Assembly: GCA_026004015.1 (NCBI GenBank)
Contig: BPIH01000001.1
Coordinates: 95,236-159,235, forward strand
Length of the DNA stretch: 64,000 nt
Direction: 5' to 3'
Source: Chloroflexota bacterium
Lineage (GTDB): Bacteria > Chloroflexota > Limnocylindria > Limnocylindrales > CSP1-4
Below the pieces are notes generated by a model that saw only the letters and a program-made list of their open reading frames with translations, did not search any database and had not been told where the DNA came from. Positions 1-64,000 of the stretch are shown in pieces. How positions within the stretch are numbered: the stretch's first letter is position 1; the number at the start of each line of letters is the position of its first letter. The position numbers were made by a program, and so were the translations under genes.

Positions 1-1590
1 CGGGCGAGGCTCCTCCGGGGCGGCCTGGACGAGCTCGACGCCGTCGCCCGCGCGGCCGGGGTCGAGGGGCGGTCCGAGGGGTCGTGGGCGGACGACTCCA
101 TCGGCGACGCTGAGGCCGAAGGGCCGTCCGGCGCGCCCGAGGTCGACACCATCGACGCCCGCCTGGTCCGGGCTCGCCTCCTCTCCGGCCTCTGCGCGGC
201 CTACATGCTCGACCGTCGCCTCGACGAGTCGATCGAGTACGGCGAGGCCGCCCTCCGTCTCGCCGTCGAGCTCGGCGACGAGGCAACCGAGCTCGACACC
301 CTGGCGACCCTCGGCTCGGACCTCGTCTTCGCCGGCCGGATGGACGAGGGCTGGGCGATGTTCGAGGCGGCCGTCGGCCGAGCGCGCGCGGCGCAGCGCG
401 AGACCGAGGCGGCCCGGACCTACCGGATGATCGGCTCGTGCGCCTCCGTCCTCGTCGAGTACGAGCGCGCCGAGCGCTGGCTCCGCGAGGGGATCGACTA
501 CGCGGAGCGAGTCGAGCTCTGGAACCACCGCCACTACATGGCCGCCCACCTCGGTCACGTCCTCTGGGCCACGGGTCGGTGGGACGAGGGCGAACGGGTG
601 GCCGCCCACGCCCTCGCCGACGGACGGGGCGGCATCACGACCCGGATCACCGCCCTCCACGTCCTCGGCTACGTCGCCCTCGGGCGTGGGGATCTGACCG
701 CGGCCCGCCGGCACCTCGATCAGGCCCGGGAGCTCGGGGAGTCGATGCGCGAGCTCCAGCGGCTCTCTCCCGCGCTCTGGGGACTCGCCGAAGTCGATCT
801 CCTCGCGGGTGACGTGAGCGCCGCGATTGACGGCTCGGAGCGTGGCTTCGCCGCCTCGGCGGTCGTGGCCGACGCGGCCTACCTCTTCCCCTTCCTCGTG
901 ACCGGAACTCGGGCTCGCCTCGCCGCCAGGGACGTCGCGGCTGCCGAGCGTTGGGTGGCCGACGTCTCGGCCGCCCTCCGCCGACGGAGCATCCCGGGTA
1001 CCCTGCCGGCGATCGACCACGCCGTCGGCCTCCTCGCGCTGGCCCGCGGCGCGACCGGGGCCGCCCGCTCGGCCCTCCGAGCTGCCCGGCACGGCTGGCT
1101 CGAACGGACGCGCGTCTGGGAGGGGACGTGGGCCAGCCTTGACCTCGCCCTCGTCGAAACCCGCTCGAACCGACTCGTCGAGGCCGACCGCCTCGTCGCC
1201 GAGGTCCTCGACCTGGCCCGGACCCTCGGGAGCGCTCCGTTGGTAGACCGCGCGGCCGCCCTCGAGCGCCGGATCCGGGCCCGACACCCGACTCCCGACC
1301 CGTGGGCCCCGCTCACGGCCCGGGAGTACGAGATCGCCCGCGCGGTCGCGGGGGGCCGGACGAACGCGGAGATCGCCGCCGAGCTCGGGCTCTCCCCGAA
1401 GACGGTCGCCGCGCACGTCGAGCACATCCTGAACAAGCTCGGCGCGAGTCGGCGGGCGGAGATCGCCGCCTGGGCTACCGCTGCCGCGACCCGGGATGGG
1501 GCCGCCGCTCCCACCGGGCTAGGTCCGAACCAGGGCCGCGACGACCGAACCGCCGGTCGACCCTCCCGGACTGGTGAGGGCCCCGGCTGA
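1..1590 (+). CDS. LuxR-family transcriptional regulator (TPR-like repeats + C-terminal LuxR HTH), 5'-partial
   Basis: Frame is open from base 1. C-terminal 'LTAREYEIARAVAGGRTNAEIAAELGLSPKTVAAHVEHILNKLG' is a LuxR HTH, preceded by Ala/Leu-rich helical repeats. Confidence 0.88.
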   Translation, partial: RARLLRGGLDELDAVARAAGVEGRSEGSWADDSIGDAEAEGPSGAPEVDTIDARLVRARLLSGLCAAYMLDRRLDESIEYGEAALRLAVELGDEATELDTLATLGSDLVFAGRMDEGWAMFEAAVGRARAAQRETEAARTYRMIGSCASVLVEYERAERWLREGIDYAERVELWNHRHYMAAHLGHVLWATGRWDEGERVAAHALADGRGGITTRITALHVLGYVALGRGDLTAARRHLDQARELGESMRELQRLSPALWGLAEVDLLAGDVSAAIDGSERGFAASAVVADAAYLFPFLVTGTRARLAARDVAAAERWVADVSAALRRRSIPGTLPAIDHAVGLLALARGATGAARSALRAARHGWLERTRVWEGTWASLDLALVETRSNRLVEADRLVAEVLDLARTLGSAPLVDRAAALERRIRARHPTPDPWAPLTAREYEIARAVAGGRTNAEIAAELGLSPKTVAAHVEHILNKLGASRRAEIAAWATAAATRDGAAAPTGLGPNQGRDDRTAGRPSRTGEGPG

Positions 1591-1755
1591 TCGGGGGCGG
1601 CCCAGGGTGGGACCTCGTCGCGGCGATACGAGCAGCGGGGTCACCGCAGTCCCCACCACGGCCCGAGTGCCGAAACCCTGAAGCCCCACCAAGGTACGGG
1701 CGACGGACGTATTCGCTGGGCGCCCCTTGGGGGAGGAGCTGACCCGGTCTTTTTT

Positions 1756-1985
1756 CGGTACTCGCGGGGAGAGTGAACCGCCGAAACGGGTTGCCGTTTT
1801 CCACGCCTGCCGCCCGGGGTCCGAGCGTGGCGAGGCGAGCCGGTCCGGATCGCTCGCCGTCCGATCTTCTCGGATCCTCGCCGGGCGAGTAGATCGGAAC
1901 GGTCGTCGACCGGTTCACTCGTCCCAGGAGTAATCGAGAACTCCGGGTGGCTCCGGCGGGCGCGTCACGCTCCCCGCGAGTACCG
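1756..1985. repeat. 21-bp inverted repeat pair flanking a hairpin-rich ~230-bp intergenic segment
   Basis: cggtactcgcggggagagtga (1756-1776) matches the reverse complement of tcacgctccccgcgagtaccg (1965-1985) at 20/21 positions. Degenerate copies lie at ~1664-1675, ~1867-1897 and ~1911-1940. Confidence 0.7.
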
Positions 1986-2040
1986 TGGACAACCGGCCCG
2001 CCGACGGCGACCCCGACGGCCGCTCGGCGGTGTGAGGAGC

Positions 2041-2523
2041 CTACGCGGGACCATCGGGACCGCTGCCGGTTTCGGCGGCTTCGATGGCGGCGATTTTCGC
2101 GAGCCGCCGCCGGTGCCGCTCCTCGCCGCTGAAGCGAGCCCGCAGGAAGGCGAGGGTGCACTCGAGGGCGAGCTCCGGGCCGACGACCCGGCCGCCGAGG
2201 ACGAGGACGTTCAGGTCGTCGTGCTCGACCCCCTGCCGGGCCGAGTACGTGTCGTGGCAGATGGCGGCCCGAATCCCCCGCATCTTGCTCGCCGCCACTG
2301 CCGCGCCGATCCCGCTCCCGCAGACGAGGATCCCCCGCTCGGCGCGACCCGAGCGGATCGCCTCACCGATCGCCTTCGCGTAGTCCGGGTAGTCGTCGCC
2401 GGGGTCCTCGCCGTGGCCGCCGAGATCGACGAGGTCGAGGCCGAGGTCGAGGGCGGCGAGCCTGGCGAGGAGCTCGTCCTTGAGGGCGGCGCCGGCGTGA
2501 TCGGCGGCGAGGGCGACGCGCAT
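2041..2523 (-). CDS. rpiB: Ribose-5-phosphate isomerase B
   Basis: [11 protein letters not shown]...DDYPDYA...[10 protein letters not shown]...[19 protein letters not shown]...RHRRR motifs; ATG at 2523. Confidence 0.95.
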
Positions 2524-4626
2524 CAGTGGCTCGGTAGGTGGGCCTCGGCGGCCTCGGGCGGCATCGGGACCCGGCCCCGGAGCCCGTCTCGGACGACCCG
2601 CCGCCCGATCTCGGCGATCCGCTCCGGTGTGAAGCCGAACTTGGCGAGGACCGTCGCCCCCGGCGCCGAGGCGCCGAAGCGGTCGATGGCGACGATGGCC
2701 CCCTGCTCGCCGACCCAGCGCTCCCAGCCGAGGGCGACGCCGGCCTCGACGCTCACCCGCGGGACGCCGGGCGGGAGGACGCCGTCGCGGTAGGCCGCGT
2801 CCTGGGCCTCGAAGCGCTCCCAGCAGGGGAGCGAGACGACCCGGGTCGGGATCCCGTCCGCCTCGAGGCGCTCGGCGGCCGCCATGGCGACGTGGAGCTC
2901 GGACCCCGTGGCGATGAGGACGAGGGCCGGCTTCCCGCCGTTCGCCTCGCTCGATGCCCGCCGGAGGACGTAGCCGCCGCGACGAACTCCCTCCCGGGCG
3001 AGCTCGGCCGTCCCGGGCAGGGTCGGCAGCTTCTGGCGCGAAAGGACGAGGGCGACCGGCCCGCGCGGGGCGTCGAGGTCCCCGTCGGCGGCGTTCCGTT
3101 CGAGGGCGAGGGCCCAGGCCGCGGCCGTCTCGTTGGCGTCGCCCGGGCGGACGACCCAGAGGTTCGGGATCGCCCGGAGGGCGGCGAGGTGCTCGACCGG
3201 CTGGTGGGTCGGCCCGTCCTCGCCGAGCCCGACCGAATCGTGGGTCCAGACGTAGACGACCGGGAGGCCGGCGAGGGCGGCGAGGCGGACCGAGCCGCGC
3301 ATGTAGTCGCTGAAGGTGAGGAACGTCCCGACGAAGGGCCGGAGGCCGCCGTGGTAGGCGATCCCGTTCGCGGCCGCCCCCATGGCGTGCTCGCGGACCC
3401 CGAAGCGGATGTTCCGGCCGGCCTCGTCGGCGGTGAGGACGCCGCCGTCGGGGATGTCGGTCAGGTTCGACTCGGAGAGGTCGGCCGAGCCGCCGATGAG
3501 CTCCGGGACGACGGGCGCCAGGGCGGCGATGGCGTGTTGGCTCGCCTGGCGGGTGGCGAAGTCCTCGCCAACGGCGTAGACGCGAAGGGCCTTCCCCCAT
3601 CCTTCCGGGAGCCGGCCGGCGAAGCGGCGGCGGAACTCGGCGGCGAGGTCCGGGTAGTCGCGCTCGTAGCGGGCGAAGCGCTCCTCCCAGACCGAGACGA
3701 GCTGCTCGCCCCGCGGAATCGCCTCCCGGAAGTGGGCGAGGACGTCGTCGGGGACGTAGAAGTGTCGGTCCGGGTCCCAGCCGTAGGCCTGCTTCGTCAG
3801 CCGGACCTCCTCCTCGCCGAGGGGTGCGCCGTGGGCCTTGTGGGAGTCCTGCTTGTTCGGGCTGCCGTAGCCGATGTGGGTCCGGACGGCGATGAGGGAG
3901 GGGAGGTCGTCGGCCCGCGCCCGTTCGATCGCGGCGGCGATGGCCTCGACGTTCGTCCCGTCTTCGACCCGGTCGACCTGCCAGCGGTACGCCTCGAAGC
4001 GGGCCAGGACGTCCTCGCTCCAGGCCATCGAGGTCGGGCCGTCGAGCTGGATCTTGTTGTCGTCGTAGAGGACGATGAGCTTGCCGAGCCGGAGGTGGCC
4101 GGCCAGCGAGCAGGCCTCCGAGGCGACGCCCTCCTGGAGGTCGCCGTCGGAGGCGATGACGTACGTCCAGTGGTCGACGATGTCGTGGCCGGGCCGGTTG
4201 AACTCGGCGGCGAGTCGCCGCTCGGCGATCGCCATCCCGACGGCGTTCGAGATCCCCTGACCCAAGGGCCCGGTCGTCGCCTCGACGCCCGGCGTCAAGC
4301 CGTACTCCGGGTGGCCCGGCGTCCGGCTCCCCCACTGACGAAAGGCCATGAGCTCCTCGAGCTCGAGGCCGTAGCCGGTCAGGTAGAGGAGCGAGTAGAG
4401 GAGCATCGAGGCGTGCCCGGCCGAGAGGACGAAGCGGTCGCGGTCGGGCCAGTCGGGGCGGGTCGGGCGCGTGGCGGAGGAACCGGGTCCAGAGGGCGTA
4501 GGCCATCGGGGCCGCCCCCATCGGCGAGCCCGGGTGGCCGGAGTTCGCCTTCTGGACCGCGTCGATGGAGAGGGTCCGGATCGTGTCGATGGCGAGGCGT
4601 TCGAGGGACGGCGCGGCGATCGTCAT
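2523..4626 (-). CDS. tkt: Transketolase (one frameshift near 4467)
   Basis: N-terminus '[18 protein letters not shown]' lies in one frame. The remainder ([38 protein letters not shown]) lies in ORF 2523..4406. Confidence 0.95.
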
Positions 4627-4741
4627 GCGGGCAGGCTCCAGGGTGTCAGGGGGTCGCGCCGATTGTACGCCAGCCCGGTGGCCTCCCCGGGGGCGGGGCT
4701 GTTGGGGAGCCGCGTCGGACGGCCAACATTCCAGGTAGTCT

Positions 4742-4771
4742 TTGACAATCTTAGAGAGCTTTGGATAGATT
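4742..4771 (+). promoter_or_regulatory. Sigma70-type promoter of the heme operon (probably leaderless)
   Basis: TTGACA (4742-4747), 18-nt spacer, TAGATT (4766-4771), then ATG at 4779; AT-rich patch in GC-rich DNA. Confidence 0.7.
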
Positions 4772-4778
4772 CGGACCC

Positions 4779-5630
4779 ATGCCAGGAAACCGTTCGGAGG
4801 CCGGATCGGGTTCGACCGCCGGGCCGAGCACCGCGACGAGACGAACACGCACCGCGCAGGCGACCCGATCGCCGGGGAGCGAGGGCTCGGGTTGGGTCTC
4901 CCTCGGCGAGGCGAGTCGCCTCCTCGGGATCTCGCCGGGCACCCTCAGGCGCTGGGCCGACGCGGGTCGTCTGCCCGTCTTTACGACCCCGGGCGGACAT
5001 CGCCGCTTTCCCCGCCAGGCCCTCCGCGCCCTGCTGCCGGCCTCGCGCCCCCGCCGCCCGTCCCTCGCTCGGCTCGGCGCCTCCCCTGAGCGGATCGCCC
5101 GAGCCTACCGACCACGACGGCATCCGCCGGCCGAAGCTGCCGGGCCCGATCCGATCCTCGGTCGACTCTCGGACGAGGACCGGACCCGCTTCCGGGAGCG
5201 GGGCCGGCGGCTGGTCGGACTTCTCCTCGAGCACCTCGACGCCCCGGATCGGGAGACGCGGGCCCTAACCCTCCAGGAGGCTCGACAGGTGGCGGCCGAG
5301 CACGGCCGCGTGCTGGCTGACCTCGGGCTGTCGCTGACCGACGCCGTCGCCGCCTTCCTCCGCTTCCGGACCCCCTTCCTCACCGAGCTCGCCGCCCTCG
5401 CCCGGCGGCGGAACCTCGACACGAGGGAGGCGACGGTGCTCCTGACCGACGCCGACCGAGCGACGGACAGCCTCCTCGTGGCGATGATGACGGGCCACAC
5501 CCTCGCCACCGGTCAGCGACTCGTGGAGACCGGTCGCCTCGGGCGGAGCCGAGCTCGGGGGAGCCACGCGGGGGATGGTCCCTCGCGCGGGATCGACGCC
5601 ACCCGCCGGGTCGACTCGGCCGAAGGCTGA
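4779..5630 (+). CDS. MerR/excisionase-like HTH protein with a C-terminal helical (possibly RsbRD-N/globin-like) domain
   Basis: '[39 protein letters not shown]' is an HTH_17/MerR-like motif. The C-terminal '[23 protein letters not shown]' segment is helical. Confidence 0.8.
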
Positions 5631-5639
5631 GCCGTCGAG

Positions 5640-6995
5640 ATGGCCGATCTCCGGCGTCCACGGTTCGACTCGCCCCTCGCCCCGGCCGCGGCATCGGTTA
5701 CCGGCCTGGCCGCGTCTCGCTCGGTGCTCGGCAGGGAGGGTCGGAGCCGGCGGGACGGCTCGGACTGGCCGTGGGTCGTCGCCGCCAGGGCCGGTCGGGC
5801 GACGGCCGAGGAGCGGGCGCGCTTCCTCGGTCGGATTCAGGAGGGCGGTCTCGACCGGGGTCGGGTCGTCGTCGCCACCTGCCACCGGGTCGAGCTCTTC
5901 GGCATCGGCGAGCCGCCCGAGCCGGAGATCGCGGCCGGCTTTCCCTGGCGGGGGCTCGAGGTCGGCCGCGGCCCGGAGGCTGCCCGGCATGCGCTGCGGC
6001 TCGCCGTCGGCCTCGAGAGCGTCGTCCTCGGCGAGGAGCAGGTCCTCGGACAGGTTCGGGAGGCCCTTGCGGCGGCTCGACGGCGGGGGCCCCTCGACCC
6101 GCGCCTCGACCGCCTCTTTCAGATCGCCCTTCGGATCGGCCGGGCCGCCCGGGCCGACGGTCGACGGACGACGGACGGGCTCGCTCGCCGAGCCGTGGCG
6201 GCCCTCGCCCGCCGCCTCGGCTCCTCGGACGGACGCCTGAGTGGCCGTCGGATCCTCGTCGTCGGGACAGGGACGATGGGCCGACTCCTCGCCGTCGGCG
6301 TCCTGCGAGCCGGGGCGGAGCTCATCCTCGCCAGCCGCCATCCGGCCCGGGCTCGAGCCCTCCTCGAGGCCGTGGAGGCGAGGGGCGAGGCGCTCGACCT
6401 CGAGGGGGCCGCGGTGCGCTGGTCGGAGGGCCGCCTCGACGGGGTCCTCGTCGCGCTCGCCGGCCCGTGGACGGCGATCGCCCGGGAGACGGCAACCGAC
6501 CGGGAGGTTGATCGGGGCGGCGGACCCGGACGGCTCGCGCCGGTGGTCGACCTCTCGGCCCCGAGCGCGCTCCCGGAGGGGCTTCAGAAGCGGCTTGGGC
6601 GAGGGTTCATCGGGATCGACGACCTGGCCGAGGAATCGGGCGACGCGACGCCGCCCGGAGCCGGGGATTCGGCGGGGCCAGCGGAACTGACGGCCGAGCG
6701 CGCCTTTCGGGATCGGGCGGAGGCCCTCGTCTCCGAGGGGCTGGCGGCCTACCGGAGCTGGCTCATGGCCCGGGCCGCCGGGGAGACGATTCGAGCCCTG
6801 CAGGACGAGGCCGAGGCGATCCGGCTGGCCGAGCTCGAGGCCCTCTTCCGGCGCCTTCCCGACCTCGATCCCCGGGCCCGCGACCTGATCAACCTCCACT
6901 CCCGGCGGACCGTAGCCAGGCTCCTCCACCCCCTCGTCCGGGAGCTGCGGGGAGGCGACCCCGGCGACGGGGCGCGGAAGCCATCGGGCCGGTGA
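5640..6995 (+). CDS. hemA: Glutamyl-tRNA reductase
   Basis: 'TCHRVE' catalytic Cys motif, 'GLESVVLGEEQVLGQVREA', NADPH-binding 'VVGTGTMG'. Confidence 0.88.
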   Translation: MADLRRPRFDSPLAPAAASVTGLAASRSVLGREGRSRRDGSDWPWVVAARAGRATAEERARFLGRIQEGGLDRGRVVVATCHRVELFGIGEPPEPEIAAGFPWRGLEVGRGPEAARHALRLAVGLESVVLGEEQVLGQVREALAAARRRGPLDPRLDRLFQIALRIGRAARADGRRTTDGLARRAVAALARRLGSSDGRLSGRRILVVGTGTMGRLLAVGVLRAGAELILASRHPARARALLEAVEARGEALDLEGAAVRWSEGRLDGVLVALAGPWTAIARETATDREVDRGGGPGRLAPVVDLSAPSALPEGLQKRLGRGFIGIDDLAEESGDATPPGAGDSAGPAELTAERAFRDRAEALVSEGLAAYRSWLMARAAGETIRALQDEAEAIRLAELEALFRRLPDLDPRARDLINLHSRRTVARLLHPLVRELRGGDPGDGARKPSGR

Positions 6996-8071
6996 CGATG
7001 CCTTCGCCCAAGGCCGACCCGCGACGGCTCCGGGTCGGGACCCGCGGTTCGGCCCTCGCCCGATGTCAGACGGCGCTCGTCGTCGAGCGGCTCGGCGCTC
7101 TCGGCTGGCAGACCGAGCTCGTGCCCATCGTGACGGCCGGCGATCGCCGACCGCCCGACACGGCCTGGGGCGAGGGGGCCTTCGTCGGCGCCCTCCGCGA
7201 GGCGCTCCTCGACGGCGCCATCGACCTCGCCGTCCACAGCGCCAAGGACGTCCCCCTCGACGGCCCGTCGGACCTCGCCATCGCCGCCTACCTCGATCGG
7301 CAGGATCCGCGGGACGCCCTCGTCCTCCGGGCCGAGGGGCGGGCGGGGGCCGCCGACCGAGGGGGGGTCGCCGACCAAGGGGAGGCTCCCCCGGCGGGTC
7401 TGCCGCGGGGAGCTCGGGTCGGGACCGACAGCCCGCGGCGGGCCGGCTTCCTCCGGGCGGCACGCCCCGACCTGAGGATCGTCCCCCTCCACGGCAACGT
7501 CGACACTCGGCTCCGACGCCTCGACGCGGGCGAGGTCGACGCCCTCGTCCTCGCCGCCGTCGGCCTCGTCCGGCTCGGTCGGGCCGACCGGATCACGGCC
7601 TGGCTTCCCCTCGACCTCGTTCCGCCGGCGCCGGGTCAGGGGGCGCTCGCCGTCGAGGTGCGCGCTGGTGCCGGGGACCCGAGCCGGGCCGGCCGCACGG
7701 GCACGGCCGCCCGTTCGAGCACCGCCGCCCCCGTCGACGCCCTGGCTGCCCTCGACGAGCCGTCCGTTCGGCGCGCAGTCGAGGCCGAACGGCTCGTCCT
7801 CGCCCTCCTCGGTGGCGGCTGCCGGGCTCCCATCGGCGTCGCCGCTCGGATCGAAGCGGACGGCGGGGCCGGCCGTGGCGACGAAGCGGGCGTCATCGAG
7901 ATCCTGGCCGGGGTCGTCGAGCCGGACGGTCGAGACCGCCGGGTCGTCGTCCGGCGGGGACCCGTCACCGACTGGGTGGCCGTCGCCGCCGAGGTCGCCG
8001 ACCTCCTCCGGCCGGGGTCACGGCCGCCTCGCGCGGCCGCTGCCGTCCTCGAGACGAGGGGAGGCCGCTGA
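6992..8071 (+). CDS. hemC: Hydroxymethylbilane synthase (porphobilinogen deaminase)
   Basis: 'GTRGSALA', 'AVHSAKDVP', 'GNVDTRLRRL', 'PAPGQGAL', 'GGGCRAPIG'. Confidence 0.95.
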   Translation: MTMPSPKADPRRLRVGTRGSALARCQTALVVERLGALGWQTELVPIVTAGDRRPPDTAWGEGAFVGALREALLDGAIDLAVHSAKDVPLDGPSDLAIAAYLDRQDPRDALVLRAEGRAGAADRGGVADQGEAPPAGLPRGARVGTDSPRRAGFLRAARPDLRIVPLHGNVDTRLRRLDAGEVDALVLAAVGLVRLGRADRITAWLPLDLVPPAPGQGALAVEVRAGAGDPSRAGRTGTAARSSTAAPVDALAALDEPSVRRAVEAERLVLALLGGGCRAPIGVAARIEADGGAGRGDEAGVIEILAGVVEPDGRDRRVVVRRGPVTDWVAVAAEVADLLRPGSRPPRAAAAVLETRGGR

Positions 8072-8934
8072 TGCCCCCCTCGCCGACCGTCCTCGTCACC
8101 GCCGACCCGTCGGCCCGGGGTCCCCTCGTTCGCGCCCTCCGCCGGTTCGGCGTCGGGGTCCGGTGCGTGCCTACGGTGACTCTTCTCCCTGTCCGGCCGA
8201 GGACGCCCGGGGGCGAAGCCCTCGACGCGGCCCTCCGGCTCGCTCCTCGAGCGGCGCGCCTCGTCGTCACGAGCCCCCGCGGTGCGCGGATCGTCCTCGG
8301 ACGGCTCGCCGCCCTCGGCGTCGACCCGAGGCGTCTCCGGTGGGCGGCGGTCGGTCGGTCGACGGCCCGGTCGCTCCGCGACGCCGGCGTCCTCGACGTC
8401 CTCGTGCCGGCGACCGCCGACGGGGCGTCCCTCGCCGAGGCCATCGCCGCTGCGGACGTGCTCCCAGGCGCGACGGTCGTCCTCGCCCGCGCGAGTGCCG
8501 CCGCCGGTGACCTGCCCGCCCGGCTCGCCGCCGCCGGGGCTCGGGTCGTCGAGGCCGTCGCCTACCGGACCGTCGAGGGCCCGAACCGCTCGCGGGCGAC
8601 CCTCGGCCGGGCCCTCGCCGATCCCGGCCTCTCCGCCGTCGTCTTCGCTTCCGGTTCGGCTGTCCGTGGGCTCCGGAGCCTGGCGACGAGCCCCGACCTC
8701 GCCCGGGCGCGCGACCTTCCGGCGGTCGTCATCGGTCCCCGAACGGCCGCCGTCGCCCGAGCCGAAGGCTTCGCCCGGATCGTCGTTGCCGCCGAGCCGA
8801 GCCCGACCGCCCTCGCCCGAGCCGTCGTCGCCGTCGTCGGGGAGCGGTCGTCGGCCGACGGCGAGCCGGCGGCCGAAGCTCCTGTCCTCCCGGAGCCCCT
8901 CCTGGAGCCGCACTGGAGGCCCATCGCCCGATGA
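8071..8934 (+). CDS. hemD: Uroporphyrinogen-III synthase
   Basis: ATG overlaps the hemC stop; motifs 'VVTSPRG', 'AAVGRSTA', 'AYRT', 'FASGSAV', 'VIGPRTA'. Confidence 0.88.
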   Translation: MPPSPTVLVTADPSARGPLVRALRRFGVGVRCVPTVTLLPVRPRTPGGEALDAALRLAPRAARLVVTSPRGARIVLGRLAALGVDPRRLRWAAVGRSTARSLRDAGVLDVLVPATADGASLAEAIAAADVLPGATVVLARASAAAGDLPARLAAAGARVVEAVAYRTVEGPNRSRATLGRALADPGLSAVVFASGSAVRGLRSLATSPDLARARDLPAVVIGPRTAAVARAEGFARIVVAAEPSPTALARAVVAVVGERSSADGEPAAEAPVLPEPLLEPHWRPIAR

Positions 8935-9974
8935 TCACCGATCTCGTCACCCGATCCGACCACCCTGCCGCCCCAGACCCCACCCGGTCGGACCTCGCCG
9001 ACCACCGCCACCGGCCCCGTCGGCTCCGCCGGAGCCCGGCCCTCCGCCGCCTCGCCCGGGAAACCCGGCTCCACCCGGCCCAGCTCATCGCGCCGCTCTT
9101 CGTCCTGCCCGGCCGCGACCGCGAGGAGCCGATCGCCTCGGTCCCCGGCCACGCCCGGCTCAGCCCCGACCGCGCCCTTCGCCGGGCGACGGAGCTCGCC
9201 GAACTCGGCGTCGGGGGCGTCCTCCTCTTCGGCCTCCCGGCGGCCAAGGACCCCGAAGGTCGAGCGGCGGCCGATCCCGACGGCCCGGTGCCCGAGACCC
9301 TCCGCCGCCTCCGCGACGCGGGCCTCCCCCTCGTCAGCGTCGCCGACGTCTGCCTCTGCGAGTACACGACCCACGGCCATTGCGGGGTCGTCGTCGGCGG
9401 CGAGATCGCCAACGACCCGAGCCTCCCCCGGCTCGTCGAGGCGGCCGTCGCCTACGCCACGGCCGGAGCCGACGTCGTCGCCCCCTCGGCCATGCTCGAC
9501 GGGCAGGTGGCCGCCATCCGGGCCGGGCTCGATGCGGCCGGCCATACGGGCACCGCCATCCTCGCCTACGCCTCGAAGCACGCCTCCGCCCTCTACGCCC
9601 CGTTCCGCGAGGCGGCCGATTCGGCGCCCGCCTTCGGGGACCGACGGAGCTACCAGCTCGACCCGGCGAACGGGCGGGCCGCCCTCCGGGAGCTGGCCCT
9701 CGACGCGGCCGAGGGGGCCGACGCGCTCATGGTCAAACCGGCCCTCACCTCCCTCGACCTCCTCGCCCGGGCCCGGGAGCGGTTCGATCTCCCCCTCGCC
9801 GCGTACCACGTGTCCGGCGAGGTGGCGATGCTCGAGGCGGCGGCCGAGCGGGGCTGGCTTGACCGGCGAGCCGTCGGGCTCGAGCAGCTGACGGCCATCG
9901 TCCGGGCCGGCGCCGACTGGATCGTCACGTACCTTGCCGCCGATGCAGCCCGCTGGCTCGCCGAGGAGCGCTAG
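8931..9974 (+). CDS. hemB: Porphobilinogen synthase (ALA dehydratase)
   Basis: 'RPRRLR', 'DVCLCEYTTHGHCG' zinc site, 'YAPFREAA', 'SYQLDP', 'MVKPA'. Confidence 0.97.
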   Translation: MITDLVTRSDHPAAPDPTRSDLADHRHRPRRLRRSPALRRLARETRLHPAQLIAPLFVLPGRDREEPIASVPGHARLSPDRALRRATELAELGVGGVLLFGLPAAKDPEGRAAADPDGPVPETLRRLRDAGLPLVSVADVCLCEYTTHGHCGVVVGGEIANDPSLPRLVEAAVAYATAGADVVAPSAMLDGQVAAIRAGLDAAGHTGTAILAYASKHASALYAPFREAADSAPAFGDRRSYQLDPANGRAALRELALDAAEGADALMVKPALTSLDLLARARERFDLPLAAYHVSGEVAMLEAAAERGWLDRRAVGLEQLTAIVRAGADWIVTYLAADAARWLAEER

Positions 9975-10053
9975 CCGTGATCCTCGACCCGAGGCTCAGT
10001 CACCCTCGCCGCCCGGGCTCGCGACCAGGGCTCCCACCGGAGGTTCTCGAGAC

Positions 10054-10818
10054 ATGAGCGTCACCTTCGTCCACGCCCTCGCCCTCGGCCTCGATCCGGC
10101 CTGGCGCCGCCGCCCGAGCGCGGAGCGCGCCGCCGACGGCCGGGCCTTCGCCGCCGCCCTCGACGCCGTGCCGGAGGTCCGGACGGTGCCGTATTCGATG
10201 ATCGGCCTCCAGGCCGGCATCGACCTCCTCCTCTGGCGAACCGGCCCCGCCCTCGACCGCCTCGAGGAGGCGGCGGCCGCCCTCCTCCGCTCGCCCCTCG
10301 GCGGCTGGCTCGTGGTTCGGGAGTCGTTCCTCGGTCGGACCGGTTCGTCCCAGTACGTCAGCCGGCCGAGCAGCCAGGAGCAGGCGATCCTCGAGGGCGA
10401 ACGGCTCCGCTACCTCGTCGCCTACCCGTTCACGAAGAGCACCGACTGGTACCTCATGTCGCGCGAGGCCCGCCAGGGGGTGATGAACGAGCACATCCGG
10501 GTGGGGCGGGCGTTTCCCCAGGTTCGCCAGCTCCTCGCCTACAGCTTCGGCCTCGACGACCCGGACTTCCTCGTCGCCTACGAAACCGACGACCTCGTCG
10601 CCTTCGGCGACCTCGTCCACGCCCTGCGGGCGACGGAGGCCCGCCGCTCGACGGTTCGGGACACGCCGATCCTCGCCGCCGTCCAGCGGCCCATGGAGGA
10701 GATCCTCGCCCTCCTCGGGGCGGCCCCCGAGGCGCGTGCCGCCGAGCCGTCGGCCCCGCGGGCGCGGACCGTCGCCGCTCGCTCCGCGGCCGACGTCGAA
10801 GTCGGGGTGGCCCGATGA
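10054..10818 (+). CDS. chdC: Chlorite-dismutase-family protein, probable coproheme decarboxylase (ChdC/HemQ)
   Basis: 'YPFTKSTDWY', 'MNEHIRVG' (proximal His), 'VRQLLAYSFGLDD' with Gln rather than the Cld distal Arg; located inside the heme operon. GGAGG RBS lies upstream of ATG 10054. Confidence 0.8.
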   Translation: MSVTFVHALALGLDPAWRRRPSAERAADGRAFAAALDAVPEVRTVPYSMIGLQAGIDLLLWRTGPALDRLEEAAAALLRSPLGGWLVVRESFLGRTGSSQYVSRPSSQEQAILEGERLRYLVAYPFTKSTDWYLMSREARQGVMNEHIRVGRAFPQVRQLLAYSFGLDDPDFLVAYETDDLVAFGDLVHALRATEARRSTVRDTPILAAVQRPMEEILALLGAAPEARAAEPSAPRARTVAARSAADVEVGVAR

Positions 10819-12155
10819 CCCCGACGGTAGCCCGGCGGCGGGAGACCGTGATCGGGGATCCGACGGTGGACGGCCAGTCGGTGTCGGCCGCCTGGCGGGA
10901 GCGCGCGCTCGCCCGCTTCCCGGGCGGGGTGAACAGCCCGGTCCGTGCCTACCGGGCCGTGGACGGCGAGCCGCTGATCATCGTCCGGGGCGAGGGCCCC
11001 CTCGTCTGGGACGCCGACGGGACCGAGTACGTCGACTACGTCGGCGCCTTCGGGCCCCTCATCTGTGGCCACGCCCACCCGGCGGTCGTGGTGGCCGTCG
11101 AGGCGGCGGCCCGCGACGGCGGTCCCTTCGGGGCGACGACGCCCCGCGAGGTCGAGCTCGCCGAGCGGATCGCGGCCGCCATGCCGGTCATCGAGCGGCT
11201 CCGCTTCGTCTCCTCGGGAACGGAGGCGACGATGAGCGTCCTCCGGCTCGCCCGGGCGGCGACCGGCCGCGACCTCGTCCTGAAGTTCGAGGGCGGCTAC
11301 CACGGCCACGTCGACGGGCTCCTCGTCGAGGCCGGCTCCGGCCTGGCGACCCTCGGCCTCCCGGCCAGCGCCGGCGTCACCGTCGCCCAGGCCGTCGAGA
11401 CCATCGTCGTCCCCTACAACGACCTGGCGGCCGTGGAGCGGGCCTTCGACGACCATCGGGGACGGATCGCGGCCGTCATCGTCGAGCCCGTGGCGGCGAA
11501 CGTCGGCGTCATCCCCCCGGCCCCGGGTTTCCTCGAGGGGCTGCGGCGGGTGACCCGGGCCGACGGCGCCCTCCTCGTCTTCGACGAGGTCATCACCGGC
11601 TTCCGGATCGCCCGGGGCGGAGCCGTCGAGCGGTTCGGGGTCGAACCGGACCTCGTCACCCTCGGTAAGGTCATCGGCGGCGGGCTACCGATCGGGGCCT
11701 ACGGCGGGCGGGCCGAGCTCCTCGATCTCGTCGCCCCGGTCGGCCCGGTCTACCAGGCGGGGACCCTCGCCGGCCACCCGCTCGCCATGGCGGCCGGGAT
11801 CGCGACCCTCGACCTCCTCATGCCGGCCGCGTACCGGGAGCTCGAACGGACGGCGGCGGCCCTGGAAGCCGGTCTCCGGGCGGCGGCGGCGGAGGCGGGG
11901 GTCGGGGTCGCCGTCAACCGGGTCGGCTCGCTGCTGACGGTCTTCTTCCGGGCTCGGCCACCGGCCGATGCGACCGGGGCGAAGGCGAGCGACACGGCCG
12001 CCTTCGCCCGCTTCCACCGGGCGATGCGGGCGGCGGGGATCCTCGTCCCACCGTCGCAGTTCGAGGCCTGGTTCGTCTCCCTCGCCCACACCGACACGGA
12101 GATCGCCCGGACCGTGGCCGCCGCCCGGGAGGCGTTGCGCGCATGTCGGGGCTGA
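10815..12155 (+). CDS. hemL: Glutamate-1-semialdehyde 2,1-aminomutase
   Basis: 'PGGVNSPVRA', 'SSGTEATM', 'FDEVITGFR', 'GKVIGGGLP', 'YQAGTL'. Confidence 0.97.
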   Translation: MTPTVARRRETVIGDPTVDGQSVSAAWRERALARFPGGVNSPVRAYRAVDGEPLIIVRGEGPLVWDADGTEYVDYVGAFGPLICGHAHPAVVVAVEAAARDGGPFGATTPREVELAERIAAAMPVIERLRFVSSGTEATMSVLRLARAATGRDLVLKFEGGYHGHVDGLLVEAGSGLATLGLPASAGVTVAQAVETIVVPYNDLAAVERAFDDHRGRIAAVIVEPVAANVGVIPPAPGFLEGLRRVTRADGALLVFDEVITGFRIARGGAVERFGVEPDLVTLGKVIGGGLPIGAYGGRAELLDLVAPVGPVYQAGTLAGHPLAMAAGIATLDLLMPAAYRELERTAAALEAGLRAAAAEAGVGVAVNRVGSLLTVFFRARPPADATGAKASDTAAFARFHRAMRAAGILVPPSQFEAWFVSLAHTDTEIARTVAAAREALRACRG

Positions 12156-13258
12156 GCGGGGCGACGGCGCTGCCCGGGCAGAGCCCGATTGGGTCCGCGG
12201 CCGCTCGCTACCTCCGGGCCTGTCGGCGCCTGCCCGTCGACACGACCCCGGTCTGGTTCATGCGCCAGGCCGGGCGGGCGCTGCCCGAGTATCGAGCCAT
12301 GCGGCACCGGGTCTCCCTCGAGGCCGCCATCGCCGATCCGGCCCTGGCGGCCGAGATCACCCTCCTGCCGGTGACCCGCCTCGGCGTCGACGCCGCCATC
12401 GTCTTCGCCGACATCACGACCCCCCTCCCCGGGCTCGGGATCCGAGTCCAGCTCGTCGACGGGGTCGGCCCCGTCGTCGAGGCCCCCGTCCGATCGGCCG
12501 CCGACCTCGATCGCCTGGCCCCGGCCATCGATCCCGGCGCCTTCGAGCCGACGGCGGCCGCCGTTCGCCTCGTCCGCGACGCGAGCCCGGTCCCGGTCAT
12601 CGGCTTCGCCGGGGCGCCCTTCACCCTCGCCTGCTACCTCGTCGAGGGTGCCGGAGCGCGGACCGAGTTCCCGAACCTGCGCCGGCTCATGCGCCGGGAG
12701 CCGGCGACGGTCGAGCGACTCCTCGATCGCCTCGCCGACCTGGCGGTCGGTGCCCTGCGGGCGCAGGTGGAGGCGGGAGCGGCGGCAGTCCAGCTCTTCG
12801 ATTCCTGGGTCGGCGGCCTCTCGCCGGCCGATTACCGGCGCTTCGTCCGACCGCCGATGCGGCGTCTTCTCGACGGCCTCGGCGATCTCGGGGTGCCGGT
12901 CACGGTCTTCGGGATCGGGACGGCCGGGCTCCTCGGCGAGATCGCGGCGACCGGCGGCGACGTCATCGGTCTCGACTGGCGGGTCGACCTGGGCGACGGC
13001 TGGCAGCGAGTCGGCGAGGGCAGAGCCGTCCAGGGCAACCTCGACCCGTGGCTCCTCCTCGGGCCGTGGCCCGAGATCGAGGCCGCGACCCGGGCGATCC
13101 TCGCCGCGGCAGGGGGTCGGCCCGGACACATCTTCAACCTCGGGCACGGCGTCCACCCGGAGACCGACCCCGACGTCCTCCGCCGGCTCGTCGACCTCGT
13201 CCACGAGGCGGGAAGCCGCGGCGCCGAGCCCCCGAACCGCACTCCAAAGCGCACGTGA
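12143..13258 (+). CDS. hemE: Uroporphyrinogen decarboxylase
   Basis: 'PVWFMRQAGR', 'GFAGAPFTLA', 'QLFDSW', 'QGNLDP', 'HIFNLGHG'. Confidence 0.97.
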   Translation: MSGLSGATALPGQSPIGSAAARYLRACRRLPVDTTPVWFMRQAGRALPEYRAMRHRVSLEAAIADPALAAEITLLPVTRLGVDAAIVFADITTPLPGLGIRVQLVDGVGPVVEAPVRSAADLDRLAPAIDPGAFEPTAAAVRLVRDASPVPVIGFAGAPFTLACYLVEGAGARTEFPNLRRLMRREPATVERLLDRLADLAVGALRAQVEAGAAAVQLFDSWVGGLSPADYRRFVRPPMRRLLDGLGDLGVPVTVFGIGTAGLLGEIAATGGDVIGLDWRVDLGDGWQRVGEGRAVQGNLDPWLLLGPWPEIEAATRAILAAAGGRPGHIFNLGHGVHPETDPDVLRRLVDLVHEAGSRGAEPPNRTPKRT

Positions 13259-13269
13259 GAGGTACGCCG

Positions 13270-14379
13270 ATGTCCGATCTCGCCCCGACGAGCCCGACCG
13301 CCTCCCCGGCCCTGCTGCCGTACCGCCACGGCTGCCCGGCCGACGCCGATCCCTTCGCCCCGCGGCTGCCCGGCTCGGACCCGGCCGACGACGGTGGCCA
13401 CGGGGTCGACGGCGGGGTCGGCATCCTCCTCATGGCCTACGGCGGCCCGGCCTCCCTCGACGAGGTCCCGGCCTATTACACCGACATCCGCGGCGGGCGA
13501 CCGCCGAGCCAGGAGCTCCTCGACGAGCTCCTCGAGCGCTACGAGGCCATCGGCGGTCGGTCGCCCCTGGCCGAGGTCACCGAGCGGCAGCGACGGGCCC
13601 TCGAGGGCGAGCTGGCGCGGCGCGGGCTCCCGGTACCCGTCCATGTCGGCTACAAGCACAGCCCACCCTTCGTCGCCGAGACCGTCGGCCGGATGGCGGA
13701 TGAGGGGGTTCGCCGGATCCTCGCCCTCGCCCTCGCCCCGCACTTCTCGACGATGACCGCCTGCTCCTACTGCCAGCGCGTCGACGCGGCACGCCGGACG
13801 CTCCAGGAGCGGGACGGTGGGCCGGCCGTCCGCTACGCCATGGTCGCCGACTGGCACGCCGAGCCGGCCTTCATCGAGGCCCTGGCCGACGTCACCCGGA
13901 CCGCCCTCGCCACCCTTTCCGGCGATGGCCGGCCGTGGGTCGTCTTCTCGGCCCACAGCCTGCCCGAGCGGATCGTCGGGCTCGGCGACCCGTACCCGGA
14001 TCTCCTCCGGGAGACCGCTCGCCTCGTCGCCGAGACCCTCGGGCTCTCGGGCTGGAGCTTCGCCTTCCAGAGCGCGGCCCGGACCGGGGACGCCTGGCTC
14101 GGACCGGATCTCTCGACCGAGCTCGAGCGGCTGGCGGCGGCGGGCGTCCGGTCGGTCGTCGTCTCCTCGGTCGGCTTCGTGGCGAGCAACCTGGAGCTCC
14201 TCTACGACATCGACATCGAGGCACGGGCGCGGGCCGCCGAGCTCGGCATGCGCCTCGTCCGGGCGGCCGCCCTCGACGATCATCCGCGCCTCGTCGCCGC
14301 CCTCGCCGACATCGTCGAACGGGCGCTGCGGCGTGGCCGGCGGTCGTCGACCGCCCGGGCGTCCAGCGGGGCGGCCTGA
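13270..14379 (+). CDS. hemH: Ferrochelatase (coproporphyrin ferrochelatase type)
   Basis: 'GILLMAYGGP', 'YYTDIRGGR', 'FSAHSLP', 'FQSA...WLGP', 'ELLYDID'. Confidence 0.93.
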   Translation: MSDLAPTSPTASPALLPYRHGCPADADPFAPRLPGSDPADDGGHGVDGGVGILLMAYGGPASLDEVPAYYTDIRGGRPPSQELLDELLERYEAIGGRSPLAEVTERQRRALEGELARRGLPVPVHVGYKHSPPFVAETVGRMADEGVRRILALALAPHFSTMTACSYCQRVDAARRTLQERDGGPAVRYAMVADWHAEPAFIEALADVTRTALATLSGDGRPWVVFSAHSLPERIVGLGDPYPDLLRETARLVAETLGLSGWSFAFQSAARTGDAWLGPDLSTELERLAAAGVRSVVVSSVGFVASNLELLYDIDIEARARAAELGMRLVRAAALDDHPRLVAALADIVERALRRGRRSSTARASSGAA

Positions 14380-14389
14380 GGGCGAGGTC

Positions 14390-15330
14390 ATGGCGACCGT
14401 CGATCCCGCTGCCCGAGGAGGTGTCGCGCGCCGGGCGCGTCGAGCTCCGGCCCTTCTCCCCGCCCCGCGCTTCGAGGAGCGGCCGATCCTCGTCTACTGG
14501 GAGGTCACCCGAGCCTGTGCCCTCGCTGCCGCCACTGTCGGGCCGAAGCGATCCCGGAGCCGACGCCCGGCGAGCTCGACACGGTCGAGGGGCGGCGCCT
14601 CCTGGAGATGATCGCCAGCTTCGGTCGGCCGCTCCCGCGGGTCGTCCTGACCGGGGGCGACCCCATCGAGCGAGCCGACCTCTTCGAGCTCATGGCCACA
14701 GCCCGGGAGCTCGGCCTGGCCGTCTCGTTGACGCCGAGCGTGACGCCGAACCTGCGGGCGCCGGTGGTGACGCGGCTCGCCGCCGCCGGCATCGACTCCA
14801 TCGCGCTCAGCCTGGACGGCTCGACGGCTGCCCGCCACGACGCCATTCGCGGGATCCCGGGGACCTTCGCGGCGACCCTCGAGGCGGCTCGCTCGGTGCG
14901 CTCGGCGGGTCTCGGGCTCCAGATCAACACCCTCGTCGCCGAGGAGACCGTCGACGATCTGCCGGCCATCGCCCGGCTCGTGGCCGGCCTCGACATCATC
15001 CGTTGGAGCCTCTTCTTCCTCGTTCCCGTCGGCCGGGGACGGCTGCTCCAGGGGCTCGACTCGGCTCGGGCTGAGCGGGTCCTCCGCTGGCTCGTCGACC
15101 TGTCTCGGATGGCACCCTTCGCCGTCACGGCGACGGAGGCGATGCACGTCCGGCGAATCGCCGTCCAGAGGCTGCGGCCGGCGGGTTGGACGGACGAGGC
15201 GATCGCCCGGACCGACCTCGGCCGGGGTTTCCGAATCAACGATGGGCGGGGCGTCGGATCCCCTCTGTCCGTACGAGCCGCCGGCCCGGCGCCGCCGGCG
15301 TCACGCGGCCTGAGCCGACCGGTCGCGTGA
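14390..15330 (+). CDS. Radical SAM protein (NirJ/AhbD-like); frameshift near 14525, apparently lacking the C-terminal SPASM region
   Basis: 'LVYWEVTRACALA|CRHCRAEA' gives CxxxCxxC once a 1-nt deletion is repaired; 'LTGGDP', 'SLDG...HDAIRG', 'QINT'. Similarity stops after 'GFRINDGRG'. Confidence 0.8.
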
Positions 15331-16810
15331 TCGACTCCTCCGTGGGCGGGCAGCCTACCGAGCGCTCCGCTACCGAGCGCGTCGCCGAGCGCTCCGGCCA
15401 TGGCCCGGCCGGTGGTCGCCCGCCGGCCCCCGGGTCGGAGCCGATCGTCGCCATCGTCGGGGCAGGAATCGCCGGCCTCGTCGTCGCCCACCGCCTCGCC
15501 GCCATGGGCGTCCCGACTGCCATCGTCGACGCCGCGCCGCGCCCCGGCGGGCGGATCACCACCCGGCGGCAGGACGGCCTCGTGCTCGAAGCCGGTCCCG
15601 ACGGCTTCCTCGCCGGCCCGGCGGTGCTGGCCCTCTGCCGGGAGCTCGGCCTCGAGGGGGAGCTCGTCGAGCCGCTCCCGCCGGCGGCGACGAGCATCCT
15701 CTGGCGAGGGCGCCTCCACCCGCTGCCACCCGGGACGGCGGCCGGTGTCCCGGTCGCCCTCCGCGGCTTCTGGCCGACGGCGCTTCTGCGGCCCTGGGAG
15801 AAGGCCCGGGTCCTCCTCGATCTCGTCCTTCCGGGGGAAGGCGATGCCCTGGCCCTCGACGACCCCCTCGGCCCGGCCCTCCGTCGTCGTCTCGGGAGGG
15901 CGGTCGTGGAGCGCCTCGTCGAGCCCCTCCTCGGCGGGCTCCACGGTGGCGGTCTCGACGACCTCAGCGGCGGGGCCGTCGCGCCCTGGTTGGTGGACGT
16001 GCTCCGCCGGGGGAGCCTCGTCCGCGGCCTGCGCCGGCGTCACGGCGCTGCACCGATGCGGCTGCTGTCGCTGCACGGCGGGATGGAGCGGCTCGTCGAG
16101 GAGCTGGCCCGCGGCCTCGAGGGGCGAGCGAAGTGGCACCTTGGCCGTGGTGCCGAGGGAGTGGCACGGGGGCCGGAGGGCTGGCGGATCGTCCTCGAGG
16201 ACGGCAGCTCGCTGGAGGCTGCCGGTCTCGTCCTCGCCTGCCCGGCCCCGGCCGCCGGACGGCTCGTCGAGGGGGTCGATGGCGAGCTCGCCCGTCTCCT
16301 CGGGACGATCGCCTACGGGTCGCTCGCCGTCGTCAACCTGGCCTACCGGGAGGCCGACCTCGGCCGAGCCCCGGAGGGCCACGGCTTCCTCGTCCCTCGG
16401 GCGGAGCCCGGTCGGCTTCGAGGCGTGAGCTGGGCGTCCCGGAAGTGGCCGGGGCGGGCGCCCCCGGCGTCGTCCTGGCGCGGGCGTTCCTCGACCTCGA
16501 GCCCGGATCGGAACCCGCGAGCGAGGCCATCGCCGAGGAGGCCGTCGCGGGCCTCGAGCCGATCCTCGCACCGCGGCGGCTGCCCTTCGTGGTCGAGGTT
16601 CACCGCTTCGCCCGCTCGATGCCCCGCTACACCGTCGGTCACCTCGGACGGGTGGCGGCCATCGAGGCCCGGTGGCGCCGGCTGCCGGGGCTCTTCCTCG
16701 TCGGCTCGGCCTATCGCGGCGCCGGCATCGGGGAGCTCGTGGCGGCCGCCGAGGCGGTCGCTCGGGAGGCCGGGGCGGCTCTGGGCGCCGGAATCCGCGC
16801 CGCGACCTAG
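15327..16810 (+). CDS. hemY: Protoporphyrinogen/coproporphyrinogen oxidase (HemY/CgoX); frameshift near 16460
   Basis: 'IVGAGIAGL', 'RPGGRI', 'LEAGPDGF', 'GHGFLVP', 'KWPGRAP', then in the shifted frame 'MPRYTVGH...GSAYRGAGI'. Confidence 0.9.
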
Positions 16811-16898
16811 GCTCGGGCTCGGCTCGAGCTCGGCTCGAACTGCGCTCGAACTCGGCTCGACGTCGGCTCGAGCTCGGCTCGAACCGCGCTCGAACTCG
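16811..16898. repeat. 8 x 11-bp tandem repeat with a 44-bp higher-order period
   Basis: gctcgggctcg gctcgagctcg gctcgaactgc gctcgaactcg | gctcgacgtcg gctcgagctcg gctcgaaccgc gctcgaactcg. Confidence 0.9.
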
Positions 16899-16937
16899 GG
16901 GGTGTCCGGCCGGCGGGACTCGTCTATCCTGTCGGGC

Positions 16938-17928
16938 GTGCCGACGCTCCGCCCACCGGGCCCGCTCCGTCGCTCCAGCCGGCGTCCCGCGCGGGCCGCC
17001 CCGCCGCGGATCCTCGTCATCGGCGATCTCGTCCTCGACGCCGTGCTCGTGCCGTCCCGGCCCCTCGAGCGCGGCACCGACGTCCCCGGTCGGGTCGCCC
17101 TCCGCCAGGGTGGTTCGGCGGCGAACACGGCCCGCTGGCTCGCCCGGCTCGGCGCTCGGACGACCCTCGTGGCGGCCGTCGGGCGGGATCGGATCGGGCG
17201 GGCCCTCGTCGAGACGATCCGGGCCGAAGGCGTCACGCCCCGGGTGGCCCGGATCGCCGGACATCGGAGCGGGCGGATCGGGGTCCTCGTGACGCCCGAC
17301 GGCGAGCGGTCCTTCGTCGCCGATCGGGGCGCGGCCGATCAGCTCGCGCCGTCCCATCTCCGGCCCGCCTGGTTCCGGGGCATCGACCTCCTCCACCTGC
17401 CGGCCTACTCGCTCCTCGGTGAGCCCCTCGGTCTGGCAGGGCGGGCGGCCATCGAGGCGGCTCGGGCCGAGAACGCCCTCGTCAGCCTCGACCTGGCCTC
17501 CATCGCCCCGCTTCTCGCCCGCGGTCGGCGGGCGGCCCGGGCCCTCGTGGCCTGGGTGCGGGCCGACATCCTCTTCGCCACCGAAGCCGAGAGCGAAGCC
17601 CTCCTCGGTCGCTACGCCGTCGACGATCTGCTCGAGTTCGCGCCGCTGGCCATCGTCAAGCGGGGGGCCGAAGGGCGCGACGGTCCTCCTTCGAAGCTCC
17701 GCGGCCGGCTCGGAGCGCTTGAAGTTCGAGGTCGCCACCCGGCCGGTGACGACGGAGGACTCGACGGGCGCCGGCGACGCCTTCGATGCCGGCTTCCTCG
17801 TCGCCTGGCTGGCTGCTCGGGCGGCCGGGCGGCCGGTGGTCTCGTCGCTCCGGAGGGCGGCCGTGGCCGGGCACCGGACGGCGATCCGGCACCTGACGTC
17901 GGCCCGGCCCGAGCTCGTCCTCGGCTGA
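16938..17928 (+). CDS. PfkB-family carbohydrate kinase (possible pseudouridine kinase); frameshift near 17665
   Basis: 'ILVIGDLVLD', 'GGSAANTA', 'VGRDRIG', and 'DSTGAGDAFDAGF' in the shifted frame. Adjacent to psuG. TATCCT -10 lies 7 nt before the GTG. Confidence 0.85.
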
Positions 17929-17947
17929 GCGTGGTTTCGAGCTGATC

Positions 17948-19094
17948 GTGGCCTCACCGTTGGCCGCCCCTTCCCTCGAGGGGGCCGGGATCTCGGCCCG
18001 CCTCCGGCTCGCCGAGGAGGTCGCGGGGGCTCTCGCCGCCGGCCGGCCGGTCGTCGCCCTCGAGTCGACGCTCATCAGCCACGGCCTCCCGTTCCCGGTC
18101 AACCTCGAGGTCGCGGCGGGCGCCGAGGAGGCGGTGCGGGGCGCCGGTGCGACGCCGGCGACGGTCGCCATCCGGGACGGCCAGATCCTCGTCGGCCTCG
18201 GGCGGGACGACCTCGTCGCTCTCGCCTCCTCGCCACCGGGCAGCGTTCGCAAGGCGTCTCGTTCCTCCCTCGCAGGGGCCCTCGCCCGAAAGGGCTGGGC
18301 GGCGACGACGGTCTCGGCGACGATGATCGTGGCTCGGGCGGCGGGAATCGCGGTCTTCGCGACCGGGGGGATCGGCGGGGTCCATCGGGGGGCCTTCGGT
18401 GGGGTCCTCGGCGGTTCCTCGGGGGCGGCCGCGGAGGCGTCTCCCGAGGCGGCCGGTCCCGGACCCGTGTCCGACGTTCGTACCGACCTCGCCGCTCCGG
18501 CATCCACGACCCGACCCGCCGCCGGCCGGCCGCCGAGCCTCGACGTCTCGGTCGACCTCGAGGAGCTGGCGCGGACACCGGTGGCCGTCGTCTGCGCCGG
18601 CCCGAAGGCGATCCTCGACGTCGCCGGGACCGTCGAGTGGCTCGAGGGCCGCGGGGTGCCGGTGCTCGTCATCGGCCAGCGGGAGGTCCCGGGCTTCTGG
18701 TGCCGGACGAGCGGCGTCTCCCGCGCCGGACACCGCCGCCGACGTGGCCGAGGCGGCGAAGGTCGTGGCGACCCACCTCGAGCTCGGCCTCGGCAGCGGA
18801 ATTCTCGTCTGCGTGCCGGTGCCCGAGTCGGCCGCCCTGCCCGACGACCTCGGTCGGGCCGCCGTCGAGCGGGCCGTGGCCGAAGCCGAGGCGGCGGGGA
18901 TCGGCGGCGCGGCGCTGACTCCGTGGCTGCTGGGCCGGATTGCCGAGCTGACCGACGGCGCCTCGCTTCGGGCGAACGCGGCCCTCATCGTCGAGAACGC
19001 CCGGGTGGCGGGCGAGCTGGCGCGCCGGGTGGCGGGCGAGCTCACCGGCCGGGTGACGGGCTCGCCCGTCCGCCGGGTTCCTGGAGGAGGCTGA
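17948..19094 (+). CDS. psuG: Pseudouridine-5'-phosphate glycosidase; frameshift near 18720
   Basis: 'VVALESTLISHGLP', 'ATTVSATM', 'FATGGIGGVHRG', 'DVSVDL', 'CAGPKAILD', then 'LTPWLLGRIAELTDGASLRAN'. Confidence 0.93.
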
Positions 19095-19119
19095 GCACAC
19101 CGAAGCCGGACGTGTGCGC

Positions 19120-19445
19120 GCGACGCCTCCACCGAACGGAACGCCCGCGCCGGCCGACCTCCGGGCCTGGGTGACGCCCACAGCGAGCAGAACGCGGCCC
19201 GCGGCGCGGACCCCGCCACTCGTGACACCCACAGCGAACGGAACGCCCGCGCCGGCCGACCTCCGGGCCGGGGTGACACCCATAGCGAACAGAACCCATC
19301 GATGGCCCGTTGACGGCGCCGACGTGACGCCCACCCCGAACAGAAGGTGTGGAGCCAGCTCGGATGCGATCTTCCTGTTCGCTCAGGGTGGCACTCCGGG
19401 CGACGACCGTCACCGGACCGGCGTTCTGTTCGGTCAAGGTAGCGG
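19120..19445. repeat. 51-bp-period array A: 5 forward + 2 inverted degenerate 23-bp repeats
   Basis: Forward repeats (GTGACRCCCAYAGCGAACRGAAC-like) start at 19120, 19171, 19222, 19273 and 19324. Inverted copies start at 19372 and 19423. Confidence 0.9.
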
Positions 19446-19580
19446 GCAGACCGACGCGGCGGTGGAACAGAGGTCTCGGCCGGTCCGGGCGCTGCGGGTG
19501 TAGACTGCCGCTCCGGTTCCAGCCAGGGTGTCCCGTGGCGGCAGGCCGCACCCGACACCCGACCCACATCCGAGGTTCCA

Positions 19581-20693
19581 GTGACCCTCGCCGAGCTGCC
19601 GGCGGCGATCGAGGCGCGAGGCATCCGGCGCATCTACGCCGCACGCCCGACGCCCGTCGTCGCCCTCGACGGCATCGATCTCGACGTGCCGGCCGGAGAG
19701 TTCTTCGGCCTCCTCGGCCCGAACGGCGCCGGCAAGACGACCCTCATCAAGATCCTGACCACCCTCCTCGGCCCGAGCGAGGGCTGGGCCCGCGTCTTCG
19801 GCTTCGACGTCGTCCGCCAGGCGAAGCAGATCCGACGGATCATGAACATGGTCGCCGGCGGCGAGCAGTCCGGCTACGGGATCCTGACCGTCCGTGAGCA
19901 GCTCTGGATGTTCAGCCAGTTCTACGGCCTCCCCGGCCGCGACGGCTGGCGCCGCGTCGACGAACTCATCGAGCTCGTCGGCCTCGAGGAGCAGCGGAAC
20001 CAGCGGGTGAGCACCCTCTCCACCGGCCAGCGCCAGAAGCTGAACGTCGCTCGGGGCCTCCTCAACGACCCCTGGATCCTCTTCCTCGACGAGCCGACCC
20101 TCGGCCTCGACGTCTCGGCGGCCCGCGCCCTCCGGGCCCTCGTCGTCGAGTGGCAGCGGGCCGTTCCGGGCCGCACGATCCTCCTGACGACCCACTACAT
20201 GGCCGAAGCCGACGAGCTCTGCGACCGGATCGCCATCGTCGATCGCGGCCGGATCCTCGCCATCGGGAGCCCGGCCGAGCTTCGGCGGCTCGTCCGACGG
20301 GAGTCGATCTTCCGCCTCGAAGTCGATCACCTCGACGGCGGCCCGGCCGTCCTCGCGGGCCTGCCCGGTGTCGTCACCGCCACGGCCGCTGCCCGGGACG
20401 ACGGCACCGCGATGCCCGGTGCTGACGCCGACCAGCGAGTCGCCGTCAACCTCGTCCTCGCCGACGACGCGGCCCTGGCCGGTGTCGTCGGCGCCCTCGG
20501 ACAGCTCGGCTCGCGGATCCTCGCCCTCCGCAAGGCCGAGCCGACCCTCGAGGACGTCTTCGTCGAGCTCGTCGGGCGCGGCTTCGACGAGGAGGCCGTC
20601 GACCACCCGCCCGACGAGGTCGAACCCGCCCCGGCCGTCCCCCCGAGCGCCCACGGCCCGGGGGCGCCGGAGGCCCGCGAGGTCGCCCGGTGA
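19581..20693 (+). CDS. ABC transporter ATP-binding protein
   Basis: Walker A 'GPNGAGKTT', signature 'LSTGQRQK', 'LFLDEPT', 'TTHYM'. Confidence 0.95.
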   Translation: MTLAELPAAIEARGIRRIYAARPTPVVALDGIDLDVPAGEFFGLLGPNGAGKTTLIKILTTLLGPSEGWARVFGFDVVRQAKQIRRIMNMVAGGEQSGYGILTVREQLWMFSQFYGLPGRDGWRRVDELIELVGLEEQRNQRVSTLSTGQRQKLNVARGLLNDPWILFLDEPTLGLDVSAARALRALVVEWQRAVPGRTILLTTHYMAEADELCDRIAIVDRGRILAIGSPAELRRLVRRESIFRLEVDHLDGGPAVLAGLPGVVTATAAARDDGTAMPGADADQRVAVNLVLADDAALAGVVGALGQLGSRILALRKAEPTLEDVFVELVGRGFDEEAVDHPPDEVEPAPAVPPSAHGPGAPEAREVAR

Positions 20694-21610
20694 GCGCCGG
20701 GAGCCCGCCCCTCCGGTTCGGCGTCGGCGACGGCCGGAGCGCCTGGGTCGGGCGACCCACCGTCGGACCCCGGCAGGCGGCGGCCTGGAGTCGACACCAG
20801 GAGATCCTGACCGAACTCCGAGCCATCCGCGGCCGTGCCTACCCGCGGGTCCGGGCCCTCTTCCGGGAGAAGAGCTGGCTCCTCTTCGAGATCCTCCTGC
20901 CGTTCCTGTCGACCTCGGCCTTCGTCTTCGTCTACCGCGCCCTCGCCGCCCCACCCGAGTACATCGGCTTCGTCGTCCTCGGCGGGGCGATGACCGCCTT
21001 CTGGCTCAACGTCATCTGGATGATGGCCGCCCAGCTCCACTGGGAGAAGGACCAGGGCAACCTCGAGCTCTACTTCGCAGCCCCCATCGATCTCATGAGC
21101 GTTCTCTTCGGGATGGCCGTCGGCGGCCTCGTCATGAGCGGCTCCCGGGCCGCCGTTGTCCTGGCCGTGGCGACGACCGTCTACGGGGTGACCTTCGACG
21201 TCGGCTCCTGGCTCCTCCTCGGGCTCGTCTTCGGGCTCACCCTGGCCGCCCTCTACGGGCTCGGCATGGTCCTGGCCAGCCTCTTTCTCATGTGGGGTCG
21301 CGAGGCCTGGCACCTGACCCAGCTCCTGACCGAGCCGATCTACTTCGTCTCGGGCCTCAACTTCCCCGTCGGTCGCCTCGGCCTCCTCGGCGCCCTCGCC
21401 ATCTCGACGATCCCCCTCGCCGTCGGCCTCGACGCCATGCGCCAGCTCTCCTTCCGCGGCGCGCCGTCCTTCGGGACGCCGCCGCCGGAGGTCGAGGCCG
21501 CCATCCTCGTCGCCATGGCCGTCGGCTTCCTCGCTGTGGCCCGGATCGCCATCCGGGTCCTCGAAGGGCTCGCCCGACGGGAAGGGCGCCTGACGCTTCG
21601 CTGGCGATGA
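20690..21610 (+). CDS. ABC-2 type transporter permease
   Basis: About six hydrophobic segments, 'WEKDQGNLE', 'SGLNFPV'; overlaps the ATPase stop. Confidence 0.9.
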   Translation: MSAGSPPLRFGVGDGRSAWVGRPTVGPRQAAAWSRHQEILTELRAIRGRAYPRVRALFREKSWLLFEILLPFLSTSAFVFVYRALAAPPEYIGFVVLGGAMTAFWLNVIWMMAAQLHWEKDQGNLELYFAAPIDLMSVLFGMAVGGLVMSGSRAAVVLAVATTVYGVTFDVGSWLLLGLVFGLTLAALYGLGMVLASLFLMWGREAWHLTQLLTEPIYFVSGLNFPVGRLGLLGALAISTIPLAVGLDAMRQLSFRGAPSFGTPPPEVEAAILVAMAVGFLAVARIAIRVLEGLARREGRLTLRWR

Positions 21611-22560
21611 GCACGCTCTCGGGATCTCGATGGGGCGCCGCGGGCCCCTCGACCCTCGATCCGGAGCGGGTCCGCGGCGGTGGCCTCGGCGACGCCCTCC
21701 GGGCCTACCTGGCCGCCGTTCGCCTCGGCTGGGCGACGGAGGCGAACTGGACGGATCCCTTCCTCTTCTTCATCTACTCCGTCGCCAAACCCGTCAGTGC
21801 GGCCCTCATCCTCGTCGTCATGGTCGAGATCGTCGGCGGCGAGGCGGGTCGCGCCTTCCGGGGGTACGTCGTCACCGGGAGCGCCCTCTGGTCCTTCGTC
21901 ATCGCCGGGATTTCGGGCCTCGCGTGGTCGGTCCTCGACGACCGGGAGCGCTACCGGATGCTCCGCTACCTCTACGTCAGCCCGGCGAGCTTCGCCCTCC
22001 TCCTCGTCGGACGAGGCACGGCCCGGCTGACCGTCGGGGCGATGGGGGCGCTCATCACCCTCGCCGTCGGGGTCGTCGTCCTCGGGCTTCCCCTCGACCC
22101 GGGGCGCGTCGACTGGCCGCTCCTGGGCGTCGCCATGGTCGGCGGGCTCGTCGCCATCGTCGTCATCGGGATCCTCATGGCCGCCGTCTGCCTCCAGACC
22201 CGGCAGGACTCGTGGTCGTATCCGGAGGCCGTGGCCGGCTCCCTCTTCCTCGTCAGCGGTGCCGTCTTCCCGCTCGCCGTTCTGCCGCAGGCGGTCCAGC
22301 TCGTGGGTCTGGCGACCCCCCTCACCTGGTGGCTGGCCGGCGTTCGGCTTGCCCTCTTCCCCGATGGCCCGAGCGTCGTCGGGGGCGAAGGGAGCGCCTG
22401 GGCCCTGCTCAGCGGCTCGACGGCGCCGACGTCGGTCGACATCGCCCTCGCCTTGCTCACCACGGGGGCGCTGGCTACACTCGCCGCAGCGGCCGTCTTT
22501 CGGTGGAGCGAGCATCGGGCCAGGGAGCGCGGGCTCATCGACCAGACGAGCGGCTCGTGA
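21607..22560 (+). CDS. ABC-2 type transporter permease
   Basis: ATG at 21607 overlaps the previous stop; hydrophobic, with 'SGAVFPLAVLP...PLTW'. Confidence 0.9.
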   Translation: MSTLSGSRWGAAGPSTLDPERVRGGGLGDALRAYLAAVRLGWATEANWTDPFLFFIYSVAKPVSAALILVVMVEIVGGEAGRAFRGYVVTGSALWSFVIAGISGLAWSVLDDRERYRMLRYLYVSPASFALLLVGRGTARLTVGAMGALITLAVGVVVLGLPLDPGRVDWPLLGVAMVGGLVAIVVIGILMAAVCLQTRQDSWSYPEAVAGSLFLVSGAVFPLAVLPQAVQLVGLATPLTWWLAGVRLALFPDGPSVVGGEGSAWALLSGSTAPTSVDIALALLTTGALATLAAAAVFRWSEHRARERGLIDQTSGS

Positions 22561-22735
22561 TCGGAGGCTCGGCGGTCGGCTACGACCACGGCCGAGCAGC
22601 CGGATGGGATGCGCGGATGCCAGACGGGCACCCGACACCCCGTGCTCCTCGTCCTCGCGGCGGGCCGAGGCGAGGGGGATGACCGGACGGTGCCCGAGCC
22701 ACGGCCCGGGCACCCGGACCGACGAGGGAGGCCAG

Positions 22736-23263
22736 ATGCGGATCTACGAGGGGAGTCCCCGCCAGGACTTCGAGGAGGTCTTCCGATCCATCGGCGCCTT
22801 CCTGGATCAACGCGGGATGCGGGAGATCCTCCTTCTCGAGGCGCCCGACGGCTTCGTCGTTCAGGGGCTCGTCATCGCCGGGGGCGGGAGCACCTGGTCC
22901 GAGTCGATGGGTCAGCTGGTGAAGGAGACGCTCACCTTTCTCGACGACGACATCGCCCGCTTCATGGAGGAGGCGATCGCCCGCCGGGGCCGACCGACGC
23001 CGCCGAGCGACCCGGTCCCGACCGGCTTCTACGAGCAGGCCCTCCGGGTCATCGGTCGCTACATCGACGAGCAGCGCCCCAGGGACGTCTTCTTCTTCGA
23101 GCAGGATGGCGCCTTCGTCCTCCGGCTCCTCACGGCGGGCCAGGCGGGCGCGCGCCACGTCCTCGTCGAGTTCACCCGCCAGGACATCGAAGCCATGATC
23201 GCCAGCGGCCCGAGCCTCCGGCTCCAGGACGCCGGCGGAGGGGCGGCTGCCCCGACCCACTGA
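22736..23263 (+). CDS. Hypothetical protein with an internal tandem duplication
   Basis: GGAGG RBS, typical codon usage. The two halves resemble each other: 'FEEVFRSIGAFLDQRGMREILLLEAPDGFVV' vs 'YEQALRVIGRYIDEQRPRDVFFFEQDGAFVL'. Confidence 0.8.
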   Translation: MRIYEGSPRQDFEEVFRSIGAFLDQRGMREILLLEAPDGFVVQGLVIAGGGSTWSESMGQLVKETLTFLDDDIARFMEEAIARRGRPTPPSDPVPTGFYEQALRVIGRYIDEQRPRDVFFFEQDGAFVLRLLTAGQAGARHVLVEFTRQDIEAMIASGPSLRLQDAGGGAAAPTH

Positions 23264-23283
23264 GCAGAACGGAGGTGTTGCCG

Positions 23284-23442
23284 ATGAAGGCGCTCAAAAC
23301 CCTCGCCATCGTCCTCGGCGTGACGCTCGCCCTGCTCATCGTCGTCCCACTCCTCGTGCTGGCCGGACTCTTCGTCTGGCTGAAGCTGACCGAGGAGTCG
23401 GACGAGGAAGCCCTCGAGCTCGAGCAGGAGGGCGGCGCCTGA
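23284..23442 (+). CDS. Small single-pass membrane protein (52 aa)
   Basis: GGAGGT RBS; MKALKTLAIVLGVTLALLIVVPLLVLAGLFVWLK followed by an acidic tail. Confidence 0.7.
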   Translation: MKALKTLAIVLGVTLALLIVVPLLVLAGLFVWLKLTEESDEEALELEQEGGA

Positions 23443-23510
23443 GACCGTCCCTTCGACCCAGCGCCGACGGGGCCGCCGACCACCGGCGGCCTCTCCGTGT
23501 CGGGCCCGGG

Positions 23511-26215
<2,705 letters not shown>

Positions 26216-26276
26216 TAGAATGGGCGGCGCGGTCCCTGCCCGGACCGGCCCGTCACCTCGCACCCGGAGTGAACCC

Positions 26277-26948
26277 ATGAAGATCTTCCTCGACACGGCC
26301 GACATCGACGAGATCCGGACCGCCGCCCGCTGGGGCGTCCTCGACGGCGTGACGACGAACCCGACCCTCTATGCCCGAGTCGGCGGCGCCTCGTACGAGG
26401 CGATCCTCCAGGAGATCTGCCGGATCACGAGCGGTCCCGTTTCGGCCGAGGTCGTCTCCGACGACGTCGACGGGATGCTCGAGGAGGCCCGCCACTACGC
26501 CGCCCTCGCCCCGAACATCGTCGTCAAGATCCCGATGAGCGAGACCGGCCTGGAGGCGATCAGCCGCTGCAAGGCCGAGGGGATCAAGACGAACTGCACG
26601 CTCATCTTCACGGCGAACCAGGGTCTCCTGGCGGCGAAAGCCGGGGCTTCGCTTCTGTCGCCCTTCGTCGGTCGCCTCGACGACATCAACGAGGAGGGGA
26701 TGATCGTCGTCCGCGAGCTCGCCGAGATCGTCGCCATCCACGAGCTCGAGGCGGAGGTCCTGGCCGCCTCCATCCGTCACCCGCGCCACGTGACGGAGGC
26801 CGCCCTGGCCGGGGCCCACATCGCGACGGTGCCCTTCAAGGTCCTCCAGCAGATGGTCCGTCACCCGCTCACCGACAAGGGGATCGTCCAGTTCAAGAAG
26901 GACTGGGAGGCGGCTCGGGCGGCGCTGGCGGCGAAGCAGGGCGACTGA
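26277..26948 (+). CDS. tal: Transaldolase / fructose-6-phosphate aldolase family protein
   Basis: 'MKIFLDTA', 'GVTTNPT', 'VVKIP', 'SPFVGRLDD', 'AASIR', 'HPLTDKG'. Confidence 0.9.
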   Translation: MKIFLDTADIDEIRTAARWGVLDGVTTNPTLYARVGGASYEAILQEICRITSGPVSAEVVSDDVDGMLEEARHYAALAPNIVVKIPMSETGLEAISRCKAEGIKTNCTLIFTANQGLLAAKAGASLLSPFVGRLDDINEEGMIVVRELAEIVAIHELEAEVLAASIRHPRHVTEAALAGAHIATVPFKVLQQMVRHPLTDKGIVQFKKDWEAARAALAAKQGD

Positions 26949-27076
26949 TCGCGGATCGATCGGCAGAGCGAGCGTCGCCATCGACCGGGACGCGTCCCGG
27001 CCTGTCTCGGCCCGTCTCGGCGTGCTGACCGCCGTCGCGAGCGCTCTCGACGGCGCGCCTCGTCTCGAGGTGGATC

Positions 27077-28057
27077 GTGGGCTCCGATCAGGACTCCCGT
27101 TCCACCGCTGAGCCACGGGCGATCCCGCGGGCCCGCGGGCCGTCGACCCGCGCCCGACGCGACGACCCCTTCGCCCTCGTCGCCCCCGAGCTCCTCATCG
27201 TCGGCGGCGCTCTCTCGGTCCAGGTCAGCGCGGGTCTCGCCGCGCAGCTCATCGCCGTCCACGGCTCCCTGGCCGTCGTGGCGATGCGGACCCTCTTCTC
27301 GGCGGCCATCCTCCTCGCCCTCCGCCGAGGGCTGCCGCTGCCGCCCCCCGGCCTGGCCGATCGCCGGCGGGCGATCCTCGGGGCGGTCGGGCTCGGCCTT
27401 TCGCTGGCGGCGATGAACACCGCCTTCTACACCGCTCTCGGCCGGATCCCGCTCGGGGTCGCGGTGACCATCGAATTCACCGGCCCTCTCGCCGTCGCCG
27501 TCCTCGGTCGACGGCGAGCCCTGGATCTCGCCTGGGTCGTCCTCGCGGCGGCGGGGATCTGGATCCTGGCCGGCGGTCGGGTCGTCGCCGGAGACGCCCT
27601 CGGCGTCGTGGCCGCCTTCGTGGCAGGTGCCTGCTGGGCGGCCTACATCCTCGTCGGCGGCCAGGTGGCGCGAGCCTGGCCGGGCGGTGACGCCCTGACG
27701 GCCGCCCTCCTCGTGTCGTCGGCGCTGGTCGGGCCGCTCGCGGTGGCCGTCGGTGGCTTCGTCGATGCCGTCGCTCGGCCCGACGTCGCCCTGGCCGGGG
27801 TGGTCGTCGCCGTCTTCGCCAGCGTCGTGCCGTATCGCCTCGAGATCGCGGCCCTGGGCCGGATGGCGGCCTCGACCTTCGGGGTCCTCATGAGCCTCGA
27901 GCCGGCCGTGGCCGCCGCCGTCGGCTTCGTGATCCTCGGCCAGGTCCTGAGTGGGGCGGAGGTGGCGGCGATCGCGGCCGTCGCCGCAGCGTGCGCCGGG
28001 GCGAGCTGGTCGGCCCGGCGGGCCGGGGTGGCGCCCGGGGAGCTGGAAGCGGCGTAG
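27077..28057 (+). CDS. EamA/RhtA-family (DMT) transporter
   Basis: About ten TM segments, 'RIPLGVAVTIEFTGPL', 'FGVLMSLEPAVAA'. Confidence 0.9.
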   Translation: MGSDQDSRSTAEPRAIPRARGPSTRARRDDPFALVAPELLIVGGALSVQVSAGLAAQLIAVHGSLAVVAMRTLFSAAILLALRRGLPLPPPGLADRRRAILGAVGLGLSLAAMNTAFYTALGRIPLGVAVTIEFTGPLAVAVLGRRRALDLAWVVLAAAGIWILAGGRVVAGDALGVVAAFVAGACWAAYILVGGQVARAWPGGDALTAALLVSSALVGPLAVAVGGFVDAVARPDVALAGVVVAVFASVVPYRLEIAALGRMAASTFGVLMSLEPAVAAAVGFVILGQVLSGAEVAAIAAVAAACAGASWSARRAGVAPGELEAA

Positions 28058-28064
28058 CTGCGAT

Positions 28065-28093
28065 TTGACGAACCCGAGCCGGGCGACTATCCT
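28065..28093 (+). promoter_or_regulatory. Sigma70-type promoter of rho
   Basis: TTGACG, 17 nt, TATCCT. Confidence 0.7.
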
Positions 28094-28181
28094 CCACGCA
28101 CCCCCACCCGGCCTGCGCCCTTTCGACGATTCCGCGCAAGCCCTCCACCGTGGGTCCCGCCACGCAGGTGATTCCAGCCCG

Positions 28182-29570
28182 ATGCCCGGAAACGGCCCCG
28201 AACCGCGCGACCAGCGCTCCCGACGCCGGCCCCGCCGCCGCCAGTCCACCTCCCGCCTTCCGACGACCGACTACGACGAGCTCCTCGAGGCCGAGGCGGC
28301 TCGCGACCGGAACGACCTGGCCGCCGACGAGCTCCGGGCGATGAGCGTGTCCGAGCTTCGCTCCGTCAGCCGCGAGCTCGACATCGAGCCGGTGCCGAGC
28401 GAGCGGAAGGAGGATCTCGTCGATCAGATCCTCCAGCGCCAGACCGAGCGGGCCGGACTCGCCTACGCGACCGGGATCCTCGACATCGTCGAGGAGGGCT
28501 TCGGTTTCCTCCGCCGCCACGGTCTCCTGCCCAGCCCCGACGACGTCTACGTCAGCTCGTCCCAGATTCGCCGCTACGGGCTCCGGATCGGCGACCGGAT
28601 CAGCGGTGCCGTCCGAGCGCCGCGGGAAGGCGAGAAGTACTGGGGCCTCGTCCGGGTCGATTCCGTCAACGGCGTCGACGTCGAAACCGCCCGCCGCCGG
28701 CCGCACTTCAACGACCTGACGCCGGTCCATCCGAACGAGCTCATCAACCTCGAGTCGGACCCGAAGAACCTGAGCCAGCGGCTCGTCAACCTCGTCAACC
28801 CCATCGGGAAGGGCCAGCGGGCCCTCATCGTCAGCCCGCCGAAGGCCGGCAAGACGATGCTCCTCAAGAACATCGCCAACGGCATCACGGCGAACTACCC
28901 GGACATCCTCCTCATGGTCGCCCTCATCGGCGAGCGGCCCGAAGAGGTCACCGACATGCGCCGCTCGGTGAAGGGCGAGGTCATCGCCTCGACCTTCGAC
29001 GAACCGACCGAGAATCACACCCATGTCGCCGAGATGGCCCTCGAGATCGCCAAGCGCCAGGTCGAGACGGGCCGCGACGTCGTCATCCTCCTCGACTCGA
29101 TCACCCGCCTCGCCCGGGCCTACAACCTCGCCCTGCCGCCATCCGGCCGCACCCTCTCGGGCGGCATCGATCCGGTCGCCCTCTATCCCCCGAAGCGCTT
29201 TTTCGGGGCGGCCCGCAAGATCGAAGAGGGCGGCTCGCTCACGATCATCGCCACCTGCCTCATCGATACCGGGTCGCGGATGGACGACGTCATCTACGAG
29301 GAGTTCAAGGGCACCGGCAACAGCGAGCTCATCCTCGACCGGAAGCTCGCCGAGAAGCGGATCTTCCCGGCCATCGACGTCCTCCGATCCGGCACCCGGC
29401 GCGAGGAGCTCCTCCTCGACGAGCCGACCCTCCGGATGGTGTGGACGATGCGCCGGATGCTCTCGGCCGTCGGAACGAACGAGGGGATCGAGCTCCTCCT
29501 CAACCGGATGGCGAAGACGCAGTCGAACGCCGAGTTCCTGGCCAGCCTGACGAAGAGCCTCGAGACGTAA
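28182..29570 (+). CDS. rho: Transcription termination factor Rho
   Basis: 'GFGFLR', 'DVYVSSSQIR', 'PIGKGQRALIVSPPKAGKT', 'LLDSITRLARAYN', 'EEFKGTGN'. Confidence 0.97.
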   Translation: MPGNGPEPRDQRSRRRPRRRQSTSRLPTTDYDELLEAEAARDRNDLAADELRAMSVSELRSVSRELDIEPVPSERKEDLVDQILQRQTERAGLAYATGILDIVEEGFGFLRRHGLLPSPDDVYVSSSQIRRYGLRIGDRISGAVRAPREGEKYWGLVRVDSVNGVDVETARRRPHFNDLTPVHPNELINLESDPKNLSQRLVNLVNPIGKGQRALIVSPPKAGKTMLLKNIANGITANYPDILLMVALIGERPEEVTDMRRSVKGEVIASTFDEPTENHTHVAEMALEIAKRQVETGRDVVILLDSITRLARAYNLALPPSGRTLSGGIDPVALYPPKRFFGAARKIEEGGSLTIIATCLIDTGSRMDDVIYEEFKGTGNSELILDRKLAEKRIFPAIDVLRSGTRREELLLDEPTLRMVWTMRRMLSAVGTNEGIELLLNRMAKTQSNAEFLASLTKSLET

Positions 29571-29674
29571 TCCGGCCGGTTGCCGGCGCCGCCGCCGGCG
29601 CGAAGGCAGCCGCGCCTGGCCTGGTTCCAGGCCGCCGCAGGCCAGGGAGGACGGGCCGCGGCGAAGCGGCCGGG

Positions 29675-29818
29675 TTGCACGATCGGGCGCCGGTCTGCTA
29701 GGGTTGCGGCGATCGTTGCGGCCCGAGTCCCCGCGGGCGACTGCCAACAGGTACGAGACCGGGTCGGTCCGCCGCCGACACCCCAGCGGCCGGGCCGCCC
29801 ACGGACGAGGAGACCGTA
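29675..29818 (+). promoter_or_regulatory. Promoter plus structured 5' leader of the LysM/M23 gene
   Basis: TTGCAC, 18 nt, (TGC)TAGGGT. Closing stem gcggcccg (29718-25)/cgggccgc (29791-98) encloses smaller hairpins. GAGGAG RBS at 29807. Confidence 0.5.
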
Positions 29819-31709
29819 TTGCCGAACGCGTCGGTCGGCATCGACCGCCTCCGCGCCCTCCTTCGGCGTGCCCGATCCGGCCCGTCGACTAGCGTGTCAC
29901 CCGGCGCCGCCCCGGCGAGCCCCGCCCGGAGCTCCGCCTCGAGCACCGCCGTGTCGCCCAGCGCCGCTCGGTTCCATCGCCGCGCCGTTCGCTGGGTCGT
30001 CGGCGTCCGGCAGCGGTTCTCGACGCCCTCGCTCGAACCGCGAGTGCCCGTCGCCGTCGTCCACCTCGCCCGCCAGGCCGACGTCGAGGCCCGGATCGAG
30101 ATCGGAACTCCTGCCGCCCGCGTTGCGCGGACCCTCCCGCGAACATCGGACGCTCGAACCGCAGACAATCGCCCGCCCGACGATCGGCCCGGACCGAGCG
30201 ATCGCCCTGCCGGGGCGCTCGCCGTCGTCACCCGCTTCGGCCATCGTCCCGGGACCCGACGACATCGTCCCGGGGCCCGACGACGTGCGGCCCTCGCCGT
30301 CGTCACCGACCGCCGCGCCCCTCGCACCGGCCGGGCTGGCGCCGCGCTCCGCCCGCCGAGCGCCAGCGGCTCGGCCATCCACCGCCCGGACACGCCTCCG
30401 CCGATCCATCGTCTCCCCGACGGCGGGGCTGAGCCGTGCCCTCGCCGCCCTGGAACGCACCGGGCGCGGCCTCCTGCGGACGGCCCGGCGAGGCGTCGAG
30501 CATGAGCGGGCCGCGGCCGCCACGGTCGCCGCCATCCTCGTCTTGGCCTCCTTCGCTTCGGCCCTGCCGGCCTTCGGCGGTCCCCCGACGGGTGACGTCG
30601 GCGGGCCCGGGTCGACGCCGCGGCTCGTCGTCGGCGGCGGCGTCCTCGGCCCTCCCGCGAGCGATGTCGCGGGCGGCAGCGAGATCAGCGGTCCCGACGG
30701 CTGGGCGGACGAACCCTTCGACGAGTTCGGGAGCGTGGGCGGCGACGGTCCGGCGGTCGGCGACGGCCCGCCCGAGGATGGCGACCCGACGGGAGGCGGA
30801 ACCGACCCCCTGGCGAGGCTCGCCGATCCCGAGGCGTCGGCCGGGACGGAGGTGCCAGCCGGTCCCTTCCTCGCCGACGGCACGCTCCTCAAGCCCGTCG
30901 CCGTCGACACCCAGGTTCCCGACGCTCGGGACCGGATCGTCCTCTATCGCGTCCAGAGCGGGGACACCCTGACCGGGATCGCGCGCCGCTTCGGGATCTC
31001 GATGATGACCCTCTGGTGGGCGAACGATCTGAGCTCGAAGGACGAGCTCCACGTCGGCCAGATCCTTCGCATCCCGCCCGTCGACGGCCTCGTCGTGACG
31101 GTGAAGGACGGGGATACCCTCGACGCCATCGCTGCGGAGACGGGGGTCGCCAAGGAGACCATCGCCGCCTTCAACGGCCTCACCGACGACGGCCTGGTCG
31201 TCGGCCAGGTCCTCATCGTCCCCGGGGCGCGGGGCGAGGCGATCCCGACGCCGAAACCGACGCCGCGCCCGGTGGTGCGCACGGTCACCCGTTCGACGAC
31301 GCGCTCGGTCAGTGAGCCGAGCCGCTACTCGGGCGGGGCGCTCCTCTGGCCGGTGGCCGGTGGCTACCTGAGCCAGTACTACCACTACGGCCACTACGGG
31401 ATCGACATCGCCGCCGACTACGGGACCCGCGTGCGGGCGGCCGCCGCCGGGACCGTCGTCTTCGCCGGCTGGAAGAGCAACGGCGGCGGCTACCAGGTCT
31501 GGATCTCCCATGGCTCGGGGCTCTACACCGGCTACTACCACATGTCGGCGGTGTCGGTCGGCCGCGGCCAGTCGGTGGCCCGGGGCCAGACCGTCGGACG
31601 GATCGGGACCTCCGGCTGGGCCACCGGTCCCCACCTCCACTTCGAGGTCTGGCTCGGCTACCCATGGGAGGCGGGGAGCAGACGGGTCAACCCGCTCCGG
31701 TATCTCTGA
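29819..31709 (+). CDS. LysM-domain M23-family peptidase (start uncertain; probable frameshift in the low-complexity N-terminus)
   Basis: Two LysM domains ('YRVQSGDTLTGIARRF', 'VKDGDTLDAIA') and M23 motifs 'HYGIDIA', 'YYHM', 'TGPHLHFEV'. The RBS-supported TTG at 29819 is out of frame with the domains. Confidence 0.85.
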
Positions 31710-31906
31710 CGGCCGGGGCAGCGGGGACCGCCGCGAAGCGGGAACGGCCGCGACGCCGAGAACGGCCGCGCGTCGGGAGGCGAACGGGACGGGGCCCGGC
31801 CTCGCCGGCGTCGGAATCGAGGCGCTGGGGCACTGTCGGCTCGGCGCTCAAAGCAGCCACGGGCCTCGAAGCGGCGGCGAGGCCCGGGCGTGCGACAATC
31901 GGAGCA

Positions 31907-33340
31907 ATGTTCCTCGATGAGGTGACCATCTTCGTCAAGGCCGGCTCCGGCGGCGACGGGGCGGCGACGTTCCGCCGCGAGGCCTTCGTCCCGCGGGGCG
32001 GACCCGATGGCGGCGACGGTGGTCGCGGTGGCTCGGTCTACCTCGAAGTCGACCCCGGACTGACGACGCTCCGCGACTTCCAGTACCGGCACCACTTCCG
32101 GGCCGAGTCCGGCGGTCGGGGCGAGCGCCAGCGCCGTCACGGCAAGGCCGGCCAGGATCTCGTCCTCCGGGTGCCACCCGGGACGGCGGTCTACGACGCC
32201 GCGACCGGAGCCCTGCTCGCCGACCTCGTGGCGACGGGTCAGCGGGTGATGGTCGCCCGCGGGGGTCGGGGCGGCCTCGGCAACGTTCACTTCGCCACGG
32301 CCACCCACCAGGCGCCACGGCACGCCCAGAAGGGCGAGCCCGGCGAAGAGCGGACCCTCCGCCTCGAGCTCCGCCTCATCGCCGACGTCGGCCTCGTCGG
32401 TCTGCCGAACGCGGGCAAGTCGACCCTCCTCGCTGCCCTCACCGCCGCCCGGCCGAAGATCGCCCCGTATCCGTTCACGACCCTCGAGCCGAACCTCGGC
32501 GTCCTCGACCTCGGCGAGGACGATCCGCGGCGGCCGACGATCGCCGACGTCCCGGGCCTCATCGAGGGAGCGAGCAGCGGGGCCGGCCTCGGGCACGCCT
32601 TCCTCCGCCACGTCGAGCGGACCCGCCTCCTCGTCCACGTCGTCGACGGTGCGGCTCGGGACCCGGAGTGGGACTACGGCGTCATCCGGAGCGAGCTCGA
32701 GGCCTACGACCCCGAGCTCCTGCGCCGACCGATCCTCGTCGCCTTCAACAAGATCGATCTGCCCGACGCCGCTCGGGCCTGGCCGGCGTTCGAGGCCGCC
32801 CGGGAGCGGGAGGGCGTGCCCGTCGTCGCCATCTCCGCAGCCGTCGGGACCGGCCTCGAGGAGCTCCGGCGCCGGCTGGCCGACCTCCTGCCGCCGGCTG
32901 AGGTCCTCGCCGGGCCGCCCGAGCCGGCCGGCGTCGTCGTCCATCGCCTCGAGGCCGTCGGCGATGCCTTCGCCGTCGAGCGAGAGCCCGACGGCGCCTT
33001 CCGGGTTCGAGGTCGACGGATCGAGCGCCTGACGGCGATGACCGACTTCGAGAACGAGGAGTCCGCCGCCCGCTTCCAGCGCGATCTCGAGCGGCTCGGC
33101 ATCGACGCCGAGCTCCGCCGACGCGGCATCGAACCCGGCGATGTCGTCCGCATCGGCCGCCTCGAGCTCGTCTGGGAGCCCGATGTCGGACCCGAGGCGG
33201 CGCTCGCGACGACGAGGCATCGACGGGCCGCCGGCGGGCCGACGGGGTCGAGCGGCGACGGGGCGGCGTCGGACGCCGGGACGGCAGGGGGCCGGATCCG
33301 GCACAGCCGTCGGCCCGCTCCGGGGGGCAGCGGCCGGTGA
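31907..33340 (+). CDS. obgE: GTPase ObgE/CgtA
   Basis: 'MFLDEVTIFVKAGSGGDG', 'GLPNAGKST', 'YPFTTL', 'DVPGLIEGA', 'NKID', plus a C-terminal DUF1967-like region. Confidence 0.97.
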   Translation: MFLDEVTIFVKAGSGGDGAATFRREAFVPRGGPDGGDGGRGGSVYLEVDPGLTTLRDFQYRHHFRAESGGRGERQRRHGKAGQDLVLRVPPGTAVYDAATGALLADLVATGQRVMVARGGRGGLGNVHFATATHQAPRHAQKGEPGEERTLRLELRLIADVGLVGLPNAGKSTLLAALTAARPKIAPYPFTTLEPNLGVLDLGEDDPRRPTIADVPGLIEGASSGAGLGHAFLRHVERTRLLVHVVDGAARDPEWDYGVIRSELEAYDPELLRRPILVAFNKIDLPDAARAWPAFEAAREREGVPVVAISAAVGTGLEELRRRLADLLPPAEVLAGPPEPAGVVVHRLEAVGDAFAVEREPDGAFRVRGRRIERLTAMTDFENEESAARFQRDLERLGIDAELRRRGIEPGDVVRIGRLELVWEPDVGPEAALATTRHRRAAGGPTGSSGDGAASDAGTAGGRIRHSRRPAPGGSGR

Positions 33341-34116
33341 CCCGTCGGCTCGGCATCTTCGGCGGCACCTTCGATCCGATCCACTACGGCCACCTCGCCA
33401 TCGCCGAGGAGGCCCGGGAGGCCTTCGCCCTCGAGCGAGTCCTCTTCGTGCCGGCGGGCGCCCCGCCGCACAAGCAGGACCGACCGACGAGTCCGGCCGT
33501 CCATCGGGCGGCCATGGTCGCGGCAGCCATCGCCGACAACCCGGCCTTCGAGCTCTCGCGCATCGAGCTCGATCGACCGGGTCCCTCGTACACGGTCGAC
33601 ACGGTCCGGAGCCTCCGGGCCTCGGTGGCCGCCGACGACGGGGTCGAGCTCTGGTTCGTCCTTTCCGTCGAGGCGCTTCGTGAGCTGCCGACCTGGCACG
33701 AGCCGCTGGCCCTCGTCGGCCTCTGCCGCTTCGCCGTCGCTCCTCGACCAGGCGTGGCGCGGCCGTCGCGGCGCTGGCTCGTCGAGGCCCTCGGCACGGC
33801 CGAGCCCTTCGTCTTTCTCGACGGGCCCCACGTCGGCATTTCGGCCTCCGAGATCCGGGCGCGGGTGGCCGCGGGCCGGAGCATCCGCTACCTCGTGCCC
33901 CCGCCTGTGGCGGCGTACGTCGCGACCCACGGGCTGTACGCTGGACCGGAGTGGCGGAACGCCGCGGCGGTCGGCGGTCCCCGTCGGCGTCGACTCGCCG
34001 GTTCGGTGGTCGGCCGGCCGGGGGTCGATGTCGGCGAGCCGATCGACCGCGGACGGTCGCTGCCGGGAGGCCGGTCGGCCGGGAGCGGCTCGCTCGGCAC
34101 CGGGGCACGGGGATAG
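33337..34116 (+). CDS. nadD: Nicotinate-nucleotide adenylyltransferase
   Basis: 'GIFGGTFDPIHYGH', 'PPHK', 'SYTVDT', 'ISASEIR'. Confidence 0.95.
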   Translation: MTRRLGIFGGTFDPIHYGHLAIAEEAREAFALERVLFVPAGAPPHKQDRPTSPAVHRAAMVAAAIADNPAFELSRIELDRPGPSYTVDTVRSLRASVAADDGVELWFVLSVEALRELPTWHEPLALVGLCRFAVAPRPGVARPSRRWLVEALGTAEPFVFLDGPHVGISASEIRARVAAGRSIRYLVPPPVAAYVATHGLYAGPEWRNAAAVGGPRRRRLAGSVVGRPGVDVGEPIDRGRSLPGGRSAGSGSLGTGARG

Positions 34117-34127
34117 CGGATACGGGC

Positions 34128-34712
34128 GTGATCGACGAGGGGACCGACGACGTGATCGACGACAGCGAGGCCGGGGCGATGGGGCCGTCGGCGCAGGAGG
34201 ACGGAGTGCGGGACGACGAGCGAGGAGCGGCCGGGCAGGACCGAGAGCCGCGAGCGCCGGGGACGGAGGTGCCCGGGACGGGAGTGGACGAGTCGGGCCG
34301 ACAGGCACCCGAGCTTCCCCGCCCTGACGGTCTTCCCGGCCGGCTCGAGCCCGCCCCGGCCGGCGCTCGACTGCCCCTCGAGATGGCGCGGCGGATCGTC
34401 GAGCTGGCCGAGGACAAGAAGGCGGCCGACATCGTCCTCCTCGAGCTCGGTTCCCTCACGACCCTCGCCGACTACTTCGTCATCTGCTCCGGCGGTTCCG
34501 AGCGTCAGCTCGACGCCATCGCCGACGCCATCGTCGAAGGCCTCGCCGCCGAGGGGACGGAGCCGATCGGACGGGAGGGGACCGCCGCCTCGCACTGGAT
34601 CCTCCTCGACTACGGTGCGGTCGTCGTCCACGTCCTGGCGCCGCCCGAGCGGGACTACTACCAGCTCGAGCGCCACTGGTCCCGGGCGCGGACGATCCTT
34701 CGGGTCCAGTAG
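34128..34712 (+). CDS. rsfS: Ribosome silencing factor (acidic N-terminal extension; start uncertain)
   Basis: 'EDKKAADI', 'DYFVICSG', 'WILLDYGAVVVHV', 'RDYYQLERHW'. Confidence 0.92.
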   Translation: MIDEGTDDVIDDSEAGAMGPSAQEDGVRDDERGAAGQDREPRAPGTEVPGTGVDESGRQAPELPRPDGLPGRLEPAPAGARLPLEMARRIVELAEDKKAADIVLLELGSLTTLADYFVICSGGSERQLDAIADAIVEGLAAEGTEPIGREGTAASHWILLDYGAVVVHVLAPPERDYYQLERHWSRARTILRVQ

Positions 34713-34980
34713 GGGGTCCAGCACGGAGCCCCGGAAGGGGGTCCGGCGGCCGGGTCGTTCCGGAGCGCGGAGCCGTCCGGGCCTCGGCGACGACGCTCCG
34801 GACCGGGCGACGGAGGGGTCGCCTCGAGCGGCGCCTCCCGCAATCGACGCACCGGGCCTGGCGCCGAGTACCCTTCGGCGCTCGGTACCGACGGGTCATG
34901 GGCGCGGCCTCCCCGGCTGCCTAGGATGCGGCCAGATCGAGCGTCACCGACGCTCACCAGCGAGGCCCACGACAACCGAG

Positions 34981-35235
34981 ATGCCCAGCCCGAACGAGCG
35001 CTGTCCGCGCTGCTTCCGCCGCCTCATCGTCAGCCGCTTCGACACGACCTTCCGGCTGCCGGATCGGACGGAGCGGCTCTGCTTCGGGATCCCGGGCGGG
35101 CTCTGCGAGGCCTGCTCGCAGCTCTACATCGAGCCCGAGCTCCTCGAGCTCCTCGACCTCGGCGAGGCGCGGTGCGTCTTCGCCATCGAGAGCGATCTCG
35201 TCCTCCAGGAGGAGGCCTGGTCGAGCGCCGAGTAG
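34981..35235 (+). CDS. Small zinc-ribbon protein (YgiT/MqsA-N-like)
   Basis: CPRC...'IPGGLCEACSQLYIEP': two CxxC pairs with YgiT-type spacing. Confidence 0.65.
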   Translation: MPSPNERCPRCFRRLIVSRFDTTFRLPDRTERLCFGIPGGLCEACSQLYIEPELLELLDLGEARCVFAIESDLVLQEEAWSSAE

Positions 35236-35367
35236 CGCCACGACCCTCCCTTCGGTCGACCCACCGCCGGTCGAACCCGCCCTCGCCCGGCAGATCGGTC
35301 CGCCCGCCGTCGCCGTCGCCCGCCGCCGGTCGTCCGTCGGGGTCGACCGCCGCCCTCACCGGGCGAT

Positions 35368-36565
35368 CTATGCCCCGAACTCACCCACCGCCGAACCCCG
35401 TGATCCGGCACTGACGCCACGCCCCGTCGTCGACCCGCCGCGCGGGGCGACGGCGTCGAGGAGCCAGAGGGCGACGGCCAGTCGCCGCTGTCGTTCCGTC
35501 GCCGGCGGGACGTTCTTGAAGCGGAGGTCGAGGGCGAGGAGGGCCTCGAGGGCCGCCTCGAGCTCGCCGAGGCTCCAGCGGGCGGCCTGCTCGGCGAGGC
35601 GCTGGGCTCGGTAGGGCTTCAGCTTCAGCTGTCGGACGAGGCCGGCGGCCGTCGCTCCGGCATCGAGGGCGGCCTTCACCTCGACGAGCTCTCGGAGCCG
35701 TCGGTGGAGCTGGGCGATGAGGAGCGGCGGCGGCGTCTCCTCGACGAGCCGATCGAGGAGGACGAGGGCGCCGGGCCGCGTCGCCGAGCCGCGAACCCGT
35801 CGCTCGGCGACGGCGTCGAGGGCCGCCCAGGTCGAGGTCGGGATCGCCTCGGCGACGAGGGCGCGGACGTCCTCGACCCGGACCGGCTCCGAGCCGCGGT
35901 AGTGACCGAGCTTGTCGAGTTCGAGGCTCGCCAGGCGGGCCATGCCGCGCCGATCGACGTCGCCCTCCTTGACGAAGGCGCCGACCCGGGCCGCCAGCTC
36001 GGTCGCCGCGGCCGGCTCGAGGCGGATGCCGCGCTCCCGGGCCCGCTCGAGGAGCCAGCTCGTCATCGCTCCCGCGGTCCGCGCCCGGAGCTCCTTCGTC
36101 TCGCCGCCCCGGGCGGCGACCGCCGTCCGGAGGGCCTCGAGGACCGCCGACGGCCGGCTCCCGGGTGCTCCGGAGGTCGAGGATGGCGAGGGCGTTGCCG
36201 GGGGCGACGCTGTCGAGGAGCCGATCGATGCGGCTGGCGCGGCGGGCGGGCGAGCGGTCGGCGACGAGCTGCCCGGCCTCGCGGACGATGGCGATGGTGC
36301 CGCCGTCGAAGAGGGCCGCCGAGCCGAGGCGGGCGGCGACCTCGTCGAGGGCCTGCTCCGCTCCCGAGACTCGCCACCGTTCGAGGGGCGGGCCGCTCCC
36401 GGCGACCCGTCGGGCCAGCGCCGCGGCCGCCTCCTCGAGGGCGTACTCGTCGTCGCCGCTGTAGAAGCCGATCGGCACCATCGACAGGCCGCCTGGCGCC
36501 TCGCCCGCCTCGTTCCGGCGGCCGGCCACTCGAGCCGCCGACCGCGCCCCGTCGGAGCCGGTCAC
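35368..36565 (-). CDS. holA: DNA polymerase III delta subunit; frameshift(s) at ~36070-36160; start GTG 36565 or ATG 36481
   Basis: 'FYSGDDEY', 'ALFDGG', 'WLLERARERG', 'LELDKL', 'LLALDLRFK'; follows comEC, a conserved arrangement. Confidence 0.82.
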
Positions 36566-36920
36566 GGCGTCACCTCGGCGAGCCATCCGTCGGGGCGGTC
36601 CGCGCGGCGGGCTGGCCGTCGGGCCGAGCGTCGGTCGGGCGGAGTGGCCGCGCCCGTAACGGGCACGGGCCGTCGGACGAAGGCGATCCGGACCGGGCCG
36701 GGCCCGGCTCCCGCAGGCCGCGACCGGCGCACCCGACGCGTGGCGAGGGGCTCGGGCCGCCGCTCGGGGCGCCACCCGCCGGCGGTGGTCGTCGATCGTC
36801 GGATCGGCCGGCCCGCGGAAGTCCATCGAGGCGATCGTACCCGATCCCGGCCGTGATCCCGGCCCCGGGCCAGGGAGAGGGGAGGTGCCGCTTCGAGCCG
36901 GAGCGGCGCGTGGGCGAGTC

Positions 36921-39454
36921 CTACGGACGCCGATGGGGAGGGGCCGGGCACGCCGCCGGGGGAGGGCGCCGGCACGAGCGGAGCGCCGATCGGTGGCGCC
37001 GCCGAGCGCCGGTCTCTCGTCGGAGCGGCTGCCTCGGACCTCGATCCAGGTCGCCGACGGTGCGCACCCCGGCCGCCGAGTGGACCTCCATGGCGCCGGG
37101 GCGGAAGACGATCTCGACGCTGCCGTCCTCGTCGGTTCGGAGAACCGCGGCGCCCGCGGCACGGAGCCGCTCGAGGGTCTCCGGCGCCGGGTGGCCGTAC
37201 GGATTGTCGGCCCCGACCGAGATGACGGCGAGACTCGGGCGGGTCGCTTCGAGGAGCCCGGCCGTCGTCGCCGTCCGGCTCCCGTGGTGGGGGACCTTCA
37301 GGAGGTCGAGCCGGGGCAGGCCCCGAGCGACGAGCTCCGGATCGACCCCCTCCTCGATGTCCCCGCTCAGGAGGAAGCGGTGCCCGACGGCCGTTCCGAG
37401 GAGGACGAGGGAGGCGTCGTTGACCTCGCTTCCCGAGTCGGGGGCGATCGCCGGCACCGTGCCGGCCACGGGCCAGAGGACGTCGAGGGTCACGCCGTCG
37501 ACGGCGAGGCGGTCGCCGGCGGCCGCGACGACGGCCCGGCGGTCACCGACGAGGAGCTCGGCCAGGGTCGTCGCCGCGGGTCCCGTCCCCGCCATCCCGT
37601 TCGTCAGGATGGCGCCGACCCGGTAGCGGGTCAGGAGGGTCGGCAAGCCGGCGACGTGGTCTTCGTGGGGGTGGCTCACCACGACGACGTCGAGCCGGCG
37701 GTCCCAGGGCGGGAGCCGGGCGTCGAGGAGACGGAGGAGGCGACCCGGATCCGGCCCGCCGTCGACGAGGAGCCGGCCGCCGCGGCCGCCCTCGACGAGG
37801 ATGGCGTCTCCCTGCCCGACGTCGAAGACGACGACGATCGGATCGCCGCCCGGTCGATAGGCGGCGGCGAGGAGAACGGCGAGGACCGGAACGACGAGGA
37901 TCGCGGCCGGCTTGCGCCAACGGCCGCGACCCGCACCCGGCGTGCGACCCGGTCGGGCTCGTCCGCCACCGCCGCCAGCGGCCTGACGGAGCGCCGCCTC
38001 GGACCCGCGTCGCCCTCGAGCGAGGCCGACGACGGCCAGCGCCGCAGCCCCCGCGACGACGGCTCCGGTGGGCTCGGGAACGGCCAGGCTCGCGAAGGGC
38101 AGCCCGGCGGCGAGGTCCGCGGTCGTGACGATGACCCGGAGGACGAGCCAGGCCGGCATGGCGGCCACCGTCGCGGCGAGGGGTCCGACGGCGCCGACGA
38201 AGGGAGCGACGACGCCGGACAGGAGCCCGCCGACGAGGGCGATGCCGGCCAGGCCCATGGCGATGGGGACGAGGGGAACGACCACGAGGTTCGCCAGCGG
38301 GGCGACGAGGGAGACTCCGGCCGAAGGCGGCGACGACGATCGGCAGGGTGGCGAGCTGGGCCGCCAGCGACACCCCGACGACCTCGGTCAGCCAGGCCGG
38401 CAACCGTCGGCCCGTGAGGACGGCGAGGCCCTCCGCGAAGGGCGTGCCCCAGCGGATGAGCCCGGCCGTGGCCGCGACCGAGAGTTGGAAGCCCGGCTCG
38501 GTCGCCCAGGCGGGGTCGATGACGAGAAGGCCGCAGACGGCCGCGGCGAGGGCCGCCGAGGCCCGGGTCGACCGCCCCGAGAGGCCGACGAGGAGGACGA
38601 CGAGGGCCATCGTCGCCGCCCGAGACGACCGAGGCCGACGGTCCCACGAAGGCGACGTAGGCGACGACGGCGGCGATCGTCAGCCAGGCCCGGCGGGACT
38701 CGTCCCGCTCGGCGGGCCAGGGTGGCGACCGCGGCACCGACGATGGCGATGTTCCAGCCCGAGATGGCGACGATGTGGCTGAGCCCGGCCGTCGCGAAAT
38801 CGGCGGCGACGCCCCGATCGACCCGCTCCCGGAGACCGACGAGGATCCCGGCCGCCAGACCGGCTTCGGGCTCGGGGATCGTGCGGGCGAGGGCATCGGC
38901 GGCGGCCGTCCGGGCGGTGGCGAGGAGCGCCGCAGGCGACTCCCGTCGTCCCATGCGCTCGGACGTCTGGGCGGTCGCCGAGCCGGCCAGGCCACTCCGG
39001 CGGAGGTAGTCGCCGTAGGCGGTCGGCGGCGGCAGCTCGAGCCGACCGTCGAAGCGGATGACGTCGGCCGGTCCGAGCCGCGGCTCGGGCGGGAGGTCGA
39101 GGAGGACGGCCGGGCCGTCGGGCTCGAGAGAGACGACGACCCGCTGGCGGCCGTCCCGCGACGAGCCGACGGCCTCGACGACGCCGACCCACGGTCCGTC
39201 GCCTGTCGGCAGCGGTGGAGTCGGGGCCTCGGCCCCGAGGGCCGTCCGCCCGAGGGCGAGCCCCACGCCGAGGAAGACGAGCCCGACCCGCCCGAGATCC
39301 CTGGCCCCCGGCCGGGCGACGAGGCAGAGAAGCCCTCCCCCGAGCCAGCCGACGGCGACGAGCAGGGCGGCCGGCCTTCGCCCCGGCGCCGAGCGACTCG
39401 ACCGCGACGGCACCGCCGAAGAGACCGACGAGCGAGCCAGCCGAGACGGGGCAC
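36921..39454 (-). CDS. comEC: ComEC/Rec2 DNA-uptake channel with a metallo-beta-lactamase domain; several frameshifts
   Basis: 'GLSHIVAISGWN', 'GFQLS', 'DVGQGDA', 'SHPHEDH', 'KVPHHGS', 'NPYGHP', spread over shifted frames. Confidence 0.92.
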
Positions 39455-39468
39455 CGTCGACCCGAGGC

Positions 39469-40188
39469 TCAACGGACCGTGACGAGGGCCCGGATCTTCT
39501 CGAAGGTCGCCGGCCCGACGAGCTTCCGGGTCCGGAGGTCGTCGACCGACCGGAACGGGGCCTCCTGGCGGGCGGCGACGATCTTGCCCGCGGTCACCGG
39601 TCCGATCCCCGGCAGCGCCTCGAGTTCGGCCGTCGTCGCCCGGTTGAGGTCGAGGAGGTCGGTCGTCGCCAGGGCATCGCCGTCGGTCGGCAGCCCGGGA
39701 CTCGTGGGCGGGTCGTCCCGGGCGGGCACCCGGACCTGGTCGCCGTCGGCGAGGCGGGCCGCCAGGTTCAGCTCCCGGGCGACGCGCTCGGTGTCGACCC
39801 GGGGTCCGAATCCGCCGGCGGCCGCGATGGCATCGGCGACCCGGCTCCCGGGCGGCAGCCGGACGATGCCCGGTCGGCGGACGGCACCGCCGACGTCGAC
39901 GACGATGTCGTCGGCCCCAGGGTCTGGATCGGCGCTCGCCGAGGCCGTGTCCCCGCTCGCCGCCGTCGTGGCGACCCGAACGGCCGGTTCGCTCGAGCCG
40001 GCGAGAACGAAGGCGCCGCCGGCGAGGACAACCGCCAGGGCGACAGCGAGGGCGAGGAGCCAGCGGTCGCGCTGGTTCGTCGGTGGTCCGTTCTCCGACC
40101 AGAGGCTCGGTGTCTGCCCTCGGTTCGATGCCGTCGCCGATGCCCCCTCGAGGACGCGCCAGGGCGGGGGCTGCTCGCGCCCGGTCAT
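39469..40188 (-). CDS. comEA: ComEA DNA receptor (TM, SLBB, helix-hairpin-helix)
   Basis: 'VDVGGAVRRPG', 'LNLAARLADG', 'LNRAT..ELEALPGIGP', 'PFRSVDDL'. Confidence 0.93.
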   Translation of the reverse strand: MTGREQPPPWRVLEGASATASNRGQTPSLWSENGPPTNQRDRWLLALAVALAVVLAGGAFVLAGSSEPAVRVATTAASGDTASASADPDPGADDIVVDVGGAVRRPGIVRLPPGSRVADAIAAAGGFGPRVDTERVARELNLAARLADGDQVRVPARDDPPTSPGLPTDGDALATTDLLDLNRATTAELEALPGIGPVTAGKIVAARQEAPFRSVDDLRTRKLVGPATFEKIRALVTVR

Positions 40189-40383
40189 GTCGGTACCCTC
40201 CCGGCGGGTTCGAGGCCCCGGCGGGAGGGCCGATGGTCGAGCAGCGTGAGAGACGTCCGACCGCGGCGGGGGCACGACCGCTGCGGGCGGACGTCACGGC
40301 GCCAACGCTACTCGGGCCCGCTTAGCAACGACTTATCTGCAGCCGACGCCCGATCAGCGTCGGGTCCCTCGGGCCGGCCTCGC

Positions 40384-40800
40384 TCAGAGGCGCTCCCAGT
40401 CGACCCAGCGGTCGCCATCCCAGTAGCGGTGCCAGATCCGGCCGTCCCGGCCCGGGGCGAAGACGTCGATCCGGTCGGCACCCCAGGCCGAGGCGGCGGG
40501 TTGGCCGTCCGGGTCGAGGTCGCCGCCGAGGCTCTCCCAAGGGTGCCAGGTCGCCCTGTCCCAGTACCGGTTCCAGAGCTGGCCGTCGGGGAAGATGGCG
40601 AAGACCTCGAGCTCGCCCGGCGCCCAGGCGGTGACCGCCGGGCCGGAGGCGAGGGACCCCCCGAGGGACTCGGCCGGCGACCACTGTCCACCGTCGCCGA
40701 CGCGATGCCAGAGGGACCCGTCGGCATCGACCCAGAAGAGATCGATCCGGCCCTCCGCCGGCGAGACTGCTGCCACTCGCGTCACCCTACCGCCCTCCAT
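40384..40800 (-). CDS. Short protein with PLL/fucose-lectin-like beta-propeller blades
   Basis: Repeats of the form 'W..ESLGG.L...PA...W....I/L.VF....DG.LW.RYW'; about three blades. Confidence 0.7.
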   Translation of the reverse strand: MEGGRVTRVAAVSPAEGRIDLFWVDADGSLWHRVGDGGQWSPAESLGGSLASGPAVTAWAPGELEVFAIFPDGQLWNRYWDRATWHPWESLGGDLDPDGQPAASAWGADRIDVFAPGRDGRIWHRYWDGDRWVDWERL

Positions 40801-41002
40801 CGCTCCCATGCCGTTCGTTGCCCTTCGGCGGCCGCCGCGACCGTCGATCCGCGGCCCTGCCGGCCGGGGGCTCCGGCATCGTCTCTCGATCGCCGCGTCG
40901 AGATCGCCACCGCGCCACCCGCGTCGCGAAGCGCTCGGCTTCGGCGGTCCGAAGTCGTTCGGCGATGGTCAGCCGGACGAGCCGGTCCTGATCCCACATC
41001 AT
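40787..41002 (-). CDS. Small hypothetical protein
   Basis: MMWDQDRLVRLTIAERLRTAEAER...; start overlaps the upstream stop (ATGA coupling). Confidence 0.55.
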   Translation of the reverse strand: MMWDQDRLVRLTIAERLRTAEAERFATRVARWRSRRGDRETMPEPPAGRAADRRSRRPPKGNERHGSDGGR

Positions 41003-41169
41003 CGGTCATCCATCCATCGCCGGCCGGTCCTACCGATCGGCTGTCGTCGCTCGCTTGTGTCGAGCGGTCGGACATCCGGACTCCAGTCGAACAGGCCGAG
41101 CTCGACGAGGGCGACGAGTGCCCCCAGCGCGGCCACGACGATGACGAACCCCACGACCCCTTCGCCCAT
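40999..41169 (-). CDS. Small membrane protein (56 aa), absent from the ORF track
   Basis: GGAGG RBS; MGEGVVGFVIVVAALGALVALVELGLFDWSPDVRP...MDDR*; coupled to the next ORF. Confidence 0.6.
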   Translation of the reverse strand: MGEGVVGFVIVVAALGALVALVELGLFDWSPDVRPLDTSERRQPIGRTGRRWMDDR

Positions 41170-41183
41170 GACGCTGCCTCCGA

Positions 41184-41263
41184 GTAACTGGTTCAGCCGT
41201 TCTACCGGTTACCGACATCGTAACCGCTTGCGGATAACCTGTCAAGGGGTGTATTGTGGTTAC
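41184..41263. promoter_or_regulatory. Overlapping divergent promoters with GGTTA/TAACC operator-like repeats
   Basis: Minus strand: TTGACA (41245-40), 17 nt, TACGAT. Plus strand: TTGCGG, 18 nt, TATTGT. Palindrome CGGTTAC-N7-GTAACCG at 41206-41226. Confidence 0.7.
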
Positions 41264-41959
41264 ATGCAGCTCCGGCTCCTCGGAGGCCAGCGGCGCCCCG
41301 CCCTCCAGGACACGATCGACTTCATCAACACCCTCGAGCACTCGCGTCGAGGCGACATCGAGCACCTGCCGACGCTCGCGGCGGCGCTCGACTGGCTCGA
41401 CGGGCGCGGGCTCGTCGCCGCGGACGTCGCGGCGGGCCTCGCCGGAGCCGTCGGGCAGGGCGTCACCGAGGGCGTCGCCGGAGCCGCGACCGACCCCGCC
41501 GACGCGGCCGCGCCGGATGCCGAAGGGACCGTTCTCGCCGCCCTCCGAAGAGCTCGAGCCGCCTTCCGGGCCGTCGTCGACGCCATCGTCGAGCGGCGAC
41601 CGCCGGACGAGGCGGCCCTCGCCGAGGTGAACCGGCTCCTTGCCGGTCAGCCGGCTCCCGTCCTCGTCGCTGTCCCGGACGGGGTCGTCGTCGCCGAGCG
41701 GCCGGCTCCCAATCCCTTCGATGCCGCCCTCGCTCGCCTCGCCGAGCCGATCGTCGAGCTCGTCGAGTCTGGAGAGCGCGAGCGACTCCGGACCTGCGCC
41801 AATCCGTCGTGCCGGTGGGTCTTCTTCGACGAATCGCGGCCCGGCCGCCGCCGCTGGTGCGAGATGGCGACCTGCGGGAACCGGGCGAAGGCCGCTCGCC
41901 ACCGGGCCCGACGGGCGTCACGGTCCAAAGGCGCCGACCCGGTGGTCGGAGGGGTCTGA
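41264..41959 (+). CDS. ABATE/CGNR zinc-finger protein (putative regulator)
   Basis: 'DFINT', 'RLRTCANPSCRWVFFDESRPGRRRWCEMATCGNRAKAARHR'. Confidence 0.92.
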   Translation: MQLRLLGGQRRPALQDTIDFINTLEHSRRGDIEHLPTLAAALDWLDGRGLVAADVAAGLAGAVGQGVTEGVAGAATDPADAAAPDAEGTVLAALRRARAAFRAVVDAIVERRPPDEAALAEVNRLLAGQPAPVLVAVPDGVVVAERPAPNPFDAALARLAEPIVELVESGERERLRTCANPSCRWVFFDESRPGRRRWCEMATCGNRAKAARHRARRASRSKGADPVVGGV

Positions 41960-42134
41960 GGGCAGTCCGGGCGCTGGCTCCGGACGACTCCGGACGACTC
42001 CTGGCGCCCGCTCCGGGGAGCGACTGCGGCGGGCGGCTCCGGGTGTCAGCCCGGGCGACGGCCCCGGCCCGGTCCCAGGGCTCGCGCCCCCGGCCCCAGG
42101 GCTCCCGACCCAGGCCCCAGGGCCCCGACCCCGA

Positions 42135-43075
42135 TCAGCGCTCGCCCTCGAGCCTCGGCTTGACCTCGGTCACGAGCCGGACCATCGACTCCTCGTCGTA
42201 GGGCGCCGGGAAGCCGGCGATGAAGTGCCGGTAGCCGATCTCCAGGTACGGCGCGAGCATCTCGGCCACGTCCTCCGGCGTCCCGACCGGCTGATCCTCC
42301 CAGAGCCGGCCCGGCCGTTGTGCTCGAAGATCGCCCGGAAGACCCGCTCCGCCTCGGCTCGACTGTCCCGGATGACGACGGCCCCGATCCCGGTCGTCCG
42401 CTCGATCTCCCGGTGGTCGCGGCCGACCGCCTCGCAGTGCTGCCGGAGGATCGCCTCCTTGCGCCGAACGCTCTCGATGCCGCCCCCGACGTTGTTCATG
42501 TCGGCCCAGCGGGCGACGAGCTTGAGGGTCACCCGCTCGCCGCCACCGCCGATGAGGAGCGGCAGATGGGCCTGGATCGGCGGCGGCAGGTTCCGGGTCG
42601 CCCGGCTCGTGTAGCGCGGTCCCGTCGCCGTCGGCTCGGTCCCGTCGAGCATGCCGCGCATGATCGGGAGGGCCTCGCCGAGCCAGCGGAGCCGCTCCGG
42701 AGGGCCGGACCCGAACTCGATCCCGAAGGCGACGTGCTCCTCCTCGAACCAGGCGGCGCCGATGCCGAGGATGGCCCGACCTCCGGAGAGGTGGTCGAGG
42801 GTCGTCGCCATCTTCGCCACGAGGGCCGGGTTGCGGAACGTGTTCGCCCCGACCATGAGGCCGATCCGGACCCGCTCCGTGGCCGCCGCCCAGCCGGCGA
42901 GGACGAGCCAGCCCTCGAGGATCGGGCCGCGCGAATCGCCGACGATCGGGTAGAGGTGGTCCCACGTCCAGAGGGTGTCGTAGCCGAGCCGATCGGCCCG
43001 GATGCCGGCCTCGCGGAGGCTCGGCCAGTCGGTGTACTGGTTCCAGCAGAGGGCGCCGAACTTGATCGTGTCCAT
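42135..43075 (-). CDS. LLM-class flavin (possibly F420-dependent) oxidoreductase; frameshift near 42310
   Basis: 'LWTWDHLYP', '[21 protein letters not shown]', '[10 protein letters not shown]'. Confidence 0.9.
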
Positions 43076-43301
43076 GGCCTTGAGGATAGCCGTCGGGGAC
43101 CGACCGGCGGCCGCCAGGCGGACCCCTCTGAAGGGGCCAGCCGGCCGTCGACAACGGGCCATCTCCCCCTCATCGATCGGACGGGCCGGGGGGCTCCAAT
43201 GGGGGCGGCCCCGGCATCGCCGGGGTCGCGTGGGCCCCGAGCGGTCGAATCCCGCCACCGCACCGCCCCAGCGGCTCGACCGAGCGACGAGGAATCCTGC
43301 G

Positions 43302-46061
43302 ATGATCAGCCCGACGATGACGATCCTGCCCCGGCGCGCCGAGGACCGCGCCTCCGACGTCTACCGCCTCGGCCGCCATCCCCTCGACCCGATCTTCCGA
43401 CCCCGCTCGGTCGCCGTCGTCGGGGCGACCGAGAAGGAGGGGAGCGTCGGCCGGACCGTCCTCTGGAACCTCATCTCGAGCCCCTTCGGCGGCACCGTCT
43501 TCCCCGTCAACCCGAAGCGCTCGAGCGTCCTCGGCGTCAAGGCCTATCCGAACCTCGCCGCCGTCCCCGACCCCATCGACCTCGCCGTCATCGTCACCCC
43601 GGCCGAGACGGCACCGGGACTCATGGAGGAGTGTGCCGCCGCCGGCGTCCGGGGCGTGATCATCATCTCGGCCGGCTTCAAGGAGAGTCGGCCCGGCCGG
43701 GGCGGCCCTCGAAGCCCAGGTCCTCGAGATCGCCCGCCGGGCCCGGATCCGGGTCGTCGGCCCGAACTGCCTCGGGGTCATGAACCCGATCTCGGGCTTG
43801 AACGCGACCTTCGCCGCCGGGATGGCGAAGGCGGGCTCGGTCGGCTTCGTCAGCCAGTCGGGCGCCCTCCTGACCGCCGTCCTCGACTGGAGCGCCCGCG
43901 AGGGCGTCGGCTTCAGCTCCGTCGTCTCCCTCGGCTCGATGCTCGACGTCGGCTGGGGCGACGTCATCTACTACCTCGGCGACGACCCGCACACCGAGAG
44001 CATCGTCATCTACATGGAGACCATCGGCGACGCCCGCTCCTTCCTGTCGGCCGCCCGGGAGGTCGCCCTCACGAAGCCGATCATCGTCATCAAGCCCGGC
44101 CGGACGGCCGAGGCCGCCCGCGCCGCCGCCTCCCACACCGGCTCCCTCACCGGCTCGGACGAGGTCCTCGCCGCCGCCTTCCGCCGGGTCGGTGTCCTGC
44201 GCGTCGACCGGATCAGCGATCTCTTCGGGATGGCCGAGGTCCTCGCCAAGCAACCCCGCCCGGCCGGTCCGCGCCTGACGATCGTGACGAACGCCGGCGG
44301 ACCCGGGGTCATCGCCACCGACGCCCTCGTCGCCGGCGGCGGTCGGCTCGCCGAGCTCGCCCCGGAGACGATGGCCGCCCTCGACGCCGTCCTCCCGCCG
44401 ACCTGGAGCCACAACAACCCGATCGACATCATCGGCGACGCGCCGCCCGAGCGGTACGCGAAGGCCCTCGAGATCGCCGCCCGCGATCCCGGGCTCCGAC
44501 GGCCTCCTCGTCATCCTCACGCCCCAGGCGATGACCGACCCGACCCGGACGGCCGAGGCGCTGACGGCCTACGCCCGGATCGACGGCAAGCCCGTCCTCG
44601 CCTCCTGGATGGGCGGCGCCGAGGTGGAGGCCGGGGCGACCATCCTCCGGCGGGCCGGGATCCCGACCTTCGACTACCCGGACACGGCGGTCGAGATGTT
44701 CAACTACCTCTGGCGCTCGGCCCAGGATCTCCGAGCCCTCTACGAGACGCCGTCCTTGCCGGCCGACGACGAGCGGGTCGTCGACCGGGCCCGGGCGGCA
44801 GCGGTCATCGAGGCGGCCCGGGCGGAGGGGCGGACGCTCCTGACCGAAGTCGAATCGAAGGCGGTCCTCTCGGCCTACGGGATCCCGATCACCGAGACGC
44901 GGGTCGCCCGGACCGAGGAGGAGGCGGTGGCCGCGGCCGAGGCGATCGGCTACCCGGTCGTCGTCAAGCTCTACAGCCACACGATCACCCACAAGACCGA
45001 CGTCGGCGGGCGTCGTCCTCAACCTCCACGACGCCGCCGCCGTCCGGGCTGCCTACCGGCAGATCGAGGCGGCGGTGACCGAGCGCCGGGGCCGGGAGCA
45101 CTTCGAGGGGGTGACGGTCCAGCCGATGATCAACTACACCGGCTACGAGCTCATCCTCGGCTCGTCCATCGACGACCAGTTCGGGCCGGTCCTCCTCTTC
45201 GGGATGGGCGGCCAGCTCGTCGAGCTCTTCCGGGATCGCAGCCTCGGCCTGCCGCCGCTCAACACGACCCTCGCCCGGCGGATGATCGAGCGGACGACGA
45301 TCTCCAAGGCCTTCGCCGGGATCCGGGGCCGGCGGCCGATCGATCAGGCGGCCCTCGAGGAGCTCCTCGTCCGCTTCAGCCTCCTCGTCGTCGAGCAGCG
45401 CTGGATCCGGGAGATCGACATCAACCCGCTCCTCGCCTCACCCGAGCGGCTGATCGCTCTCGACGCCCGGATCGTCCTTCACGATCCGGGTGTGACCGAG
45501 GCGGAGCTGCCGCGCCTGGCGATCCGACCGTATCCGCGACAGTACGTCGGGACGTGGACGGCCGCCGACGGGACCGAGCTCGTCCTCCGCCCGATCCGGC
45601 CCGAGGACGAGCCGGCCATGGTCCGCTTCCACCAGGCCCTCTCGGAGGAGACGGTCTACGCCCGCTACTTCGCCCACCTCGGGCTGACGGAGCGGATCGC
45701 CCACGACCGGCTCGTCCGGATCTGCTTCAACGATTACGACCGCGAGATCGCCCTCGTCGCCGAACGCCGCGACCCGGCGACGGGTGAGTCGGAGATCGTG
45801 GCCGTCGGGCGGCTGTCCAAGGCGCATGCGGTGCCCGCCGCCGAGTTCGCGATCCTCGTCGCCGACCGCTGGCAGCGGCGGGGGATCGGGACCGAGTTGT
45901 TGCGGCGGCTGGTCGAGATCGCCCGGGCCGAGGGGCTGGAACGGATCTGTGCCGAGATGCTCAGCGACAACGTCGGGATGCGGCGGATCGCCGAGCGGGT
46001 CGGCTTCCGGATCGAGGAGCGGCCGGGCGACGGGACACTCCGCGCGGAGCTCCTTCTCTGA
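43302..46061 (+). CDS. Acetate-CoA ligase (ADP-forming)-family protein fused to a C-terminal GNAT domain (Pat/YfiQ-like); frameshifts near 43690, 44490 and 45010
   Basis: '[10 protein letters not shown]', 'GPNCLG', 'SQSGA', 'SHTGSL', 'TNAGGPGV', 'HKTDVGG', 'DINPLL', and GNAT 'WQRRGIG'. Confidence 0.9.
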
Positions 46062-46140
46062 TCGAGGTGTCCCAGACCTCGCCGACGCCCCGAGCCCTGG
46101 TACGCCGGGCGGATCGGGGGTCCCTCCGCTACGTCGCGCC

Positions 46141-46517
46141 GTGTCGCCCTGGCCGAACAACACGCTCTTGCCTGAGCCCCCGGAGCCGTCCGCGTCGCCC
46201 AGAGCGAACACCTCGCGGTTCGCACTCGCCCGTGCGCTTGCCGTGTCGCTGTCAGCGAACATCACGTGGCTCCGCGCACCCTGGCCGCCGCCCACGTCGC
46301 CCACAGCGAACACTACGCGGGTCCTTCACCGGGCGAGGCGCGTACTGTTCGGCCATAGCGACGCGCGGGGCGGCCACCGGGCCGTCGGGCCCGTACTGTT
46401 CGGCCATAGCGACGCGCCGTGCAACCGGGAGCGCCGGATCCCCGAGATGTTCGGTCTGAGCGACGCGGCGAGCGGTCGGCGAGCCCGGATAGCGGTTCCG
46501 GTCGGCCCGAGCGACGT
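46141..46517. repeat. 51-bp-period array B: 4 forward + 4 inverted degenerate 23-bp repeats
   Basis: Forward repeats start at 46141, 46192, 46243 and 46294 (e.g. acgtcgcccacagcgaacactac). Inverted repeats start at 46342, 46393, 46444 and 46495 (e.g. gtactgttcggccatagcgacgc). Confidence 0.9.
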
Positions 46518-46656
46518 TCGTGCCACCCTCCCGCCCATCGACCGCGTTCGTTCGCCCGCCGATGGCTCGGGGCGACGGTGCCGCCGATCGGGCGTCCTGG
46601 TCGCCAGGCCGGCGCCTCGGCCAACTTCCCCTGGTCGGGACGACGGGCGCGCCGGC

Positions 46657-49203
46657 CTACCCCCGGACGACGACGTTGACGAGCCGCCCGTTGGCGGCGT
46701 GGATGATCCGCTCCGGTTGGCGGCCGCCGAGCAGCGCCGCGATCTTCGGGCGGGCGAGGACGAGCGCCTCGAGCTCCTCTCGGGAGATCCCGACCGGCAC
46801 CTCGATCCGGTCCCGGAGCTTGCCGTTCACCTGGATCGGCACCTCCCGCGTCTCCTCCGCCGCGGCCGCCTCGTCGACGGCCGGCCAGCGCTCGGTGTGG
46901 ATCGAGCGCCAGGCTTCGCCGCGCTCGGCGAGCCGCCGGCTCCAGAGCTCCTCGGTGATGTGCGGCGCCGATGGTGCAAGCATGAGGAGGAGGAGGTCGA
47001 TCGCCTCGTTCCAGGCGGGACCTCCGGCGACGACCGTTCCCCGGTACCGGAAGAGCGTGTTCGTCAGCTCCATGAGCTTGGCGACCATCGTGTTGAAGCG
47101 GAACGCCTCGTAATCCGCCGTCACCTCGCGAAGCGTCCGGTGGGCGGCCCGGCGGAGCGTCGCCGACGCCTTCGCCTCGTCCTCGCCCCCCGGCAGTCGG
47201 CCGGCCTCCGGATCGCCGGGCTCCGTCCCGCCCGGATCGAGGACGAGGGTCCAGACCCGGCGGAGGAACCGATGGACGCCCTCGATCCCGGTCGGGCTCC
47301 AGGGGCCGCCCTGGTCCCACGGCCCCATGAACATGAGGAAGAGCCGGACCGTGTCGGCGCCGTAGCGGGCCACGTAGTCGTCGGGGTCCTCGACGTTGCC
47401 GCGGCTCTTGCTCATCCGCTCGCCGTCGGCGCCGAGGATCTGGCCCTGGTTGAAGAGCCGCTTGAAGGGCTCCCGCTCGCCGACGAGCCCCAGATCGGCG
47501 AGGGCCTTCGTGAAGAAGCGGGCGTAGAGGAGGTGCATGACGGCGTGCTCGGCGCCGCCCGTGTACTGGTCGACGGGGCACCAGCGGTCGACGAGGGCCC
47601 GATCGAGGGGACCGTCGCCCTTCTTCGGCGACAGGTAGCGGTACCAGTACCAGGACGAATCGATGAAGGTGTCCATCGTGTCCGTCTCGCGGCGAGCCGG
47701 GCCACCGCAGCGCGGGCAGTCGACGTTCAGGAAGGCCGGGTCCCGCTTCAGCGGGTTGTCGCCGCGGCCCCGGTAGTCGACCTGCTCGGGGAGGAGGACC
47801 GGGAGATCCTCGTCGGGGACCGGCACGATGCCGTCGCGCTCGCAGTAGATGATCGGGATCGGCGTTCCCCAGTAGCGCTGGCGGCTGATGAGCCAGTCCC
47901 GGAGCCGGTACGTCACGGCCGGCCGGGCCCGGCCCGTCTCGCCGAGCCAGGCGACGATCGCCCGACCCCCGTCGTCGGCCGGCTGGCCGCTGAAGGGCCC
48001 CGAGTTCACGAGCCGCTCATCGCCGCCGTGGGCGACGAAGGCCTCGGTCAGTGGCGCATCCTCGGTCCCGGGCGCGGCCACGACCCGCCGGATCGGCAGC
48101 CCGTACCGAACGGCGAAGGCGAAGTCGCGCTCGTCGTGGGCCGGGACGCCCATGATCGCCCCGGTCCCGTAGCCCAGGAGGACGTAGTCGGCGATGAAGA
48201 TCGGGATCCGCTCGCCGGTGGCCGGGTTGACGGCGTCGGCCCCGATCGGAACGCCGGTCTTCTCCCGCTCCGTCGATAGCCGCTCGATCTCCGTCTCGGC
48301 CCGGGCTCGGGCGACGTAGGCCTCGACCTCGGTCCGCCGATCAGGGGCAGTGATCTCGGCGACGAGGGGATGCTCCGGGGCGAGGACCATGAAGGTCGCC
48401 CCGAAGAGGGTGTCCGGGCGGGTCGTGAAGACGCGAATTGGGGCGCCGCCCGGGTGGTGGTCGCTGGGCGCCGTCTCGAAGACGATCTCGGCCCCCTCGG
48501 AGCGGCCGATCCAGTTCGCCTGCATGACTCGGATCGGCTCCGGCCAGTCGATGCCCGAGAAGTCGAGGAGCTCGTCGGCGTACTTCGTGATCCGCAGGAA
48601 CCACTGCTCGAGGTCGCGCTTCTCGACCCGAGCGCCGCAGCGCCAGCAGCGTCGCTCGGCCCCCTCGACCTGCTCTCGGGCGAGGGTCCCGTCGTTCGGG
48701 CACCAGTCGACGGCGGCCATGGCCCGGTAAGCGAGACCGGCTTCGTAGAAGCGGAGGAAGAACCACTGGTTCCAGCGGTAGTACTCGGGATCGCAGGTTA
48801 CGACCTCGTGCTCCCAGTCGAAGGTCGCCCCCATGCTCCGGAGCTGGCGCCGCATGTTCTCGATGTTCCGCATCGTCCAGGTTGCCGGATGGATCCCGGA
48901 GCGGATGGCGGCGTTCTCGGCCGGCAGTCCGAAGGCGTCGAAGCCGATCGGGAAGAAGACGTTGTAGCCGTGCATCCGCCGGAAGCGGGCGAGGGCGTCG
49001 GTCGGGGTCTTGATGTACCAGTGCCCGATGTGAAGGTCGCCTGACGGGTACGGGTACATCGTCAGGAGGTAGTACTTCGGCCGGCTCGTGTCGGCGAGGT
49101 CGGTCCGGTAGAGGCCGAGCTCGGCCCAGCGAGCCTGCCAGCGCGGCTCGATCTCGGCCGGGTCGTAGCGCTCGGTGCGGATGCGGTCGCGGATCGTCGT
49201 CAC
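46657..49203 (-). CDS. leuS: Leucine--tRNA ligase
   Basis: 'YPYPSGDLHIGH', 'DAFGLPAENAA', 'FTTRPDT', 'DWLISRQRYWG', 'RMSKS', 'QVNGKLR'. Confidence 0.98.
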   Translation of the reverse strand: MTTIRDRIRTERYDPAEIEPRWQARWAELGLYRTDLADTSRPKYYLLTMYPYPSGDLHIGHWYIKTPTDALARFRRMHGYNVFFPIGFDAFGLPAENAAIRSGIHPATWTMRNIENMRRQLRSMGATFDWEHEVVTCDPEYYRWNQWFFLRFYEAGLAYRAMAAVDWCPNDGTLAREQVEGAERRCWRCGARVEKRDLEQWFLRITKYADELLDFSGIDWPEPIRVMQANWIGRSEGAEIVFETAPSDHHPGGAPIRVFTTRPDTLFGATFMVLAPEHPLVAEITAPDRRTEVEAYVARARAETEIERLSTEREKTGVPIGADAVNPATGERIPIFIADYVLLGYGTGAIMGVPAHDERDFAFAVRYGLPIRRVVAAPGTEDAPLTEAFVAHGGDERLVNSGPFSGQPADDGGRAIVAWLGETGRARPAVTYRLRDWLISRQRYWGTPIPIIYCERDGIVPVPDEDLPVLLPEQVDYRGRGDNPLKRDPAFLNVDCPRCGGPARRETDTMDTFIDSSWYWYRYLSPKKGDGPLDRALVDRWCPVDQYTGGAEHAVMHLLYARFFTKALADLGLVGEREPFKRLFNQGQILGADGERMSKSRGNVEDPDDYVARYGADTVRLFLMFMGPWDQGGPWSPTGIEGVHRFLRRVWTLVLDPGGTEPGDPEAGRLPGGEDEAKASATLRRAAHRTLREVTADYEAFRFNTMVAKLMELTNTLFRYRGTVVAGGPAWNEAIDLLLLMLAPSAPHITEELWSRRLAERGEAWRSIHTERWPAVDEAAAAEETREVPIQVNGKLRDRIEVPVGISREELEALVLARPKIAALLGGRQPERIIHAANGRLVNVVVRG

Positions 49204-49254
49204 GGCGATGGGCTGCCTTTCACCCCGAACCGGTGGTCTCGACGGGATCGCCCT

Positions 49255-49286
49255 ACGAAGAACCCCCCGCCGAACCGGCGAGGGGT
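49255..49286 (-). terminator. Hairpin downstream of tRNA-Ala(GGC), probable terminator
   Basis: Minus strand ACCCCTCGCCG-GTT-CGGCGGGGGGT followed by TCTT. Confidence 0.5.
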
Positions 49287-49311
49287 CGTGTGGTCGGCGC
49301 GATCAGGGCGT

Positions 49312-49387
49312 TGGTGGAGCTACGGGGATTCGAACCCCGGACCTTCTGAATGCCATTCAGACGCTCTCCCAGCTGAGCTATAGCCCC
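49312..49387 (-). tRNA. tRNA-Ala(GGC)
   Basis: GGGGCTATAGCTCAGCTGGGAGAGC...TCTGA-ATGGCAT-TCAGA...TTCGAAT...CTCCACCA; 76 nt. TATACT -10 lies upstream. Confidence 0.97.
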
Positions 49388-49399
49388 ACGCCGGATGCG

Positions 49400-49670
49400 A
49401 GAGTATAGCGTACCCGAGGCCGCGAGGACGCCTCATGCGAGGTGCGGCGGGACCTACGGCTCGAGGCGCGGTCCCGGCGGCCGGGGACGGTCTCGCTGCC
49501 GCGACGAGGACGAGCTCGTCGCAGCCCGGGCAGGCGTAGAGCTCGGCGCCCGCCGCGAGGGCCCGCTCGACGTCGTGATCGACGGGGCTGTGATGTGCCC
49601 GCCGCTCCATCCGTTCGCGTCGGTCGCCGTGGAGGTGGAAGAGCTCGAGGGAGAGGAGGGGGTTGATCAC
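49400..49670 (-). CDS. Small hypothetical protein with a CxxC motif (3' end uncertain)
   Basis: AGGAG RBS + GTG; 'HSPVDHDVER...YACPGCDELV'. The ORF runs into the tRNA, so the true stop was probably lost to an indel. Confidence 0.5.
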
Positions 49671-49829
49671 GGTCGTCTCCTTGGCGGGCCGTCGGAGCCG
49701 GAGGGGCGCGTCCGGCCGTTCCGAGGCCGCTCATCGCCGGGACTGTAGCGCACCGGGCTGATCGCGAGGCCACGGTGCTCGGGCGTCGGCGAAGCGCCAC
49801 CGAGACCGAACGGGGCGCCGGATGGCACC

Positions 49830-50667
49830 ATGTCCGCCATGGCCCCCGAAGCAGCGCACCGGCTCGCCGAACCTGAGCCGGCGGTCCGGTTCCGTACCTC
49901 CTCCGCCGGACCAAGCGCGCCCGCGGCCTCCGGGCGACCATCGACCCGCGCCTCGGGCTCGTCGTCAGTCGTCCCGCCCCCGAGCCGCCGCGGCTGGGCG
50001 GACCCCGGACCCCCTCGTCGACGCGTTCCTCCGGGAGCCGCGAGGCCTGGCTCCGGCGCCACCTCGCCCGGCGGCGCGCCTTGCTGGCCGCCGTCGGCGA
50101 GCGAGGCGTCGTCCGCGACGGCGGCCTCCTCCGCTTCCGCGGGACGTTGCACCGCCTCCGGATCGAAGCGGGCGACGCGCCCCGAACGACGATCGAGCTC
50201 GATCCCGAGTCGCGCCGGCGACGCTGCGGACGGCGGGACCCTCCGGCTCCGAGTCTGGCGGCTGCGCGATCGCCGGACGCCGGCCGACGTCCTCCGCGAC
50301 TGGTGCCGCTGCGAGGCGCGCCGCGCCGTCGAACGGCGCCGTCGAGGACCACCGGGCTCGGCCCTCGCCGTGATCCCCTCGGGCGATCTCGATCCGCGAT
50401 CCCTCGGACCCGCTGGGGGAGTGCCTCCCGGCAGGGCCGCCTCTCGTTCTCGTGGCGCCTCGTCCTCGCCCCGCCGCCGAAGCCCTCGAGACGGTCGTCG
50501 TCCACGAGCTCGCCCACCTCCGAGTCTTCGGCCACGGCCCGGCCTTCTGGTCCCTCGTCGCGTCGCGCCGACCGGACCACGCCGTCTGGCGGCGCTGGCT
50601 CCGCGACCACGCCCTCGAGCTCCACCTCGCCCTCGACGAATCGGCTCGGCCGTCTCGGGCGCACTGA
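49830..50667 (+). CDS. YgjP/DUF45-like (M48/SprT) zinc-dependent hydrolase; multiple frameshifts
   Basis: 'RTRWGSAS...LSFSWRLVLAP', 'VVVHELAHL', 'HGPAFW'. Confidence 0.82.
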
Positions 50668-50752
50668 CGATGGGACGCCCGCGGATGGGGGCCGGGTTCA
50701 GCGGTCGATGGGGAGGGCGTTCAGCGGCCGATGGGGATGCGTGCCGGAGACG

Positions 50753-50837
50753 TGGTGGGCCGGGGAGGAATCGAACCTCCACAGCCAGAGGCGAGGGTTT
50801 TACAGACCCTTGGGCTCACCACCTGCCCAACCGACCC
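50753..50837 (-). tRNA. tRNA-Tyr(GTA)
   Basis: GGGTCGG...AGGGT-CTGTAAA-ACCCT, long variable arm, GGAGG-TTCGATT-CCTCC, CCGGCCC-ACCA; 85 nt. Confidence 0.93.
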
Positions 50838-50855
50838 ACGGTCCGGCACGGGAAC

Positions 50856-50931
50856 TGGTGGAGATGAGGGGACTCGAACCCCTGACCCCCGCGATGCGAA
50901 CGCGGTGCTCTCCCAGCTGAGCTACATCCCC
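50856..50931 (-). tRNA. tRNA-Ala(CGC)
   Basis: GGGGATGTAGCTCAG...CCGCG-TTCGCAT-CGCGG...TTCGAGT...CATCTCCACCA; G3:U70 pair; 76 nt. Confidence 0.96.
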
Positions 50932-51555
50932 ACCGACGGGCGCGTGCGCTCGGGCATCGCGACCAGCGGGAGAGTGTAGCACGGGGTCGGATCGAGCCGA
51001 ATCGGCCTGTCGGTGCTCCATGGGCGTGGTGCCGGCGTCGTCTCGCCCGGCCGGCCCCCGCCGATCGCGGACCTGCGGCTCGGGGAGGAGCCGTCGGCGA
51101 CCGGCTCGCCCCGCCCCGACCCGCCGGCGACCGGCTCGCCCCGCCCGATCCCGCCGGGTCCGCCTGTCGATCTCGTGACCGAGGCCTAGGGCGCACGCTT
51201 TCCGGCAGGCCCCGTGACCGTGGCCCACACCTCCGCCCTCGGCCGGGCCGCGGCGGGCCGCGGAGGGCCCGTCCCCGGCGTCCCTCGACCGGCCGTGCCG
51301 GTCGCTCAGCGCCCCGTCTTGCCCGAGCCGTGCCCCCCAGCGCACCGAATCGTAGGGCCGGCCCGCCGGGCGGCCCCGGTGCCAACCAAGATGTGCGTGG
51401 GGTGCACGCCCGAGCCGGGACGGCCCGTCACCGACCGTCACCCACCCTCACCGGCCGCCACCGGCCGCTCGACCCGAACTGGGCGGCCGAGGCGGCCCGT
51501 CGCACCGCTCGCATCCACCCCCTCGGCCCGTCGCCCCGGCCGTAGACTGGCGCCG

Positions 51556-52482
51556 ATGCCGGCTGGACTACTGAACGGCCTCGGGGCGGCGCTCGCCTGG
51601 GGACTGACCGACGTGACGAGCGCCCTCGCCGGTCGGCGCATCGGGAGCCTGGCCGTCCTCGTCGTCGCCCAGCTGGCGAGCCTCGCCTTCCTCCTCGCCC
51701 TCGCCATCGCTGACCCTGCCCGCCTCGTCTTCCGACCGGACACCGTCGTCCTGTCGGCCGCCCTCGGCCTCCTCTCGTCGGTCGCCTACCTCACCCACTT
51801 CACGGCCCTCCGGATCGGGCCGGTCGCCGTCGTCAGCCCCGTCGTCGGAGCGTACGGAGGGATGACCGTCGTCCTCGCCGTCCTCCTGCGCGGCGAGACC
51901 CTCGTTCCCGAGCAGTGGCTCGGGGCCGCCCTCGCCACCATCGGTGTCGTCCTGACCGGGGTCGTCTTCACCGGCGGCATCCGGCGGGCGCGGCTCTTCG
52001 GCCCGGGCGTTCTCCTCGCCATCGTCTCGCTGACGATCTGGGCCTTCGTGTCGGTCGGCCTCGCCGATCCCATCCGGACCGTCGGCTGGCTGCCGGTCAT
52101 CCTCGTCTCCCGACTGGCGAACAGCGCGACCTCCCTTCTCGTCTATGGCTACGCCAGTCGCCGGGAGACGGCTCGCCTGGGGCCGCTCCTCCGGGCCGCC
52201 CTCGTCCGGGCGGATGGCTCACGGGCCGAGGACGGTGGCACCGATGGCCGGGGTCTCCTGGCGGCTGCCGCGGCCGGACTCGTCGACGCCATCGGGTTCG
52301 TCGTCTTCGCCATCGGGATCGAGTTCGCCCCGGTCTGGCTCGTCGGGCTCGCCAGCTCCTTCGGACCCGCGGTGGCGGTCGTCGTCGCCGTCGGCTTCCT
52401 CGGTGAGCGCCTCCGGCCCATCCAGTGGCTCGGCCTCCTGGCCATCGGCGCCGGGATGGTCCTCATCGGCCTCCCGCACTGA
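51556..52482 (+). CDS. EamA/DMT-family transporter
   Basis: About ten TM segments, 'ALRIGPVAVVSP', 'FLGERL'. TAGACT -10 lies 7 nt before the ATG. Confidence 0.88.
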   Translation: MPAGLLNGLGAALAWGLTDVTSALAGRRIGSLAVLVVAQLASLAFLLALAIADPARLVFRPDTVVLSAALGLLSSVAYLTHFTALRIGPVAVVSPVVGAYGGMTVVLAVLLRGETLVPEQWLGAALATIGVVLTGVVFTGGIRRARLFGPGVLLAIVSLTIWAFVSVGLADPIRTVGWLPVILVSRLANSATSLLVYGYASRRETARLGPLLRAALVRADGSRAEDGGTDGRGLLAAAAAGLVDAIGFVVFAIGIEFAPVWLVGLASSFGPAVAVVVAVGFLGERLRPIQWLGLLAIGAGMVLIGLPH

Positions 52483-52580
52483 GCGAACCATCGCCGACGC
52501 CACCGCCCCAGGCCCTCGTCGAGGTGCCGACGAGCCGCCCGGGCGACCACACGGACGGACAGCCGAGGGCCACGAGACTC

Positions 52581-52609
52581 TTGACAGATAGAACAGATGT
52601 TCGAATAAT
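52581..52609 (+). promoter_or_regulatory. LexA (SOS) box inside the imuA promoter
   Basis: TTGACA, 17 nt, AATAAT, with AGAAC-AGAT-GTTCG in the spacer (Gram-positive/Chloroflexota-type GAAC-N4-GTTC). Confidence 0.9.
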
Positions 52610-52615
52610 GGGGCC

Positions 52616-53543
52616 ATGTCCTCCCTCCCCTCCGCCGTCGCCGACGTCCTCCTCTCCCTCGAACGGCGCTGGGGTCGAGCGGCGCCTCGGCCCGGGATCG
52701 AACGCTTCGGGGAGATCGAGGGAGCCCTCGCCGTTCTGCCCGCCGCCCGAGCGGACCCCGGCTCGGCTCCTGTTCCCCAGGGCGCCGAGCGGATCGTGCC
52801 GAGCGGGTTCGCGGCCATCGACGCCATCCTCGGCCCCGGGGGCGTGCCCCTGGGCGGTGGCCTGGCCGTCCGCGGGGTCGGGACGAGCGGTGCGACAACC
52901 GTCGCTCTTCGCCTCGCCGCCGAGGTCCAGCGGGCCGGCGGGATCGTCGGCTGGCTGGACGGCTCGAGGAGCCTCGATCCGGTCGAGGCCGCCGCCCGAG
53001 GGGTGCGCCTCGAAGAGCTCGTCGTCCTCGTCCCGGCCGCCGTCGACGAGGCCCTCGCCCTCGCCGGTGCTCTCCTTCGCGCTCGCCTCGTCGACCTCCT
53101 CGTCCTCGATCTCGACCCCGCTCCCGACGAGGGTCGGAAAGGGCGTCGCGCCCGGGCGGCCCTCCTCGCCGACCGGATCGGTCGCCTGACGGCCCTCGCC
53201 CGCCGCTCGGGCGGTCTCCTCGTCGTCCTCGAGCCCGCAGGTTCGGAGAACCGGGGAGCGATCCGACGGGAGGCGTTCGAAGCCGGCCTCGGTCTCCGGC
53301 TCGAGCTCGCCCGGCGGTCGTGGATCCGGCTCGGGCGGGACGTCGTCGGCCAGCGGACGGAGGTCGTCGTCACCCGGAACCGGTTCGGGCCGGCGGGACG
53401 TCGGGCCGAGATCGAGATCCTCTACGCCGAGGGCGGACCGCGGGACGCCTGCCTCGGCCGAAGGGAGCTCCTCGAGGCGGTCGACCTCCCGATCCATCCG
53501 GTGACGCGCGAGCCACCGCTGTCTCTCGAGCCTCCACCCTGCC
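52616..53543 (+). CDS. imuA: ImuA-like (RecA-fold) protein; as assembled, reads in frame into imuB
   Basis: 'PSGFAAIDAILGPGGVP', degenerate Walker A 'GTSGATT', 'WLDGSRSLDP..AAARGV', 'LLVLD', 'VVTRNRFG'. End is approximate. Confidence 0.75.
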
Positions 53544-54928
53544 ATGCGACGTCTCCACCTCTTCTGGCCCCATCTCCTCCTCCATCTCGCTCTCCCTCGA
53601 GCCGCCTCGCCCCCGAGCGGCCAACGAGCCTCCACCTCCTGCGGGAGGCATCGACCTCGCGGGAGGCATCGACCGAGCCGATCGTCGTCGGCGGCCGCCC
53701 CTGGAACGGGGGCCTCGTCCTCGACGCCGACGGGCGGGCGCGGGCGCTCGGGATCCGACGCGGCATGACCCTCGCCGCCGCGGAGCGGCTGGCCCCCGAG
53801 ACCCGCTTCCTCGAGCCGGACCTCGGGGCCGCTCGGGCCGCCGTCGAGGCCGTCTTCGAGCGGCTGGCGGCCTTCAGCCCGACCCTCGCCGGGACGACCG
53901 AGCCGACGGATCCCGCCTTCGGCCTCGTCGAGGTCGGGATCGACGGCCTCGAAGCCCTCTGGGGTGAGGACCGGAGCCTCACCCGCCGGCTCGTCTCGGC
54001 CGTGGAGCCGCTCCTGCCGGTCCGGCCGAGGGTCGGGGTCGCCGGGACCCGGTTCGCCGCGACCATCGCCGCGGCCCGGGCCCGGCCGGCCGAACCGGTC
54101 ATCGTTCCGCCCGGCGGCGAGGCAGCCTTCCTGGCGCCGCTCCCATCGGCGGTCCTGACCACCGATCCCGAGACCCGGGAGCGCCTCCTCGGGTTCGGGC
54201 TCCGGCGGGTCGGGCAGATCGCGGCCCTCCCCCGGGCGGCCCTCGTCGCTCGGTTCGGGCCCGAGGGGAACCGGCTCCACGCTCGAGCCGTCGGCGAGGA
54301 GATCGAGCCCATCGAGCCTCGCCGGGCGCCCGAGCGGAGCGCCCTCGGCCTCGCCCTCGAACCAGCGGTCGACCGCCTCGACGCCCTCCGCTTCGTGCTC
54401 CACCGGCTCGTCGTCGGCCTCGTCGGGCACGTCGTTGCCCGGGGTCGGGCGGCCACGGCGGCCGAGCTTCGTTGCACCCTCGAGACCCGCTCGACGGGGT
54501 CGACCCCGAAGACGACCGTGACGATCCGCCAGGTCCTCCCCGAACCGACGGCCGACGGCGAAGCGATCGAACGCCTCCTCTTCGCCCGCCTCGAGCGGCA
54601 GCCCCCGCCGGCGCCGGTGGAACGCCTCGAGCTCGAGCTCGGCGGCCTCGTCCCGAACGCCGGACAGCAGCTCGAGCTCTTCGGGCGGCAGCGAGCGGAG
54701 CGTGGTCGGCTCGTCTGGCAGCTCGCTCGGTTCGCCATCGAGTTCGGCGCCGACCGGGTCGTCGAGGCGGAGATCCTCGACCCCGAGGCTCGATGGGCGG
54801 AGGCACGGAGCCGCTGGCGCCCGTCGGTGGTGTCGCCGCTCCCCGAGGGCGATGCCGTCGAACCGGCGTCGGCCCTCGCTTCGGCCGGTGGACCGGCGAG
54901 TCTCCCCGGCCCGAGGTCGGCGCGATGA
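53544..54928 (+). CDS. imuB: ImuB (catalytically inactive Y-family polymerase); probable frameshift at ~53600-53680
   Basis: N-terminus 'MRRLHLFWPHL' at 53544, then in the other frame 'ARALGIRRGMTLAAA', 'FSPTL', 'FLAPLP', 'GLRRVGQIA', 'ARFG', 'QLELF' (clamp-binding-like motif). Confidence 0.85.
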
Positions 54929-55173
54929 CCCGGCTCTATCGCGGCCACCCCGAGATCGAGGTCGAGGTCGACGAGGGAGGCCGGCCGCGTCGCCTCCGCT
55001 GGCTCGGTCGAAGCGAGCCGATCGAGGTCTGCAATCGGTGGCGGGTCAGCGAGGCGTGGTGGCGCGAACCGATCGAGCGCGAGTACTACAAGGTCGTCGG
55101 GCCGCGCTGGCTGGCGCTCATCTACCTCGACCGCCGGACCGGTTCGTGGCACCTCGAGCGGCTCTACGACTGA
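54925..55173 (+). CDS. DUF6504-like small protein often found with imuB/dnaE2
   Basis: 'PRRLRW...NRWRVSEAWW...REYYKV...LIYLD...W.LERLYD'; start overlaps the imuB stop. Confidence 0.75.
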   Translation: MTRLYRGHPEIEVEVDEGGRPRRLRWLGRSEPIEVCNRWRVSEAWWREPIEREYYKVVGPRWLALIYLDRRTGSWHLERLYD

Positions 55174-55200
55174 GCCTCCCGCGGCCGCCGTCGGCGGCGA

Positions 55201-55314
55201 TCAGCTCGGGGGACTGCCGCCGAAGAAGCTGACGACGAGGAGGACGAGGAAGAGGCCCACGACGAGTACGAGGAGCCCCACGTCCCTCGGCCGCGCTGTC
55301 TGCACCCCGATCAC
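55201..55314 (-). CDS. Putative 37-aa membrane peptide
   Basis: MIGVQTARPRDVGLLVLVVGLFLVLLVVSFFGGSPPS*; GC3-biased codons. Confidence 0.5.
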   Translation of the reverse strand: MIGVQTARPRDVGLLVLVVGLFLVLLVVSFFGGSPPS

Positions 55315-55485
55315 CCCCAAAGCGAGCGAATGGCGATGTGCCCGTGACGCCTCAACGATAGCCGAACCCGGCAACCGGCGCGTTGCGTTCTCGTCGATCG
55401 CGGGTCGAACCCGACTGAACCTCGCCCGAGGCGCCTCGGGTCCGAGGCCGCAACACGGACCCGGTCGGCACGAACCGGCCCGTTC

Positions 55486-55584
55486 TCAGCTCGGTAGAGC
55501 GGCGACGAAGGCAGCGACGACGAGGACGACGAGGACGAGGACGAGCAGACCGGCGCCGAGGAAGTCGCTGCGACGAGGCTCCAT
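55486..55584 (-). CDS. Putative 32-aa membrane peptide
   Basis: GGGAG RBS; MEPRRSDFLGAGLLVLVLVVLVVAAFVAALPS*. Confidence 0.55.
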   Translation of the reverse strand: MEPRRSDFLGAGLLVLVLVVLVVAAFVAALPS

Positions 55585-55677
55585 CGATGTCACTCCCAGA
55601 TGCGATGCGTCGGGACGGCTCCTCGGGCCGGCTCGGCCGGGGTCGACGACCAACCCGACCGATCGGCCCCGCGGGCG

Positions 55678-56246
55678 TCACTCGAAGGGGCAGGCTGCCC
55701 CATAGCGTACGAGAAGGACGGTCAGATCGCCCATCGGCCGAATCGTCGACCGGATTCGGCAGCCGTCGGTCCCCGTCGACTCGATGACGTAACTGCCGTC
55801 CTCGAAGGGGCCGCTCGCCGCGGCCGTCGCGAAGCCGGCGGCCTCGAGGTCCGAGCGGAGGGCGGTCGCCACCTCGACGGCGCTGCCCGGCACGGCGAAG
55901 GTGCCGCTCGCCGGCTCGCCGGGTTCGCGGACCTCCGTCGGTTCGGCGCCGGTCGGCAGCGGGAAGGTCGGCGGGAGGGCGTCCCAGATGCGGCCGATGC
56001 TCGTCTCCGACTGGGTCGGCAGGGACGGCGCGGCGCTCGGCGGCGGGTCGGGGTGGGGCTCTCCCCGCTTTGACCCGGGCTGGCCGGTGGGCTCGGGGCG
56101 CCGCTCGGCTCGGACGATGGCGGACTCGGGGTCGGGGTCGGCCCCCCACACGCAGCGGCCAGGACCGCGACGCCGATGAGGAGCGCGGCGAGGGGGCCGG
56201 TGCGCGGGAAAGACCGGGGTCGGTGACCAGGTGGCCGGTTGCTCAT
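55678..56246 (-). CDS. Putative lipoprotein; frameshift near 56060
   Basis: Lipobox 'VAVLAAAC-GG', Pro/Ser linker, then 'GRIWDALPPTFP...GCR...YGAACPFE' in the shifted frame. Confidence 0.7.
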
Positions 56247-56448
56247 GACTCGACGGAGATCGTAGCGCGGCATCGAGGTTCGAGCCGGTGGCCCCGGGCC
56301 GAACGTGGAGAGACCCGCCGCACGGACGTCGCGCGGCGGGTCTCCGTCGGCGGCTCTCCCGCTCACCAGGGAAGGCCGCGAGGTCGACGGGCCGGTACAC
56401 CCCAGCTCCGGCTCCGTCGCCGGGTCCCGTACGAAACGGGTCGTGCGA

Positions 56449-56652
56449 TCAGTGGGCGACTGCCGCCAGAAGGTCCGGGAGGACGATCTCGACGAGGAGG
56501 AAGACGAGACCGATCAGGCCGAGCCTGACGAGGACCGAACGGGCGATCGGGATCACCTGCGAACGCACGCCGATGAGACGTCGACGGGGGCCGAAATGTT
56601 GCGCCCCCGGCGGGGTCGACGGGGGCGGGGAGGGTCCGAGCGATGGGCGCAT
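56449..56652 (-). CDS. Possible small membrane protein divergent from dnaE2 (start uncertain)
   Basis: Hydrophobic C-terminal half 'SVLVRLGLIGLVFLLVEIVLPDLLAAVAH'. Confidence 0.4.
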   Translation of the reverse strand: MRPSLGPSPPPSTPPGAQHFGPRRRLIGVRSQVIPIARSVLVRLGLIGLVFLLVEIVLPDLLAAVAH

Positions 56653-56658
56653 GATGGT

Positions 56659-56677
56659 CGAACAGATGTTCTATACT
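56659..56677 (+). promoter_or_regulatory. LexA (SOS) box abutting the dnaE2 -10 element
   Basis: CGAAC-AGAT-GTTCT, overlapping TATACT (56672-77). Confidence 0.9.
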
Positions 56678-56687
56678 CGTGGGGCCG

Positions 56688-59600
56688 ATGGCCTACGCCG
56701 AGCTCCACTGCCACACGAACTTCTCCTTCCTCGACGGCGCCTCGGCCGCCGACGACCTCGTCGCCCGGGCCGTCGAGCTCGGTCTGGCCGGCCTGGCGGT
56801 GACCGATCACGCCGGCCTCTACGGGGTCGTCCGGTTCGTCGCGGCCGCCGAGGCCATCGGCCTCCACCCGGTCGTCGGCGTCGAGGTCGAGCTCGCCGAT
56901 CCGGCCGTTCCGGACCCTGGCGGCATCGTCGTTCCGGTCCGGCGGACGCGTCCCGCTCCCCGGCGGGACCGCTGGCCGAGGGACGAACGGCCTCCTCGTC
57001 GACGAGCCGGTCGACGGCCGGCCCGCCCGCCTCCGCTCGAACCGACCCCGCTTGCCCGGTCATCGGCCGCCCCTTCGGCCGGACCTCCGGGGCATCCCCG
57101 ACGAGAGCCGAGGCCCGCATCTCGTTCTGTTGGCCCGATCGCCGGCGGGGTACCGGAGCCTCTGTCGCCTCATCTCCCGGGCGAACCTGGCCGGCACGAA
57201 GGGCGTGCCCCGCCTCGACCACGCCCTCCTCGAAGCCCACACCGAGGGGCTCGTCGTCCTCTCCGGCTGCCGGCAGGGCGAGATCGCGCGGCGCCTCGTG
57301 GCCGGCGATCGGGCCGGTGCCCGAGCCGCTGCCGAGCGGTACGCCCGCCTCTTCGGTGCAGCCGACGACGTGGCCGGGAGCGGCTTCTTCCTCGAGCTGA
57401 ACCACCATCTCCTCCCCGACGACGACTGGCGAGTCGCCGAGACCGTCCGCCTCGCCGACGAGCTCGGCCTGCCGGTCGTCGTCACGAACGACGTCCACTA
57501 CGCCCGGCCCGAGGACCGCGAGCTCCACGACGTCCTGACGGCCATCCGCCACGGTCGAACCCTCGACACCCTCGGCCCCCTTCGAAGCCCGAGCGGGGAG
57601 TGCTACCTGAAGTCGGAGGCGGAGCTCGCCGCCCTCCCGCCCGCGACGGACGCGCCGGCCGTCGCCCGCGCCTGGCGGGCGGGCCTCGCTGCGGCGGCCG
57701 AGCTCGCCGCGGCCTGTTCGGTCGACCTCGGCTTCGAGCGATACCGCTTCCCGGGCTTCCCGGTCCCGGCCGGGGAGACCCCCTTCAGCTACCTTTCGAG
57801 CCTCTGCTGGGAGGGAGCCCGGCGGCGCTACCACCCCCTCACCCCGGCCGTCGTCCGGCAGCTCGCCCACGAGCTCGACGTCATCGAACGGACCGGGCTC
57901 GCCGAGTTCTTCCTCATCTGCTGGGACCTCATGGCCTTCGCCCGCCGGCGGGGGATCCCGGCCCAGGGGCGGGGGAGTGCCGCCGATTCCATCGTCGCCT
58001 ACGTCCTCGGCATCACCCGGGTCGACCCGATCCGCCACAACCTCCTCTTCGAGCGCTTCATCAACGAGGGCCGGACGACGTACCCGGACGTCGACATCGA
58101 CTTCTCGGCGGCCCGGCGGGAGGAGGTCATCCAGTACGTCTACGAGCGATACGGGGCCGAGCACACCGGCATGGTCTGCAACGTCGTCACCTACCGGGCC
58201 CGCTCGGCGGTCCGGGAGGTCGGCCTCGCCCTCGGCTTCCCGCGCCCCTTCGTCGACCGGGTGGCGAAGGCGGTCGAGACGTACGACTCGGTCATGGTCC
58301 GCCGCGACCTCGAGGCCGACGGCGGCTTCGCCCACCTCTTCCGGCGGCCGTCGAGGGGGCTGCCGGTTCGCCGGACGGCGTGGCCGCCGCCCGGGGGCTC
58401 GTCGACCGGATGGGGCGGCTCGCCGTCCCGGTTCGCCGGCGGACCGATCCGCTCCGGGACGGGACCCTCGACGGGCCCGCTCGGGACGGGACCCCCGGCG
58501 ACCGGCTCGGTCGACCGAGCCCCCATTCGGCCGTCGCCCGCCTGGAGCCCGAACCCACTCCCGCACCCCGCGGCGGCTCGACCGTCGGCTGGTCGGACTG
58601 GGAGCGCTGGCTCGAGCTCTGCGCCAGGCTCGACGGCTTCCCGCGCCACCTCTCGATCCACACCGGCGGCATGCTCGTCACCGCCGCCCCCCTCGTCGAC
58701 ATCGCCCCCCTCGAGCGGGCGACGATGCCGGGCCGGGTCGTCGTCCAGTACGACAAGCGGGACGTCGAGACCCTCAAGCTCATCAAGCTCGATCTCCTCG
58801 GCCTCGGGATGCTCGCCGCCATCGACGAGACCCTCGCCTGGATCGAGCACGACTGCGCCGTCTGCCTCGATCTCGACCGGCTGCCCGAGGACATTCCCGA
58901 GGTCTATGCCATGCTCGCCGCGGCCGATACCGTCGGCGTCTTCCAGGTCGAGAGCCGGGCCCAGATGCAGACCCTCCCGAAGTCGCGGCCGCGCTGCCTC
59001 GACGACCTCGTCGTGGAGGTGGCGATCATCCGCCCGGGACCGATCCAGGGCAACGCCGTCCACCCGTATCTCCGACGCCGCCAGGGCCTCGAGCCGGTGA
59101 TGTACCTCCATCCGTCCCTCGAGCCGATCCTGGCCGAGACCCTCGGCGTCATCCTCTACCAGGAACAGGTCATGCGGATCGCCATCGACGTCGCCGGGTT
59201 CTCGGCGGCCGAAGCGGACGGCTTTCGACGGGCCATGGGGACGTGGCGTTCGACCCGGGAGATGGAGAAACTCCACGAGCGGTTCGTCGAGGGCTGCATC
59301 GCCCACCGGGGACTCGATCGACCGACGGCCGAGGAGCTCTACCGCCAGGTCGCCGCCTTCGCCTCCTTCGGCTTCGCCAAGAGCCATGCCGCGGCCTTCG
59401 CCCGGACGGCCTACGAATCAGCCTTCCTCAAGTGCTTCTACCCGGCCCAGTTCCTCGTCGGCCTCGTCAACGCCCAGCCGATGGGCTTCTACCCGGTCGA
59501 GGTCCTCGTCAACGACGCGAAGCGCCACGGCGTCGCCGTCCTCCCCATCGACGTCAACGCCTCGGCCTACCGGACGACGACCGAATGGGTCGGCCGGCCG

Positions 59601-60575
59601 GGCTGGGTCCTCGCCGGGGCTGTCGGCGACGACGGATCGCGGGACGCCGAGCCGGGTGAGCCGCTCCCGCCGGGCTGCGGGATCGGCGAGCGGCCGCGGC
59701 CGGTTCGATCGGCCGGCTGCGTCATCCCGTCGGCCGCCGCCCGCGAGCGCTGGGCGGCCGAGAGCGCCCGGGGCTGGGGGGTCCGGCTCGGCCTCCACCT
59801 CGTCACCGGGCTCGGCGAGGAGGTCGGAGCGCGGATCGAGGCGGCCCGAGCCGAGGGCCCCTTCCGGGATCTCGTCGACCTCGTCGAGCGGACCGCCCTG
59901 CCCGAGGCGTTGCTCGAGCGGCTCATCCGGGCCGGAGCCCTCGACGGCTTCGGTCGGCCGCGGCGGGCGCTCCTCTGGGAGCTCCGGGAGGTGACGGGCG
60001 ACGGCCGACGGCGAGGGGTCAGGGCGGGCCGCGACGGAGGGACGGGGGCCGTCCGCGGGCCGATCCGAGCCATCGACCTTCGCCTGCCGCCGACGCCGGC
60101 CCCCGAGCTCCCGGCGCTCACGGAGGCGGAACGCCTCGGCGATGCCTACGCCGTCCTCGGTCTCGATCCGCGACGCCAGGTCGTCGAGCTCTTCCGGCCG
60201 GCCCTCGATCGACTCGGCGTCGTGCGGAACGCTGCCCTCGCCGAGCGGCCGCCGGGGAGGGTTCGGATCGCCGGTCTCGTCGTCACCCGCCAGCACCCGA
60301 TGACGGCCAAGGGGACGGTCTTCCTCGCCCTCGAGGACGAGACGGGGATGGTGAACGTCACCCTCTGGCCGACGGTCTGGGAGCGGGCTCGGCGGGTCGT
60401 CCGGCGCCATGCCCTCCTCGTCGTCGAGGGGCGGCTCCAGCGCGACGGGTCGGTCGTCAACGTCGTCGCCCGGCGGATCGAGCCCCTCGTCGAGGCGGCG
60501 GGGCGGGTCGGTGGTCCGCCGAACCCGCCGGGCGTTCGGGCCCTCGGCTACGCCGGTCTTCGGCGGCTCGGCTGA
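56688..60575 (+). CDS. dnaE2: Error-prone DNA polymerase DnaE2 (ImuC); frameshifts at ~56940-57050 and ~58340-58590
   Basis: 'YAELHCHTNFSFLDGAS', 'GRGSAADS', 'PDVDIDF', 'FPRHLSIHTGG', 'IKLDLLGL', 'GFAKSHAA', 'NAQPMGFY', 'RQHPMTAKG..FLALEDETG'. Confidence 0.95.
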   Translation: MAYAELHCHTNFSFLDGASAADDLVARAVELGLAGLAVTDHAGLYGVVRFVAAAEAIGLHPVVGVEVELADPAVPDPGGIVVPVRRTRPAPRRDRWPRDERPPRRRAGRRPARPPPLEPTPLARSSAAPSAGPPGHPRREPRPASRSVGPIAGGVPEPLSPHLPGEPGRHEGRAPPRPRPPRSPHRGARRPLRLPAGRDRAAPRGRRSGRCPSRCRAVRPPLRCSRRRGRERLLPRAEPPSPPRRRLASRRDRPPRRRARPAGRRHERRPLRPARGPRAPRRPDGHPPRSNPRHPRPPSKPERGVLPEVGGGARRPPARDGRAGRRPRLAGGPRCGGRARRGLFGRPRLRAIPLPGLPGPGRGDPLQLPFEPLLGGSPAALPPPHPGRRPAARPRARRHRTDRARRVLPHLLGPHGLRPPAGDPGPGAGECRRFHRRLRPRHHPGRPDPPQPPLRALHQRGPDDVPGRRHRLLGGPAGGGHPVRLRAIRGRAHRHGLQRRHLPGPLGGPGGRPRPRLPAPLRRPGGEGGRDVRLGHGPPRPRGRRRLRPPLPAAVEGAAGSPDGVAAARGLVDRMGRLAVPVRRRTDPLRDGTLDGPARDGTPGDRLGRPSPHSAVARLEPEPTPAPRGGSTVGWSDWERWLELCARLDGFPRHLSIHTGGMLVTAAPLVDIAPLERATMPGRVVVQYDKRDVETLKLIKLDLLGLGMLAAIDETLAWIEHDCAVCLDLDRLPEDIPEVYAMLAAADTVGVFQVESRAQMQTLPKSRPRCLDDLVVEVAIIRPGPIQGNAVHPYLRRRQGLEPVMYLHPSLEPILAETLGVILYQEQVMRIAIDVAGFSAAEADGFRRAMGTWRSTREMEKLHERFVEGCIAHRGLDRPTAEELYRQVAAFASFGFAKSHAAAFARTAYESAFLKCFYPAQFLVGLVNAQPMGFYPVEVLVNDAKRHGVAVLPIDVNASAYRTTTEWVGRPGWVLAGAVGDDGSRDAEPGEPLPPGCGIGERPRPVRSAGCVIPSAAARERWAAESARGWGVRLGLHLVTGLGEEVGARIEAARAEGPFRDLVDLVERTALPEALLERLIRAGALDGFGRPRRALLWELREVTGDGRRRGVRAGRDGGTGAVRGPIRAIDLRLPPTPAPELPALTEAERLGDAYAVLGLDPRRQVVELFRPALDRLGVVRNAALAERPPGRVRIAGLVVTRQHPMTAKGTVFLALEDETGMVNVTLWPTVWERARRVVRRHALLVVEGRLQRDGSVVNVVARRIEPLVEAAGRVGGPPNPPGVRALGYAGLRRLG

Positions 60576-60651
60576 TGAGTGCGGCGGCCGGGAGCGTCGG
60601 CGCTGGCGATGAGCGTCGGCGGCTCGGCAGACCGCGGGTGCCGGCGAGCGC

Positions 60652-61359
60652 TCAGCGGGCGCGACCGGCCGCCCGGCGGCTCCCTCGGCCCGGCCGGCGC
60701 CCCTGGTTCGGAGAGGTCAGGCGAAGGAAGCGACGATAGAAGCCGGCGAAGGCGCCGACGAGGATTCCGAAGGAGGGCGCGGCGAGGATGGCATAGACGG
60801 CGAGGTCGGGCTGCTGCTCGACGACCGAGCGGGTCTCCGGCACGGCCAGGAGGACGCCGGCGTAGAGCAGGGCGCCGACGAGGGCGACGACGCCTCCGGC
60901 CAGCCAGGCCCCTCGAGGGGCCAGGAGACCGGCGAGGAAGGGTCCGGCCATCGGCGGTGGGACGAGGAAGGTCTGGAAGACGATGATGGCGATCGTGTTC
61001 TCCCGGACGTCCGGGAGGAGGAAGGCGGCCGCGATGGCGGCCAAGACGAGGCTCGGCAGCCAGATCGCCTTCGTCCCCCGGACGAGGGTCGGCAGATAGG
61101 CGAGATCGGCCCGGATGTCGGCCGGGGCGGCGGCGAGCCGGAAGGCGGCCACGATCCCCATTCGGCCGCTCGGCAGGGTCTGGCTCGGCGAGCTCGGGCT
61201 CGGCGCGGTCCCTGCCCGGGGGCCGCTCCGCGGGGCTGCCGTGGCAGCCGGGGTCGCCGCGGCAGCCGGGGCGGCGGTCTCCCCGGACCGCTGGGCGGCG
61301 AGGGCCGCCCGGTAGCGGCGGCGCGCTTCGGCTCGGTCGGTTCTCTTGGCGCGGGCCAT
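60652..61359 (-). CDS. Hypothetical membrane protein
   Basis: Basic N-terminus (MARAKRTDRAEARRRYR), about four TM segments, GGAGG RBS. Confidence 0.75.
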   Translation of the reverse strand: MARAKRTDRAEARRRYRAALAAQRSGETAAPAAAATPAATAAPRSGPRAGTAPSPSSPSQTLPSGRMGIVAAFRLAAAPADIRADLAYLPTLVRGTKAIWLPSLVLAAIAAAFLLPDVRENTIAIIVFQTFLVPPPMAGPFLAGLLAPRGAWLAGGVVALVGALLYAGVLLAVPETRSVVEQQPDLAVYAILAAPSFGILVGAFAGFYRRFLRLTSPNQGRRPGRGSRRAAGRAR

Positions 61360-61566
61360 CGGTCCTCCGCGGTGGCAGGCTGACGGGTTCGTGGTCGGTG
61401 CTTCGGGTCGTCCCGGTCGTCGCGCTCGGTCTCGCCGGCTCGACGGCGCCGACCAATCCTACGGCACGGGCGGCGATCGAGATGAGTCGCCGATAAGGGC
61501 GATCCGCTAGAACGCTCGGTGCCCGCCCGAGGACCCGCCGCACGTGCCCGCCGGGGAGCTGGAGCC

Positions 61567-64000
61567 ATGCTTCGTCGTTTCGGGGCCGTCGTCGTCTTCG
61601 TCGCCGTCCTCGGCCTCGTCGGAGCGGCCTCGTCGGCTGGCCGCGGAGACGCCGCTCTTGTCGACCCTGCCGCCGGGGCCGTCGGGCCCCTCGCGGCGGT
61701 GACCTGGCCGCCGTCGAGCGGCCTCCTCCTGGCCGAGGTCGTGACCGGCGGCGCGTCGGCGTCGGACGAGTACGTCGAGCTGACGAACGCCGGACCGGCG
61801 CCCGTCGACCTCGGCGGCTACGAGCTCGTCTACGTCACGAGCTCTGGTGGCACGATCACTCGGAAGGCGGCCTGGGCGGGACCGCTCTTCCTGGCCCCGG
61901 GCCAGCACCTCCTCGTGGCGAACGGGCTCGGAGCCTTCGCCGCCATGGCCGACGCCACGTACAGCGGCGGGCTGGCGGCCACCGGCGGGGCCCTCGTCCT
62001 GCGACCCGTGGGCGGGGCTCCCGTCGACGCCGTCGGCTGGGGGGACGCGACGAACGCCTTCGTGGAGGGGACGGCGGCGCCGGCCCCGCCACCCGGGGCG
62101 TCCATCGAGCGGCGGCCAGGCGGCTCGGCCGGGAACGGGGAGGACACGAACGACAACGCCGCCGACTGGTTCGTCCAGGCCGCCCCCCTGCCGCAGAACC
62201 TCGCCGCGCCGCCGGCGCCGGCGCCGAGCCCGTCGGCTCCGTCTCCGAGCGAAGGCCCCGAACCGTCGACGATGCCGTCGCCGTCATCGACGCCCGCCCC
62301 GACGCCGACGCCCCCAGCCTTCGCCCTCGCCTTCGCCCTCGGTCGCCGTCGAACCGAGCCCGACCCCGACGGCCACGCCCGAACCGACCCCGATCCCGAC
62401 GGCGACACCCAGTCCCAGCCCGAGCCCGACCTCGACCCCGGTCGAGCCGTCCCCGTCCCTGACGATCAGCGCCATCCGGAGCTTGCCGCTCGGGACCCGC
62501 CGCGGCCGCCACCGGGGTCCTCACGACGGATCTCGGTGCCCTCGAGAGCGGGCGAGGCGCCTTCCTTCAGGACGAGACCGCCGGGATCGGCCTCTACCTC
62601 GCGGCCCCCGTTTCCAGCCCGGTGCCGGCCGGTACCCGGGTCTCGGTCCGGGGCACCCTCGACAGCCGGTACGGCCAGCTCGTCCTCCGGGTCGCCGAGG
62701 CCGACGTGGCAACCGACGGCGCGGCGACGCTCCCCGCCCCGGTGTCGACGACGACGGGCGGCGCCGGCGAGGACCTCGAAGGGCGTCGGGTCACCGTGCG
62801 CGGGCTCATCACGGAGAGTCCCTCGGCGCTCGCCGATGGACTCGGGCTCACCATCGACGACGGGAGCGGTCCCCTCCGGGTCGTCGTCGGGGCGGCCGCC
62901 CTCGGGGACCGGTCCCTCGCTCGCGGCGACGAGATCGAGGCCACGGGGCCCCTCGGCCAGCGAGACAGCACGGGCAGCGGGGCGTCCGGCTACCGCGTCT
63001 ACGCGACGCTGCCGGGCGAGCTCGTCGTCGGCCCCGTCGAGCCGCCGAGTCCGTCCCCCGACCCGACGGCGACCCCGAATCCGGCGCCGAGCCCGACCGC
63101 CACCCCGACGCCGTCCCCGTCCGGCGCGGCACCGACCCCGACCCCGGCACCGAGCCCGACTGCCAGCCCGAGCCCGGCTCCGAGCCCGACGCCGGACCTC
63201 CTCCCCATCGGCGAGGCGCGGACGAGACCGATCGGGAGCGTCGTCCGGATCGCCGGGACCGTCACCGCCGAGCCCGGGCGGATCGGGCATCCCGCCCTCG
63301 TCGTCGTCGCCGACCCGAGCGGGGCGATCGTCGTCCGCCTCGACGACGGCGATCCCCGGCCGACGAGGGGCGACCGCCTCGTCGTCGAGGGGTCCCTCGC
63401 CGATCCGTACGGGCAGCTCGAGATCCGGGCCACCCGCGAGGTCGTCCCGACCGGTCCCGGGGACCTCCCCGAGCCCCTGCCGGTCCTCGGCGTCGATCTC
63501 GGCGAGGGGACCGAGGCCCGGCTCGTCCGCATCGCCGGCGTCGTCACGGGCGCCGTCCGGCGGGCGACGAGCGGCGACATCGCCTTCGACCTCGTCGACG
63601 AGGCCGGGGCGCCGATCCGCATCATGGCCGACGCCTCGAGCGGCGTGACGGCCGGGTCGTTCCGGTCGGGTGCCCGCTACGAACTGACCGGCATCGTCGG
63701 CCAGCGGGCCTCCCGGAAGGGGGCCCTCGACGGCTACCGGATCTGGCTCCGCGACCGGGACGACGTCCGCGAGCTCGCTCCCGACGAGGTCGCCTCGACG
63801 CCGTCACCGACGCCCGCCACGAGCCCGACGCCGACGGCGATCGTGCCGATCCGGAGCGCCCTCCGGGCGAGCGGCGTCGTCACCATCGAGGCCACCGTCA
63901 CCGCCCCGGCGACCCTCCTCGACGCGACCGGGCGCCGGATCGTCGTCCAGGACGCGACGGCCGCCGTCGAGGTCCTCCTGCCCCCCGGCGCTGCGGCCCC
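61567..64000 (+). CDS. Secreted lamin-tail-domain protein with repeated OB-fold-like modules and Pro/Thr linkers; frameshifts, 3'-partial
   Basis: Signal peptide; 'LLLAEVVTGGASASDEYVELTN...VDLGGY', 'DAVGWG', 'DTNDNAADW'; downstream 'V.I.GTVT', 'DDGSG', 'GPLGQRD' modules. Confidence 0.75.

What the first reader, a model, noticed from the sequence alone, without database searches (positions are those of the whole stretch)
19120..19445. Convergent 51-bp-period repeat-spacer array (locus A), geometry shared exactly with locus B
Seen: five degenerate 23-bp repeats (consensus ~GTGACRCCCAYAGCGAACAGAAC) at an exact 51-bp period with 28-bp spacers. A 25-bp centre (19347-19371) follows, then two inverted repeats, again 51 bp apart. 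Spacers 1 and 3 are 27/28 identical and the others are unrelated. Locus B, 27 kb away, has the same 23/28/25 geometry and the same 35-bp gap between the innermost CGAAC and GTTCG, although its spacers and repeat edges have diverged. Inference: conserved spacing with free spacer sequence points to selection on geometry. 51 bp is about 5 helical turns, which fits phased, polar binding sites for an oligomeric DNA-binding, nucleoid or recombination protein. Alternatives are a long fold-back ncRNA, or a guide-like array processed into 51-nt units. It matches no element class I recognise (canonical CRISPR, REP/BIME, IS ends).
Basis: partly seen in the sequence, partly recalled or inferred. Interest (0 to 1): 0.85.

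Follow-up and report, generated by a model that had tools for sequence, protein, structure and literature searches.

The report
Mirror-image phased repeat arrays, genus-wide
The two loci belong to a family of a few dozen intergenic arrays per genome in one uncultured bacterial genus, in which a 24-bp box recurs every 51 bp in two arms that face each other across a fixed 25-bp gap; this architecture failed the tests run here for membership of the known repeat classes and most likely serves as a phased docking platform for an unidentified DNA-binding protein.

Summary
It is also much bigger than two loci. The partial genome (1.37 Mb) holds 13 such arrays. Three sister species hold at least 20 (G001), at least 20 (G003) and at least 3 (G002) each. 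28 metagenome contigs carry them as well. The plan is always the same: units pointing inward, a 51-bp period, a 25-bp centre, and never the opposite (divergent) arrangement.

Only positions 1-24 of the 51-bp unit are conserved. The spacers carry no information but keep their length. I found no RNA or hairpin signal, no coding signal, no target-site duplication, no RAYT gene, no link to Cas1, and no Rfam, plasmid or phage match.

Arrays sit at orthologous sites between unrelated housekeeping genes, mostly at gene 3' ends. They are absent from the same sites in two sister genera. One box position is T in 158 of 160 units in one species and A in 108 of 136 in another, even at orthologous loci. 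That points to co-evolution with a trans-acting reader.

Best reading (about 0.45): phased, dyad-symmetric protein-binding platforms on double-stranded DNA, working like BIMEs or centromere iteron arrays without being members of either. The binding protein was not found. There is no expression data.

The parts
19120..19346 (+). Locus A, left arm: 5 units of 23 bp (starts 19120, 19171, 19222, 19273, 19324) pointing toward the centre, separated by 28-bp spacers
   Evidence: weight-matrix scores 24-32 bits
19347..19371 (.). Locus A, 25-bp centre. Its sequence is not conserved apart from the first G and last C; its length is fixed
19372..19445 (-). Locus A, right arm: 2 inverted units (starts 19372, 19423), somewhat decayed (24-25 bits)
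46141..46316 (+). Locus B, left arm: 4 units (starts 46141, 46192, 46243, 46294) of the GYGTCG box-1 type
46317..46341 (.). Locus B, 25-bp centre
46342..46517 (-). Locus B, right arm: 4 inverted units (starts 46342, 46393, 46444, 46495); the outermost is decayed (18 bits)
18399..19094 (+). Gene left of A: Indigoidine_A-like (pseudouridine-5'-phosphate glycosidase family). Its 3' end lies 25 bp before the array
   Evidence: PF04227, E 1.4e-25
19581..20693 (+). Gene right of A: ABC transporter ATPase. Its start lies 135 bp after the array
   Evidence: orthologue with an upstream array in G002
45075..46061 (+). Gene left of B: ATP-grasp_5 plus GNAT acetyltransferase (3' part of a longer gene). 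Its stop lies 79 bp before the array
46657..49203 (-). Gene right of B: leucyl-tRNA synthetase, convergent with the left gene. Its stop lies 139 bp after the array
   Evidence: orthologues with an adjacent array in G003 and G002

Best explanation
Loci A and B are two members of a genus-restricted family of interspersed intergenic arrays.

Anatomy. Each array has two arms of tandem 51-bp units. Each unit is a conserved 24-bp box (G-Y-G-W-C-R-C-C-n-T-n-R-S-C-G-A-A-C-A-n-A-A-C-G) followed by about 27 bp of free sequence with fixed length. The arms point at each other across a 25-bp gap of fixed length and free sequence. The whole element therefore has a dyad axis.

Shown. The geometry holds across the family. 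Information is confined to the box. Spacer length is kept while spacer sequence drifts like neutral DNA. Arms grow by 51-bp and, more often, 102-bp tandem duplication. Arrays are inherited at orthologous sites within the genus. They are absent from two sister genera at the same sites. Box position 4 switches species by species.

Inferred. Each box is a recognition site on double-stranded DNA for one protomer (or dimer) of a sequence-specific protein. The period of 51 +/- 1 bp is about five helical turns, which would put successive protomers on nearly the same face of the helix. The two arms would then assemble a two-fold symmetric, multi-protomer complex of wrapped or bridged DNA. This would happen in gene-end intergenic DNA, where convergent transcription meets.

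By function, the arrays would work like BIMEs (platforms for gyrase or IHF) or like plasmid centromere or iteron arrays. They are not members of those families. The descriptive part I hold at about 0.95. The protein-platform mechanism I hold at about 0.45.
For: Family and geometry.
- G000 arrays were found with no spacing criterion. Their same-strand spacing is 51 bp in 33 of 39 intervals, and the arm junction offset is 48 bp in 8 of 10 arrays with both arms detected.
- In all 52 arrays the spacing is 51 bp in 229 of 263 intervals (50 bp in 8, 52 in 17, 53 in 4, other values in 5). The junction offset is 48 bp in 44 of 49. There are 0 divergent junctions.
- The junction was not part of how the G001 and G003 arrays were found.
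- The L-type subfamily has box 2 = YKGACA instead of CGAACA. It keeps the 51/48 geometry at G000:C7 and at G000:C8. The third L-type array (G002, L181) shows periods of 50 and 51 by Tandem Repeats Finder; its junction was not measured.

Constraint pattern.
- Positions 3, 5, 14-19 and 22-23 are conserved in at least 83% of 229 units, most of them in at least 93%. Spacer positions mostly carry less than 0.25 bit.
- In the one locus aligned, the non-array intergenic flanks of locus B show many indels between species, whereas the array keeps its register.

The signal is neither RNA nor single-strand structure.
- There is no covariation for the only candidate intra-unit stem. The 7-13 pair reads CG 93, CC 78, GG 38, GC 15.
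- Mean folding energy of spacers is -9.2 against -9.55 kcal/mol for shuffles. For whole units it is -16.8 against -17.4.
- Spacers of opposite arms match at 10.9 of 28 positions, against a background of 11.3.

Vertical inheritance and a trans-acting reader.
- Neighbouring genes are orthologous across species for at least 7 array sets. Loci A and B have orthologous arrays in G002 and G003.
- Outgroup genera G004 and G009 have the flanking orthologues but no weight-matrix hits forming an array. Tandem Repeats Finder found none in G009; it was not run on the G004 loci.
- Position 4 is T in 158 of 160 units in G003. In G001 it is A in 108, C in 22, T in 5 and G in 1 of 136 units. In G000 it is A in 29, T in 28, C in 3 and G in 1 of 61 units, and nearly uniform within each array.

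The arrays are real DNA. Independent contigs from other runs span array B with the same structure. 28 metagenome contigs carry arrays.
Against: No binding protein was identified.
- No gene recurs next to the arrays. 35 neighbour clusters were found and 34 scanned or otherwise identified; they are diverse housekeeping genes.
- ParB is present in two copies in 18 of the 21 genomes searched (one has one copy, one has three), whether or not they carry arrays.
- Y1 and IS256-type transposases do not track the arrays.

Boxes 51 bp apart are about 17 nm apart on straight DNA. That is too far for direct contact between ordinary protomers, so cooperativity needs wrapping or bridging, which is pure inference.

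The bias toward gene 3' ends is what purifying selection against promoter insertions would give any neutral or selfish repeat. By crude ORF calls, 29 of 40 flanking genes point toward the array, and these are not independent.

The species-specific box switch could also come from homogenisation rather than from a reader protein.

The whole array A folds somewhat better than shuffles as RNA (z = -2.9), as any inverted repeat would. An RNA role for arm-to-arm pairing is therefore not excluded.

All genomes are metagenome-assembled. Short-read assembly can collapse arrays.
Confidence: 0.45

Rival explanations
1. Selfish or neutral satellite. The arrays are BOX- or MITE-like interspersed tandem repeats that spread in the ancestor of the genus. 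They persist where they do no harm, at gene ends. Unequal exchange and homogenisation keep them uniform, without any host function. The period is kept simply because duplication copies whole units.
For: - Tandem duplication is frequent. Between 20 and 27% of spacers have a twin (at least 25 of 28 identical) in the same arm. Spacers two units apart are 27-28 of 28 identical in 13 of 62 comparisons.
- Outer units are slightly decayed.
- There is a gene-end bias.
- The family is restricted to one genus.
- An IS256-family element sits inside one array, so interruption is tolerated.
Against: - There is no target-site duplication. The longest shared flank word averages 5.42 for the same array against 5.27 between different arrays.
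- There is no conserved terminus.
- Arrays in one genome do not share spacers: mean 11.8 of 28, with 2 of 7776 pairs reaching 24 or more. They are therefore not recent copies of one another.
- The arrays are syntenic across species.
- Most spacers have diverged to background yet keep exactly 28 bp. The boxes stay at least 93% conserved at their core positions. An immobile neutral relic would not show this.
- No candidate transposase tracks the arrays.
Confidence: 0.25
2. RNA-level element. Each arm lies in the 3' UTR of the adjacent convergent gene in the same sense. Arm-to-arm pairing would then form a protective or terminating fold-back, or the boxes would act as linear RNA-protein sites.
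For: - Most arrays lie downstream of genes and often between convergent genes, so both arms would be read in the same box orientation.
- Array A folds with z = -2.9.
- The box-1 type is shared by both arms of an array in G000.
Against: - An RNA has no reason to keep an exact 51-bp period and a 25-bp centre.
- Spacers of the two arms are not complementary, so pairing would leave 28 x 28 internal loops.
- Units of opposite arms match at 16.5 of 23 positions, barely above units from different arrays at 15.2. Within an arm the figure is 19.5.
- Box positions 20-22 often differ between the two arms.
- There is no covariation and no excess local folding.
- No terminator-like or promoter-like sites were found at A or B.
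- There is no Rfam match.
- 11 of 40 flanks are gene 5' sides.
Confidence: 0.15
3. Ruler-type spacer insertion. A CRISPR-like but Cas1-independent machine adds one box plus a 28-bp insert at a time. That would fix the spacer length mechanically, and the arrays might yield guide-like RNAs.
For: - The sizes (23-bp repeat, 28-bp spacer) lie within the CRISPR range (recalled).
- Spacer length is fixed while the sequences are unrelated.
Against: - The arrays have two inverted arms and no conserved leader.
- Adjacent repeats are only 19.5 of 23 identical.
- Spacers show a weak shared consensus.
- Twin spacers from tandem duplication are common.
- G000 spacers have no matches elsewhere in the genome above shuffled controls: 24 hits against 23 per shuffled set.
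- Cas1 is found in G001 and G002 but not in G003, which is 92% complete and rich in arrays. It is also found in array-less G006.
- A contig from another run spans array B with no unit gained or lost.
Confidence: 0.05
4. Remnant of a gene for a 17-residue repeat protein.
For: - 51 and 48 are multiples of 3, so all units share one frame.
- Long open frames cross the arrays.
- Viral 17-residue tail-fibre-like repeats hit the same spaced pattern.
Against: - The spacers show no codon-position GC periodicity. From the table, the three phases average about 81, 74 and 84% GC. Real genes here have a GC2 of about 0.5 and a GC3 of about 0.9.
- Length deviations are +/-1 or 2 bp, not 3.
- Many G003 units carry TGA or TAG in the one frame that stays open elsewhere (sequences).
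- The two arms are inverted.
- The viral hits score 13 bits or less on the weight matrix, bar one unit, and have no second arm.
Confidence: 0.02

Closest known systems
BIMEs / REP elements of enterobacteria and pseudomonads
   Same: Both are short intergenic repeats in regularly spaced composite arrays, mostly at gene ends, with inverted copies facing each other. Both are reported as protein-binding platforms. [quoted passage not shown] That gyrase, IHF and Pol I are the binders is recalled.
   Different: The unit here is not a palindrome or stem-loop. Orientation switches once per array rather than alternating. No Y1/RAYT transposase was found in 0 of 21 genomes searched, three of them same-genus genomes at 92% completeness. 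The spacers are free in sequence.
Plasmid centromere and iteron arrays (R1 parC, F sopC with 43-bp repeats, replication iterons). Recalled, not from any call
   Same: Both are tandem protein-binding boxes at a fixed period. Some have two blocks arranged around a centre, and oligomeric nucleoprotein complexes form on them.
   Different: Those arrays occur at one locus per replicon and sit beside the gene for their binder. Here there are at least 13 chromosomal loci with unrelated housekeeping neighbours. ParB copy number does not track the arrays. No plasmid similarity was found.
MITEs and modular pneumococcal BOX elements
   Same: Both are small, non-coding, intergenic elements with inverted ends. 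BOX has a tandemly repeated middle module (recalled). PMC10969869 was read in passages; it gives conserved terminal inverted repeats and flanking direct repeats as the hallmarks of MITEs, and says BOX, RUP and SPRITE cluster in intergenic DNA.
   Different: Here there is no target-site duplication and no defined terminus. Copies share only the box, not their internal sequence. The arrays are syntenic between species rather than variably inserted.
CRISPR arrays
   Same: Both have repeat-spacer arrays with spacers of fixed length and unrelated sequence.
   Different: Here there are two inverted arms, degenerate repeats, no leader, no link to cas genes, and no protospacers found.
Eukaryotic centromeric satellites with a conserved protein box (alpha-satellite and the CENP-B box). 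Recalled analogy only
   Same: In both, a conserved box sits inside an otherwise drifting tandem unit. Both show higher-order periodicity (102 bp, or two units, here) and species-specific concerted change of the box.
   Different: The scale, the dispersed short arrays and the dyad symmetry all differ. No homology is implied.

Membership tests
REP/BIME | The unit is an imperfect palindrome that forms a stem-loop | tested here: not met
   The candidate stem 4-8/12-16 shows no covariation. Units fold no better than shuffles.
REP/BIME | Successive REPs alternate in orientation | tested here: not met
   Each arm is uniformly oriented and there is a single switch per array. This holds in 52 of 52 arrays, with no divergent junction.
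REP/BIME | A cognate RAYT (Y1 transposase, PF01797) is present in the genome | tested here: not met
   0 of 21 genomes have a match, including G001-G003 at 92% completeness. The control rang in 6 of 14 reference genomes. Not found in those searched; G000 is only 55% complete.
REP/BIME | Extragenic location, mostly at gene 3' ends | tested here: met
   All arrays are intergenic. 29 of 40 flanking genes point toward the array. ORF calls are crude and the orthologous sets are not independent.
MITE | Target-site duplication flanking the element | tested here: not met
   The longest shared word in 30-bp flanks averages 5.42 for the same array and 5.27 for different arrays, over 48 arrays.
MITE | Copies share their whole sequence, including a defined terminal inverted repeat | tested here: not met
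   Only the boxes are shared. Spacers of different arrays match at a mean of 11.8 of 28. There is no information in the 30 bp outside the outermost unit.
CRISPR | Near-identical direct repeats in one orientation, with a leader | tested here: not met
   There are two inverted arms. Adjacent units are 19.5 of 23 identical. The centre and the flanks are not conserved.
CRISPR | Co-occurrence with cas1 or other cas genes | tested here: not met
   Cas1 is in G001, G002 and array-less G006. It was not found in array-rich G003, which is 92% complete. No cas gene is among the neighbours scanned.
CRISPR | Spacers of fixed length and unrelated sequence | tested here: met
   The period is 51 bp in 229 of 263 intervals and the spacers carry no information. 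However, 20-27% of spacers have a tandem twin.
Plasmid centromere / iteron array | Tandem binding boxes at a fixed period | tested here: met
Plasmid centromere / iteron array | The gene for the cognate binder (ParB, ParR or Rep) lies adjacent; one locus per replicon | tested here: not met
   No neighbour recurs. There are 13 loci in 1.37 Mb. ParB copy number does not differ between genomes with and without arrays.
Plasmid centromere / iteron array | A protein is shown to bind the boxes | not testable with these tools
   This needs a pull-down, DAP-seq or EMSA.
Any Rfam RNA family | A covariance-model match | tested here: not met
   At the gathering threshold the window gives only 3 tRNAs. With E up to 1, searching 3.1 kb around A and around B gives only one sub-threshold hit, outside the arrays.
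17-residue coding repeat | Codon-position GC periodicity and frame-preserving indels | tested here: not met
   Spacer GC by phase is about 81, 74 and 84% (from the table). The indels are +/-1-2 bp.

The most novel reading that the evidence does not exclude
The arrays are a new kind of chromosomal architectural element. They would be dyad-symmetric, helically phased loading platforms on which a lineage-specific protein builds a wrapped or bridged complex at sites where convergent transcription meets. Such a complex could act as a boundary for topology, transcription or replication, or as a bacterial counterpart of a centromere-satellite system. The box would co-evolve with its reader species by species, as in the A-to-T switch at box position 4. 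A related system with a palindromic GTTCGC-N4-GCGAAC box at the same 51-bp period in another organism (L254) would mean that the 51-bp ruler belongs to the protein family and not to this genus.
Probability: 0.3. Interest if true: 0.85.

Novelty: new variant of a known kind. Interest (0 to 1): 0.62.

Why it matters
Interspersed bacterial repeats such as REP/BIME, BOX, Correia and CRISPR have each opened a field once their reader was found. This family shows an unusually clean signature of a geometric constraint. The period and the centre are kept to within a base pair while the sequence between boxes drifts like neutral DNA. A box letter also changes in concert across dozens of orthologous loci. 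That makes a concrete prediction: there should be one reader protein (or RNA) whose presence tracks the arrays and whose specificity differs between two named genomes. If found, it would give a handle on chromosome organisation in a major uncultured Chloroflexota-like lineage. On the practical side, these arrays may help explain why assemblies of this genus break into 160-300 contigs, whereas three relatives without arrays assemble into 8-10 contigs (other array-less relatives have 90-580). If so, knowing about them would help assembly and binning.

Tried and rejected
Rejected after testing
- Intra-unit hairpin (TCGCC / GGCGA): no covariation.
- Hairpins in spacers: folding equals that of shuffles.
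- Long perfect palindrome or cruciform: spacers of the two arms are unrelated.
- Coding repeat: see the rival explanations.
- Promoter or intrinsic terminator inside A or B: 0 sites found.
- Self-targeting spacers: 24 hits against 23 per shuffled set.
- Similarity to plasmids or phages by blastn in distant mode: none.
- Guessed partner families: PF01797 in 0 of 21 genomes; Cas1 uncorrelated; ParB mostly two copies (18 of 21), with or without arrays; Transposase_mut in G000 and G002 but not in G001 or G003, and in six other genera.
- Recurrent neighbour gene: none among 35 clusters. 30 were scanned were covered. One (L179:1696-2721) was left unscanned.

Searches that gave noise
By weight matrix, 118 were chance or unrelated. 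Only L140, a record titled 'MAG: Chloroflexota bacterium', is a true array. That title is the only basis for the phylum.
- The viral scan for CGAACANNAC x3 gave 14 contigs, all coding direct repeats with no second arm. Most read as 17-residue NTTG...NTAIG repeats, which are tail-fibre-like (a recalled label). The convergent pattern gave 0 viral hits.
- The metagenome scan for the convergent pattern gave 48 contigs. 28 are true arrays, 19 are chance matches inside genes, and 1 (L254) is a different 51-bp array. The 48-bp junction of those 28 is built into the pattern and is not independent evidence.

Retracted idea
- Spacers turning over faster than neutral DNA. leuS fourfold sites are 0.69-0.77 identical within the genus, against a random level of 0.45. 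Most orthologous spacers match at only 11-18 of 28, with one at 24. However, the non-array intergenic flanks of locus B are equally unalignable, so the idea was dropped.

Weak or blank results
- Expression: no RNA holder was listed, so nothing can be said about transcription.
- Read laying used contigs only.
- Outgroup sample: 146 kb of G008 has no 51-bp array. This is too small to mean much.
- Arm symmetry: 15 of 44 arrays have equal arms, against 9.3 expected (P about 0.03). This is weak.

Literature
- Four full-text searches found no description of such arrays. This covers only the open library held. I read listings and abstracts, plus passages of PMC10969869. Supplements were not consulted.

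Full report
1. The observation

Locus A has five direct 23-bp units starting at 19120, 19171, 19222, 19273 and 19324. They are separated by 28-bp spacers. A 25-bp centre follows at 19347-19371, and then two inverted units at 19372 and 19423. Spacers 1 and 3 differ at one position.

Locus B has four direct units (46141-46316), a 25-bp centre (46317-46341) and four inverted units (46342-46517). The gap between the innermost CGAAC and GTTCG is 35 bp, as at A.

In the window, CGAAC or GTTCG words 51 bp apart occur only at these two loci.

2. It is a family

The window is G000:C1:95236-159235. G000 is a 1.37-Mb, 9-contig assembly with 73% G+C and 55% completeness.

I built a weight matrix from the 15 units and scanned it with no spacing rule. 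It gave 278 hits of 10 bits or more, against 31 on the reversed genome. Every hit of 20 bits or more falls in one of 12 clusters. Laid out in register, all of them show the same plan.

Two of the clusters (C1 286649 and C1 288299) are one array split by a 411-residue IS256/Mutator-family transposase gene. Two further arrays have a variant second box, YKGACA instead of CGAACA. They lie at C7 64891-65369 and C8 52981-53204 and keep the same geometry. That makes 13 arrays in 1.37 Mb.

3. Distribution

A pattern of three CGAAC words at 51 bp was run over 31 genomes.

| Genome set | Matches |
|---|---|
| G000 | 10 |
| G001 (same genus) | 44 |
| G003 (same genus) | 64 |
| G002 (same genus) | 4 |
| 15 other genera of the family | 0-1 each |
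| 12 genomes of the sister family | 0 |
| Controls (pattern read backwards) | 0-5 |

G002 also has arrays that this pattern misses.

In public metagenome contigs, 28 of 48 hits to the convergent pattern are true arrays. None was found in viral contigs, in plasmids or in phages.

The only named record with a true array is titled as a Chloroflexota MAG.

4. Geometry, measured on 52 arrays (12 from G000, 20 from G003, 19 from G001, 1 from G002)

- Same-strand spacing is 51 bp in 229 of 263 intervals. It is 50 bp in 8, 52 in 17, 53 in 4, and another value in 5.
- The junction between a + arm and a - arm has a start offset of 48 bp in 44 of 49 arrays.
- No junction from a - arm to a + arm occurs.

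The G001 and G003 arrays were found through three same-strand words, so part of the 51-bp regularity is built in. The junction is not built in. The G000 arrays were found without any spacing rule. They give 33 of 39 intervals at 51 bp, and 8 of 10 junctions at 48 bp.

Arms hold 1-7 units, with means of 3.7 and 3.6. Equal arms are slightly over-represented: 15 of 44 against 9.3 expected (P about 0.03).

5. What is conserved (229 units)

Positions 1-24 read G-Y-G-W-C-R-C-C-n-T-n-R-S-C-G-A-A-C-A-n-A-A-C-G. Positions 3, 5, 14-19 and 23 are conserved in at least 93% of units, and position 22 in 83%. Positions 25-51 carry almost no information.

The centre is conserved only in its first G and its last C. 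The 30 bp outside an array carry no signal, and there is no target-site duplication.

6. Not RNA, not a hairpin, not coding

- The only plausible intra-unit stem shows no covariation.
- Spacers and whole units fold no better than shuffles on either strand.
- Spacers of the two arms are no more complementary than chance: 10.9 against 11.3 of 28.
- Units of opposite arms match at 16.5 of 23 positions. Within an arm the figure is 19.5, and between arrays it is 15.2.
- Array A as a whole folds at z = -2.9, as any inverted repeat would.
- Rfam finds nothing. No promoter-like or terminator-like sites were found.
- Spacer G+C shows no codon phase (table), and the length deviations are +/-1-2 bp.

7. 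Dynamics and inheritance

Within arms, 20-27% of spacers have a near-identical twin. Twins two units apart are commoner than adjacent twins: 13 of 62 comparisons are at least 27 of 28 identical, against 8 of 119. The arms therefore grow by 51-bp duplication and especially by 102-bp duplication.

Neighbouring genes are orthologous across species for at least seven array sets.

- Locus B lies between an acetyltransferase gene and leuS. It has an array at the same place in G003 and in G002.
- Locus A lies upstream of an ABC ATPase gene. It has an array at the same place in G002.
- Genera G004 and G009 have the flanking orthologues but no array (Tandem Repeats Finder was run on the G009 loci only).

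Orthologous spacers match at 11-24 of 28 positions. At locus B, the non-array intergenic DNA is equally unalignable and full of indels. Fourfold sites of leuS are 0.69-0.77 identical. So the spacers drift like unconstrained DNA but keep their length.

Contigs from other sequencing runs span array B unchanged. In a relative with about 92% identity, the whole array region is replaced by 491 other letters.

8. Concerted change of the box

| Genome | Arrays | Units | Base at box position 4 |
|---|---|---|---|
| G003 | 20 | 160 | T 158, A 2 |
| G001 | 19 | 136 | A 108, C 22, T 5, G 1 |
| G000 | 12 | 61 | A 29, T 28, C 3, G 1; nearly uniform within each array |

The species difference holds at orthologous loci.

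This needs one of two things: a reader whose preference differs between species, or genome-wide homogenisation. The boxes are too short and the spacers too different for ordinary recombination between loci (inference). I therefore favour a reader.

9. Context

By crude GC3-based ORF calls, 29 of 40 flanking genes within 350 bp point toward the array. These are not independent, because many belong to orthologous sets.

The neighbours are unrelated housekeeping genes. They include groEL, adenylosuccinate synthetase, the transhydrogenase beta subunit, Ku, PEP carboxylase, SSB, NadA and leuS. No partner gene emerged.

10. Mechanism

The pattern has four parts: an information-rich box, spacers and a centre that are free in sequence but fixed in length, a dyad axis, and a species-specific box letter. 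It is what selection by a sequence-specific, oligomerising reader of double-stranded DNA would produce.

The period of 51 bp is about five helical turns. Assembly across 17-nm steps would need DNA wrapping or bridging, and this step is inferred. I put this mechanism at about 0.45.

The rivals are a selfish or neutral satellite (0.25), an RNA-level 3' element (0.15), ruler-type spacer insertion (0.05) and a coding remnant (0.02).

11. Comparison and verdict

The arrays work most like BIMEs or centromere and iteron arrays, but they fail the defining tests of REP/BIME, MITE, CRISPR and plasmid centromeres (see the membership table). Four literature searches found no description of them.

I file this as a new variant of the known kind 'interspersed intergenic repeat arrays'. 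A real chance remains (about 0.3) that it is a new type of architectural element.

Noticed in passing
L001 2953-4188 (-), i.e. G000:C1 about 286,950-288,250, outside the window: An IS256/Mutator-family transposase gene (411 residues, PF00872, E 2e-126) with its inverted ends sits exactly between a spacer and the next unit of the right arm of an array. It splits that array into 3+/2- and 3- parts. G000 has 7 matches to this family. G001 and G003 have none.
   Followed up: partly
L254 1-400 (metagenome contig, 2.8 kb, 71% G+C): A different tandem array with the same 51-bp period. Its unit is a perfect palindrome, GTTCGC-CGTG-GCGAAC, sharing the GCGAAC half-site. It has at least 7 copies and is cut off by the contig end. 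The one coding-like frame (GC3-filtered) of 100 residues or more on the contig has no homologue in the partial G000 genome.
   Followed up: partly
L201-L214 (14 viral contigs): Coding tandem repeats of 51 bp, i.e. 17 residues. Most read ...A-L-x-x-N-T-T-G-x-x-N-T-A-I-G... and are tail-fibre- or adhesin-head-like by recall. They match the spaced CGAACANNAC pattern by coincidence of codons.
   Followed up: partly
all arrays; e.g. window 19130-19345 (Tandem Repeats Finder period 102): There is a higher-order repeat of two units (102 bp). Alternate units and spacers are more alike than adjacent ones in many arms, for example L144, L158 and L169.
   Followed up: partly
window 19001-19078: A 24-bp tandem repeat (3.2 copies) lies inside the 3' end of the Indigoidine_A-like gene, just before locus A. 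It encodes an 8-residue repeat (RVAGEL-like).
   Followed up: no
window 49315-49387, 50756-50837, 50859-50931 (-): Three tRNA genes lie 3-4.5 kb from locus B. No link to the arrays was seen.
   Followed up: no
G000:C1 331817-332374; C8 6469-6815; C6 20003-20177: Other strong tandem repeats in the genome: 150 bp x 3.7 (95% matches), 36 bp x 9.9, and 48 bp x 3.6 (100%). They were not examined.
   Followed up: no
window 46053-46661, against run X4 record 25: In a relative with about 92% identity from another study, the whole intergenic region holding array B is replaced by 491 unrelated letters, while both flanking genes align.
   Followed up: no
assemblies G001-G003 against G007, G008, G011: The array-bearing genomes are in 160-300 contigs. 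Three array-less relatives of similar size are in 8-10 contigs, though other array-less relatives have 90-580. Many G003 arrays lie at contig ends. The arrays may break short-read assemblies.
   Followed up: no

What the first reader, a model, noticed from the sequence alone, without database searches (positions are those of the whole stretch)
46141..46517. Symmetric 4+4 convergent 51-bp array (locus B) between convergent genes
Seen: four forward repeats (core GYGTCGC-N5-SCGAACA) at 46141, 46192, 46243 and 46294. A 25-bp centre (46317-46341) follows, then four inverted repeats at 46342, 46393, 46444 and 46495; two of these are identical (gtactgttcggccatagcgacgc) and the outermost is the most decayed. 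All spacers differ, and they do not pair across the centre, so this is not a simple palindromic duplication. Only the repeats could pair, giving a ladder of 23-bp helices separated by 28-nt internal loops if transcribed. The array sits between the 3' ends of the acyl-CoA ligase/GNAT gene and leuS, whereas locus A lies between co-directional genes. It is therefore not just a bidirectional terminator. Inference: a dispersed family of bidirectional repeat-spacer arrays, possibly growing outward from the centre.
Basis: partly seen in the sequence, partly recalled or inferred. Interest (0 to 1): 0.85.

Follow-up and report, generated by a model that had tools for sequence, protein, structure and literature searches.

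The report
Opposed 51-bp repeat arrays between genes
Two head-on runs of a 27-base motif, spaced every 51 bases, lie between genes at dozens of places in one genus of uncultured hot-spring actinobacteria; they are probably docking sites for a DNA-binding protein, and no described repeat family matches them.

Summary
At 46139-46519 there are four forward and four inverted copies of a 27-nt motif (CGYGWCRCCCWSASCGAACANNACG), with period 51 and a 21-nt centre.

It belongs to a family of at least 14 intergenic arrays in this 55%-complete genome. Sister species hold about 20 or more each. The motif junction was found in 0 of 399 other genomes of the class.

Family rules:
- The order is always forward copies, then inverted copies.
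- 189 of 216 within-arm periods are exactly 51.
- Arm sizes run from 1 to 7 and the two arms are uncorrelated.
- Spacers show no codon periodicity.
- Spacers do not pair across the centre, but they are related to neighbours in the same arm, so they are diverged tandem duplicates and not acquired.
- Single repeats do not fold.
- Orthologous sites keep an array while its sequence, unit number and motif subtype turn over.

No RAYT gene was found, and there is no dependence on Cas1.

A new lead is a protein with an XRE helix-turn-helix domain and a nuclease-like PD-(D/E)XK fold. Its gene starts right after the most consensus-like array in G000, G001, G003 and one metagenome contig. A paralog follows an array of another motif subtype. 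More distant relatives are enriched for upstream tandem operator-like repeats (13 of 43 against 3 of 45 downstream).

Best reading (about 0.45): phased arrays of protein-binding sites at gene ends. The rivals are an RNA ladder or terminator, and a selfish satellite.

The parts
46139..46318 (+). Left arm: four head-to-tail 27-nt repeats (46139, 46190, 46241, 46292) with three 24-nt spacers; the motif points towards the centre
   Evidence: PWM scores 32.0, 30.9, 32.5, 33.0; period 51
46319..46339 (.). Centre, 21 nt. Its sequence is not conserved in the family; its length is.
   Evidence: 45 arrays with junction 47-49; centres are unalike except in paralogous or orthologous pairs
46340..46519 (-). 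Right arm: four repeats in inverted orientation (46340, 46391, 46442, 46493). The first two cores are identical and the outermost is degenerate.
   Evidence: scores 33.0, 31.9, 31.9, 17.8
45075..46061 (+). Left flanking gene end (ATP-grasp_5 + GNAT acetyltransferase domains). It stops 78 nt before the array.
46657..49203 (-). Right flanking gene leuS, convergent. It stops 138 nt after the array.
19118..19447 (.). Locus A, a second member in the window: five forward repeats (19118, 19169, 19220, 19271, 19322) and two inverted (19370, 19421), of subtype GTGACRC, between co-directional + genes

Best explanation
Locus B is one member of a genus-restricted family of non-coding intergenic arrays. 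Each array is two independent head-to-tail tandem arrays of an asymmetric motif of about 24-27 bp. The motif has two conserved blocks, GWCRC and CGAACA, about 12 bp apart, plus a trailing ACG. The two arrays face each other and keep a 51-bp spacing.

Shown here: the architecture, its dispersal, the fixed period, the lack of coding signal, the lack of pairing constraint between arms, evolution by duplication of one or two units, and persistence at orthologous sites while the sequence turns over.

Inferred: the repeats work in the DNA as phased, oriented binding sites for a sequence-specific protein. The best candidate is a 264-aa protein with an XRE helix-turn-helix domain and a C-terminal PD-(D/E)XK nuclease-like fold (G000:C1:288452-289246, outside the window). 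Its own gene starts just after the most consensus-like array.

More speculative: bound arrays at gene ends act as barriers or as topological or insulating points between transcription units. Alternatively they are simply amplified operator sites that titrate the protein.
For: Period and length constraint:
- 189 of 216 within-arm distances are 51, 8 are 50 and 11 are 52, although unrelated spacers are no more alike than chance (10.65 of about 24).
- The junction is 48 start-to-start in 7 of the 10 two-armed clusters of G000 found without reference to the junction. If the site centre is placed midway in the conserved block, this is again about one period (47-52 depending on where the centre is put; my inference).

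Not coding: spacer GC by phase is 0.75/0.80/0.77 (58 units), against 0.69/0.49/0.94 in leuS.

Not a hairpin unit: 8 of 9 single repeats fold no better than shuffles.

No selection for arm-to-arm pairing:
- Left spacer against reverse complement of right spacer: 10.90 matches, against 10.96 for mismatched partners, p = 0.74.
- Repeat variable positions: same-rank L/R 8.47, other rank 8.36, other arrays 8.03, same-arm neighbours 11.71 of 16.
- Arm sizes are uncorrelated, r = 0.15.

Orientation rule: forward then inverted in 10 of 10 two-armed clusters in G000 and in 17 of 17 two-armed clusters listed for the third motif subtype.

Orthologous sites keep arrays while unit number and subtype change.

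Protein link:
- The HTH gene begins 27 nt after array C in G000.
- Orthologs in G001 (95%), G003 (84%) and a metagenome contig (84%, array 4+2) are likewise preceded by an array.
- A 73% paralog in G001 is preceded by an array of the third subtype. It differs at three positions of the presumed recognition helix (helix assignment is mine).
- These arrays rank 1st of 7, 1st of 16 and 2nd of 20 by match to a matrix built from loci A and B.
- Among 61 metagenome loci with relatives, 13 of 43 upstream regions against 3 of 45 downstream regions hold long-period (40-120) tandem repeats.
- Several of these repeats carry an imperfect-dyad motif with an A-rich tail that resembles the one here (the resemblance is by eye).
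Against: - No binding, expression or phenotype data exist.
- G002 has the most units of the third subtype (127), yet no close homolog of the HTH protein was found in it. The whole 5-kb region is missing from that 92%-complete assembly, so this is a contradiction or an assembly gap, and I cannot tell which.
- A third paralog (46%) has no array within the 418 nt upstream that are held.
- The family of this protein is widespread in genomes without these arrays.
- Adjacency at orthologous loci is shared ancestry, so only two or three associations are independent.
- Some of the 13 upstream hits come from near-identical organisms (L176, L178, L180).
- 51 bp is not a whole number of 10.5-bp turns.
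- The structure model is of middling quality (mean pLDDT 69) and the fold matches are Z 7-9, a range in which chance arrangements also occur.
- The motif kinship with distant relatives' repeats was judged by eye.
Confidence: 0.45

Rival explanations
1. RNA-level element. Read-through transcripts from either side first carry the sense motifs and then their complements. They fold into a long imperfect hairpin ('ladder' or beads-on-a-string) that ends transcription, protects 3' ends or is processed.
For: - 32 of 34 arrays with both flanks called face at least one gene 3' end. 14 of 34 lie between convergent genes, against 108 of 729 (15%) of all intergenic gaps from a crude gene caller.
- The array reads alike on both strands.
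- Both strands of 46120-46540 fold better than all 100 shuffles (z -3.85 and -4.51).
- No canonical terminator lies between the two convergent genes.
- A 2026 preprint describes the same forward-then-reverse-complement logic at periods of 7-8 nt and proposes such a fold (passages read).
Against: - There is no covariation between arms and no complementarity of spacers.
- Arm sizes are uncorrelated, for example 7+2, 6+2 and 1+5, so many units would have no partner.
- The helices would be interrupted: in L0/R0 of locus B, 6 bp, then a 6x6 loop, then 6+5 bp (read).
- A strict 24-nt loop length is not needed for such a fold.
- There is no Rfam match.
- A good fold is expected from any inverted repeat.
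Confidence: 0.2
2. Selfish or neutral satellite. A small palindromic seed was copied to new intergenic sites, and each arm expanded by replication slippage or unequal exchange, with no benefit to the cell.
For: - Two pairs of paralogous arrays within a genome have unrelated flanks.
- One orthologous site is filled in G003 and lacks an array in G001.
- Runs of identical units, including spacers, occur in G002.
- The family is restricted to the genus: 2 of 401 class genomes, both of this genus.
- Assemblies break in arrays.
- An IS256-family element is inserted in one arm.
Against: - The motif and the period are kept while spacers randomise.
- Arrays persist at the same sites in four species despite complete sequence turnover.
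- Array ends are sharp, with no tail of decayed units and no conserved termini (information 0.11 bits or less outside the unit).
- No transposase is associated.
- In contigs of four other samples, the parts of the array they cover stay in the same register; one contig (X2) spans the whole array.
Confidence: 0.2
3. CRISPR-like adaptive array with spacers acquired from foreign DNA.
For: Repeat length (23-27) and spacer length (24-28) are in the CRISPR range, and most spacers differ.
Against: - There are two opposed arms.
- Repeats within an arm differ (11.7 of 16 variable positions shared).
- Neighbouring spacers are related.
- There are about 14-25 small arrays per genome.
- Cas1 was not found in G003 (92% complete, at least 20 arrays) or in G000.
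- Spacer hits outside arrays were mostly 16-18-nt chance-level matches. One spacer matched five places (two exact 18-mers, three full-length matches of 22-23 of 24), which I take to be GC-rich low-complexity sequence. 63 hits came from 213 spacers at E <= 0.01.
Confidence: 0.02
4. Remnant or unannotated coding repeats. 51 = 17 codons, and one frame reads as hydrophobic-F-G/A-x-G-D.
For: 51 and 48 are multiples of three, and long ORFs cross the array.
Against: - Spacers have no third-position GC excess.
- Such ORFs are expected at 73% GC.
- Reading frames would run outward from a 21-nt centre on both strands.
- Periods of 50 and 52 occur in 19 of 216 cases.
Confidence: 0.01

Closest known systems
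REP clusters / BIMEs of proteobacteria (passages of PMC3733652 read; abstracts of PMC2817692 and PMC3333891 seen in the listing)
   Same: Short extragenic repeats, dispersed, clustered at regular spacing, placed after genes. They are species- or genus-specific, are targets of IS insertion, and are thought to bind proteins and affect supercoiling or termination.
   Different: - REP units are stable palindromes with 5-13 bp stems. These units do not fold.
- BIME units alternate in orientation. Here all units of an arm are head to tail, with a single switch.
- No RAYT gene was found.
- REPs were not reported in Actinobacteria in that survey (0 occurrences of the word).
Uncharacterised 'beads-on-a-string' arrays of the 2026 preprint 10.64898/2026.10.21.760802 (passages read)
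   Same: A forward array is followed by its reverse-complemented copy. Only the fixed parts are complementary and the variable parts are not. No effector is known, and the location is intergenic.
   Different: The preprint arrays have periods of 8 and 7 nt with 3-nt variable parts, against 51 nt here. They come from other phyla (Chloroflexota, Patescibacteriota), mostly between co-directional genes. I could not compare sequences.
Tandem binding-site arrays of plasmids (iterons; centromere arrays such as sopC of F with 43-bp units).
   Same: A conserved protein-binding motif is embedded in a longer unit that repeats at a fixed period. A cognate DNA-binding protein is encoded beside an array.
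   Different: Those arrays have one orientation and one locus per replicon. Here there are two opposed arms at about 14-25 or more chromosomal loci, mostly far from the candidate gene.
CRISPR arrays
   Same: Repeat and spacer sizes; a fixed period.
   Different: See the membership test: orientation, repeat identity, spacer origin and cas linkage all fail.
Opposed groups of polar barrier sites (Ter/Tus-type fork traps; arrays of polar terminator boxes behind rRNA genes). Recalled.
   Same: Oriented protein-binding sites sit in two groups facing each other, which gives a direction-dependent block from both sides.
   Different: Those groups are spread over hundreds of kilobases or lie in one orientation. 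Nothing here shows polarity of action.

Membership tests
CRISPR array | Direct repeats all in one orientation and nearly identical within an array | tested here: not met
   There are two opposed arms in every two-armed array. Same-arm neighbours share 11.7 of 16 variable positions.
CRISPR array | Spacers unrelated to each other and derived from foreign DNA | tested here: not met
   16% of adjacent and 22% of next-but-one spacers share 18 or more of about 24 bases, against 0.2% at random. No convincing protospacer was found in G000. Viral collections were not searched.
CRISPR array | cas genes (Cas1) in the genome or beside the array | tested here: not met
   PF01867 was found in G001 and G002 only, not in G003 (92% complete, at least 20 arrays) or G000 (55% complete). 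Flanking genes are housekeeping.
REP / BIME | Each unit is an imperfect palindrome that folds as a stable hairpin | tested here: not met
   8 of 9 units have z between -1.5 and +0.7 against shuffles; one has z -2.4. The GTGACRC subtype loses the weak dyad.
REP / BIME | Alternating orientation of neighbouring units in clusters | tested here: not met
   Units are head to tail within arms with one switch per array.
REP / BIME | Extragenic, mostly downstream of genes | tested here: met
   All arrays are intergenic. 32 of 34 face at least one 3' end.
REP / BIME | RAYT (Y1 transposase) in the genome, flanked by the repeats | tested here: not met
   PF01797 was found in 0 of 26 genomes, G000-G003 included. 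The control rang in 6 of 14 reference genomes.
MITE | Defined ends with terminal inverted repeats, a target-site duplication and a roughly fixed size | tested here: inconclusive
   No conserved sequence lies outside the outermost repeat (87 ends). Size varies from 3 to 15 units. Target duplications could not be read because no alignable empty site was found.
Tandem operator / iteron-type binding-site array | A conserved motif of binding-site size at a fixed period, with less constrained DNA between | tested here: met
   The information profile shows a conserved block at positions 2-20 plus 23-25 and spacers near zero. The period is 51 in 189 of 216 cases.
Tandem operator / iteron-type binding-site array | A cognate DNA-binding protein that binds the repeats | not testable with these tools
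   There is only a candidate: the XRE-HTH + PD-(D/E)XK-like gene next to arrays in G000, G001 (twice), G003 and L145, and upstream repeats in relatives.
'Beads-on-a-string' inverted arrays (2026 preprint) | A forward array followed by a reverse-complemented array, with only the fixed parts complementary | tested here: met
'Beads-on-a-string' inverted arrays (2026 preprint) | Period of 7-8 nt with 3-nt variable parts | tested here: not met
   The period is 51 with 24-nt variable parts.
MIRU-type VNTR of mycobacteria (recalled) | The whole unit of about 51-77 bp is conserved between copies, in one orientation | tested here: not met
   Only 27 of the 51 bases are conserved, and there are two orientations.

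The most novel reading that the evidence does not exclude
The arrays and the HTH + PD-(D/E)XK-fold protein form one system of a new kind. In this reading, a site-specific protein multiplies its own binding sites in tandem and seeds them at new intergenic places, for example by nicking at its sites. The resulting opposed, phased arrays then serve the cell as two-way barriers between transcription units. Paralogous proteins and motif subtypes would co-evolve as matched pairs.
Probability: 0.12. Interest if true: 0.85.

Novelty: new variant of a known kind. Interest (0 to 1): 0.66.

Why it matters
Dispersed intergenic repeats are known mainly from proteobacteria (REP/BIME). This family comes from uncultured high-GC Actinomycetota and has a different grammar: non-palindromic units, a strict 51-bp lattice, and two opposed arms.

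It also comes with a concrete, testable protein candidate. If the protein binds, this would be a rare case in which a regulator's operator has been amplified into dozens of phased arrays across a chromosome. It would also give a handle on how transcription units are separated in genomes that lack canonical terminators.

On the practical side, these arrays break short-read assemblies. They can also be mistaken for CRISPR arrays.

Tried and rejected
- Coding repeats: rejected on spacer GC by phase.
- CRISPR: rejected.
- REP-RAYT: rejected.
- Rfam: one noise hit only, mir-662 at E 0.19.
- Canonical promoter or terminator consensus in 45900-46800: none found.
- RNA evidence: no RNA holder was listed for the stretch, so expression could not be examined.
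- Unit-number polymorphism within the population:
  - Contigs of four runs from four studies keep the same register over the parts they cover. X2 has a 1097-nt record across the whole array with two 1-nt gaps. X3 has 270 nt with 0 differences. X4 has 362 nt with 3 differences. X5 has 511 nt with 33 differences.
  - Two low-depth records that return to an earlier place, with 18-20 extra letters (+51 or +52 in all), may be an extra unit or cross-mapping from other arrays. I do not count them.
- Empty site for locus B:
  - Genes downstream of leuS differ in the five other-genus loci I read.
  - No 51-bp signal stands there in the 11 other-genus loci of the family or the 3 of the small-genome genus that I scanned, 14 of the 19 other-genus loci returned.
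  - So no boundary or target duplication could be read.
- Empty site for G003:C61: G001 has 277 nt there instead of 1010 nt and no array, but the two regions are not alignable.
- The only hit outside the genus to the exact junction pattern in the species collection (L011) is a single hairpin with arms of about 55 bp, not an array. The genome reached through its locus has only three chance-like matches.
- LexA-type half sites, DnaA boxes, parS and similar were considered from memory only and dropped, because G002's subtype replaces the CGAACA block.
- Flanking genes of the G000 arrays are unrelated housekeeping genes.
- Tandem repeats near more distant HTH paralogs in G001-G003 (periods 72/73, 88, 33) gave no clear picture.
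- Literature: searches found no description of such arrays apart from the 2026 preprint. Supplements were not consulted and may hold the preprint's cluster sequences.
Full report
**1. The observation**

The region 46139-46519 holds eight copies of a 27-nt motif. Four are forward (starts 46139, 46190, 46241, 46292) and four are inverted (46340, 46391, 46442, 46493). Start-to-start distances are 51, 51, 51, 48, 51, 51, 51.

- The two innermost inverted 23-mers are identical.
- The outermost inverted copy is degenerate, at 17.8 bits against 31-33 for the others.
- The core pattern with up to one mismatch occurs 18 times in the window against 3.4 expected; 0 of 100 shuffles reach 18, and 13 of the 18 lie in loci A and B.
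- The array lies between a gene ending in ATP-grasp_5 + GNAT domains (+ strand, stop at 46061) and leuS (- strand, stop at 46657).
- No promoter-like or terminator-like consensus is found in 45900-46800.

**2. A family, and its rules**

The window is G000:C1:95236-159235, in a 1.37-Mb assembly of 9 contigs that is 73% GC and 55% complete. A position matrix made from loci A and B finds 12 clusters in G000. A search for a third motif subtype adds one more (C8) and completes another (C7). After joining the two clusters that an IS separates, this gives about 12-14 arrays, depending on how they are counted.

The consensus is CGYGWCRCCCWSASCGAACANNACG. Spacer positions carry almost no information (58 units).

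Three motif subtypes exist:
- GCGTCGC...CGAACA
- GTGACRC...CGAACA
- GTGACGSC...CTKGACA

**3. Distribution**

- The junction pattern occurs 8 times in G000 (7 of them in arrays), 18 times in G001, 20 in G003 and 2 in G002, all of one genus. Eleven other genomes of the family or order have 1-3 chance-looking matches and 26 have none.
- A stricter pattern is found in 2 of 401 genomes of the class. Both are of this genus, and they were the only two of the genus sampled.
- An exact scan of one genome per species gave one outside hit, titled as an Actinomycetota MAG. It is a single hairpin and not an array.
- G002 mostly uses the third subtype: 127 units, against 10, 22 and 1 in G000, G001 and G003.
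- Downstream of leuS, the three genus genomes scanned show the 51-bp signal. The 11 other-genus loci of the family and the 3 of the small-genome genus that I scanned do not. This was 14 of the 19 other-genus loci returned.
- Contigs from runs labelled hot springs (X3) and microbial mat (X5), and from two other runs, carry parts of this array.

**4. What it is not**

- *Not coding.* Spacer GC by phase is 0.75/0.80/0.77, against 0.69/0.49/0.94 by codon position in leuS.
- *Not REP-like.* 8 of 9 single units fold no better than shuffles. No Y1 transposase was found in 0 of 26 genomes, with a working control.
- *Not CRISPR-like.* Same-arm spacers are related, with 18 or more of about 24 matches in 16% of adjacent and 22% of next-but-one pairs against 0.2% of random pairs. 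Repeats vary within arms. Cas1 was not found in G003 or G000. Spacer matches elsewhere in G000 look like chance.
- *No Rfam family*.

**5. How it evolves**

At the orthologous locus B:
- G003 has 5+4 units of the first subtype.
- G001 has 3+>=4 units of the second subtype, at a contig end.
- G002 has 9+6 units of the third subtype, with runs of units identical even in their spacers, although its flanks are 92-97% identical to the window.

Locus A is 5+2 of the second subtype here and 7+2 of the first subtype in G003. Another orthologous pair shows the same change of subtype. So arrays stay at their sites while units are duplicated, lost and replaced.

Near-identical strains in four other samples keep the same register over the parts of locus B that their contigs cover, and one contig (X2) spans the whole array.

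Two pairs of arrays within one genome are homologous only over the array, with unrelated flanks. They are most alike at the centre and the inner units. This fits copying of a small core followed by outward growth, or faster turnover at the outer ends. One site is filled in G003 and lacks an array in G001, but the two regions cannot be aligned.

**6. DNA or RNA?**

Both strands of the array fold better than shuffles (z -3.85 and -4.51), as any inverted repeat would. Three results argue against selection for pairing between the arms:
- Spacers of equal rank are not complementary: 10.90 against 10.96 matches, p = 0.74.
- Repeats of equal rank in the two arms share no more variable positions (8.47 of 16) than repeats of other ranks (8.36), and barely more than repeats of other arrays (8.03). 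Neighbours in one arm share 11.71.
- Arm sizes are uncorrelated.

What is conserved is a block of about 24 bp, its orientation and the exact spacing. If the centre of the site is placed in the middle of the conserved block, the 48-nt junction is again about one period. That step is my inference and depends on where the centre is put (range 47-52). This pattern is what one expects of phased protein-binding sites in DNA.

**7. A candidate protein**

Array C (G000:C1:286647-288425) is 3+5 units, and its right arm is split by an IS256-family element with an 8-bp duplication. It ends 27 nt before a 264-aa gene that encodes an XRE-type helix-turn-helix domain (residues 52-106).

*The fold.* The predicted model has mean pLDDT 69 and was built from five sequences. 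Its C-terminal part, residues about 120-257, matches PD-(D/E)XK nuclease folds:

| Match | Z |
|---|---|
| NucS nuclease domain (100 residues aligned, rmsd 3.1) | 9.1 |
| fdxN-element excision-controlling factor protein (2okf) | 8.1 |
| AF2093 | 7.9 |
| AF1548 | 7.9 |
| BstEII | 7.6 |
| Can2 | 7.4 |
| Hjc | 7.1 |

. These values are moderate.

*Orthologs and paralogs.*
- Orthologs in G001 (95%), G003 (84%) and a metagenome contig (84%) also start just after an array.
- Those arrays are the closest to the family consensus in their genomes: rank 1 of 7, 1 of 16 and 2 of 20.
- A 73% paralog in G001 starts after an array of the third subtype at a contig start. It differs at three positions of the presumed recognition helix.

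*More distant relatives.* Among 61 metagenome loci with relatives (mostly 44-55% identity), 13 of 43 upstream regions hold tandem repeats of period 40-120, against 3 of 45 downstream regions. The periods seen are 61, 72-73, 83 and 113. Several carry an imperfect dyad followed by an A-rich tail that resembles the motif here. That resemblance was judged by eye, and some loci come from near-identical organisms.

*Against the link.*
- No close homolog was found in G002. That assembly lacks the whole region.
- A 46% paralog has no array in the 418 nt held upstream.
- In G001:C196 the LytR_cpsA_psr-family gene and the sugar-transferase gene, which flank the array and the HTH gene in G000, lie 39 bp apart with neither between them.

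**8. Verdict**

The description is secure. The mechanism is inferred.

- Most likely (about 0.45), the arrays are phased, oriented binding sites for this HTH/nuclease-fold protein family, amplified and dispersed to gene ends in one genus.
- An RNA ladder or terminator (0.2) and a functionless satellite (0.2) remain open.

The nearest described things are REP/BIME clusters (passages of PMC3733652) and the uncharacterised inverted arrays of 7-8-nt period in a 2026 preprint (passages). Neither shares the unit structure. I found no description of this family in searches. Supplements were not seen.

Noticed in passing
G000:C1:286875-288296 (outside the window; L012:1876-3297): An IS256-family insertion sequence (411-aa Transposase_mut protein) sits inside the right arm of array C, with imperfect inverted ends and an 8-bp duplication of spacer sequence.
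   Followed up: partly
G000:C1:288452-289246 (outside the window; L072): A 264-aa protein with an XRE helix-turn-helix domain and a C-terminal PD-(D/E)XK nuclease-like fold that no Pfam family covers. Atlas look-alike clusters have 76-169 members, commonest in Chloroflexota. Its gene follows an array in G000, G001, G003 and one metagenome contig.
   Followed up: yes
L154:2102-2317, L176:1-165, L147:2260-2379, L160:41-158, L191:359-507: Relatives of that protein in metagenome contigs have 2-3 tandem units of 61-113 bp upstream, each with an imperfect-dyad, operator-like motif. These are whole-unit repeats in one orientation, unlike the arrays here.
   Followed up: partly
G001:C196:24971-27278: A paralogous copy of the cell-envelope gene pair (LytR_cpsA_psr-family protein and bacterial sugar transferase) that flanks array C and the HTH gene in G000. 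Here the two lie 39 bp apart with neither the array nor the HTH gene between them.
   Followed up: no
window 19001-19078: A 24-bp tandem repeat (about 3 copies) just before locus A. It lies in what reads as the 3' end of the upstream + gene.
   Followed up: no
window 16795-16899, 24405-24471, 42068-42133, 51091-51157: Other tandem repeats with periods of 44, 21, 21 and 30 bp in the window. It is not known whether they are coding.
   Followed up: no
G001:C20:739-1578 and G002:C154:687-1556: Cas1 genes, so true CRISPR-Cas systems exist in two of the four genomes of the genus. They are unrelated to the arrays.
   Followed up: no
G001:C214 end / C189 end; G002:C106 end / C37 start; G001:C26 start: Short-read assemblies of the sister genomes break inside these arrays. 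Array numbers and lengths are therefore lower bounds, and genes flanked by arrays may be lost from bins.
   Followed up: partly
L136:1026-1239 and 195-463 (G001:C116): Further tandem repeats of 72 and 88 bp near a distant paralog of the HTH gene. Their relation to it is unclear.
   Followed up: no
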